Below are positions 1 to 23,453 of a stretch of DNA of 23,453 nucleotides, in pieces. Within the stretch, counting starts at the first letter, position 1, and each line of letters starts with the position of its first letter. Source of the stretch: Promethearchaeota archaeon (GTDB lineage Archaea > Asgardarchaeota > Lokiarchaeia > Sigyniarchaeales > SOKP01). Position numbers and translations under genes: made by a program. Below the pieces are notes generated by a model. It had not been told where the DNA came from and did no database searches. It was given only the letters and a program-made list of their open reading frames with translations. The stretch covers positions 1 through 23,453 of the forward strand of contig JAHPZI010000012.1 in the NCBI GenBank assembly GCA_019058295.1, written 5' to 3'.

Positions 1-1
1 T

Positions 2-970
2 TTAGAATTTAATAAGATTTTGATTTTGATGGATGTGAAAAAAAAAGAACATAGACTTATTTTTCTAATTTTAATTTCCAATGGATTTTATATATGGTTG
101 AATTTTTATTTTAATCACTTCAAATTCTTTGTTTTTTTAATCCTCCTCTTAATTGTTAGAAGGGAAATTCAATATAGGAGGGAAAGAAAGGAAAAGAATA
201 GGAACTATTACATTTTAAATTATGGGTTATTTATTTTTATGTTAGGGATATCTCCTTATTTTGTTTTTCTCTTATTTATTTATGTTTTTCAAGAAATCCA
301 ATTAAAAGACTTGTTTAAAAAAGAAAATGTAGAGAATTACTTTATAATAATTTTATGGTTCATTCTTCAAAATTTTACATTTATTTTATACCCCTCGCAA
401 ATTTTTGAAGCCCTTGATGGGTTTAACTTACCAGGAACCTATATTGAAAGGCATTCTCCTTTTTATTTGAAATATTTGATTGTTTTGACAGCAGCTCAAA
501 TGCATGTCTTAATTTATGTATTTGCCGTAATTTTAGCTATAATTACTATGGTTTTAATCTATATAAGAAAATTAAACATTGAGGAAAAATTTAGCTTTTT
601 TCTTTTAGCCTATCTCTTTTTTGGAGTTACCCCAGTACCAGAATTAGTTGCTCATATATGTTTGTCTTTTGCACTATTATTGTTTGTTCCCCTCTTAAAA
701 CAAGATTTTACTGGATATGAATTTATTCAGAAAAATAAAGTTTTTCTAATCGGTGTAATTTCATTTCTCATAATCAATTATATAAATTTTCTTCGTCTCC
801 TTCCAATATATATTGTAGCCTTTGGAAGGCAGATATTTATTGGAGTTTTTGTAACGTATGCATTAATTATTTTATATACTATTATGATAGTATGTTTATT
901 TACATTATACGTGAAAAAGAATAATATTAATAATGAGGATCAACAGCCAGAACGGGATTATCAAAACTAG
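2..970 (+). CDS. Polytopic membrane protein, possibly 5'-truncated by the window edge (GT-C/GT87-like is a weak possibility)
   Basis: About 9-10 hydrophobic segments. The frame of the 20..970 ORF has no stop back to base 2, so the true start may lie outside the window. Confidence 0.6.
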   Translation, partial: LEFNKILILMDVKKKEHRLIFLILISNGFYIWLNFYFNHFKFFVFLILLLIVRREIQYRRERKEKNRNYYILNYGLFIFMLGISPYFVFLLFIYVFQEIQLKDLFKKENVENYFIIILWFILQNFTFILYPSQIFEALDGFNLPGTYIERHSPFYLKYLIVLTAAQMHVLIYVFAVILAIITMVLIYIRKLNIEEKFSFFLLAYLFFGVTPVPELVAHICLSFALLLFVPLLKQDFTGYEFIQKNKVFLIGVISFLIINYINFLRLLPIYIVAFGRQIFIGVFVTYALIILYTIMIVCLFTLYVKKNNINNEDQQPERDYQN

Positions 971-1283
971 ATCGAACCTTATTGTAAGTTTTTACATTTA
1001 TATTCTGTAATTTTATAGATTTTTGAACTAAGGCTCTACGGTTTACGGAGTACCAGAATGATTTGTAAGGTTGACAGACTTAGATTATATTTTTTTATTA
1101 TTGACTGGTAATAACTATCCATTCGGTTCGCGCATTCCGAAAAGAAACTTTAGGCATTCATAGTATTTAGAAAATACTGTTTGTAATTAGAAAAAAGTAA
1201 AAGTAATTTAAGACAGAATTATTTAGAAGATTATAAATAGAAGATATTAAGTCTCTACCTTCTACGGCGAGTAGATTATAAAT

Positions 1284-2540
1284 ATGACGATAGAAGAAGA
1301 AATGCGAACAATTGGAGAAAAAGCCAGAGATGCAGCTTTTATTCTGAAAAATGCCTCTACTGATTCAAAAAATAAAGCATTATTAAAAATGGCTGATGAA
1401 TTAGAAAAGCAAGTAGACAAAATTATAGAAAGGAATAAAATTGATCTTGAAAATGCTAAAAAAAATGATTTAGAACAGGCAAAAGTGGATCGTTTAGTGT
1501 TAAATTCTGGAAAAATTCATCAAATCGCAGAAGGATTAAGAGAAATCGCAGCTCTGCCTGATCCTATAAATGAAGTAATTTCTATGTGGAGAAGGCCAAA
1601 TGGCATGGATATAGGATTGATAAGAGTGCCATTAGGTGTGATTGGAATTATATATGAGTCCAGACCTAACGTTACAGCCGATAGTACAGGACTTGCATTA
1701 AAAGCAGGTAATGCGATAATTCTAAGGGGAGGTAGCGAAGCAATTAATTCTAATATCGTAATAACAGATATTTTACATGAAGCTGCTGTTAAAAAGGGGC
1801 TTCCAGAAAACTGCATCCAAATTGTAAGGGATACCAATAGAGAATATGTTGATGCAATGTTAAAGCTAAAGGATTACATCGATGTTATTATTCCAAGAGG
1901 AGGGGAATCCTTAATCCAGAAAGTGATTCAAAAATCTGAAGTTCCTACAATAGAAACTGGTATTGGAATTGTCAGTATTTTCGTAAATTACGACGCAGAT
2001 TTTGATATGGCCAAGAAATTAATTATTAATTCCAAATGTTCTTATCCGGCAGTATGTAATGCTTTAGATAAAATTCTCGTTCACGAGAAAATTAAAGAGA
2101 AATTTATTCCATTTATAGTTGATGCTTTAAAAGAGAATGATGTTGAAGTAAGAGGGTGTGAAGTCGCTCAAAAATTAGTACCAAACATCATTGCCGCAAC
2201 AGAAGAAGACTGGGGAGCAGAATATTTATCTTTAAAAGTTTGTATTAAAATTGTGAAAGATATTAATGAAGCTATTGAAATTATTACCAAATATGATTCA
2301 AAACATACGGAATCGATAATTACAAATAACTATGAGGATTCCAGAAAGTTTTTGTATGAAGTTGATGCGGCTGCTGTATATGTTAATGCTGCCACAAGAT
2401 TAACTGATGGGGGCGTATTTGGTCTTGGCGCTGAGATCGGCATCTCTACTCAAAAATTGCATGCAAGAGGTCCTATGGGAATTAACCAGTTAACTACAAC
2501 TAAATATATTATCTACGGAAATGGACAAATAAGAGAATAA
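1284..2540 (+). CDS. proA: Gamma-glutamyl phosphate reductase (glutamate-5-semialdehyde dehydrogenase)
   Basis: Motifs VPLGVIGIIYESRPNVT, LRGGSEA, IDVIIPRGG, catalytic Cys in PAVCNA, and GAEIGISTQKLHARGPMG. Confidence 0.97.
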   Translation: MTIEEEMRTIGEKARDAAFILKNASTDSKNKALLKMADELEKQVDKIIERNKIDLENAKKNDLEQAKVDRLVLNSGKIHQIAEGLREIAALPDPINEVISMWRRPNGMDIGLIRVPLGVIGIIYESRPNVTADSTGLALKAGNAIILRGGSEAINSNIVITDILHEAAVKKGLPENCIQIVRDTNREYVDAMLKLKDYIDVIIPRGGESLIQKVIQKSEVPTIETGIGIVSIFVNYDADFDMAKKLIINSKCSYPAVCNALDKILVHEKIKEKFIPFIVDALKENDVEVRGCEVAQKLVPNIIAATEEDWGAEYLSLKVCIKIVKDINEAIEIITKYDSKHTESIITNNYEDSRKFLYEVDAAAVYVNAATRLTDGGVFGLGAEIGISTQKLHARGPMGINQLTTTKYIIYGNGQIRE

Positions 2541-2738
2541 GATAAGCTATTCTTTGATTCTATTCTTTCTTCTCTAATGAAATACATTATTAATCTTAAA
2601 AATTATAATTAGAGATATGTTAAGATTAGCAGATAATTAAATAATTGAATTTTTTTAATAGATTTAGTAATAATAAAATATTTTATTTCTTCAATAGGTT
2701 TTTAATTGTAAGATCTAATATTAAATAATGGTGATTAT

Positions 2739-4118
2739 TTGACGTATTTTAAATTAATTGCGGGAATTAATTGTGGTATTGATAAATCTGTGTGCCAAAA
2801 TGGATACCCAGATAATTGTTTTAGTTGCTTGGCAAAAAAATTTAGTGATGCTGGTTTTTTGATGGATATTATTAATGTTACTGAGCAACATTCAGAGCAA
2901 AAAAGAAAAGAGCTATTATATAAAAATATATGGGATAAATACAATGACATGGTAACAATAAGACACGTGATAGTACTTACTAAAGGAGGAATTCCAGCTC
3001 TAAATATGAATATAGGTGATTTGCCTATTAATGCCGGTTTAATATCAGGATTTATTCAAGCTAATGTGTCATTTTCGGCACAGGAATTAACCATTTTAGA
3101 CAAATTTAAATTAGAAAAGAAGCTTTACGAGTTTGATTATAAAAATTTTAATGTCCTCTTGTATGATGGTAAATTATGCAGAATTTGTTTGATTCTTGAT
3201 CAAAAAGCTTCAAATAGTTTAAAAGAATTATTGATAGACTTTGCAGGTTTTTTCGAAGATAATTATGAGGATGAATTAAAGAAAGTTGAGGAATTATGTG
3301 ATGAGGATATATTAGAACCAGCTAAAAAATTAATAGAGAAAAGTTTTGAAATAAATATGAATTATCCTCTCATTCTGTCTTCGCTAATACCACCAAATAT
3401 AATTGAAAATCTTTCTTTAGTTCAAAAAGCAATATATGAATGTGCGAAAGATTTGCTAAAAGAAGATGATTATTTTTTTATAACGTATCTTATGGTTAAA
3501 ACTTCAAAACTGTTAGGAGTGGTATCAGATGAAGAAGTACTTTGGAATATTCGTCAATTGATGAAGAATAACATAATACTTTCACAAGGTTTAGAATTTC
3601 AAAAACAAGAAAAACAAGAATCAGAAACAATGGCGCAAGAAAAACAAGAAAGGGAAGATATATTTCAAAAAATTAAGGAGAAAAGAGATTTCGAGGAAAT
3701 TGTTTTCGAGACTCATGAAATGAGCATTGAGGAAGCAAACATAAAAATTAATTCGTTAATGAAGAAAGCTGAAATCACAGAAAGGAATGCTGCATATCAA
3801 GAAGCGTTAGATGAGTATCAAATGGCACTTAATTATGCAAAGGAATTCAATATGAAAAAAAAGGTAGATGAAATCTCGTCAAAAATTTCTGGAATTACCA
3901 AACTCAATAAAGAAGTTGAATTAAAATTTGCTATTCAACAAGCCTCCAAATATGAATTAAAAAAAGATTATGTATTTGCATTAAAATACTTCTTTCAAAT
4001 TAAAGATATTTTAATTGACGAAAATGATGATGGCAAGCACGATAAACAGTTAAAGAAAATAGACCGTCGGATTGAAAAAATTCAAAAGCAATTCAAAAGA
4101 GATCATAGCGAAGTTTAA
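2739..4118 (+). CDS. Longin-like domain protein with a probable winged-helix segment and C-terminal helical (TPR/MIT-like) repeats
   Basis: IRHVIVLTKGGIP...LISGFIQANVSF...EFDYKNFNVLLYDGK is typical of lokiarchaeal longin/roadblock-like domains. The C-terminus has YQEALDEYQMAL and YVFALKYF helical repeats. GGTGA precedes the TTG start; an alternative ATG lies at 2949. Confidence 0.6.
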   Translation: MTYFKLIAGINCGIDKSVCQNGYPDNCFSCLAKKFSDAGFLMDIINVTEQHSEQKRKELLYKNIWDKYNDMVTIRHVIVLTKGGIPALNMNIGDLPINAGLISGFIQANVSFSAQELTILDKFKLEKKLYEFDYKNFNVLLYDGKLCRICLILDQKASNSLKELLIDFAGFFEDNYEDELKKVEELCDEDILEPAKKLIEKSFEINMNYPLILSSLIPPNIIENLSLVQKAIYECAKDLLKEDDYFFITYLMVKTSKLLGVVSDEEVLWNIRQLMKNNIILSQGLEFQKQEKQESETMAQEKQEREDIFQKIKEKRDFEEIVFETHEMSIEEANIKINSLMKKAEITERNAAYQEALDEYQMALNYAKEFNMKKKVDEISSKISGITKLNKEVELKFAIQQASKYELKKDYVFALKYFFQIKDILIDENDDGKHDKQLKKIDRRIEKIQKQFKRDHSEV

Positions 4119-4180
4119 TAAATTATTAAAATATAAATTCTTATTAAATTAGAGAATAATAAAGAGACGGAACTTTTAAA

Positions 4181-4963
4181 TTATTCAGCCACTCTTGAAG
4201 GAATAACAACAATTTCATCTCCTTCTTCAAGATTATAATCCTTCAAAACTAGATTCTCATCAAAAGTAATACCACCGCAGGATAAGTGAAAATTTGCGGG
4301 TTTTAGACCAAATAAATGTCCAACCGTTTCTTTAAGGGCGCTTATCTTATTATTCAAATTAATATTTAAATCTCGTGTTTTCTCTCCTGGGTTTAATATT
4401 GAGATGATAAAAATATTAATCAATGGTTCAAGCTTGATTTCAAGAGGCTCTTTAATATATGGTTTCTTATCAATTTCCTTTAACTTATCAATTTGAGGTT
4501 CTAAAGATACTGGTTTTGAATTTATTTCGGATTCGCATTCCAAATTTGGAATACACGTAACTTTGGGATTTTCTTCTTCAAACTCAACCATTTTATCTAC
4601 TTCTAATTTAGTTAAAAGTTCTTTCAAGTGAAGATTTTCTTCTTCTAAACTCATTATTTTATCAATTAATTTTTCAGTAATTTGCTTCGTGAGGTTCTCA
4701 GAAAAAATATTAGTATTTTCAATTTCTATAATTTCAACAGCTCGGATGTGCAACTGAGCATCAATATAAAGAATAGTTAGTAGATCTTCTAAGTTATCCT
4801 CAGACGAGTGAAGAAAAACAAATGGAAAAGGAAATGCAGTTCTATTTTCAGTTATGTTTTTTGGTATTTTTATATTATGAATTATCTTACATTTTGGGCA
4901 ATTATAAAACCTATTTAGATATTCTGGCTCTATTGATGTGTCGTAATTAGAGTCTTCAGACAT
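4181..4963 (-). CDS. Zn-ribbon-like domain + coiled coil + C-terminal ubiquitin-like domain lacking the terminal Gly
   Basis: N-terminal CPKC...FPFVFLH...YIDA. The last 79 aa align without gaps to the Ubl at 9883..10230 (37/79 identical by hand count) and end SRVAE. Confidence 0.85.
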   Translation of the reverse strand: MSEDSNYDTSIEPEYLNRFYNCPKCKIIHNIKIPKNITENRTAFPFPFVFLHSSEDNLEDLLTILYIDAQLHIRAVEIIEIENTNIFSENLTKQITEKLIDKIMSLEEENLHLKELLTKLEVDKMVEFEEENPKVTCIPNLECESEINSKPVSLEPQIDKLKEIDKKPYIKEPLEIKLEPLINIFIISILNPGEKTRDLNINLNNKISALKETVGHLFGLKPANFHLSCGGITFDENLVLKDYNLEEGDEIVVIPSRVAE

Positions 4964-5029
4964 AGCAATTCATATTTCAATTTATGTATAATCATAATAA
5001 ATCTAAAATATTAAAATTATAGTATTTGC

Positions 5030-5164
5030 ATAATTATGACTGTAATAGGTATCGTTGGAGGGCTTCTTCTCGTGGTCTTTAGACGTTTAGCCATTAGAGA
5101 TGATTAAAAAGGAAAATATGAATTTGATTTTTCTATTTATGAAGAAGATATTAAAGAATTTAAC
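5030..5164 (+). pseudogene. Decayed internal fragment of a LysE-family paralogue
   Basis: Translates IIMTVIGIVGGLLLVVFRRLAIRDD*KGKYEFDFSIYEEDIKEFN, 31/45 identical to the LysE segment at 5398..5532, with an in-frame TAA at 5105..5107. Confidence 0.9.
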
Positions 5165-5190
5165 TATAATTCCCTACTATAAAAAATATA

Positions 5191-5850
5191 ATGCTTGAGA
5201 TTTTTTTATTTTCTTTTTTAATTGCTCTCACTGGAGCATTATCTCCAGGACCCGTTTTAACATATACAATCTATAAATCTCTCAATGAAAAAAGAGGGTA
5301 TTTGGCAGGATTCTTTATTATTTTAGGGCATGCTACATTAGAACTCGCGCTTATAACACTCCTCTTGTTGGGAGCTTATTTATTTTTCCAAAATATTATA
5401 GTTTTAACTGTAATTGGCATTGTAGGGGGAATTCTTCTTGTGATATTTGGTTGCTTGGTTATAAGAGACGTTTATAAAGGAAAGTATGAAATTGATTTTT
5501 CCGTTTCTGAAGAAGACATTAAAGGATTTAAGGGAAATAGCTTTCTTGGGGGAATAATAGTATCACTTTCTAATCCTTTTTGGACTTTATGGTGGGCTGT
5601 TATTGGCTTAAGCTTTATGATTAATTTTCACATAAGTTTTGATAATCCAACAGGACTATTACTCTTCTATTTGGGACATGAGTTAGGTGATTTTGCGTGG
5701 TATATCCCAATTTCTATATTTGTATATTTAGGTGGAAAATCAATAAATCCTAAGGTATTTAAATATGTCTTGATTGGATGTGGTGCATTTATGATTGGAT
5801 TTGGAATTTATTTAGCTTTAAATATAGTTCTCTTCCCGCCAAAAATATGA
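5191..5850 (+). CDS. LysE/RhtB family transporter
   Basis: N-terminal ALTGALSPGP, GHA.LE and GIIVSLSNPFW motifs, with about 6 TM helices in 219 aa. Confidence 0.9.
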   Translation: MLEIFLFSFLIALTGALSPGPVLTYTIYKSLNEKRGYLAGFFIILGHATLELALITLLLLGAYLFFQNIIVLTVIGIVGGILLVIFGCLVIRDVYKGKYEIDFSVSEEDIKGFKGNSFLGGIIVSLSNPFWTLWWAVIGLSFMINFHISFDNPTGLLLFYLGHELGDFAWYIPISIFVYLGGKSINPKVFKYVLIGCGAFMIGFGIYLALNIVLFPPKI

Positions 5851-5881
5851 AAATTCATATTTAGAAAAAAACCTTTTTCAA

Positions 5882-7054
5882 TTATCCTTTTCTTTTGTAC
5901 TCTTTTATTACTTCTAAATATGTTTTGACTGGAATTACCTTAGGATTTCGGAGAAATGATGGTGGAATTGGAGCGTCACATCGCGAACAGAGTGGTGATG
6001 CCTTAGCCCAGTCTTTAAATTCATCAGCGTGAGCAGGATGTCTACAATTTGGACAAATTACAATCCCTCGCCTTTCATCAGCAGGAATCTTTGGTAATTC
6101 AAAGCAAAATATACATTTAAAATCTTCTAACGATAATATTCCTGCCTTTGGCATTAATTTTTCGTAGCTTGGTCTTGCTACAGCGCTTTGGCGAGAGGGT
6201 GTTGGACTTGAGGCAGCCTTTTGACGAGAGGGTCTTGGTCTTGATGTGCTGGGTGTCGAAGTCCGTGTGGTTGCGGGTCTGGAAGTTCTAGGAGTTGCGG
6301 AGCTAGAAACTACAGGTCGTGAAGGAGTTGTTGGAGTTGCTCTGGGAGCTGCAGGTCTTACAGGTGTTGATGTTATCCCTTCTAAACGCCTTCTTCGGCG
6401 AGCAAGATAATCCGACGATAGTTCAGGTACAGCGCGCGGAGAACCAAAAATAGCATGCCTGACAAATAAATATATTAAAACGCAACAAACGAATATAAGC
6501 ATAAAATCAAAACTAAAATAATAAGTCTGTTGGACAATATAAAAAAAATAATAAAAAACCACAATGTTATAATTAACCATGTAAGATATTAGGATAATCA
6601 AAATAAAAATCACATAAAAAATCACAAATTTTCGAGCATTTAAGGACCGCGTACGGAAGATATATACAACATAAAATTTAGTAAAACAAGATCGAAGTGT
6701 CCATAAACTATATAAAAAGTATGGAAGAGCAAAAATTATGATCCACAAACTAATATATAACCGTGGAAAAAAATCTTGCAATAGATTTTCCCCCCAAAAT
6801 CCTGTAAAATAGCTCCATATACTGTAAAACATTGCTACACCTAAAGGACATAAAAGAAAAAAAGAGGTGTTTTTAGGTGAGTTATATTCTTTATACTCTT
6901 TTCGCTTTTGAAAAAATTTAATTGTAAAAAGAATCCAAAGCCCAATTAAAACTATTGAGAGAAAAGTATTCCACGACTCCAATATAATTAAACCATAAAA
7001 TAAAGCTATACCAATGGTAAACAGTAGTATTAAAGCTGTTCTTATCTTCAGCAA
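5882..7054 (-). CDS. Membrane-anchored RING-variant protein, putative E3 ligase
   Basis: About 6 TM helices, a Pro/Ser/Thr/Arg low-complexity linker, then CIFC-x16-CPNC-x4-H-x2-E-x3-W-x6-CSRC. Last gene of the Ubl-E1-E2-JAMM run; GGTGA precedes the TTG start. Confidence 0.75.
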   Translation of the reverse strand: MLKIRTALILLFTIGIALFYGLIILESWNTFLSIVLIGLWILFTIKFFQKRKEYKEYNSPKNTSFFLLCPLGVAMFYSIWSYFTGFWGENLLQDFFPRLYISLWIIIFALPYFLYSLWTLRSCFTKFYVVYIFRTRSLNARKFVIFYVIFILIILISYMVNYNIVVFYYFFYIVQQTYYFSFDFMLIFVCCVLIYLFVRHAIFGSPRAVPELSSDYLARRRRRLEGITSTPVRPAAPRATPTTPSRPVVSSSATPRTSRPATTRTSTPSTSRPRPSRQKAASSPTPSRQSAVARPSYEKLMPKAGILSLEDFKCIFCFELPKIPADERRGIVICPNCRHPAHADEFKDWAKASPLCSRCDAPIPPSFLRNPKVIPVKTYLEVIKEYKRKG

Positions 7055-7091
7055 GATTTAGTTTTCACCGGACTCAGCTTAATTATAATTT

Positions 7092-7892
7092 TTATCTTTC
7101 TTCAAATTCAAGATCTGTAGCTTTATTTTCTACTATGGGACTAAGAAACTCTAATAGTTCGGGTAGAGCTCTTACATCCAATGCTCCTTTTACGAGAAAA
7201 GGGACCTTATTATATCTATTTGATTTAAAATCCACACGATATATCTCAAATCCATAGGAATATCCATCGATTTTAAAAGGGTCCATTACCAATGCTACAG
7301 AATCTTCCCATTGTTTTTGAAAATTCGAGTGGGTTTCAAAGTCGTCAGAACTGAGAAAGAGTCCATGAGATGGATGAGAATGATACCATCCACATATAAA
7401 TTGGCCTAACTTTTTTAGATGCTTAAAAACTTTTGTAAATTTACTTGAATCTCTCATAAACACATCTACGACTGAAACAATATCGCCATGAGTTATTGGA
7501 TAGGCGTTTACAATATGAAGTTTAGGACCATAATCATACATCTTTCCTCCCAATATTCCAAAAACTTCACACCATTCTCGTTTAGGTAAACTACGATTTG
7601 CAAATTTTAATGAATGTGTGGCAATTTTGAGAATTGCTTTAGTTGATATACTTATTGTTACTTTATCCAATAAATCCTCTTTCTGATTTGGTTCAGTTAT
7701 TTGCGTTGATTCAACTGGAGTAAGCAAATTTTCCTCACTTAATCGAGAAACTACAGCGTCAGTTAAGCTTTCTTTTTCAGATTTTAGCTCTGTATAGACT
7801 TCATTGAGAATTTCCTTTTTTAATTTCTCTTTAATTTGCTGTTTCATATCATCCTTAATAGTATCTTCATTCAATTCATCATCTTCAGGCAT
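7092..7892 (-). CDS. JAMM/MPN+ metalloisopeptidase (Rpn11/CSN5-like)
   Basis: EVFGILGG...GWYHSHPSHGLFLSSDD matches the E-xn-HSH-x7-S-x2-D JAMM motif. It has an acidic helical N-terminal extension. Confidence 0.95.
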   Translation of the reverse strand: MPEDDELNEDTIKDDMKQQIKEKLKKEILNEVYTELKSEKESLTDAVVSRLSEENLLTPVESTQITEPNQKEDLLDKVTISISTKAILKIATHSLKFANRSLPKREWCEVFGILGGKMYDYGPKLHIVNAYPITHGDIVSVVDVFMRDSSKFTKVFKHLKKLGQFICGWYHSHPSHGLFLSSDDFETHSNFQKQWEDSVALVMDPFKIDGYSYGFEIYRVDFKSNRYNKVPFLVKGALDVRALPELLEFLSPIVENKATDLEFEER

Positions 7893-7912
7893 TTAGAGCC
7901 CCTCACCACAGT

Positions 7913-8440
7913 TTACCATTTCTTATTAGCATATTTTTTTACTAAAAACTTAACTTTTTTCTCAAATTCCTTTTGATTTTTCATTGCCTCTATTGCGGCC
8001 TTCTTATTAAATACGTCTGTCGGATTAAAAAATTTCCCTCGTGTATTTAACATAGCTGTTATTGCTTGTATTACAGTTACGATGGTCTTACTTGGCGACC
8101 AGCCCCCTTTTTTACCTACATAATTAGGATCTACTAGGGCTAGACAAATATTCCTCTGTCCCGGGTATTCGTTAGGTTTGGCCCAGAAATTTGGGTGCCA
8201 AATCGCTGTATGAAGTCGCACAAAGGGAGGGTGATTTGGATAATTTGGAGGGTATTTGATCTCTAGTTTAAAAAGTCCTCCTTGATAGGCTGTCTTTTTT
8301 GGACCCTTTAATAATACAGCAATATGATCTATACTTTTTTTTTTAGGATCAAATGGTTTTAATTGTGTTATTACTCCAGTTTTTACCATCTTCTTAAGAG
8401 CGGCAAAGTCCTGTGAAATTCGTGAACTTCTTAAACTCAT
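7913..8440 (-). CDS. Ubiquitin-conjugating enzyme E2 (UBC fold)
   Basis: GPKKTAYQGGLFKLEIKYPPNYPNHPPFV, IWHPN, catalytic ICL and WSPSKTI motifs. Confidence 0.95.
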   Translation of the reverse strand: MSLRSSRISQDFAALKKMVKTGVITQLKPFDPKKKSIDHIAVLLKGPKKTAYQGGLFKLEIKYPPNYPNHPPFVRLHTAIWHPNFWAKPNEYPGQRNICLALVDPNYVGKKGGWSPSKTIVTVIQAITAMLNTRGKFFNPTDVFNKKAAIEAMKNQKEFEKKVKFLVKKYANKKW

Positions 8441-8532
8441 TTTATATTCTCATACTCAAATTGTTATAATTTATATATTTTATTGTAATAATAATAAAAA
8501 CTTATAATATATAATCCTAATTAAATCGAAAA

Positions 8533-9768
8533 TTAACCTTTTAAATTAAGATTTATAAAAATTTCTCCACCTTTGAAACCAACGGCAGTAATCAATTCTA
8601 AATTTCTCAGTCGATTTTTATTAGCAGAGCGTTCAAGATCAATTACTCGTACATCGTCAAAATCCATTAATGTTAGGGTTGGTTCAAAATATGGATCTAT
8701 TTCAAAACCTTGACTTTCTAAATCACGGATGATTTGCTCACATTTTTCCTTCTTTTTAATTGAAACATCGACTCTTCTGACATTATCACCACACTGTAGG
8801 CAATCAGAGCGTCTTATTTTTTCTATGGGATAAAATTTTAAAGTCATTGCATTAAATACGACATAAGATTTAATTGGTTCCCCTAACGCTTCATTTCCGG
8901 CTAACCAATGGATAATTTTAATGGTTTCATGTGATTGAATTGATGATATTACAGCATTAATTGTTATAATTGCGGGATCGTGGGCATCAATTACTTTAAC
9001 TATATCAGCTTTCGAGAATAGTGGTAAAAAATCATGTTTTTTAGCGAGTTCATTAGCTCTTTCTTGAATAAAACTGACATCTTTTATGTTTTTTGGCTTT
9101 GGATTTCTGTCAAATTTCTCTTGAAAAGCCATGTTACCTTTGAAAATACAATGTATTCTCTTTCTCGGGATGCCCACAACAGTACAAGCTGCCATTTCAT
9201 CTGATTCTCCAACAGGAAGAGGATTGCACTCGTAACAGGCATTTTCATAGGGAAAAATTGTATATAAATGTCCATGATAACCAGATGTACCCCCATCTAC
9301 TAATGGTTTTTTAAATCTAACTGCTTGAGCGTTCAAATTGAGCCTGGCATTCATCGAATCGAGACCACCCACAATAACATCAGCTGAACTATATATTGAA
9401 GGATCTAAACGTTCAAGGGTTGTGTGGTAGCCTATGATCTTAATGTTTGGATTAATATCTTTCAACCTTTTTGCGGCAATTATTGCTTTCGATGATCCCA
9501 TTTTTGCTCCAGCAAAAAGTAATTGCCGATTTAAATTTGAGTGTTCTATTATATCCAAATCCACTAAATCGAGATGCCCAACTCCTAACATTGCCAAATT
9601 TTTAGCAATTTCACATCCAAGACCACCGACACCTGCGATTAAAACTCGGGAGTTTTTAACTAATTTTTGAGACCAACCTTCGAGACGGAATTGTCGATCA
9701 TAGAGATCTCTTTCTTCTACACTCAAATCTTTACTGAAAAAATCTGAACCTTCTTCCAATTTTCCCAC
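8533..9768 (-). CDS. Ubiquitin-like activating enzyme E1 (UBA3/UBA2-like catalytic-cysteine type)
   Basis: YDRQ, GVGGLGCE, SNLNRQ, Zn motifs CYEC and CLQC, catalytic ACTVVGIPRKRIHCI, PAIITINAV and a C-terminal domain of about 80 aa. GTG start. Confidence 0.95.
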   Translation of the reverse strand: MGKLEEGSDFFSKDLSVEERDLYDRQFRLEGWSQKLVKNSRVLIAGVGGLGCEIAKNLAMLGVGHLDLVDLDIIEHSNLNRQLLFAGAKMGSSKAIIAAKRLKDINPNIKIIGYHTTLERLDPSIYSSADVIVGGLDSMNARLNLNAQAVRFKKPLVDGGTSGYHGHLYTIFPYENACYECNPLPVGESDEMAACTVVGIPRKRIHCIFKGNMAFQEKFDRNPKPKNIKDVSFIQERANELAKKHDFLPLFSKADIVKVIDAHDPAIITINAVISSIQSHETIKIIHWLAGNEALGEPIKSYVVFNAMTLKFYPIEKIRRSDCLQCGDNVRRVDVSIKKKEKCEQIIRDLESQGFEIDPYFEPTLTLMDFDDVRVIDLERSANKNRLRNLELITAVGFKGGEIFINLNLKG

Positions 9769-9832
9769 CTACTAAAACTTATAATTTCTGAATAGAAATC
9801 AATTAATTATTATTTAATGTACTTAAGAATTT

Positions 9833-9853
9833 AAAAAAAAAATAAAAAAAAAA
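9833..9853 (-). terminator. Oligo-T tract (candidate archaeal terminator) between Ubl and E1
   Basis: T10-A-T10 on the minus strand, about 30 nt after the Ubl stop codon. Confidence 0.5.
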
Positions 9854-9882
9854 TTTAATCTTTTTATTCATTAAAAGAAAAC

Positions 9883-10230
9883 TTAGATCCCTGCAGTCGA
9901 AGCAGGAATAAGCAAAACCTCATCGCCATCATTCACGCCGTATTGACTCAATGGGGCACCCTCATCCATAGTTACCCCCCCAGAACTCAAATGAAAATCG
10001 TTTGGGTCTAAACCGAATATATTTCCAACTGTCTGCTTGATAGCTGATACATTATTTCCATCGTCAACTAATAATTTTTGTCTTTTTTCCCCAGGGCCAA
10101 TCGTGCTGAGGAAAAACAAATTAATCTTATTACCTCCTGCAGGTGCCGTTGCTGCTGGTGTTTTACTTCTTTCTGGCTGTTTCTCCTGTGGCTCTTCTCC
10201 TAAGTCCTCATCAAAATCAAATTCTCCCAT
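9883..10230 (-). CDS. Ubiquitin-like modifier precursor with an acidic N-terminal extension and C-terminal AG-I
   Basis: The beta-grasp pattern (SAIKQTV, FHLSSGGVTMDEGAPLSQYGV..GDEVLL) aligns with ubiquitin [20 protein letters not shown]. It is the first gene ahead of E1/E2/JAMM. Confidence 0.92.
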   Translation of the reverse strand: MGEFDFDEDLGEEPQEKQPERSKTPAATAPAGGNKINLFFLSTIGPGEKRQKLLVDDGNNVSAIKQTVGNIFGLDPNDFHLSSGGVTMDEGAPLSQYGVNDGDEVLLIPASTAGI

Positions 10231-10373
10231 ATTATTTAAACTCCAAAATTTTTTATTTTATTATTTTGTTTAAATTTAATATATACAATAACTATTTAAT
10301 CATTTTGCTCTTAAATAATTTTATATAAAAAATTACATTTAGTTAATGAATTAATAGAGTTTGATTGTATAAA
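10231..10373. promoter_or_regulatory. Divergent promoter region with a TATA-like element
   Basis: TTTTATATAAAA near 10319..10330 is palindromic and lies between divergent genes. The AT-rich background lowers specificity. Confidence 0.35.
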
Positions 10374-11279
10374 ATGTCAGATAAACCTCCTCCTAAATAT
10401 ATGATTAAAGATAAAACTCCCTCTAAAGAAGAAATAATTGTTGCAGATAAAACATTGCTTAAAAAGATCATAGATGAGCGTAAATCCTTAGAAAAGGAAA
10501 AAACTGAATGGGAAAGTACGCTTAAGAAAATGCAAGCATATCAAGAGTCATTTAAAGAATTAGAAAGAAAAAGAAAAAGCATCGAAAGTGAGATAAGGGA
10601 TTTACAGAATGAAAAAGACAGATTAAATAAAACGCTTAATGATATACAGAATGATATCAATGGTGAAAAAAAACAAATCGAAAATCAAAAACGAATTATT
10701 GAGGACTCCAATAGGAAATTAAAAAAGCAACGTAATTATATAGAAAAGCAATCAAATGTTCTCAAAAAACAACAAAAAGACTTTAATAAAATAAAACGAG
10801 ATATAGAGAACGAAAGGAAAGCTTTGGATCGTGATAGGAAAAACGAGGAGAATCAATTAAAAGATATCAAAAGTAAGATCCCTCCATTAGAAAAACGGAG
10901 TAATACTTTGGACAATAAGGTTAGAAATCTTGAAAATAAGCAACAAGATTTAAAAAATGATGTGAAAAGATTAGAAAACCAAAAAAGTGCGCTTACATCT
11001 AATATTCAAAATGAGAAAAAGAAACTCCAAAATGAGAAAGATAAAATAGATTCTTATGTTCAAAACGAGAAAAGGAAAATAGAGAATGAAAAATCTCAAA
11101 TCAATAACGAAAAAAATAATATAAAGCGTGAAAGGGAAAAATTAAATAAAGAAAAAGATAATTTAAGACGAGATCGTGAAAAACTTGATGCTGAAATCAG
11201 AAAACTGAAATCTATTCCTAAAAAACCAATAAAATCTAAAACTCCTGCTATAAAATCCAAAACCCCAAAAGGATATTAA
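10374..11279 (+). CDS. Long coiled-coil protein with a basic KSKTP tail
   Basis: About 250 aa of near-continuous heptads (IQNEKKK LQNEKDK, IENEKSQ INNEKNN IKREREK LNKEKDN). ATG at 10374 is preferred to TTG at 10365. Confidence 0.8.
   Translation: MSDKPPPKYMIKDKTPSKEEIIVADKTLLKKIIDERKSLEKEKTEWESTLKKMQAYQESFKELERKRKSIESEIRDLQNEKDRLNKTLNDIQNDINGEKKQIENQKRIIEDSNRKLKKQRNYIEKQSNVLKKQQKDFNKIKRDIENERKALDRDRKNEENQLKDIKSKIPPLEKRSNTLDNKVRNLENKQQDLKNDVKRLENQKSALTSNIQNEKKKLQNEKDKIDSYVQNEKRKIENEKSQINNEKNNIKREREKLNKEKDNLRRDREKLDAEIRKLKSIPKKPIKSKTPAIKSKTPKGY
11229..11267 (+). repeat. Imperfect tandem repeat (21-bp period) encoding IKSKTP twice
   Basis: ataaaatctaaaactcct at 11229 and ataaaatccaaaacccca at 11250. 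Confidence 0.7.
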
Positions 11280-11398
11280 ATATATTATTGATATTATATC
11301 TCAATAATACATTTAAATTTTAACACAGCTTGTTTAGTCCTCTTTAAAGCAGTATTTAGATGTTAAGAATAGATTTATAAATTAAAGAGGATAGTAAT

Positions 11399-11656
11399 TT
11401 GAACTCTGAATCTCGTGCCATTTTAATGCGGAAATTGATGACAATCTGTCCAGTCTGTAAGAAACAAATTTACGGCAGAGATATTGATATAAAAAATATT
11501 GAGAAATCCAGATCGAAAATTGATCATTGGCCTCTAAGATATGTACATTGTCACGATAACGGTAACTTCCCTATGCATGCTTTAATGATTTATATTGACG
11601 CTAATTTTTCTGTTAGAGGGCTGGAAACTTCTAATTTTGTAAAAATTCAAGAATAG
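11399..11656 (+). CDS. Small putative Zn-binding protein (CPxC...HxH...H...YIDA)
   Basis: Shares motifs with the N-terminal domain of 4181..4963. GAGG lies upstream of the TTG start. Confidence 0.75.
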   Translation: MNSESRAILMRKLMTICPVCKKQIYGRDIDIKNIEKSRSKIDHWPLRYVHCHDNGNFPMHALMIYIDANFSVRGLETSNFVKIQE

Positions 11657-11667
11657 CTCTAATTTTT

Positions 11668-13749
11668 TTATTCTTTTTTATATTCGCCCTCTTGATCACT
11701 ATAAATACCTGCGCCTGGGTCAAGAAATTGGTTTTGACATGCTGGACAAGAGTTATATTTTGATAACCAAAATGCTACGCATAGATAGTGATAAACTGCA
11801 TCACAGAAAGGGCATTTTATTATCTGTTCTTTTGCAAAATCAAATTGTTTATGACAAACACCGCATCTAATCTTGTCAGAAGTGATTCCCTCGCGAATCT
11901 TTACTCTATTAGCTAGTGTTTTCTGTAAATTAGTTAATTCTGATTGGTAAAGATATATTTCTTTGCTCAAATTTTCTATTCTCGAATTAATTTCGCCAAT
12001 CCTCTCGTTAAGCTCTTCTTCTGTTAATTTATCAACTAAAAAATCTGATAACGCAAAATTTAATGGGACAGTTTCGATTGTGTCATTTTGAGCTTTAATT
12101 TCTGTTATATGCTCAAGCATTAAATCCTCTTCTTCAATCAACTCTTTAAAATTTTTAAATAATTTATTTAGCATCATAGATAGGAGGAAACTTAGTTGCT
12201 GCTTTTTAAGAGTAAAATTATCTTCCCATTGTTTAATGATTTGGTAAATGTCAATATCCTTTTCTTTATAAAAATCTAGTTTTTTATACACTTCATCTTT
12301 AATTTTTTGAATACTTAATTTGTACTTACTTAGAATATCTCGAATTTGTTTTATCTGAGGAAATTCTTCTCTTACTATTAAAGCTGTATCATCTTGATAT
12401 TTACTCATTAAATCATTTACTTCCGTAATTTTCTCATATATAAAATTTCTGACACGATCACGCAATCTTTCCTTTCTAACCGTTTTTAAAAAGAATACGT
12501 ATTCCTCATTTCTCCGATTTATTTCAGAAAGCACATTTTCAATTGTTTTTTTATAAGATTCAGTTACCTCTTCATAAGGGGTTAAGCACCATCCAAATTC
12601 GTTAATATATTCTAATATCTTCTCAATTAATGAGTAAAACAACTCAGTTTTTTCAGAATAGAACTTTGCTATATTTTTAAATTCGTCATATTCTTTTAAA
12701 TCGCTAATTGTTGTTTGATATTTCTTTTCTAAACCACTTAGATAATATTCTGCTATTTTGGGCAGGTATAAGCTAAACTTTTGCTCTAAAAAAGTTTTTA
12801 AATTAAATTTCTTTTTATCTTCTTCTAATTTATATTTCTTCTCCAATTCCTCTATTTCATTTAGTAAATACTTTAATTTATCTTCGATTAGAGATTTAAT
12901 TATGGGGCGTAAAAATTTTTTTAATTTCTGGATTATCTCTTTCCTATCCAAAACATTCACAAATTCACCGAGATCCTCAACCTCATTAAATTCTTCAATC
13001 AAATTATTCTGAAATAGAAGAAAAATCAAATCAGAATAAATATTAATTTTATCATCTTGTTTTCTATTAAAAAATTGATAGATATCATTGAAATATGAAG
13101 TTAAAAATACTCCTTTTTTCTTCTTTTTCCTTTTTTTAATAGAATCCTGATTAGATTCCTCTATAAAATCATTGAGTTCCTTTATCTCGTCCCATTTTGT
13201 TAATATACTTGGAAAATTATTTATCTTTAAGTTCAAGTTTTTAATTTTATTTATTTCAATCCAAATATACCCGATATTATCATAAACTCCCTCTAATTTA
13301 TGTAAGGAATTTTCAAATTTATTAATTAAATCGTCGCTTTCATCAATTAAACTCTGTACCGTCATCATACATTGTTCTAAATAGGAGTTTTTTTTTAAAA
13401 ATCGTTTAGTATTTCGACAATTCAATTTTAAATTAAGTAAATTATTTGAAAAAAGCTTAAGCTCTTCCAAAATTCCTGATTTTAAATTATGAAAATTAAT
13501 TATTTCAGCCCCTTCTTTAGGTAATAGATAAAGGTCAGCGAAATTTCTTATTTCTTCTATATAATTCGAATAGGAATCGAGAATCTCTCTTGAAAATTTG
13601 GTCTTTAAAAAATCATCAATCTCAGTCTCAGTCTGGTCTGACTTTTCAGCCCTAAATTTATCTATAGTTCTTTTGATGTCTAAAATATTTTCCTTTGAAA
13701 AGCCTAATATTTCTCGAACCTCGTTAAATACGTTATCAGTAATTTTCAA
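11668..13749 (-). CDS. Helical/coiled-coil protein with a C-terminal C4HC3 RING finger, putative E3 ligase
   Basis: CGVC-x13-CPFC-x4-H-x2-C-x3-W-x6-CPAC at 11737..11865, preceded by about 600 aa of charged helical sequence. Confidence 0.85.
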   Translation of the reverse strand: MKITDNVFNEVREILGFSKENILDIKRTIDKFRAEKSDQTETEIDDFLKTKFSREILDSYSNYIEEIRNFADLYLLPKEGAEIINFHNLKSGILEELKLFSNNLLNLKLNCRNTKRFLKKNSYLEQCMMTVQSLIDESDDLINKFENSLHKLEGVYDNIGYIWIEINKIKNLNLKINNFPSILTKWDEIKELNDFIEESNQDSIKKRKKKKKGVFLTSYFNDIYQFFNRKQDDKINIYSDLIFLLFQNNLIEEFNEVEDLGEFVNVLDRKEIIQKLKKFLRPIIKSLIEDKLKYLLNEIEELEKKYKLEEDKKKFNLKTFLEQKFSLYLPKIAEYYLSGLEKKYQTTISDLKEYDEFKNIAKFYSEKTELFYSLIEKILEYINEFGWCLTPYEEVTESYKKTIENVLSEINRRNEEYVFFLKTVRKERLRDRVRNFIYEKITEVNDLMSKYQDDTALIVREEFPQIKQIRDILSKYKLSIQKIKDEVYKKLDFYKEKDIDIYQIIKQWEDNFTLKKQQLSFLLSMMLNKLFKNFKELIEEEDLMLEHITEIKAQNDTIETVPLNFALSDFLVDKLTEEELNERIGEINSRIENLSKEIYLYQSELTNLQKTLANRVKIREGITSDKIRCGVCHKQFDFAKEQIIKCPFCDAVYHYLCVAFWLSKYNSCPACQNQFLDPGAGIYSDQEGEYKKE

Positions 13750-13865
13750 AATAAAGACCCTTTAATCTACAAGATGTTTTAAAGCACATTTACAATTGGT
13801 CAATCTAGTAGTGATAAAATGGAAAAATTATAAATTTTACTATTCAAAAAAAGCGTTTTAAAAAA

Positions 13866-14483
13866 TTATTCCCCAAGTTCTTTAATTTCAATATGTTTTT
13901 CCTTAGCTCCGTCTTTTGTGATCGTGAGAATATCAATACCATTTCCGGACATGGCATCTCGCTTCATGGCGGCCTTCATTGCTTTTTCAACCAGTTTTTC
14001 ACCTTCTACAACGCTCATCTCTTTTTTATATTCCGCTTCTAAGACTCCTATCGATAATAGCATTCCGGTTCCAGCAGTTCCGTAGTCATCTGGCATTAAT
14101 GAACCAATAGCATCAAGTGTAAAGAGTTTTGGACCATCTTTATCCACACCTGCAATAACCAAATTAGTATATAATGGATACATTTTTCGTGAATATAAAT
14201 AATTAGAAACTAATTTCCCCATGCTTTGAGTTGAGATTCTCTCTCCGGCATCTAACAAGTATAAGTTAGCTTGCGCTCTCATAATCTTGACTAAGATTTG
14301 GAAGTCTCCTATAAGCCCGTAAGCTGCTATGCCAATATAATCCGTGATTTTGAATACTTTCTTCGTAGATTTATTTGCTACTGTATACCCCCATGTAGCT
14401 CTATTATCATTCCCAAGAACTACTCCATCCTTACATTTAATAGCTATACCACATGCCCCTGGTACCATAATTTGCTGAGACAT
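13866..14483 (-). CDS. psmB: 20S proteasome beta subunit, non-catalytic type (Thr1 replaced by Ala)
   Basis: KDGVVLGNDNRAT, KKVFKITD, GLIGD, AGVDKDGPKLFTLD.IGS, GTG and RDAMSGNGID motifs. PG-ACG replaces the usual G-TTT. Confidence 0.95.
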   Translation of the reverse strand: MSQQIMVPGACGIAIKCKDGVVLGNDNRATWGYTVANKSTKKVFKITDYIGIAAYGLIGDFQILVKIMRAQANLYLLDAGERISTQSMGKLVSNYLYSRKMYPLYTNLVIAGVDKDGPKLFTLDAIGSLMPDDYGTAGTGMLLSIGVLEAEYKKEMSVVEGEKLVEKAMKAAMKRDAMSGNGIDILTITKDGAKEKHIEIKELGE

Positions 14484-14690
14484 TTTTCCATACTCTTACT
14501 TATCTATTGTTTTAATAATAAATAGTTTGAGTAATATAAAAATGGAGTATAATTAAATTTTAAGGTTTTATCTTATAAAGAAGGTGATTTAATTATAGAA
14601 ACCTATTCTATTTTGGTTTGAAAAGTTATAAAAACATAGAATTAAATATTTAGTATATCGTTAAAAAAAAATTAAAATATTACGATTGAA

Positions 14691-15887
14691 ATGACTGAAG
14701 TAATGATATGGGATCCTATTGACCGTCTCTTATGGGGAGTAGCAATTTCACTGTTATTTTTATGTAGTCTTGTCTATTTATATCGGGGTATAAATCGGGA
14801 AGCAAAAAATGAAAAAGGGATTATGTATGGATTTGCTGGCGTCCTTTTGGGATTAGCTATTTCTAGAATTTTCTTTTTTATTGCTGATCTACAACTTGCG
14901 GGAACCTTTAAACAAGGTATTTTTTACGGGGAGCTTGATATGAGTAATCTTAATTATAATTTTTACTTAAAATGTGCGTATATCTCAACCATTTCTGGAA
15001 TACTCTTCTTTACCTATAATTTCGAAAGAATATTAAAACGTACTCGTTTTATTCTCACCATAATAAGTTCGACTTTTCTAATTCTAGTAATAATTAGCCC
15101 TTATAACATTTCAAATGTAATCGTGAATGCTTTATTGCCAGGATTTTCAGTAGTGCTGATGCTTGCGGTGGCCTATATTATGACGAAATGGTCGGCAACT
15201 GAGTTTAAAGCGATTGCCTCATTGTTATTTATTTCTTTTCTCTTCTTTTTTATGGGAATATTCTTATATAATCCCGTTGTTAAAAATTCTAATGTAATTC
15301 CAGTGTCAATTTCACCTATTTTTTTTATTATGGGAGCATCAATAGCAGCATCTCCATTGATTATAAAACCAGAGTATGTATCACGCCCTTCCCTCTATTG
15401 GGGTGTAATTGGTTCTATAACTCTTGGAATTGGATTACTCGTGAATTTCATAATAATATTTTATGGTTTACCACCATTATATTCTTTTTTGGGTCTCACA
15501 CTAGCCGTTATATTAGTTTTTGTATTATTGCGTATCAAGAAAGTTATACAGGTGGAAATTACTGGGAGAGATGCCGAACAAGGACCAAATATTTTAGCAA
15601 TGTTTGCAAGACCTCAAAGAGTAACAGAGGAGGAAGTATCCATTTCTAAAGAAAAGAAAATTTGTTTAGTATGTAAGGGAAAACTTGCTAGATATAACAT
15701 ATTTCTCTGCCCTGAATGCAATACGTTTTATTGTTCAAAATGCGCCAATGCTTTAAGTGACCTTGAGAATGCCTGTTGGGTTTGTGAAGTGCCGTTTGAT
15801 GAATCCAAGCCTGTTAGATTATCAGAAATAAAAGAAGAAGAAGAATTTGGTAAGAATAACGATTTTAAGAAAAAAAAAAAGAAATGA
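14691..15887 (+). CDS. Roughly 9-TM membrane protein with a C-terminal C8 RING-like zinc finger
   Basis: About nine hydrophobic helices followed by CLVC-x11-CPEC-x4-CSKC-x10-CWVC at 15663..15785. Confidence 0.8.
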   Translation: MTEVMIWDPIDRLLWGVAISLLFLCSLVYLYRGINREAKNEKGIMYGFAGVLLGLAISRIFFFIADLQLAGTFKQGIFYGELDMSNLNYNFYLKCAYISTISGILFFTYNFERILKRTRFILTIISSTFLILVIISPYNISNVIVNALLPGFSVVLMLAVAYIMTKWSATEFKAIASLLFISFLFFFMGIFLYNPVVKNSNVIPVSISPIFFIMGASIAASPLIIKPEYVSRPSLYWGVIGSITLGIGLLVNFIIIFYGLPPLYSFLGLTLAVILVFVLLRIKKVIQVEITGRDAEQGPNILAMFARPQRVTEEEVSISKEKKICLVCKGKLARYNIFLCPECNTFYCSKCANALSDLENACWVCEVPFDESKPVRLSEIKEEEEFGKNNDFKKKKKK

Positions 15888-15947
15888 GGGCTTGATAAAA
15901 AAAAATTAGTATTAAAATGAAGCAACGATACTTTAATCAATTAACTA

Positions 15948-17393
15948 TTAAGTTTTATATTCATCCCCAACAATTTCATCTAAATTCTTCACAAATTGTA
16001 TTGCACCAGTTAGAAATCTTGGAAGATGTTTAAAAGTCCAATTGAATGCTGGATAATATCTGAAGATTCCTCGAATAGATTTTTTTAAATGGTACTCCAG
16101 ATCGTAAAAAGAGTGATAACTTTCCATAAGTAATTCTTGAATGTCATCCTGCGTTAAATCCGGTGTAGACATGGGGGGTTTCACTTGACCAACCTTTCTG
16201 TCTGCCCATTTAAAGTCTTTTTCTACCCAACCTTTTTCAACAGCTTCAGTATGAAGTTGAGTTCCAGGAAAGGGTGTTATAGGATTAGTCATCATAAAAT
16301 CAATTTCAACTTCTTTCATCAATTTAAAATTTGTTAGAGTATCTTCTTTTGTTTCACCAATATTACCAATTATAAAGCTCCCAAAGACTATTATACCATT
16401 ATAATGACATAAATCAATACACTTTCGTACCTTATCAAGGGAATACGCTTTTTTCATTTCATCCAAAGACACTTGTTTAAGGCTCTCAAATCCTAAGAAA
16501 AAACAAATGAAACCACTTTCATGCATTTCTTTAACCATATCAGGATTATTAGCAATGTCATCTACTCTAGATTGACAAACAAACATTAATTTTTTATTAA
16601 GACGAGATTTTTTAAGTAATTTGCAAATTCGCATCACTCTTTTTTTATTCAACGTGAAATTATCATCCACAAAAAAAACAAGTTTAGTTTGTGAGGGAAC
16701 TTGATATAATTCTTTAATAACCCGTTCGGGCGTTTTTGTTCTATAGGTTCTTTTATAAAATTCATGAACACAGCAAAAACTACAGGTAAATGGACATCCC
16801 CTCGAAGTTTCACAGACCCAAGAAGGCATCCATGTATATTGGTAAGGACTAGGATCTACTAGATCATTTCGAGGATATGGTAGATCATTTAAATTTTTCA
16901 TAAAAGGTCTCTCAGGATTGTGATACACCTTTCCATTTTCTCTATACGATAAACCTAAAATATCCTTTTTTGGTTTACCATCTATAATTTCCTTAAATGT
17001 TATTTCGCCTTCGCCCCTAACAATCATATTAATACTATCGTATTTATCAATAATACTTGGATCTAAAGTAGGATGAAAACCACCTATTACTGTTTTTATA
17101 TTATTTCTTTTTGCTAATTTACAAATATTCAAAACAATTCTGAACGTAGGAGACATACATGTAATTCCAACTAAATCGTACTGAACCAATTTCTTTTCCA
17201 TCTCTTTAATTCCATAGGATTTGTCAACATTTAAATCAAGGACATCAACTTTATGTTCGGTAATAGTCCCAGCCAGAGTTAATATGTTTAATGGGGGGCT
17301 ACATATTATAGAACTCATTCCTTTACCGGACGGAAATGGTGGATATATCAATAGTATTTTCAATTTGATCACTTTTTTGATTATTGAAACCAA
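15948..17393 (-). CDS. B12-binding domain radical SAM protein
   Basis: N-terminal KILLIYPP..PPL, GGFHPT and GEGE motifs; ETSRGCPFTCSFC (CxxxCxxC), FVDDNF, GFES and TPFPGT. The true start may be a few codons downstream. Confidence 0.93.
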   Translation of the reverse strand: MVSIIKKVIKLKILLIYPPFPSGKGMSSIICSPPLNILTLAGTITEHKVDVLDLNVDKSYGIKEMEKKLVQYDLVGITCMSPTFRIVLNICKLAKRNNIKTVIGGFHPTLDPSIIDKYDSINMIVRGEGEITFKEIIDGKPKKDILGLSYRENGKVYHNPERPFMKNLNDLPYPRNDLVDPSPYQYTWMPSWVCETSRGCPFTCSFCCVHEFYKRTYRTKTPERVIKELYQVPSQTKLVFFVDDNFTLNKKRVMRICKLLKKSRLNKKLMFVCQSRVDDIANNPDMVKEMHESGFICFFLGFESLKQVSLDEMKKAYSLDKVRKCIDLCHYNGIIVFGSFIIGNIGETKEDTLTNFKLMKEVEIDFMMTNPITPFPGTQLHTEAVEKGWVEKDFKWADRKVGQVKPPMSTPDLTQDDIQELLMESYHSFYDLEYHLKKSIRGIFRYYPAFNWTFKHLPRFLTGAIQFVKNLDEIVGDEYKT

Positions 17394-17563
17394 AAATTTC
17401 TATTATTTTCTATTTATAAGACGCCCTAAGACGCCCCATGAATTATTTCATAAAATAATGGAAAAAATAAATAGTTATTCTTATTAATCTAAATGTTTGA
17501 GGTCTTTCTAATTGTTGAATTTGATTATTTGAAAAAAAAATAAAATTAAATTAAGTATTAAAA

Positions 17564-18196
17564 TTATTTTTTAGATAATGGAGTTCCACAAAACGAACAA
17601 TAAGCCGCATCTCTTTGATCGAGTTCAGCGTTGCATCCTGGGCAAGTAATTGTAACCCCCATTTTTGTAGGAATTCCTTTAGTTACCTTATTAAATGTTT
17701 TTTTTAATAATTCCTGAACTTCTTCAATTCTACCATCAATTTCTTTCTCTTCTGCATCATCTGATAATGAATGAATATATACTGAAGCTAACTCAATTAA
17801 GAAATTTTTAATGAATTTCATTTGATCTTGAAAATTATTATTAACTTTTATTTTTAAGATTCTCTCTCCTGATTCCGTTAAAAAATATACTTTTTTTAAT
17901 GGACCAATCTCGCTTTTAACTTGCTTAATTTTCAAGAAGCCTTTAGATTTTAATTTCGATAGAATTGGATAAATAGTCCCTGACTGAGCTGTCCAAGTTC
18001 CAGCAAAATGATCATTTAATCTCTGGATTAAATCATATCCCGAAAACCCTTTATTATTGAAAATAAATTCGAGAATAGTAAACTCTAATGGAGTAAGCTT
18101 TTGTTTTCCTTTTATACTTTCTTTTATTTTCTTTCTAATCTCAGATGCCAAATCTTCTATGTCTGCTTTAAGATCTAAAAATTTACCTAACCACAT
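17564..18196 (-). CDS. PadR-family transcriptional regulator with a C-terminal double zinc ribbon
   Basis: SGYDLIQRL...SGTIYPILSKL...KKVYFLTESG, with a C-terminal CPGC-x10-CSFC. Confidence 0.92.
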   Translation of the reverse strand: MWLGKFLDLKADIEDLASEIRKKIKESIKGKQKLTPLEFTILEFIFNNKGFSGYDLIQRLNDHFAGTWTAQSGTIYPILSKLKSKGFLKIKQVKSEIGPLKKVYFLTESGERILKIKVNNNFQDQMKFIKNFLIELASVYIHSLSDDAEEKEIDGRIEEVQELLKKTFNKVTKGIPTKMGVTITCPGCNAELDQRDAAYCSFCGTPLSKK

Positions 18197-18216
18197 TTAA
18201 ATTGATCCCCTCCCTC

Positions 18217-18717
18217 TTATAATTCATTTCTTTTTCTCGCTAGCTTTTCCATCTCTTTATCGACTGCTTTATCAATTTTAGATTTCTTTTCTCCATCTTC
18301 AGTTAATTCCTCTCTGAAAAATAAGAGATAAACGAAAATATAAATTAATACACCAGCACCTGCAAAAATTGTAGGATATAATGCCCAATTGATAACCCCT
18401 AACGTAATAAAGTTTGTAATAAATAAAAAGAGCATAGTAAAGAGATATGCTGTAATTGTATAAAGTAATGCCCTTTTACCCATCGGATATACGCCTCTAG
18501 CATACATTACATAGCTTAACCAATGAATTGCTAAGCCAATAAGCCAGGCAAAAAAAGGAAATACAACCCATAAAAACTTAACAGTCAAGAGATTTATGAA
18601 AAGTAATACTCCATTAACTAGAAAAAAAATTATAACGTGGATTTTAACTGAATATCTAAACTTTACCTTTTGCTCCGCTATTTTTCTTAATTCCTTATCT
18701 GATAATGTGTTACTCAT
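18217..18717 (-). CDS. Tandem 2TM-domain membrane protein
   Basis: IHVIIFFLVN..L..IN....W..FP...W.IGL.IH is the 2TM pattern, repeated degenerately in the second half. It ends 20 bp upstream of padR. Confidence 0.8.
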   Translation of the reverse strand: MSNTLSDKELRKIAEQKVKFRYSVKIHVIIFFLVNGVLLFINLLTVKFLWVVFPFFAWLIGLAIHWLSYVMYARGVYPMGKRALLYTITAYLFTMLFLFITNFITLGVINWALYPTIFAGAGVLIYIFVYLLFFREELTEDGEKKSKIDKAVDKEMEKLARKRNEL

Positions 18718-19066
18718 TTTTTTTTACCTTTTTTTTAAACATTTTTTAGTTACTCATTATATGTGTTTTCTCATATTTAAATTGTTGGATCTATATAGTG
18801 GTCTATGAGGCTAAGAAACACACCAGACCATGAGAAGAGGCAATATGAATCTACGGATACATTGGCGATTCTACATACCGATCTCTAAGGCTCATGACAC
18901 AATATATTAGGAGTAGAAGAGTTCAAAAAAAATCAATAAAAATTAAAAACTTTTCTGATTAACTTCAAGTGTTAATACGATATTCTAATATTATATACTA
19001 AAAATATTAATACTCTTCAAAATTAAATAGGATTATTAATATTCTATTTTCAAGGTGTAAAATATA

Positions 19067-19996
19067 ATGGATAGTACTAAAATTACCTTTGTCGGTTTGG
19101 ATAATGCGGGTAAAACTTCAATCATTCAGTTTTTGCAAAAGAAATTGACGTTAGGTGAAACTATAGTTCCTACAAAAAAGGCAGAAGTAACTTCTCAAGA
19201 AATATCCTTATTGGGATTAAATATCACTCATTGGGATTTAGGTGGACAAGAACAATACAGAACACTTTATTTTGAAAATAAAAAGAAATATTTCTCCGAT
19301 GTACCAATATTAATTTTTGTCATAGATATAAAAGATAAGGTAAGATATGATACCGCATTAGCCTATTTGAAGAAAGTTATGGAAACCTTAAAGGAATTTG
19401 AAAATGAAACTAAAATATTAGTTTTATTCCATAAATATGATCCTAATTCAGTTGAAATCTCAGATTTGTTGAAATCTTCAGAGGATTTAAGAGAAAAGAT
19501 TTTGAAGTTTCAAATTTTTAAGGATATAACATTCTACAACACCTCAATTTATAATAATCTATCAATTTTAGGACCCTTTTCAACCCTCACTACTTCCCTT
19601 AGTGGAAAACCTCAATTCATACAAAATCTGTTAACAGACTACTGTGAAAAAACAAAAAGTAATGCTGCCATACTCTTCGATACACGCAACTTTATAGTTG
19701 ATGGAAAAGCAGAAAAAGGGGTCTATATTAAAGTATTAGATGTAGTGGCGGAAATATATGCATCAGGAATTGAAAAAATGGAAGAGTGGTCACTTGAGAC
19801 TTTGGATATAATGTCGCAAATTAAATATATTGATGCTCAAAGTGATGATAATCGTGCTACTATTCTAATTCAAATAGTTAAAAAGGTTCCAAGACTATAT
19901 GTAGTAATATTAACTTTGAATTCTGAAACAAAAGATTTAGCTTATAAACATTTGAGTACATTAGCAGATAAAATCACTGAGCTTTTAAACAATTAG
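19067..19996 (+). CDS. Arf/Rag-like small GTPase with a C-terminal roadblock/longin-like domain
   Basis: G1 GLDNAGKT, G2 PT, G3 WDLGGQ, G4 HKYD and G5 TSI, plus a C-terminal domain of about 130 aa (AAILFDTRNFIV). Confidence 0.9.
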   Translation: MDSTKITFVGLDNAGKTSIIQFLQKKLTLGETIVPTKKAEVTSQEISLLGLNITHWDLGGQEQYRTLYFENKKKYFSDVPILIFVIDIKDKVRYDTALAYLKKVMETLKEFENETKILVLFHKYDPNSVEISDLLKSSEDLREKILKFQIFKDITFYNTSIYNNLSILGPFSTLTTSLSGKPQFIQNLLTDYCEKTKSNAAILFDTRNFIVDGKAEKGVYIKVLDVVAEIYASGIEKMEEWSLETLDIMSQIKYIDAQSDDNRATILIQIVKKVPRLYVVILTLNSETKDLAYKHLSTLADKITELLNN

Positions 19997-20095
19997 ATAC
20001 CCCACTTTTTTCAATATTCTTCAGAAATCTTATATAAAAATAAGGAAAAAAAAGAAGAATTATTGAATTAGAATAGATATTAGCTTATTAATTTC

Positions 20096-21139
20096 CTATT
20101 TTATCATAGAATAATTGTTTTTTATTGCTACTTCTGCTTGCTTTATTATGCTTTCAATGATATCGTTAACATCTTTAATACTATCAATAATACCGATTGA
20201 TTGGCCTAATAATACTGCTCCATTTTCAGTATCTCCTTTATATACCCTTTCATAAGCGTCTAATTCTTTTAGCATATCATCCATAGTTATGTTTTTTTCG
20301 TGTTCAAGCATCTCCTCTTTAGAGCCAGGAGCAGGGTGTTCTGAAGCATATTTATTCTTGAATAAACGAATAGGACCAAAAGCTCCCCAGTGTAACCCTG
20401 TATCTTGTGGGCTACCTGGTGGAACTAATGCTTTGTAATTTTCATGAAATTCACTTTGTTTTGAGGCAATAAATCGTGAACCCATGGCTATAGCTCCTGC
20501 ACCGAGTGAAAGAGCTGCAGCCAACCCCTCTCCTGTAGCAAATCCACCACATGCTATTTTAGGCACATCAGGAAAAACTTTATTAATTTGCTGAAGTAGT
20601 ACTAGTGTAGTTACTTTTTCAAAGGATTGATGACCGCCCCCTTCAGTACCAGTAATAACCATTCCATCTACTTTGGAATCTACACATTTTTGTGCTAACC
20701 ATACAGCTGGTGCTACATGAAAATGCTTTATCTCCGAAACCTTTCTTAATTCTTGAAAATACTTAGACGAAGGCAAGAATCTCGAGGATCCAGCAGACGT
20801 TAGAATATAAATACATTGTTCTTTTATTTTAGGGTCGCTCATGATTAGTTTTGGGACTTTTCTAACCATTTCTTTGACTCCACGATTGTTACGAGATGTA
20901 AGGATATTAAGACCAAAGGGTTTATCAGTATGTTCAACCATAAATTTCATACTTTCTAAATGTTCTTTAGTCGGATTTGTACCAGCTATGTTAACATTTG
21001 ATAAAACACCCAAACCACCTGCTTCACTAACTGCAAGTGCCAATTCACGCGTAAAGAATGGCCCCATCGGGGCACTAAATATTGGATGCTTTATTCCAAA
21101 CATTTTGGTTATATTTGTCTCTATCATTTTAAGAATCAC
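20096..21139 (-). CDS. Nitronate monooxygenase / FabK-like FMN-dependent oxidoreductase
   Basis: HPIFSAPMG, AVSEAGGLG, GTEGGGH, GGFATG, MGSRF and GQSIG motifs. Confidence 0.92.
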   Translation of the reverse strand: MILKMIETNITKMFGIKHPIFSAPMGPFFTRELALAVSEAGGLGVLSNVNIAGTNPTKEHLESMKFMVEHTDKPFGLNILTSRNNRGVKEMVRKVPKLIMSDPKIKEQCIYILTSAGSSRFLPSSKYFQELRKVSEIKHFHVAPAVWLAQKCVDSKVDGMVITGTEGGGHQSFEKVTTLVLLQQINKVFPDVPKIACGGFATGEGLAAALSLGAGAIAMGSRFIASKQSEFHENYKALVPPGSPQDTGLHWGAFGPIRLFKNKYASEHPAPGSKEEMLEHEKNITMDDMLKELDAYERVYKGDTENGAVLLGQSIGIIDSIKDVNDIIESIIKQAEVAIKNNYSMIK

Positions 21140-21287
21140 CTTTAATTGAATAAAGCTTTAAAATTTTTAAAGCTAATTTTTTGGAATTATATCTTTTATT
21201 CTTAGTTTCTAAGATTTTAAAGATTTCTTGAAAAAATTCTTATTTCAAGAATAAAATGAGAATAATAAAAGTGAAAAGTTAATTTTT

Positions 21288-21752
21288 TTAATATTTTTGC
21301 TCTAATATAAGAACTCTTGGAAAAAATCCGTATTTTTCGTAAAAGGGCAAAACATTTTCATTACCATATGCAACTAATATCTTTTTAAATCTGATTTCTT
21401 TTAAATCGAACCATTCTAAAGATGATTTGATAAATTGATCCCCAATTTTCTTGTTGCGGTAATTCTTTTCAATATAAATTGAATCGATTTCGCCAAATTC
21501 TTTATTGTAGACGGTGGATATACAATATCCAATCAATTTATTTTTGTCCTTTGCGATTTGAATAAAAAATTGTGTGTCAGGGGATTTAATTAATTTCTCT
21601 TTTCGTTCCTCAAAACTGAATTGTGAATAATATTTAGAGAAATATTTAGACTTCTGTTTATGTAAATGATTTAAATCCTCCCATAATGGTTTAATCAAAT
21701 TAATATCATTAATAGAAATTCTTTCAATATTTATTTTCATAATAAATATCAA
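21288..21752 (-). CDS. GNAT family N-acetyltransferase
   Basis: GEIDSIYIEKNYRNKKIG (motif A) and N...FYEKYGF. Confidence 0.92.
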   Translation of the reverse strand: MIFIMKINIERISINDINLIKPLWEDLNHLHKQKSKYFSKYYSQFSFEERKEKLIKSPDTQFFIQIAKDKNKLIGYCISTVYNKEFGEIDSIYIEKNYRNKKIGDQFIKSSLEWFDLKEIRFKKILVAYGNENVLPFYEKYGFFPRVLILEQKY

Positions 21753-22400
21753 TTTCTAACCTATAAAAGATTTAAATCTTTTTTCTGCAATTATAAGTTC
21801 AATCTAAACTTCAAAAAATGCTAAAATTTTAACAGTATAATAAAGAGTTAATAAATATCAAATCACATTTGATACCGCATTCACAATTTTAATAATTATT
21901 TTTACTACTAAATTCAATACTTACTTAATTATAATGATCATACTGCCTAATATTACAATTATTACTCTTATTTCACGATTAAAATTTATTTTTACTATTT
22001 ATTTTTATTATTACATATTTTCAATATTAACAGAAAAATATTTTCAATATTAGCTAGGCATAAAATAATTTTATTCAAAATTTTTTAAATCTCCATAAAA
22101 TTCTAATAAAACAGTGTTTAGATAAAATTTTATCATAATTAAAATCTCTATTAGTTTTATTATAAAAAAGTTACTTCATCTTTTTGATTTGATCATTGAT
22201 CGAATGATGACGGATTTTTATTAATTATATAGATGTTACAAATTTTTTGTCGAAATTTTTTCACATACCTTCTTCAAATTTTTCCAATTCTTCAAAACAT
22301 TTAAATAATTCTTCGGATATAATTATAACTAAGAACTTAACAAAAATAACTAAAAAAAAATTAAAAACCTAAATTTTAAAAAAAAAATTTTAACCTTAAT

Positions 22401-22405
22401 GGAGG
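22401..22405 (+). promoter_or_regulatory. Shine-Dalgarno site of the histone gene
   Basis: GGAGG 8 nt upstream of the ATG at 22414. Confidence 0.7.
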
Positions 22406-22413
22406 AATAAAAA

Positions 22414-22632
22414 ATGGCTAAAAAGAAACATAGTTTCGCATGGAGCCCAATCCGAAGGCTCATGAAACAACAAGGTGCAAGCATAGTGGCGAGAAATGCT
22501 GTGGACTTATTAATTGATCATTTAGAAAAAACAGCTACTGCATTGACTGAACAAGCACGAGCATTCACTATGCATGCGAACAGAAAGAAAATCACCAAGA
22601 ATGACCTCGTATTGTCGATTAAATACTTATAG
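22414..22632 (+). CDS. Archaeal histone (HMf-like histone fold)
   Basis: PIRRLMK..GA..V...A...L...LE.........A.....HANRKKIT..D pattern in 72 aa. Confidence 0.93.
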   Translation: MAKKKHSFAWSPIRRLMKQQGASIVARNAVDLLIDHLEKTATALTEQARAFTMHANRKKITKNDLVLSIKYL

Positions 22633-22661
22633 AGATATTTCTTGAGATTTATCTTTAATTC

Positions 22662-22687
22662 TTTTTATTTTTTTTTTTCTTATTTTT
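22662..22687 (+). terminator. Oligo-T terminator after the histone gene
   Basis: Long T tracts about 30-55 nt after the stop codon. Confidence 0.55.
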
Positions 22688-22818
22688 AAATGTTTTAAAG
22701 GTCAATTCAATTTTGAACCTCAATTATTATCCAAAATCAATGATTTGATCGATAACTAATAATTTTTAAATAGTGAAAGTAAAATTATAGTATTGGTGAT
22801 ATCAAGAGGAATTTTGCT

Positions 22819-23337
22819 ATGTTAAATATATTTAAAGATAAACATGAAATTAATCTTAGTACCCAAAAATTTATTTTACAAATGTGTTGGGCGCAACATG
22901 ATGGTCAATGGTTTTTAAAAACGAAAAGAAAGGACGGTACTGAAGTTAGTAATGAAAGAAATCTAGAAGTAATACGCTCAATGTCAAAAATTGAAGCTAA
23001 GCATATATTAAATGCTATAGGATATAAAAAAGGGGTACAATATTCGATTCAAGAGCTCTTTAAAATTATTAATACGATTCTTGATATAATATTACCAAAA
23101 ATAATGAAATTTAAGTTATATATCAATTCCGATAAAGAAGGTGGGGCTCTTGTGAAAAAATGTTTTATCTGGGAACAAGTTAAAAAAGCTAAAGGAGAAA
23201 AGGAGTACAATTGTATGTGTATGCCGAGGCTTCAAGGTTGGCTTCATGCCATGGAAGTGAATGCTGAAGTTAAAGCCTTACAACTCATTCCTGAGGGGGA
23301 TAAACATTGTGAATTCAGATTTATTTTAAAGGAGTAA
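22819..23337 (+). CDS. DUF6125-like protein (V4R/ATC-hydrolase-like Cys pattern)
   Basis: WAQHDGQWF near the N-terminus, with Cys pattern C.IW...C..C...C.FRF. Confidence 0.6.
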   Translation: MLNIFKDKHEINLSTQKFILQMCWAQHDGQWFLKTKRKDGTEVSNERNLEVIRSMSKIEAKHILNAIGYKKGVQYSIQELFKIINTILDIILPKIMKFKLYINSDKEGGALVKKCFIWEQVKKAKGEKEYNCMCMPRLQGWLHAMEVNAEVKALQLIPEGDKHCEFRFILKE

Positions 23338-23453
23338 GAGAATTGGAGTCAATTTTGAAAAAAAAAAATCCATATAGATATTATACTCATAAAATAATAA
23401 ACAGTATCAAAGGAAGTAAAAGCATAAAAATCCATTGAACTGTATTTCTATAA

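Follow-up and report, generated by a model that had tools for sequence, protein, structure and literature searches.

The operon of Caldiarchaeum subterraneum is an archaeal system in which a ubiquitin-like modifier (Ubl) is encoded together with E1, E2, JAMM, and RING proteins (PMC5654768, PMC6043591). Its modifier carries a C-terminal extension that is removed by the operon JAMM, and a terminal Gly is exposed by this step. The Rpn11/JAMM enzyme cuts exactly after the GG of the ubiquitin precursor; it accepts Ala in place of the last Gly but does not cleave when this residue is Val or Glu (PMC6043591). The locus described here resembles this operon in its gene content. However, alongside the free Ubl it has an additional, accessory gene for a Ubl, an arrangement that differs from that of C. 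subterraneum. The product of this gene (hereafter the fusion protein) has approximately 180 extra N-terminal residues, which make up a putative zinc domain, a zipper, and a linker, and the fusion end is -AG as against -GG.

In bacterial Bil/Bub systems, some Ubls have N-terminal coiled coils, and one such protein, a CC-Ubl1, was shown to be a homodimer (PMC11601603). As in the fusion protein, a single beta-grasp follows a coiled coil or another N-terminal domain and is encoded with E1, E2, and JAMM genes, and these proteins are the nearest architectural precedent for the fusion. However, the Bil/Bub systems are bacterial, some are linked to defense, their operon type is different, and they lack the Cys2-His2 beta domain; no homology between the N-terminal regions is apparent. 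Rad23, Dsk2, and Ddi1 also hold a ubiquitin-like domain within a larger protein, but their UBL is at the N-terminus, comes together with UBA domains, and in no orthologue has a conjugatable end. In contrast, the fusion has its Ubl at the C-terminus, with a modifier-type end that is conserved family-wide, and a Pfam scan (E up to 0.1) found neither a UBA domain nor any other known ubiquitin-binding family in the protein; the uncharacterized N-domain may nonetheless have a binding function of its own. ISG15 and FAT10 are likewise modifiers larger than ubiquitin whose C-terminal beta-grasp supplies the conjugated Gly, but their extra domain is a second beta-grasp and that of the fusion is a zinc domain with a zipper. 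Full-text literature searches returned no description of the fusion family. A Znr-PH-CC-SB ESCRT-I-like protein (PMC10936438) was considered as a described equivalent and was set aside because its architecture is different.

The fusion gene lies in a window of 23,453 nucleotides, which is the whole stretch of DNA that was analyzed and has a G+C content of about 30%. The features of interest are as follows.

2739-4118, + strand: 459-aa protein with no Pfam match, convergent with the fusion gene
4181-4963, - strand: whole fusion gene, 260 aa (ORF and translation), encoding a putative zinc-binding beta domain, a leucine zipper, a linker, and a C-terminal Ubl
4724-4921, - strand: N-terminal five-stranded beta domain, residues 15-80 (AF2 model), with candidate zinc ligands C22, C25, H52, and H29
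4592-4699, - strand: long helix, residues 89-124, with a leucine-zipper pattern (helix in both models)
4424-4591, - strand: acidic/Lys-rich linker, residues 125-180 (low confidence, pLDDT <50)
4184-4423, - strand: Ubl (predicted beta-grasp), residues 181-260, paralogous to the operon Ubl (BLASTP and PDB fold matches)
4184-4186, - strand: codon GAA of Glu260 at the conserved terminal Gly position (GGA in relatives), read 4186-4184 and followed by the stop codon TAA at 4183-4181
5191-5850, + strand: LysE-type exporter (Pfam LysE, E 1.2e-31), between the fusion gene and the operon
5882-7054, - strand: membrane protein with a C-terminal RING-like finger, the last operon gene (ORF; weak RING-type Pfam matches; same place in orthologous loci)
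7092-7892, - strand: JAMM/MPN+ peptidase (Pfam JAB, E 2.5e-11)
7913-8440, - strand: E2, UBC fold (Pfam UQ_con, E 3.6e-25)
8533-9768, - strand: E1, ThiF/UBA type (Pfam ThiF, E 2.5e-56)
9883-10230, - strand: free operon Ubl, 115 aa, with the end -STAG-I (translation; Pfam ubiquitin, E 2.1e-5)
11399-11656, + strand: stand-alone 85-aa paralogue of the fusion N-domain (BLASTP against that domain, E 4e-5), adjoining a large coiled-coil RING gene

The genes for a cognate E1, E2, and processing peptidase (7092-9768) are thus near the fusion gene and on its strand. An earlier note on this DNA had placed the fusion gene on the same strand as the operon with only LysE between them, and this is the case: both are on the - strand, and the LysE gene, on the + strand, is the sole intervening ORF. 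On the other side of the fusion gene, the gene for the 459-aa protein keeps its position in the two closest genomes (L013 and L025) and does not in L008.

The relationship between the fusion protein and the operon Ubl is close. The earlier note had counted 37 identities in the C-terminal 79 residues of the fusion, without gaps, and the count is exact when these residues are compared with the 79 residues of the operon Ubl that come just before its last residue, Ile. BLASTP aligns the two proteins at 43% identity over 105 columns (E 8e-28), a sequence similarity that is far beyond chance. The C-terminal 80 residues form a beta-grasp in an AF2 model, with pLDDT values of 82-87 over residues 181-255, and the best fold matches of this domain in the PDB are the ISG15 C-domain, the Dsk2 UBL, and ubiquitin (Z 12-14, rmsd 1-2.7 A, 74-78 residues aligned). 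Among them, the ISG15 C-domain ranks first (Z 14.2, rmsd 2.0 A, 77 residues), and the Dsk2 UBL matches with Z 13.6 and rmsd 1.1 A over 74 residues. The Pfam ubiquitin model detects the domain at E 1.3e-5 and 25.3 bits, just below its cut-off of 25.4. As modeled, the C-terminal domain of the fusion is a ubiquitin-like beta-grasp of the PF00240 type.

Furthermore, a maximum-likelihood tree of Ubl domains upholds the proposal that the fusion Ubl is a paralogue of the modifier, in that the fusion and free Ubls cluster together at 92/92 and apart from other Ubl families. The window protein (P0001) is a terminal branch within the -SRVAG clade of this tree (support 100/99). Gene conversion from a membrane-anchored Ubl with a shared -IPSR- tail was also considered and was rejected, since the P0001 Ubl nests in the fusion clade and the membrane-anchored family forms a separate clade (98/97).

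When the N-terminal 115 residues were modeled alone with AF2 from 150 homologues, the mean pLDDT was 86 and the model consisted of five strands (residues 15-21, 28-34, 46-53, 60-67, and 73-80) followed by a helix of approximately 37 residues. In the 150 homologous domains, C22 is conserved in 149, C25 in 146, H52 in 149, D68 in 150, and R74 in 146. The candidate for a fourth ligand is H29 in 76 domains and a His or Cys in the loop after H52 in 66, whereas six domains carry both and only two lack both (Fisher p 1e-32). That the two positions largely exclude each other speaks for a zinc site with four ligands, and we infer from the conserved residues that the N-domain would bind zinc. The earlier description of the region as Zn-ribbon-like is therefore roughly right as regards its one CPxC knuckle and its conserved His ligands. 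It fails on the number of knuckles: a zinc ribbon has two CxxC knuckles on a small beta-hairpin fold, and this five-stranded beta domain has a single CPxC, its other candidate ligands being H52 and either H29 or a loop His.

Database searches placed the N-domain in no described group. It matched no Pfam family, and a sequence profile search of the PDB gave only weak matches, to GCN4-type zippers and to the IleRS zinc region at E 0.09. Foldseek against the PDB, with a query that included the long helix, gave no match at E <= 0.001, and in a VIA wide search all of the top rows aligned the long helix alone (Z about 5). Feature and shape searches of the ESM Atlas returned only Asgard hypothetical clusters and a weak zinc-ribbon row; this best named fold match, a CPXCG Zn_ribbon_21 cluster, has TM values of 0.42/0.59 over 57 residues. 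A profile search of 1.8 billion representatives yielded 159 clusters of the N-domain family at E <= 0.001. On these sequence comparisons, the Cys2-His2 beta domain is a widespread and so far undescribed module, and its occurrences here are confined to archaea labeled Asgard.

The partners of this domain are diverse. Besides the Ubl, they include RING, TPR, V4R, and winged-helix domains, as well as regions that are Roadblock-like by eye and match no Pfam model. Many proteins of 114-130 aa carry the domain with a zipper as a stand-alone unit, one of them in the window's own genome (L003:1474-1827). The 85-aa paralogue in the window aligns within the N-domain family and is kept beside the RING gene in L013, L025, and L011. 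Elsewhere, in L016, the start of a gene for a small Ras/Rab-like GTPase (491-1027, - strand) is overlapped by 4 bases by the gene for a stand-alone zinc-domain and zipper protein (140 aa, 1024-1446, - strand), which suggests an operon of the two.

The helix after the N-domain has Leu residues spaced by seven (L99, L106, L113, and L120) and an invariant Asn, N110, at an 'a' position. Leu heptads with Asn at 'a' are a hallmark of parallel, dimeric GCN4-type zippers, and the zipper of the fusion probably dimerizes, judging by this pattern. The linker that follows differs among orthologues in both sequence and length. A motif resembling IKSKTP is present in the linker of most fusion orthologues and has been lost in the subclade to which the window protein belongs. 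We also noted that K-S-K-T-P occurs in three places: most fusion orthologues have it in the linker, free Ubls have it directly before the beta-grasp, and a 304-aa coiled-coil protein has it twice at its C-terminus. In the window, the corresponding position in the free Ubl (9883-10230, - strand) is the N-arm, and the 304-aa protein is divergently encoded at 10365-11279 on the + strand.

The C-terminus of the fusion is where the window protein and its family part ways. A Glu at the position of the conjugating Gly had been reported in the earlier note, and the window protein does end in ...IPSRVAE where the operon Ubl ends in ...IPASTAG-I. With its end -SRVAE, the window protein lacks the Gly of a conjugatable Ubl, which the family as a whole has, and it also lacks any extension of the kind found in a pro-Ubl, as in the -STAG-I of the window's free Ubl. 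In an alignment of 38 members, the Glu260 column holds Gly in 36. Among 78 family sequences, 68 have Gly at this position, either as the terminal residue (24) or followed by unconserved tails of 1-19 residues (44). The remaining 10 comprise nine fragments or truncated forms and one protein (P0075) with a short Gly-less tail, and P0001 is the only full-length member of the 78 with another residue at the Gly position.

The typical C-terminus of the family Ubl is the modifier-type -IIPSSTAG, either terminal or with a short tail, and the -STAG end is common to the fusion family and the free operon Ubls, whose orthologues end in -STAG or -STAGI. The closest relatives of P0001 (97%, 90%, 86%, 83%, and 80% identical) all end in -AG. 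The 97%-identical protein (P0222), which comes from another assembly and falls within the 90% cluster of P0001, ends in -SRVAG, and a DNA alignment with the P0006 locus shows a single-base difference, GAA in the window versus GGA. Because the Gly is conserved and the tail is variable, members of this family are probable modifier precursors.

These findings bear directly on the function that had been proposed for the protein, that of an evolved non-conjugatable UBL adaptor or decoy. A loss of Gly conserved in orthologues, as is found in integral UBL proteins, is absent: the orthologues keep -AG, including those 97-80% identical to the window protein, and the proposal is unsupported. The earlier note had itself named two outcomes that would refute its idea, namely that orthologues retain a terminal Gly and are conjugated, or that the fusion is not conserved. 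Retention of Gly is what we observe, in 68 of the 78 sequences; the fusion, however, is conserved. The full domain architecture of the window fusion is common to 75 homologous clusters from a search of a large protein collection, and their source labels, where named, are Promethearchaeota, Hodarchaeota, Thorarchaeota, and Hermodarchaeota.

Linkage to the operon, which the earlier note had singled out for a check in orthologues, recurs in several genomes. The fusion gene adjoins LysE and a Ubl-E1-E2-JAMM-RING operon in four further genomes (L008/L029, L013, L019, and L025), and the position of LysE is kept in L008, L013, L019, L025, and L029. In genome G186 (L028:9703-10470 and 10765-11658, + strand), the membrane RING gene is followed immediately, on the operon strand, by two diverged tandem copies of the fusion gene, each of which ends in -STAG and a tail. 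On the contig of P0075, the fusion gene is the last gene of the operon. Two genomes have the fusion gene 5-8 kb from Ubl, E1, and E2, and four (L020, L021, L023, and L026) have no operon gene within 6-10 kb of it.

Some smaller differences among these loci were also recorded. Between the fusion gene and LysE (window 5064-5167), the intergenic DNA of related genomes carries a short remnant that resembles LysE residues 70-119 (L025:4714-4863 and L013:9785-9934), and contigs from other samples show small insertions and deletions there. At L013:5106-5662, the E2 is called as two ORFs of 85 and 94 aa that match residues 1-90 and 84-175 of the window E2, which indicates a frameshift or an assembly error in that locus.

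The distribution of the fusion is patchy. Full-length fusions occur in 16 of the 161 species-level genomes of the class, a count of true full-length fusions from a stricter search; a looser phylum-wide tally consists mostly of free Ubls and stand-alone N-domain proteins, as seen in L015 and L016. Within the window's genus, 5 of the 9 other genomes have the fusion, and in one sister genus it is found in 0 of 42, although that genus does have Ubl genes. Therefore, the fusion family is an accessory partner of the cascade rather than a core part of it.

Asgard archaea also have Ubl proteins that have lost the terminal Gly, and these provide a reference for the fusion family. The window's genome (G000) contains a second, smaller Ubl cluster on another contig (C22) with genes for a free Ubl ending in -STAG, a RING-like protein, an HTH protein, and a membrane-anchored Ubl; its loci are L005:925-1752 (+ strand), L004:1492-1845 (- strand), and L004:712-1401 (- strand). 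A 229-aa protein of this cluster has the same RING-like finger as the operon membrane protein. The membrane-anchored protein (275 aa) has an N-terminal membrane helix and a C-terminal Ubl that ends in -SRKAEK. Among 91 homologues of this protein, none has a terminal Gly, and typical ends are -SRIPKK, -SRKEKN, and -SRKK. On this sequence record, Asgard archaea have in the membrane-anchored proteins an integral UBL family that is conserved and non-conjugatable. Since Asgard integral UBL families have lost Gly, the retention of -STAG in the fusion family is informative, and the Gly-less state of all 91 membrane-anchored proteins argues that Gly in the fusion family has not merely been kept by inertia.

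Gly-less forms also exist closer to the fusion. Proteins of about 360 aa (P0080, P0081, and a 365-aa protein at L030:9593-10690, - strand) have a Roadblock-like N-terminal region followed by the same zinc domain, zipper, and Ubl, and such Roadblock-like fusions end in -PAQI, -PARI, or -KYKVK, without Gly. In all, P0075, P0080, P0081, P0084, and the 365-aa protein in L030 combine the same N-domain with a Gly-less Ubl, and such relatives suggest that non-covalent roles do arise in the superfamily.

On balance, we consider it fairly probable that the family consists of multidomain Ubls that can probably be conjugated, with trimming by JAMM and attachment by E1, E2, and RING proteins, and that the window copy is a recent allele that has most likely lost conjugation. 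By analogy with the described systems, the operon JAMM peptidase would trim the C-terminal tail where one is present, the neighboring E1 would then activate the exposed Gly, and the E2 and RING enzymes would attach the whole fusion protein to targets. The attached tag would carry the putative zinc-binding beta domain on a probably dimeric leucine zipper, and thus would be a covalently attachable adaptor. In the window's strain, a single G-to-A change converted the terminal Gly to Glu, and the allele would act only non-covalently, if at all.

An alternative that we judge unlikely is that the whole family is a non-covalent UBL adaptor, shuttle, or decoy that docks on E1, JAMM, RING, the proteasome, or Cdc48, with -AG serving for recognition only, for example in a competitive inhibitor or a scaffold. 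The N-domain and zipper do resemble a binding or oligomerizing module, and the Gly-less relatives described above share this N-domain. Moreover, the window allele persists at depth 18 in its population, and its Ubl segment still shows roughly 0.2 non-synonymous changes per synonymous change relative to the closest relative. However, an exact -STAG end, whether terminal or before unconserved tails, is a signature of modifiers and their precursors and not of integral UBLs, a true integral Ubl family in the same genome has lost Gly completely, and Pfam finds no UBA or other known receptor-binding domain in the fusion.

Glu260 is in all likelihood a genuine allele, private or rare, and no trait of the family. 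Because relatives from 97% to 80% identical all end in -AG, this Glu, private to the population of the assembly, appears to be a recent change. In a Logan assembly, made independently from the likely source run, position 4185 has the Glu base at a word depth of 18, and no variant is listed. The Gly base is found there in a second sample from the study of that run and in a contig from a different study that is 98% identical. A further contig from that other study, 93% identical, seems from its depth sums to retain the Glu base, and given this second occurrence the Glu allele may be no dead end. No RNA sample was listed as containing this DNA, a result that is neutral with regard to expression. 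The term non-conjugatable, which the earlier note had applied to the protein, is plausible for the Glu260 allele alone, by analogy with the Caldiarchaeum JAMM/Rpn11, whose cleavage in vitro is prevented when the terminal Gly is replaced by Glu (PMC6043591). The allele may reflect a loss that happened recently, a move toward acting non-covalently, or incipient decay.

The last of these could be extended to the gene itself, with loss of Gly as the first step in the pseudogenization of an often-lost accessory gene that is decaying in the window's lineage. The patchy distribution of the fusion even within the genus fits this idea, as do two changes (S229C and G260E) that are private to P0001 and fall on Ubl positions that are invariant elsewhere. 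However, the frame is intact. In addition, in a comparison with the 97% relative, the N-domain and zipper show 2 synonymous changes and no non-synonymous change, and the Ubl segment shows 11 and 6, respectively, which points to a more diverged, mosaic segment under purifying selection and not to relaxed drift. We therefore regard decay as quite improbable.

Relaxed selection on the Ubl after the loss of Gly was considered as a separate explanation for these differences and was rejected, because the excess is also present at synonymous sites (11 versus 2), as would be the case for a mosaic with a more diverged segment. Window positions 4184-4963 and L014:40-822, the locus of the 97% relative, differ at 2 codons in the first 126 and at 17 in the last 80, and the DNA that flanks the fusion gene is approximately 96% identical between them. 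This mosaic divergence suggests recombination within the fusion gene. Very improbable, finally, is that Glu260 is an assembly or sequencing artifact and the real gene ends in Gly: the codon is one base away from GGA and the Gly base is seen in two other samples, but the same Glu base was recovered in the Logan assembly, is apparently shared by the 93%-identical contig, and is accompanied by other private changes nearby (S229C and N216H).

If the reading of the family as conjugatable Ubls holds, the Asgard ubiquitin-type cascade handles both a small tag and a tag of 260-300 residues with a zinc domain and a zipper. Such a capacity would imply a broader repertoire for the pre-eukaryotic ubiquitin system, for example covalent recruitment or cross-linking. 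Because some forms in the superfamily keep Gly and others lack it, they make up a natural series in which to follow how integral UBL domains evolved from modifiers, and the Glu allele and its 97%-identical Gly sibling form a matched natural pair. More tentatively, the family might be seen as a covalently attachable adaptor with a dimeric zinc module, from which Gly-less offshoots (the Glu allele, P0075, and the Roadblock-like proteins ending in -PAQI or -PARI) represent repeated transitions from modifier to integral UBL. If this possibility were true, such transitions would be the path from ubiquitin-like tags to UBL-domain proteins of the eukaryotic type.

Follow-up and report, generated by a model that had tools for sequence, protein, structure and literature searches.

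The locus analysed here raises the question of whether an Asgard archaeon possesses a complete ubiquitin-like conjugation system with a ligase of its own in the cytoplasmic membrane and, if so, what biology such a system might serve. The window, i.e. the whole stretch of DNA that was analysed (23,453 nucleotides), belongs to a Loki-type Asgard archaeon, which is host to a five-gene ubiquitin-like operon. The five genes are co-oriented on the minus strand and, by their ORF coordinates, are separated by gaps of 114, 92, 20 and 37 bp, exactly as in the original prediction. Also upheld, on the basis of Pfam families, six transmembrane (TM) helices and a RING/U-box fold, is the assignment of a complete modifier (Ubl), E1, E2 and JAMM cascade whose fifth gene encodes a polytopic membrane protein of RING type. 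The features concerned are as follows.

9883..10230, minus strand: ubiquitin-family modifier, 115 aa (PF00240 in 27/27 orthologues)
8533..9768, minus strand: single-chain E1 activating enzyme, 411 aa (ThiF, 191 bits)
7913..8440, minus strand: canonical UBC-fold E2, 175 aa (UQ_con, 88.6 bits)
7092..7892, minus strand: Rpn11-like JAMM metalloprotease, 266 aa (PF01398 (JAB), 43.9 bits)
5882-7054, minus strand: membrane RING-type protein, 390 aa, whole gene (TM prediction and finger fold)
6440..7054, minus strand: membrane domain of the fifth protein, aa 1-205 (AlphaFold model, positive-inside counts)
6155..6439, minus strand: Ser/Thr/Arg/Pro-rich basic disordered tether, about aa 206-300 (composition, 113 orthologues)
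5882..6154, minus strand: cytoplasmic variant RING, aa 301-390 and stop codon (invariant columns, model)
10365..11279, plus strand: divergently transcribed coiled-coil protein, 304 aa (adjoins the modifier gene in most loci)
13866-14483: proteasome beta gene, 3636 bp upstream of the operon

The Ubl-E1-E2-JAMM-membrane RING operon is real, and is an Asgard variant of the known archaeal conjugation operons. The reading that we favour, with a probability of about 0.68, is that of a vertically inherited, self-contained Asgard Ubl conjugation operon with a dedicated ligase in the cytoplasmic membrane.

Searches by tblastn with the five proteins, covering 43 loci in about 38 Asgard genomes and with gene order judged where the contig allows, reveal that the five-gene order is kept in about 40 loci from >10 GTDB families, both inside and outside the window's class. 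Because the same order is found wherever the contig allows, the arrangement is not a matter of chance. The membrane protein is present in 118 of the 134 genomes of the surveyed family. Four genomes of genus g2, all with a completeness of 90% or more, were searched for the Ubl, the E1, the E2 and the RING. All four genes, the E1 and E2 being those of the operon type, are missing together, except for one partial modifier-like frame in one genome, and the second E1/E2 pair is retained. The operon is dispensable in at least one genus, and its inheritance is vertical and near single-copy. The original prediction was to be abandoned if the membrane RING gene proved unlinked from the cascade, or if its finger failed to bind the E2; the synteny survey found the gene kept with the cascade across those families and missing along with the Ubl, E1 and E2 in genus g2, and binding of the finger to the E2 is predicted by modelling, as discussed below.

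In the modifier, an acidic N-terminal arm in which S-K-T-P is invariant leads into a beta-grasp domain; the C-terminus reads LLIPASTAG followed by one masking Ile. Although the window's modifier scores 24.6 bits against the Pfam ubiquitin model, just below the cut-off, all 27 orthologues match PF00240, and its profile matches ubiquitin and archaeal Ubls in the PDB. In every operon orthologue of the modifier the tail is S-T-A-G with 0-3 variable residues after it, so that it carries Ala-Gly, not Gly-Gly; a separate Gly-Gly Ubl is encoded elsewhere in the same genome, the Ala-Gly modifier of the operon being of a distinct lineage. Asgard Ufm1 homologues have been reported (PMC12962969). In our comparison with the UFM1 family, which was made by sequence profiles, the modifier had 387 matches in the PDB, the best 60 of which include no UFM1 entry, and none of its 27 orthologues gave a Pfam Ufm1 match.

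The enzymes of the cascade retain their catalytic motifs. The E1 carries G-x-G-x-x-G at residue 46 and CxxC pairs at 178/181 and 323/326, and Cys195, in A-A-C-T-V, is the candidate catalytic residue. Its nearest solved relatives by PDB profile are SAE2, UBA1, UBA3 and UBA7 (E 1e-37 to 1e-34), with about 123-130 bits for SAE2/UBA3 versus 54 for UBA5. In the E2, H82-P83-N84 and the catalytic C99 are invariant in 31 orthologues, with a mean column identity of 81%, and the nearest solved E2s are Ubc13, UBE2T and Rad6. The same genome encodes a second E1/E2 pair besides that of the operon. The JAMM protein carries an N-terminal extension, charged and about 75 aa long, and the motif H-x-H-x7-S-x2-D, which is present in 41/41 orthologues; in the PDB it is matched best by Rpn11/PSMD14 and by the Rpn11-like protein of Caldiarchaeum, and it probably both trims the pro-modifier and strips conjugates.

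A possible target of the cascade is encoded beside the modifier gene. The coiled-coil protein carries [ILVM]-x-x-K-T-P at aa 14, 289 and 296, and psi-x-x-K-T-P occurs at one or both termini in 30/30 of its orthologues; the frequency of this motif in the genome is 0.04 per 1000 aa, and no ORF but the coiled-coil gene has three copies of it. The N-terminal arm of the modifier likewise contains the K-T-P core, as an invariant feature. Solely on the coincidence of this motif, the coiled-coil neighbour is the best candidate acceptor, either as a built-in substrate or as a partner. The arrangement resembles the psi-K-x-E consensus of SUMO/Ubc9 in that a short Lys consensus lies on the candidate acceptor, here with the K-T-P core on the modifier too, and by analogy it hints at motif-directed conjugation and chain formation; the motif is, however, psi-x-x-K-T-P, and the cascade enzymes are not specifically of the SUMO type.

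This neighbour is relevant to the proposal that the operon provides a sorting or scaffold signal and not one for degradation. The ligase would then tag cargo in the membrane, or the coiled-coil partner, so that it is recognised by Asgard ESCRT machinery or forms a Ubl-decorated coiled-coil layer beneath the membrane. The coiled-coil protein is co-inherited and carries a rare K-T-P lysine motif, the core of which is invariant in the modifier arm as well, and Asgard ESCRT-I/II components bind ubiquitin (PMC9192718; bioRxiv 10.1101/2023.07.25.550441). However, the window shows no linkage of the operon to an ESCRT gene, and the modifier ends in Ala-Gly, in a lineage apart from the Gly-Gly Ubl of the genome; we regard a sorting or scaffold role as rather unlikely, while giving it some weight.

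The fifth protein of the operon has six TM helices and a cytosolic beta-hairpin (aa 129-139), with both termini inside. The AlphaFold model of the membrane domain has a pLDDT of 90.4 and a pTM of 0.86 and, together with positive-inside counts over 113 orthologues, the topology places the finger in the cytoplasm. W40, S59, N62, F66, N90, W104 and P111 of the membrane domain are invariant. A profile of the TM domain run against 1.84 billion representatives retrieved only its own Asgard family, in 52 representative clusters, all of which share the same architecture, i.e. TM domain and finger are always found together. The tether that joins them is poorly conserved in sequence, ranging from 59 to 93 aa (median 78) over the 113 orthologues, with a composition of 22% Thr, 19% Ser, 18% Arg and 9% Pro. 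The fifth protein has no Pfam match above threshold, and because the family is annotated as hypothetical protein without a Pfam domain, domain-based surveys of Asgard E3s will have missed it; we found no paper in the literature that describes the membrane RING.

The finger has the spacing C-x2-C-x16-C-x2-C-x4-H-x2-E-x10-C-x2-C, the proposed zinc ligands being C314, C317, C334, C337, H342, E345, C356 and C359 (C4-H-E-C2). The seven Cys/His ligands are invariant, whereas ligand 6 is a conserved Glu, or Ala in one orthologue, which may leave one zinc site incomplete. The position after the last finger Cys, where the linchpin usually lies, is variable (D/S/N/G). In the neighbouring RING at 11668-13749 the spacing is identical and ligand 6 is Cys. 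Against Pfam, the finger falls below every RING threshold, the best match being zf-RING_16 (E 1.6e-5 among 51 members), a model whose cut-off is 27.4 bits and on which the window's finger reaches 13.4-14.3. The finger model (pLDDT 92.2) adopts a RING/U-box cross-brace fold: the best 50 matches from Foldseek, and likewise the best 50 from VIA, consist entirely of RING/U-box domains and of zinc-finger modules from larger complexes such as IFT-A and GATOR2. The best match is 3lrq in Foldseek (E 2e-3, probability 1.0) and 3lrq_C in VIA (Z 8.1, rmsd 3.8 A, 74 residues aligned); over the VIA matches Z runs from 6.0 to 8.1, and the alignments cover 59-82 residues.

Modelling with the operon's E2 predicts that the finger docks through Zn-loop 1, the central helix (with its Trp) and Zn-loop 2. 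The modelled complex uses the canonical RING-binding surface of the E2, with an ipSAE of 0.80 versus 0.00 for the best control. Because E2 and RING are a textbook pair, this score may owe more to resemblance to complexes already solved than to genuine binding; the mark in question is attained by 58/80 solved complexes and by 2/110 mismatched pairs. Contact agreement across runs is 100%, with a partner pLDDT of 92. The predicted contacts on the E2 are residues 3, 6-7, 10, 68-69, 108-112 and 115-117, i.e. helix 1, L4 and L7, and those on the RING are I315-E319, E345, D348, W349, A352-S353, L355, S357-R358 and D360. The E2-contacting I315 and W349, both of which lie on the predicted E2-binding face, are invariant.

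These observations on the finger also bear on whether the fifth protein is a ligase at all, since a treble-clef finger could instead bind the modifier, or something else, in a receptor, anchor or substrate. That the Pfam scores are not only below threshold but scattered over zinc-ribbon, UBZ and PHD models is consistent with such a role, as are the Glu at ligand 6 and the lack of a conserved linchpin. Nevertheless, a few zinc-finger modules aside, the fold matches are RING/U-box domains of E3s, many of them solved with E2s, and the invariant Ile and Trp are the canonical E2-contacting residues, on exactly the surface used in the predicted complex; a role other than that of a ligase appears improbable.

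Equally doubtful is the role first proposed for the operon, namely ERAD-like quality control, in which the membrane RING would be the counterpart of Hrd1/gp78 and misfolded membrane or secreted proteins would pass to extraction and the proteasome. The layout does resemble that of Hrd1/SYVN1 and gp78, with a multi-TM bundle followed by a cytosolic RING that has a Trp on its E2-binding helix; HRD1 chains are the top three non-TRP Foldseek matches of the TM model and rank 7 and 10 in the unbiased VIA search, and the HRD1 RING ranks sixth for the finger in Foldseek. The likeness of the TM domain is, however, within noise: the HRD1 match has an E of 1.6, a probability of 0.18 and a TM-score of 0.37, and the VIA superpositions (rmsd 4.1-6.8 A, 111-162 residues aligned) reach Z 6.0-6.6, below an unrelated match at Z 8.8, and conflict in register, with model residues 1-128 on 143-267 in one, versus 1-214 on 3-206 in another. 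A sequence link to HRD1 is absent in the Pfam, PDB profile and 1.84-billion-protein profile searches. Hrd1 has eight TM helices, against the six found here, and the finger, separated from TM6 by about 100 aa that include the disordered tether of about 80 aa, has C4-H-E-C2 ligands, not the C3H2C3 of a RING-H2. Genes for Cdc48, Der1 or Der1-like proteins, and Hrd3/Sel1L or Sel1-like proteins are not linked to the operon in the window. The proteasome beta gene is indeed present 3.6 kb away, as had been pointed out, but its suggested link to the cascade is unsupported, as it lies near the operon in just 5 of about 40 loci, from a few genera, and its catalytic Thr1 is replaced by Ala. The ERAD/Hrd1 analogy is likewise unsupported, and nothing in the analysis ties the operon to either. 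A looser version, in which the operon is itself an archaeal forerunner of membrane ubiquitylation, ERAD-like or for sorting, with a TM bundle very distantly related to the Hrd1 core, seems to us a long shot. The RING-CH (RINGv) ligases of the MARCH/Doa10 type are also membrane-embedded E3s with a C4HC3-type ligand order. In those the finger is N-terminal, with C-x-C and x7 spacing, whereas here it is C-terminal, with C-x2-C, x4 spacing and Glu at ligand 6, and our searches find the TM domain to be unrelated.

An antiviral conjugation role, offered originally as an alternative on the model of bacterial Bil or CBASS-Cap2/Cap3 E1-E2-JAB-Ubl operons, has the same parts in its favour (Ubl, E1, E2 and JAB protease), along with matches of the E1 adenylation fold to PADLOC E1-E2 models (up to 61.5 bits), a weakly matched JAB and a weak hit to the NCBIfam 6A-MBL cap2_3 model (38 bits, where the cut-off is 320), but is very improbable because inheritance is vertical and near single-copy, with 81% E2 identity and a stable gene order, and not patchy as in a defence island; PADLOC matches are, moreover, absent for the E2, Ubl and RING, and, in contrast to the Bil/CBASS systems, the operon has a RING protein and a separate canonical HPN UBC E2 that is nearest to eukaryotic E2s.

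Closer relatives are found among archaea. The operon of Candidatus Caldiarchaeum subterraneum encodes ubiquitin, an E1-like and an E2-like protein, a small RING finger protein (srfp) and Rpn11, the JAMM enzyme of which processes the pro-modifier and removes conjugates (PMC5654768, PMC6043591). The two operons encode eukaryote-type cascades, each combining a beta-grasp modifier with a single-chain E1, an E2 of the UBC fold, an E3 of RING type and a JAMM protein resembling Rpn11, but they differ in gene order, in the E3, which in Caldiarchaeum is a small soluble RING whereas the one here spans 390 aa, crosses the membrane six times and has a long basic tether and a Glu as ligand 6, and in the modifier, which ends in Gly-Gly in Caldiarchaeum and here in Ala-Gly, with an acidic N-arm bearing the invariant S-K-T-P. 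Asgard ubiquitin-ESCRT clusters are also known (PMC9192718), and a Helarchaeial E1/E2/RING E3 cascade ubiquitylates UEV-Vps23 (bioRxiv 10.1101/2023.07.25.550441). These systems likewise have a eukaryote-like E1-E2-RING set and a pro-modifier with a short C-terminal extension; unlike the operon described here, which has a membrane RING and is without ESCRT linkage in the window, their ubiquitin is of the Gly-Gly kind, their RING is soluble and has an N-terminal loop, and they are linked to ESCRT genes.

For a self-contained conjugation operon with a dedicated membrane ligase, we propose the following mechanism. The JAMM protease would remove the 0-3 residues (one Ile in this genome) that follow the S-T-A-G tail, whereupon Gly114 would be adenylated by the E1 and the modifier loaded on the E1 catalytic Cys, then handed to Cys99 of the HPN-type E2. 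The variant RING, held by the six-TM anchor on a basic cytoplasmic linker of about 80 aa, would bind the E2~Ubl by its helix-1/L4/L7 surface and promote discharge to lysines at or near the membrane, and the JAMM protease would reverse the modification. The K-T-P motif of the N-arm could permit chain formation, with the coiled-coil neighbour as an acceptor candidate. The E3 activity itself is inferred, as are its substrates and what becomes of proteins once they are tagged.

Eukaryotes put many RING ligases in membranes, where they serve ERAD, organelle quality control and receptor sorting, whereas the archaeal ubiquitin systems characterised so far use, to our knowledge, small soluble RINGs. 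The compact set of five or six genes, comprising the Ala-Gly modifier, E1, E2, JAMM protease, membrane RING and the coiled-coil candidate substrate, is one that could be reconstituted. The present findings suggest that ubiquitin-style tagging at the membrane is older than eukaryotes; if our reading is correct, a conserved six-TM Asgard RING ligase would mean that tagging was tied to the membrane before eukaryogenesis.

The operon comprises five minus-strand genes, and the gaps between their ORFs (114, 92, 20 and 37 bp) are exactly those of the original prediction:

9883-10230, minus strand: ubiquitin-family modifier (Pfam ubiquitin, 24.6 bits)
8533-9768, minus strand: E1 (Pfam ThiF, 191 bits)
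7913-8440, minus strand: E2 (Pfam UQ_con, 88.6 bits)
7092-7892, minus strand: JAMM protease (Pfam JAB, 43.9 bits)
5882-7054, minus strand: fifth, membrane protein (faint zinc-finger matches only in Pfam)

Judged by sequence, the enzymes are of eukaryotic type; the nearest relatives of the E1 are SAE2, UBA1 and UBA3, those of the E2 are Ubc13, UBE2T and Rad6, and that of the protease is Rpn11. Their catalytic motifs are intact and conserved: an invariant HPN motif and Cys99 across 31 E2 orthologues (mean column identity 81%), H-x-H-x7-S-x2-D in all 41 JAMM orthologues, and, in the E1, G-x-G-x-x-G, two CxxC pairs and a cysteine within A-A-C-T-V. The window DNA, from an Asgard archaeon, has a low GC content of about 0.29. 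Elsewhere in the window, a Gtr1/RagA-type small GTPase (19067-19996, plus strand) and an archaeal histone (22414-22632, plus strand) fit an Asgard origin.

The modifier belongs with ubiquitin, in that PF00240 matches all 27 orthologues and its profile matches ubiquitin and archaeal Ubls in the PDB. The IP-x4-G tail had raised the possibility of the UFM1 family, which was not adopted as a family assignment because both the profile and Pfam searches return ubiquitin, with no UFM1 entry among the 60 best of 387 PDB matches. Every operon copy ends in L-L-I-P-A-S-T-A-G followed by either no further residue or one to three variable ones (a single Ile in the window), the penultimate residue thus being Ala, not Gly. 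In sequence terms such a tail marks a C-terminal glycine that can be conjugated and is sometimes masked, and by analogy the masked form fits trimming by the adjoining JAMM protease, as has been shown for the Caldiarchaeum modifier (PMC6043591). Related C-terminal domains occur nearby and in other Asgard families. The C-terminal 80 residues of a 260-residue protein at 4181-4963 (minus strand) are a modifier paralogue that ends I-P-S-R-V-A-E, without a terminal Gly; since its homologue from a sister genome (L024, 11770-12660) terminates in S-S-T-A-G-F-F, the window protein has lost a conjugatable tail. Operon-adjacent proteins of 580-600 residues in four loci (L007 14672-16414, L008 1311-3119, L012 2213-3964 and L013 9691-11448) carry a C-terminal modifier-like domain with an S-T-A-G or S-R-A-G end, sometimes followed by a short tail; it is possible that they are Ubl fusion precursors or self-conjugating proteins.

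The fifth protein defines a family that appears confined to Asgard archaea, all 386 relatives found in a search of 5.8 billion proteins being from Asgard assemblies, annotated as hypothetical and devoid of any Pfam domain. Alignment of 113 full-length members reveals three parts: an N-terminal membrane domain of moderate conservation, a linker (59-93 residues) that is rich in Thr, Ser, Arg and Pro and poorly conserved, and a highly conserved C-terminal domain of about 90 residues (mean column identity 73%). The membrane domain is modeled, at high confidence, with six TM helices and a short hairpin (pLDDT 90.4, pTM 0.86). Lys and Arg cluster at the N-terminus, in loops 2 and 4 and in the stretch that follows TM6, whereas loops 1, 3 and 5 are acidic; therefore both termini are assigned to the inside, which places the finger in the cytoplasm. 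A profile of the TM domain run against 1.84 billion representatives recovered 52 clusters, all of its own family, and every full-length member of these carries the same finger.

The finger has the pattern C-x2-C-x16-C-x2-C-x4-H-x2-E-x3-W-x6-C-x2-C, with C314, C317, C334, C337, H342, D344, E345, F346, W349, C356 and C359 invariant; His339 is not a ligand, because its position alternates with Tyr or Phe. The sequence scores below every curated family threshold. A model of the finger (pLDDT 92.2) was searched against the PDB with Foldseek and realigned with VIA; the best 50 Foldseek matches are RING/U-box domains or related zinc modules, led by 3lrq (E 2e-3, probability 1.0) with the HRD1 RING at rank 6, and the VIA realignments gave Z scores of 6.0-8.1 over about 60-80 of 95 residues. 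The window encodes a second RING, at the C terminus of a 693-residue coiled-coil protein (11668-13749, minus strand; zf-RING_2 22.9 bits, below the 27.3 cut-off), which reads C-x2-C-x4-H-x2-C-x3-W-x6-C-x2-C and has Cys at ligand 6, in contrast to Glu in the membrane RING. By eye, ligand spacing is identical in the two from the third ligand on; BLASTP between the two fingers gave no significant alignment.

When the E2 and finger alignments were modeled together with two zinc ions, the predicted complex reached an ipSAE of 0.80 compared with 0.00 for the best control, a mark attained by 58 of 80 solved complexes and by 2 of 110 mismatched pairs. All contacts agreed between three runs, and the partner pLDDT was 92. 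The predicted interface is the canonical one; on the E2 side it involves helix 1 (residues 3, 6, 7 and 10), loop 4 (68-69) and loop 7 (108-117, including S-P-S), and on the RING side I315-E319, E345, D348, W349 and the second zinc loop. E2 and RING being a textbook pair, the score therefore shows likeness to solved complexes, and the predicted binding by the window copy is unproven.

Across the phylum, 239 of 400 genomes gave a match to the membrane protein, as did 118 of 134 within its family; the weakest matches probably represent the finger alone. The proposal that the membrane RING belongs with the cascade would have been undermined by loss of linkage; instead, linkage is kept across the approximately 40 loci searched with the window proteins, which represent over 10 GTDB families from the class of the window and beyond it. 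On every contig of sufficient length the order Ubl-E1-E2-JAMM-membrane RING is retained, with one exception, a locus in which Ubl-E1 has been relocated beside E2-JAMM-RING. Searches for the Ubl, E1, E2 and RING in one genus (g2; five genomes, four of them at least 90% complete) found no membrane RING, finger profile match, operon-type E2 or operon-type E1, and no modifier apart from a partial modifier-like frame in a single genome; another E1/E2 pair, more distantly related, is kept. This joint absence argues that the four searched genes are gained and lost as one unit.

A candidate acceptor lies beside the operon:

10365-11279, plus strand: divergent coiled-coil protein of 304 residues, with [ILVM]-x-x-K-T-P at residues 14, 289 and 296

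The motif is present at one or both termini in all 30 orthologues from the fetched loci; genome-wide it is rare, at 0.04 per 1000 residues, and no other ORF contains three copies. Its K-T-P core is also invariant in the acidic N-terminal arm of the modifier (about 35 residues), which contains S-K-T-P, usually with a hydrophobic residue just before it. The coiled-coil protein is therefore the best candidate acceptor, and the shared motif hints at motif-directed conjugation. A protein of 85 residues with no Pfam match (11399-11656, plus strand) has counterparts of 61-67% identity at the same position in three other loci (L037, L040 and L041).

Further conjugation genes are present in the same genome (G000):

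Contig 22, 2712-3845, minus strand (locus L022): second modifier copy and a protein of 229 residues
Contig 26, 60075-60266, minus strand: small Gly-Gly Ubl ending Q-A-G-G-Y
Contig 4, 38786-41581 (locus L023): second E1 (527 residues) and E2 (169 residues)

The 229-residue protein, a soluble paralogue with the same variant RING finger and an Arg/Thr/Asn-rich N-terminal repeat region, directly follows the second Ala-Gly modifier copy (117 residues, 75% identical), and similar frames of about 225 residues occur in same-genus genomes. Near the contig 4 E1 and E2 are an MIT/TPR protein and an ORF that weakly matches Prok-RING_1. Together with the contig 26 Ubl, the contig 4 genes and their neighbours suggest a second conjugation system, of Gly-Gly type; given the extra Ubl, E1 and E2, the window operon is thus one of at least two.

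The original prediction likened the membrane RING to the ERAD ligases Hrd1 and gp78, an analogy that the TM domain does not bear out. HRD1 chains are the best Foldseek matches of the TM model, with an E-value of 1.6, a probability of 0.18 and a TM-score of 0.37; in an unbiased VIA search yeast Hrd1 (Z 6.6) and human HRD1 (Z 6.3) fall below an unrelated match (Z 8.8), and the realignments disagree on which half of HRD1 the model matches. For helical bundles, the likeness of the model to HRD1 is background. Searching the PDB with a profile of the TM alignment gave no matches, neither Pfam nor the search of 1.84 billion representatives provided a sequence link to Hrd1, and feature- and shape-based queries of the ESM Atlas gave nothing usable for one. 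We neither claim nor reject Hrd1 homology. In Lokiarchaeota bin108 (L001 532-6484; CP070831.1, PMC10833476), which belongs to the GTDB family of the window, the region immediately upstream of the operon holds Sec61-beta, ribophorin-I-like and glycosyltransferase genes. This arrangement was not seen in the other loci, and an association of the operon with Sec61-beta, ribophorin and OST genes was treated as coincidence.

The proposed feeding of the proteasome fares no better, as just 5 of the roughly 40 loci have a beta-subunit gene near the operon. These loci (L024, L025, L037, L040 and L041) are the only ones in which the operon is accompanied by the beta-subunit gene and, next to it, the coiled-coil RING gene, and coupling by neighbourhood was rejected on this restriction. 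In the window subunit (13866-14483, minus strand), P-G-A-C-G stands at the expected propeptide cleavage site and catalytic Thr1, with Ala replacing the Thr; from its sequence it is probably an inactive paralogue. The antiviral alternative was set aside, since PADLOC matched only the generic E1 adenylation fold and, weakly, the JAB domain, NCBIfam gave generic E1 and JAB matches only, and inheritance is vertical and near single-copy, which together argue against a defence system.

Operons with E1, E2 and RING genes are already known from Asgard archaea and Caldiarchaeum (PMC5654768, PMC9192718, bioRxiv 10.1101/2023.07.25.550441); these encode a soluble RING, whereas that of the window is a polytopic membrane protein. 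The literature searched (full text, with few subscription journals) describes neither a polytopic membrane RING in an Asgard Ubl operon nor an Ala-Gly modifier for one, which is weak evidence that the membrane RING is new. The function of the operon is established only as far as a parts list, a topology and a predicted E2-RING fit. The membrane RING operon is of interest with respect to the origin of membrane-localised ubiquitylation.

Follow-up and report, generated by a model that had tools for sequence, protein, structure and literature searches.

The window analysed here, a stretch of 23,453 nucleotides from a Lokiarchaeia-type Asgard genome, contains five co-oriented genes for a ubiquitin-like modifier (Ubl), an E1, an E2, a JAMM isopeptidase and a hydrophobic RING-like protein, the modifier gene being the first (Table 1). 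The modifier frame translates to 115 residues with the C-terminal end IPASTAG-I, that is, a single glycine preceded by alanine and followed by one masking residue. The N-terminal arm holds nine acidic and eight proline or alanine residues, in keeping with the acidic, Pro-Ala character originally noted. The homologues of this protein are referred to below as the AG family, by their Ala-Gly end, and modifiers with the usual di-glycine end as GG modifiers.

Table 1. Features of the modifier locus (coordinates of the window)
Feature	Position	Strand	Remarks
AG-terminal ubiquitin-like modifier, 115 aa precursor	9883..10230	-	PF00240 E 2e-5; AlphaFold pLDDT 93
Beta-grasp domain, residues 36-114	9889..10125	-	AlphaFold model and structure searches
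N-terminal arm, residues 1-35	10126..10230	-	acidic F-D-E-D-L patch, then K-T-P motif
R-S-K23-T-P arm motif	10156..10170	-	candidate chain-acceptor lysine (inferred)
A113-G114 terminus and masking I115	9886..9894	-	I115 tail not kept across the family
Canonical-type E1, 411 aa	8533..9768	-	ThiF E 2e-56; member of the AG-specific E1 clade
E2, 175 aa, HPN and Cys99	7913..8440	-	UQ_con E 4e-25; insertion between HPN and Cys family-wide
JAMM isopeptidase	7092..7892	-	JAB E 2e-11; Glu and HxH-x7-S-x2-D motif intact
Membrane-anchored RING-like protein, candidate E3	5882..7054	-	weak RING match, E 0.06
Zn-ribbon fusion to paralogous domain	4181..4963	-	Gly-less end in source genome; many relatives end STAG
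Coiled-coil protein, divergently encoded, candidate substrate or partner	10365..11279	+	four I-K-x-K-[TI]-P motifs
I-K-x-K-[TI]-P motifs in the neighbour	10404-10421, 10866-10883, 11229-11246, 11250-11267	+	

No more than 6 kb from the operon are the genes of a coiled-coil RING protein (11668-13749, minus strand), a proteasome beta subunit (13866-14483, minus strand) and a further membrane protein with a RING-like end (14691-15887, plus strand). The Cys-x2-Cys domain from the N-terminus of the Zn-ribbon fusion also occurs as a stand-alone protein, at 11399-11656 (plus strand) of the window and at C14:75049-75435.

The modifier has the ubiquitin fold. All 44 aligned AG members match the Pfam ubiquitin family PF00240. 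The best Foldseek hits of the AG model are the Caldiarchaeum ubiquitin (6fno, E 8e-8), ubiquitin and ISG15, and the VIA search gave ISG15 at Z 14.4 (rmsd 1.6 over 77 aligned residues) and ubiquitin at Z 13.7. The profile alignment to ubiquitin pairs G76 with G114, G75 with A113, I44 with S82, K48 with V86 and K63 with D101, reproducing every residue pairing of the earlier hand alignment; K11 (K49 here) and K27 (K65 here) are both retained, and downstream of K65 the sequence contains neither lysine nor arginine. These assignments hold for the family: among 231 AG members the position equivalent to I44 is serine in 220 and that of K27 is lysine in 218, and the equivalents of K48 and K63 are never lysine. 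The expected inability to form K48 or K63 chains is thus borne out, but other chains are possible, as K65 and arm lysine K23 are conserved. Larger proteins with a C-terminal AG-type domain and an intact glycine were also observed, namely Roadblock, HerA-like ATPase, Zn-ribbon and tandem two- or threefold fusions (P0164, P0173, P0181, P0215, P0122; L346:10075-11583, minus strand). They could be attached whole via their own C-termini.

The Ala-Gly terminus is a property of the whole family. The modifier has 753 database homologues and is matched in 196 of 400 Asgard genomes, spanning Loki- and Heimdall-type lineages. In an HMM-anchored count over 237 homologous domains, gathered by an HMM blind to the C-terminal residues, 233 have AG and none has GG at positions 75-76. 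Of the other four, one is the Zn-ribbon fusion of the window, and the rest seem to be frameshifted or truncated. An AG end specific to one strain, or produced by a sequencing error, can therefore be dismissed. The Ile tail recurs in three further MAGs (L031, L032, L005), and thus is not a read error. The prediction of a distinct modifier class is upheld, the class having a conserved single glycine and no equivalents of K48 and K63. One contig binned as Bacillota (L045) carries an AG modifier at 70% identity together with the coiled-coil neighbour; it is probably a mis-binned Asgard contig.

The tail behind the glycine is much less constant. Of 231 members, 133 (58%) have no tail, and in the others its first residue is any of 18. 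On a tree of 193 sequences the tail appears or disappears at least 41 times, compared with about 60 when shuffled. The source genome itself encodes a paralogue in the mature form, ending at AG (C22:3495-3878). Hence maturation by JAMM, which had been proposed for the class, is required at most by copies with a tail, such as the present one, and is no class trait. The free drift of the tails suggests that a protease cutting after AG exists. In the small cluster of this paralogue (C22:2715-3878), a shorter frame of the RING family comes after it, and a Gly-less fusion paralogue lies alongside. Another Ala-Gly modifier, in family f5, ends in RSIAG plus a tail and is encoded in a Ubl-E1-E2-JAMM operon (L274/L349:6078-6341, minus strand; L275/L359:2329-2577, plus strand). 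It is nearer to ubiquitin than to the STAG family, and possibly represents an independent change from GG to AG.

The clustering of the genes for the Ubl, E1, E2, JAMM and a RING protein with hydrophobic segments is kept in Loki- and Heimdall-type genomes, and the catalytic motifs of E1, E2 and JAMM are intact and conserved among orthologues. The operon E1 has the GxGGxG motif, the Mg-binding Asp and the catalytic Cys195 within C-T-x4-P-x4-H-C. It scores 130 bits on UBA2, 125 on UBA1, 123 on UBA3 and 54 on UBA5; one Heimdall-type orthologue scores best on UBA3. Past the catalytic Cys, AG-linked E1s retain C-[TS]-x4-P-x4-H, as do UBA1, UBA2 and UBA3, whereas the ESCRT-type E1s lack it. A few E1 columns are particular to the AG clade, e.g. 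Gly49, His167 and Tyr169; in a search of the AG-clade E1 alignment for a change making room for Ala75, no column could be assigned from sequence alone. The insertion between HPN and Cys in the E2 is conserved in all 29 orthologues read, and Ubc9 is the lowest among the best 60 E2 hits. Thus profile scores and motifs agree with the original assignment of the partners as a canonical E1 and an HPN-type E2 rather than UBA5 and UFC1. The orthologues of the RING gene have two to six hydrophobic segments in all lineages sampled, and one matches zf-RING_2 with E 3e-4; in the family, one of the metal-ligand positions is frequently occupied by Glu. In Heimdall-type clusters (L334-L339, L341, L344) the RING gene is adjoined by the gene of a membrane protein of about 190 residues with four to six hydrophobic segments, for which no Pfam match was found.

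The same context bears on whether the protein is conjugated at all. MoaD and SAMP proteins have similar C-terminal spacing, and one paralogue in the source genome lacks the glycine, as would suit a sulfur carrier like MoaD or SAMP, or an adaptor that is not conjugated. However, the terminal glycine is invariant, genes for E2, RING and JAMM are linked, and the E1 is of the canonical type. In the Pfam comparison ThiS matched only 3 of the 44 AG members, and these weakly (best E 0.04), compared with 44 of 44 for ubiquitin. Either role is very unlikely.

The original prediction also considered a relationship to UFM1, suggested by the single terminal glycine and by a UFM1-like loop and tail. In the profile alignment the STIGP loop (T-x-x-P in UFM1) and the IP-x4-G end are indeed in register with UFM1, represented here by 13 eukaryotic sequences from metagenomes. 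However, this affinity is generic. The Asgard GG ubiquitins, which have SAIGG at the position of the loop, score equally against UFM1: hhalign gave 12-26% for them and 11-18% for the AG profile, whereas the latter reached 94% against ubiquitin and 97% against the Asgard GG ubiquitins. PF03671 (Ufm1) is absent from the Pfam families listed for the 44 AG members. A scan of 400 Asgard genomes with the Pfam Ufm1 family yielded nothing above the cut-off and no AG-family hit.

One weak hit of that scan led to another family (f22, f24), named DLLG here. Its members, found in six genomes by a DLLG query, end in [RK]-D-[LV]-L-G and are encoded near a ThiF-type E1 of about 275 residues (L262:1471-1779, plus strand; L263-L267). 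Profile comparison of the DLLG family gave 88-91% with UFM1 and below 2% with AG, and a 78-column tree groups the family with UFM1 (support 100/98, long branches). When the DLLG model was used as a positive control, UFM1 filled Foldseek ranks 1-13, and thus the test can detect UFM1; the leading hits of the AG model are ubiquitins. In the wide VIA-align search UFM1 is in neither the AG list nor that of the positive control, and thus this search is uninformative on UFM1. The AU test did not reject monophyly of AG and UFM1 (p 0.29, on 78 columns). Ufm1 homologues have already been reported in Asgard archaea (PMC12962969), which would leave room for an AG tag that is itself UFM1 in its Asgard form, or the precursor of UFM1, keeping a canonical E1 and E2. 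Since the AG profile scores no higher against UFM1 than GG ubiquitins do, the fold sides with ubiquitin, and the DLLG family takes the UFM1 hits, this can hardly be the case: by profile and fold the AG family groups with ordinary ubiquitin. By sequence and model, the DLLG protein is a candidate for an archaeal UFM1, and the small E1 for the enzyme that activates it; the family may correspond to the Asgard homologues already published.

The AG modifier is encoded in addition to GG modifiers. The source genome has a GG modifier at C26:60075-60266, an orthologue of Lokiarch_37670, the GG modifier used by Hatano et al. (PMC9192718). All 17 AG genomes tested hold a GG-type modifier (the GG end itself was read in 16), these genomes being related, partly incomplete MAGs and not independent observations. 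In the E1 tree, all AG-linked enzymes fall into a single clade (SH-aLRT 99-100), separate from the clade of GG/ESCRT-type E1s; one half of it is Heimdall-type and the other mainly Loki-type. Both E1 clades are present in families f13, f15 and f16, and one GG ubiquitin of f13 has a C-terminal end identical to that of HeimAB125_14240. Conversely, the AG-type E1 is absent from ten Loki-class genomes in which no AG tag was detected, a sample of kin that are partly incomplete. The GG modifier of Lokiarchaeia has no adjacent E1. At C4:38774-41646, with no modifier adjoining, there are a second E2 and a 527-residue E1 (C4:40000-41646) with the canonical Cys motif, which are the probable partners of this stand-alone modifier. 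Relatives of the C4 E1 of about 800 residues have two ThiF domains (P0276). A third Ubl cluster of the source genome (C28:182753-185107) contains a GG modifier, a divergent E2-like gene, a 293-residue E1 and JAMM, and a 106-residue GG modifier with an N-terminal extension has its own E1, E2 and JAMM in f16 (L356:6075-10170).

One alternative is a redundant, divergent ubiquitin paralogue that shares the enzymes of the GG tag, with Ala-Gly as a tolerated substitution. The clearly ubiquitin-like fold, the lack of an E1 beside the Lokiarchaeia GG modifier and the existence of another AG-ending ubiquitin in f5 would all be consistent with it. However, the alanine is invariant and never reverts to glycine, the tag has its own E1 clade and is lost together with it, and the GG tag is left with another E1 and E2. 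We consider this alternative improbable. Judging from sequence conservation, gene linkage, catalytic motifs and co-occurrence, the AG tag probably serves a ubiquitin-type conjugation cascade that Asgard archaea have in addition to, and apart from, that of GG ubiquitin.

The N-terminal arm is about 33 residues long in 113 close orthologues, and occurs in Heimdall-type members too. Among the close orthologues the acidic patch is present in 104 and SKTP in 108. K-[TIV]-P was found in 200 of 211 arms, the full form being I-K-S-K-T-P or a variant. The same motif recurs in the coiled-coil neighbour, where four copies were observed and 0.04 expected from local shuffles, with a pattern defined after inspection of the data; of 12 neighbours examined, 10 have more copies than their local shuffles. 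In the tails of 24 orthologues of the neighbour, the Lys and Pro of the motif are the only invariant residues. The neighbours in Heimdall-type clusters are non-homologous, basic, low-complexity proteins rich in lysine and proline, with three to nine copies of the motif. Among the other ORFs of 20 loci the motif occurs in 11 of 257, all 11 being cluster-linked neighbours. Genome-wide there are 10 matches against 1.8 expected, four of them in the modifier locus or paralogue; given so few matches, there is no global consensus like that of SUMO.

Two explanations of the motif have to be weighed. The tag may be conjugated with the motif serving as an element for docking, phosphorylation, or binding of nucleic acids or membranes, and not as an acceptor lysine. 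T-P resembles proline-directed phosphorylation sites, the Heimdall-type neighbours are basic, K/P-rich and of low complexity, and few other proteins carry the motif. This explanation has slightly less than an even chance. Its phospho-threonine version, however, is disfavoured, since many copies have Ile, Val, Arg or Lys in place of the Thr, and Lys and Pro stay; accordingly, the pattern of substitutions favours an acceptor lysine or docking over a phosphorylation site. In SUMO2/3 the arm lysine sits in the substrate consensus. By this analogy, the lysine of [IP]-[KR]-x-K-[TIV]-P may be the preferred acceptor, with chains on the arm and decoration of the neighbour; this is possible, but rather doubtful. 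If so, the tag would form chains via its own arm and decorate its motif-rich neighbour. A complex prediction for E2 with the motif tail of the neighbour scored 0.07 and carries no weight for either explanation.

For the AG cascade as a whole, the following order of events is the most likely. The operon JAMM would trim the one-residue tail of this copy, exposing Gly114; otherwise it would strip the tag from substrates, most orthologues needing no trimming. The operon E1 would adenylate Gly114 and then form a thioester at Cys195, from which the tag would pass to Cys99 of the E2. The membrane RING protein would aid transfer to substrate lysines, independently of the GG tag. Three features would insulate the tag from the enzymes and readers that serve GG modifiers: the alanine in place of G75, the P-x-S-T tail and the polar face at the I44 position. 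K65 and arm lysine K23 would be available for chains. Small changes at Gly75 are tolerated by eukaryotic E1s, and onward transfer of such variants can be blocked (PMC3731359); the latter fits a need for co-adapted enzymes.

Ubiquitin-like proteins with dedicated E1, E2 and E3, such as ubiquitin, SUMO and NEDD8, are usually viewed as a eukaryotic diversification. Two distinct systems of protein tagging probably existed already in the archaea that are the nearest kin of eukaryotes. If the second full cascade in Loki- and Heimdall-type lineages is real, diversification of Ubls would predate eukaryotes, and a canonical E1-E2-RING cascade would naturally handle a residue other than glycine at position 75. 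The cluster encodes the complete enzyme set as well as a candidate substrate, in which the site of modification can be predicted. It is a more speculative and rather unlikely extension that a common ancestor of Loki- and Heimdall-type lineages had two orthogonal Ubl cascades, and with them a SUMO-like logic of the AG tag (a motif read by E2, arm chains and a multiply modified neighbour), its E1 maybe standing nearer to the origin of UBA1, UBA2 and UBA3 than the ESCRT-linked E1.

Operons of this type have been described before, in Caldiarchaeum (PMC5654768, PMC6043591) and in Asgard archaea (PMC9192718). In the literature outside subscription journals we found no description of the AG subfamily, of a dual system or of the arm motif, and the biochemistry found there for Asgard archaea and Caldiarchaeum concerns GG ubiquitins only. 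The ubiquitin operon of Caldiarchaeum subterraneum encodes CsUb, E1, E2, a small RING protein and CsRpn11 (PMC5654768, PMC6043591). The AG cluster resembles it in the co-occurrence of all five types, and CsUb is also polar at the I44 position (Thr46). However, CsUb has a GG end, a nine-residue propeptide and a lysine near K48, and its RING is small and soluble, whereas the AG system has the AG end, usually no propeptide, the 35-residue arm, a membrane RING and the E2 insertion.

The ubiquitin-ESCRT system of Asgard archaea was described with GG ubiquitins (PMC9192718; bioRxiv 2023.07.25.550441); the E2 A0A0F8VF99 of Lokiarchaeum GC14_75, an apparent orthologue of the operon E2, is within the source alignment of the former study. 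These GG ubiquitins (Lokiarch_37670, HeimAB125_14240) have the profile nearest to AG and occur in the same genomes. However, they are short, end in GG, and most use the separate E1 clade without P-x4-H-C after the catalytic Cys.

Among the remaining systems, UFM1 is like the AG tag in the single terminal glycine and the spacing of the tail, but works with UBA5 and UFC1; the E1 and E2 of the AG tag are unlike these, and it has no specific profile or fold affinity to UFM1. SAMP, MoaD and URM1 are of the ThiS/MoaD type and use a MoeB-type E1 and no E2, whereas the AG tag has a canonical E1 and a linked E2. SUMO, which runs with SAE1-SAE2 and Ubc9 beside ubiquitin, has the consensus psi-K-x-E and a GG end. 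SUMO2/3 share with the AG tag the flexible arm, a conserved lysine motif also found in a candidate substrate and, probably, a cascade parallel to that of ubiquitin. This is analogy rather than membership: the AG tag has K-[TIV]-P instead of psi-K-x-E and AG instead of GG, and in the profile searches its E1 scores about equally on SAE2, UBA1 and UBA3, its E2 appearing unlike Ubc9.
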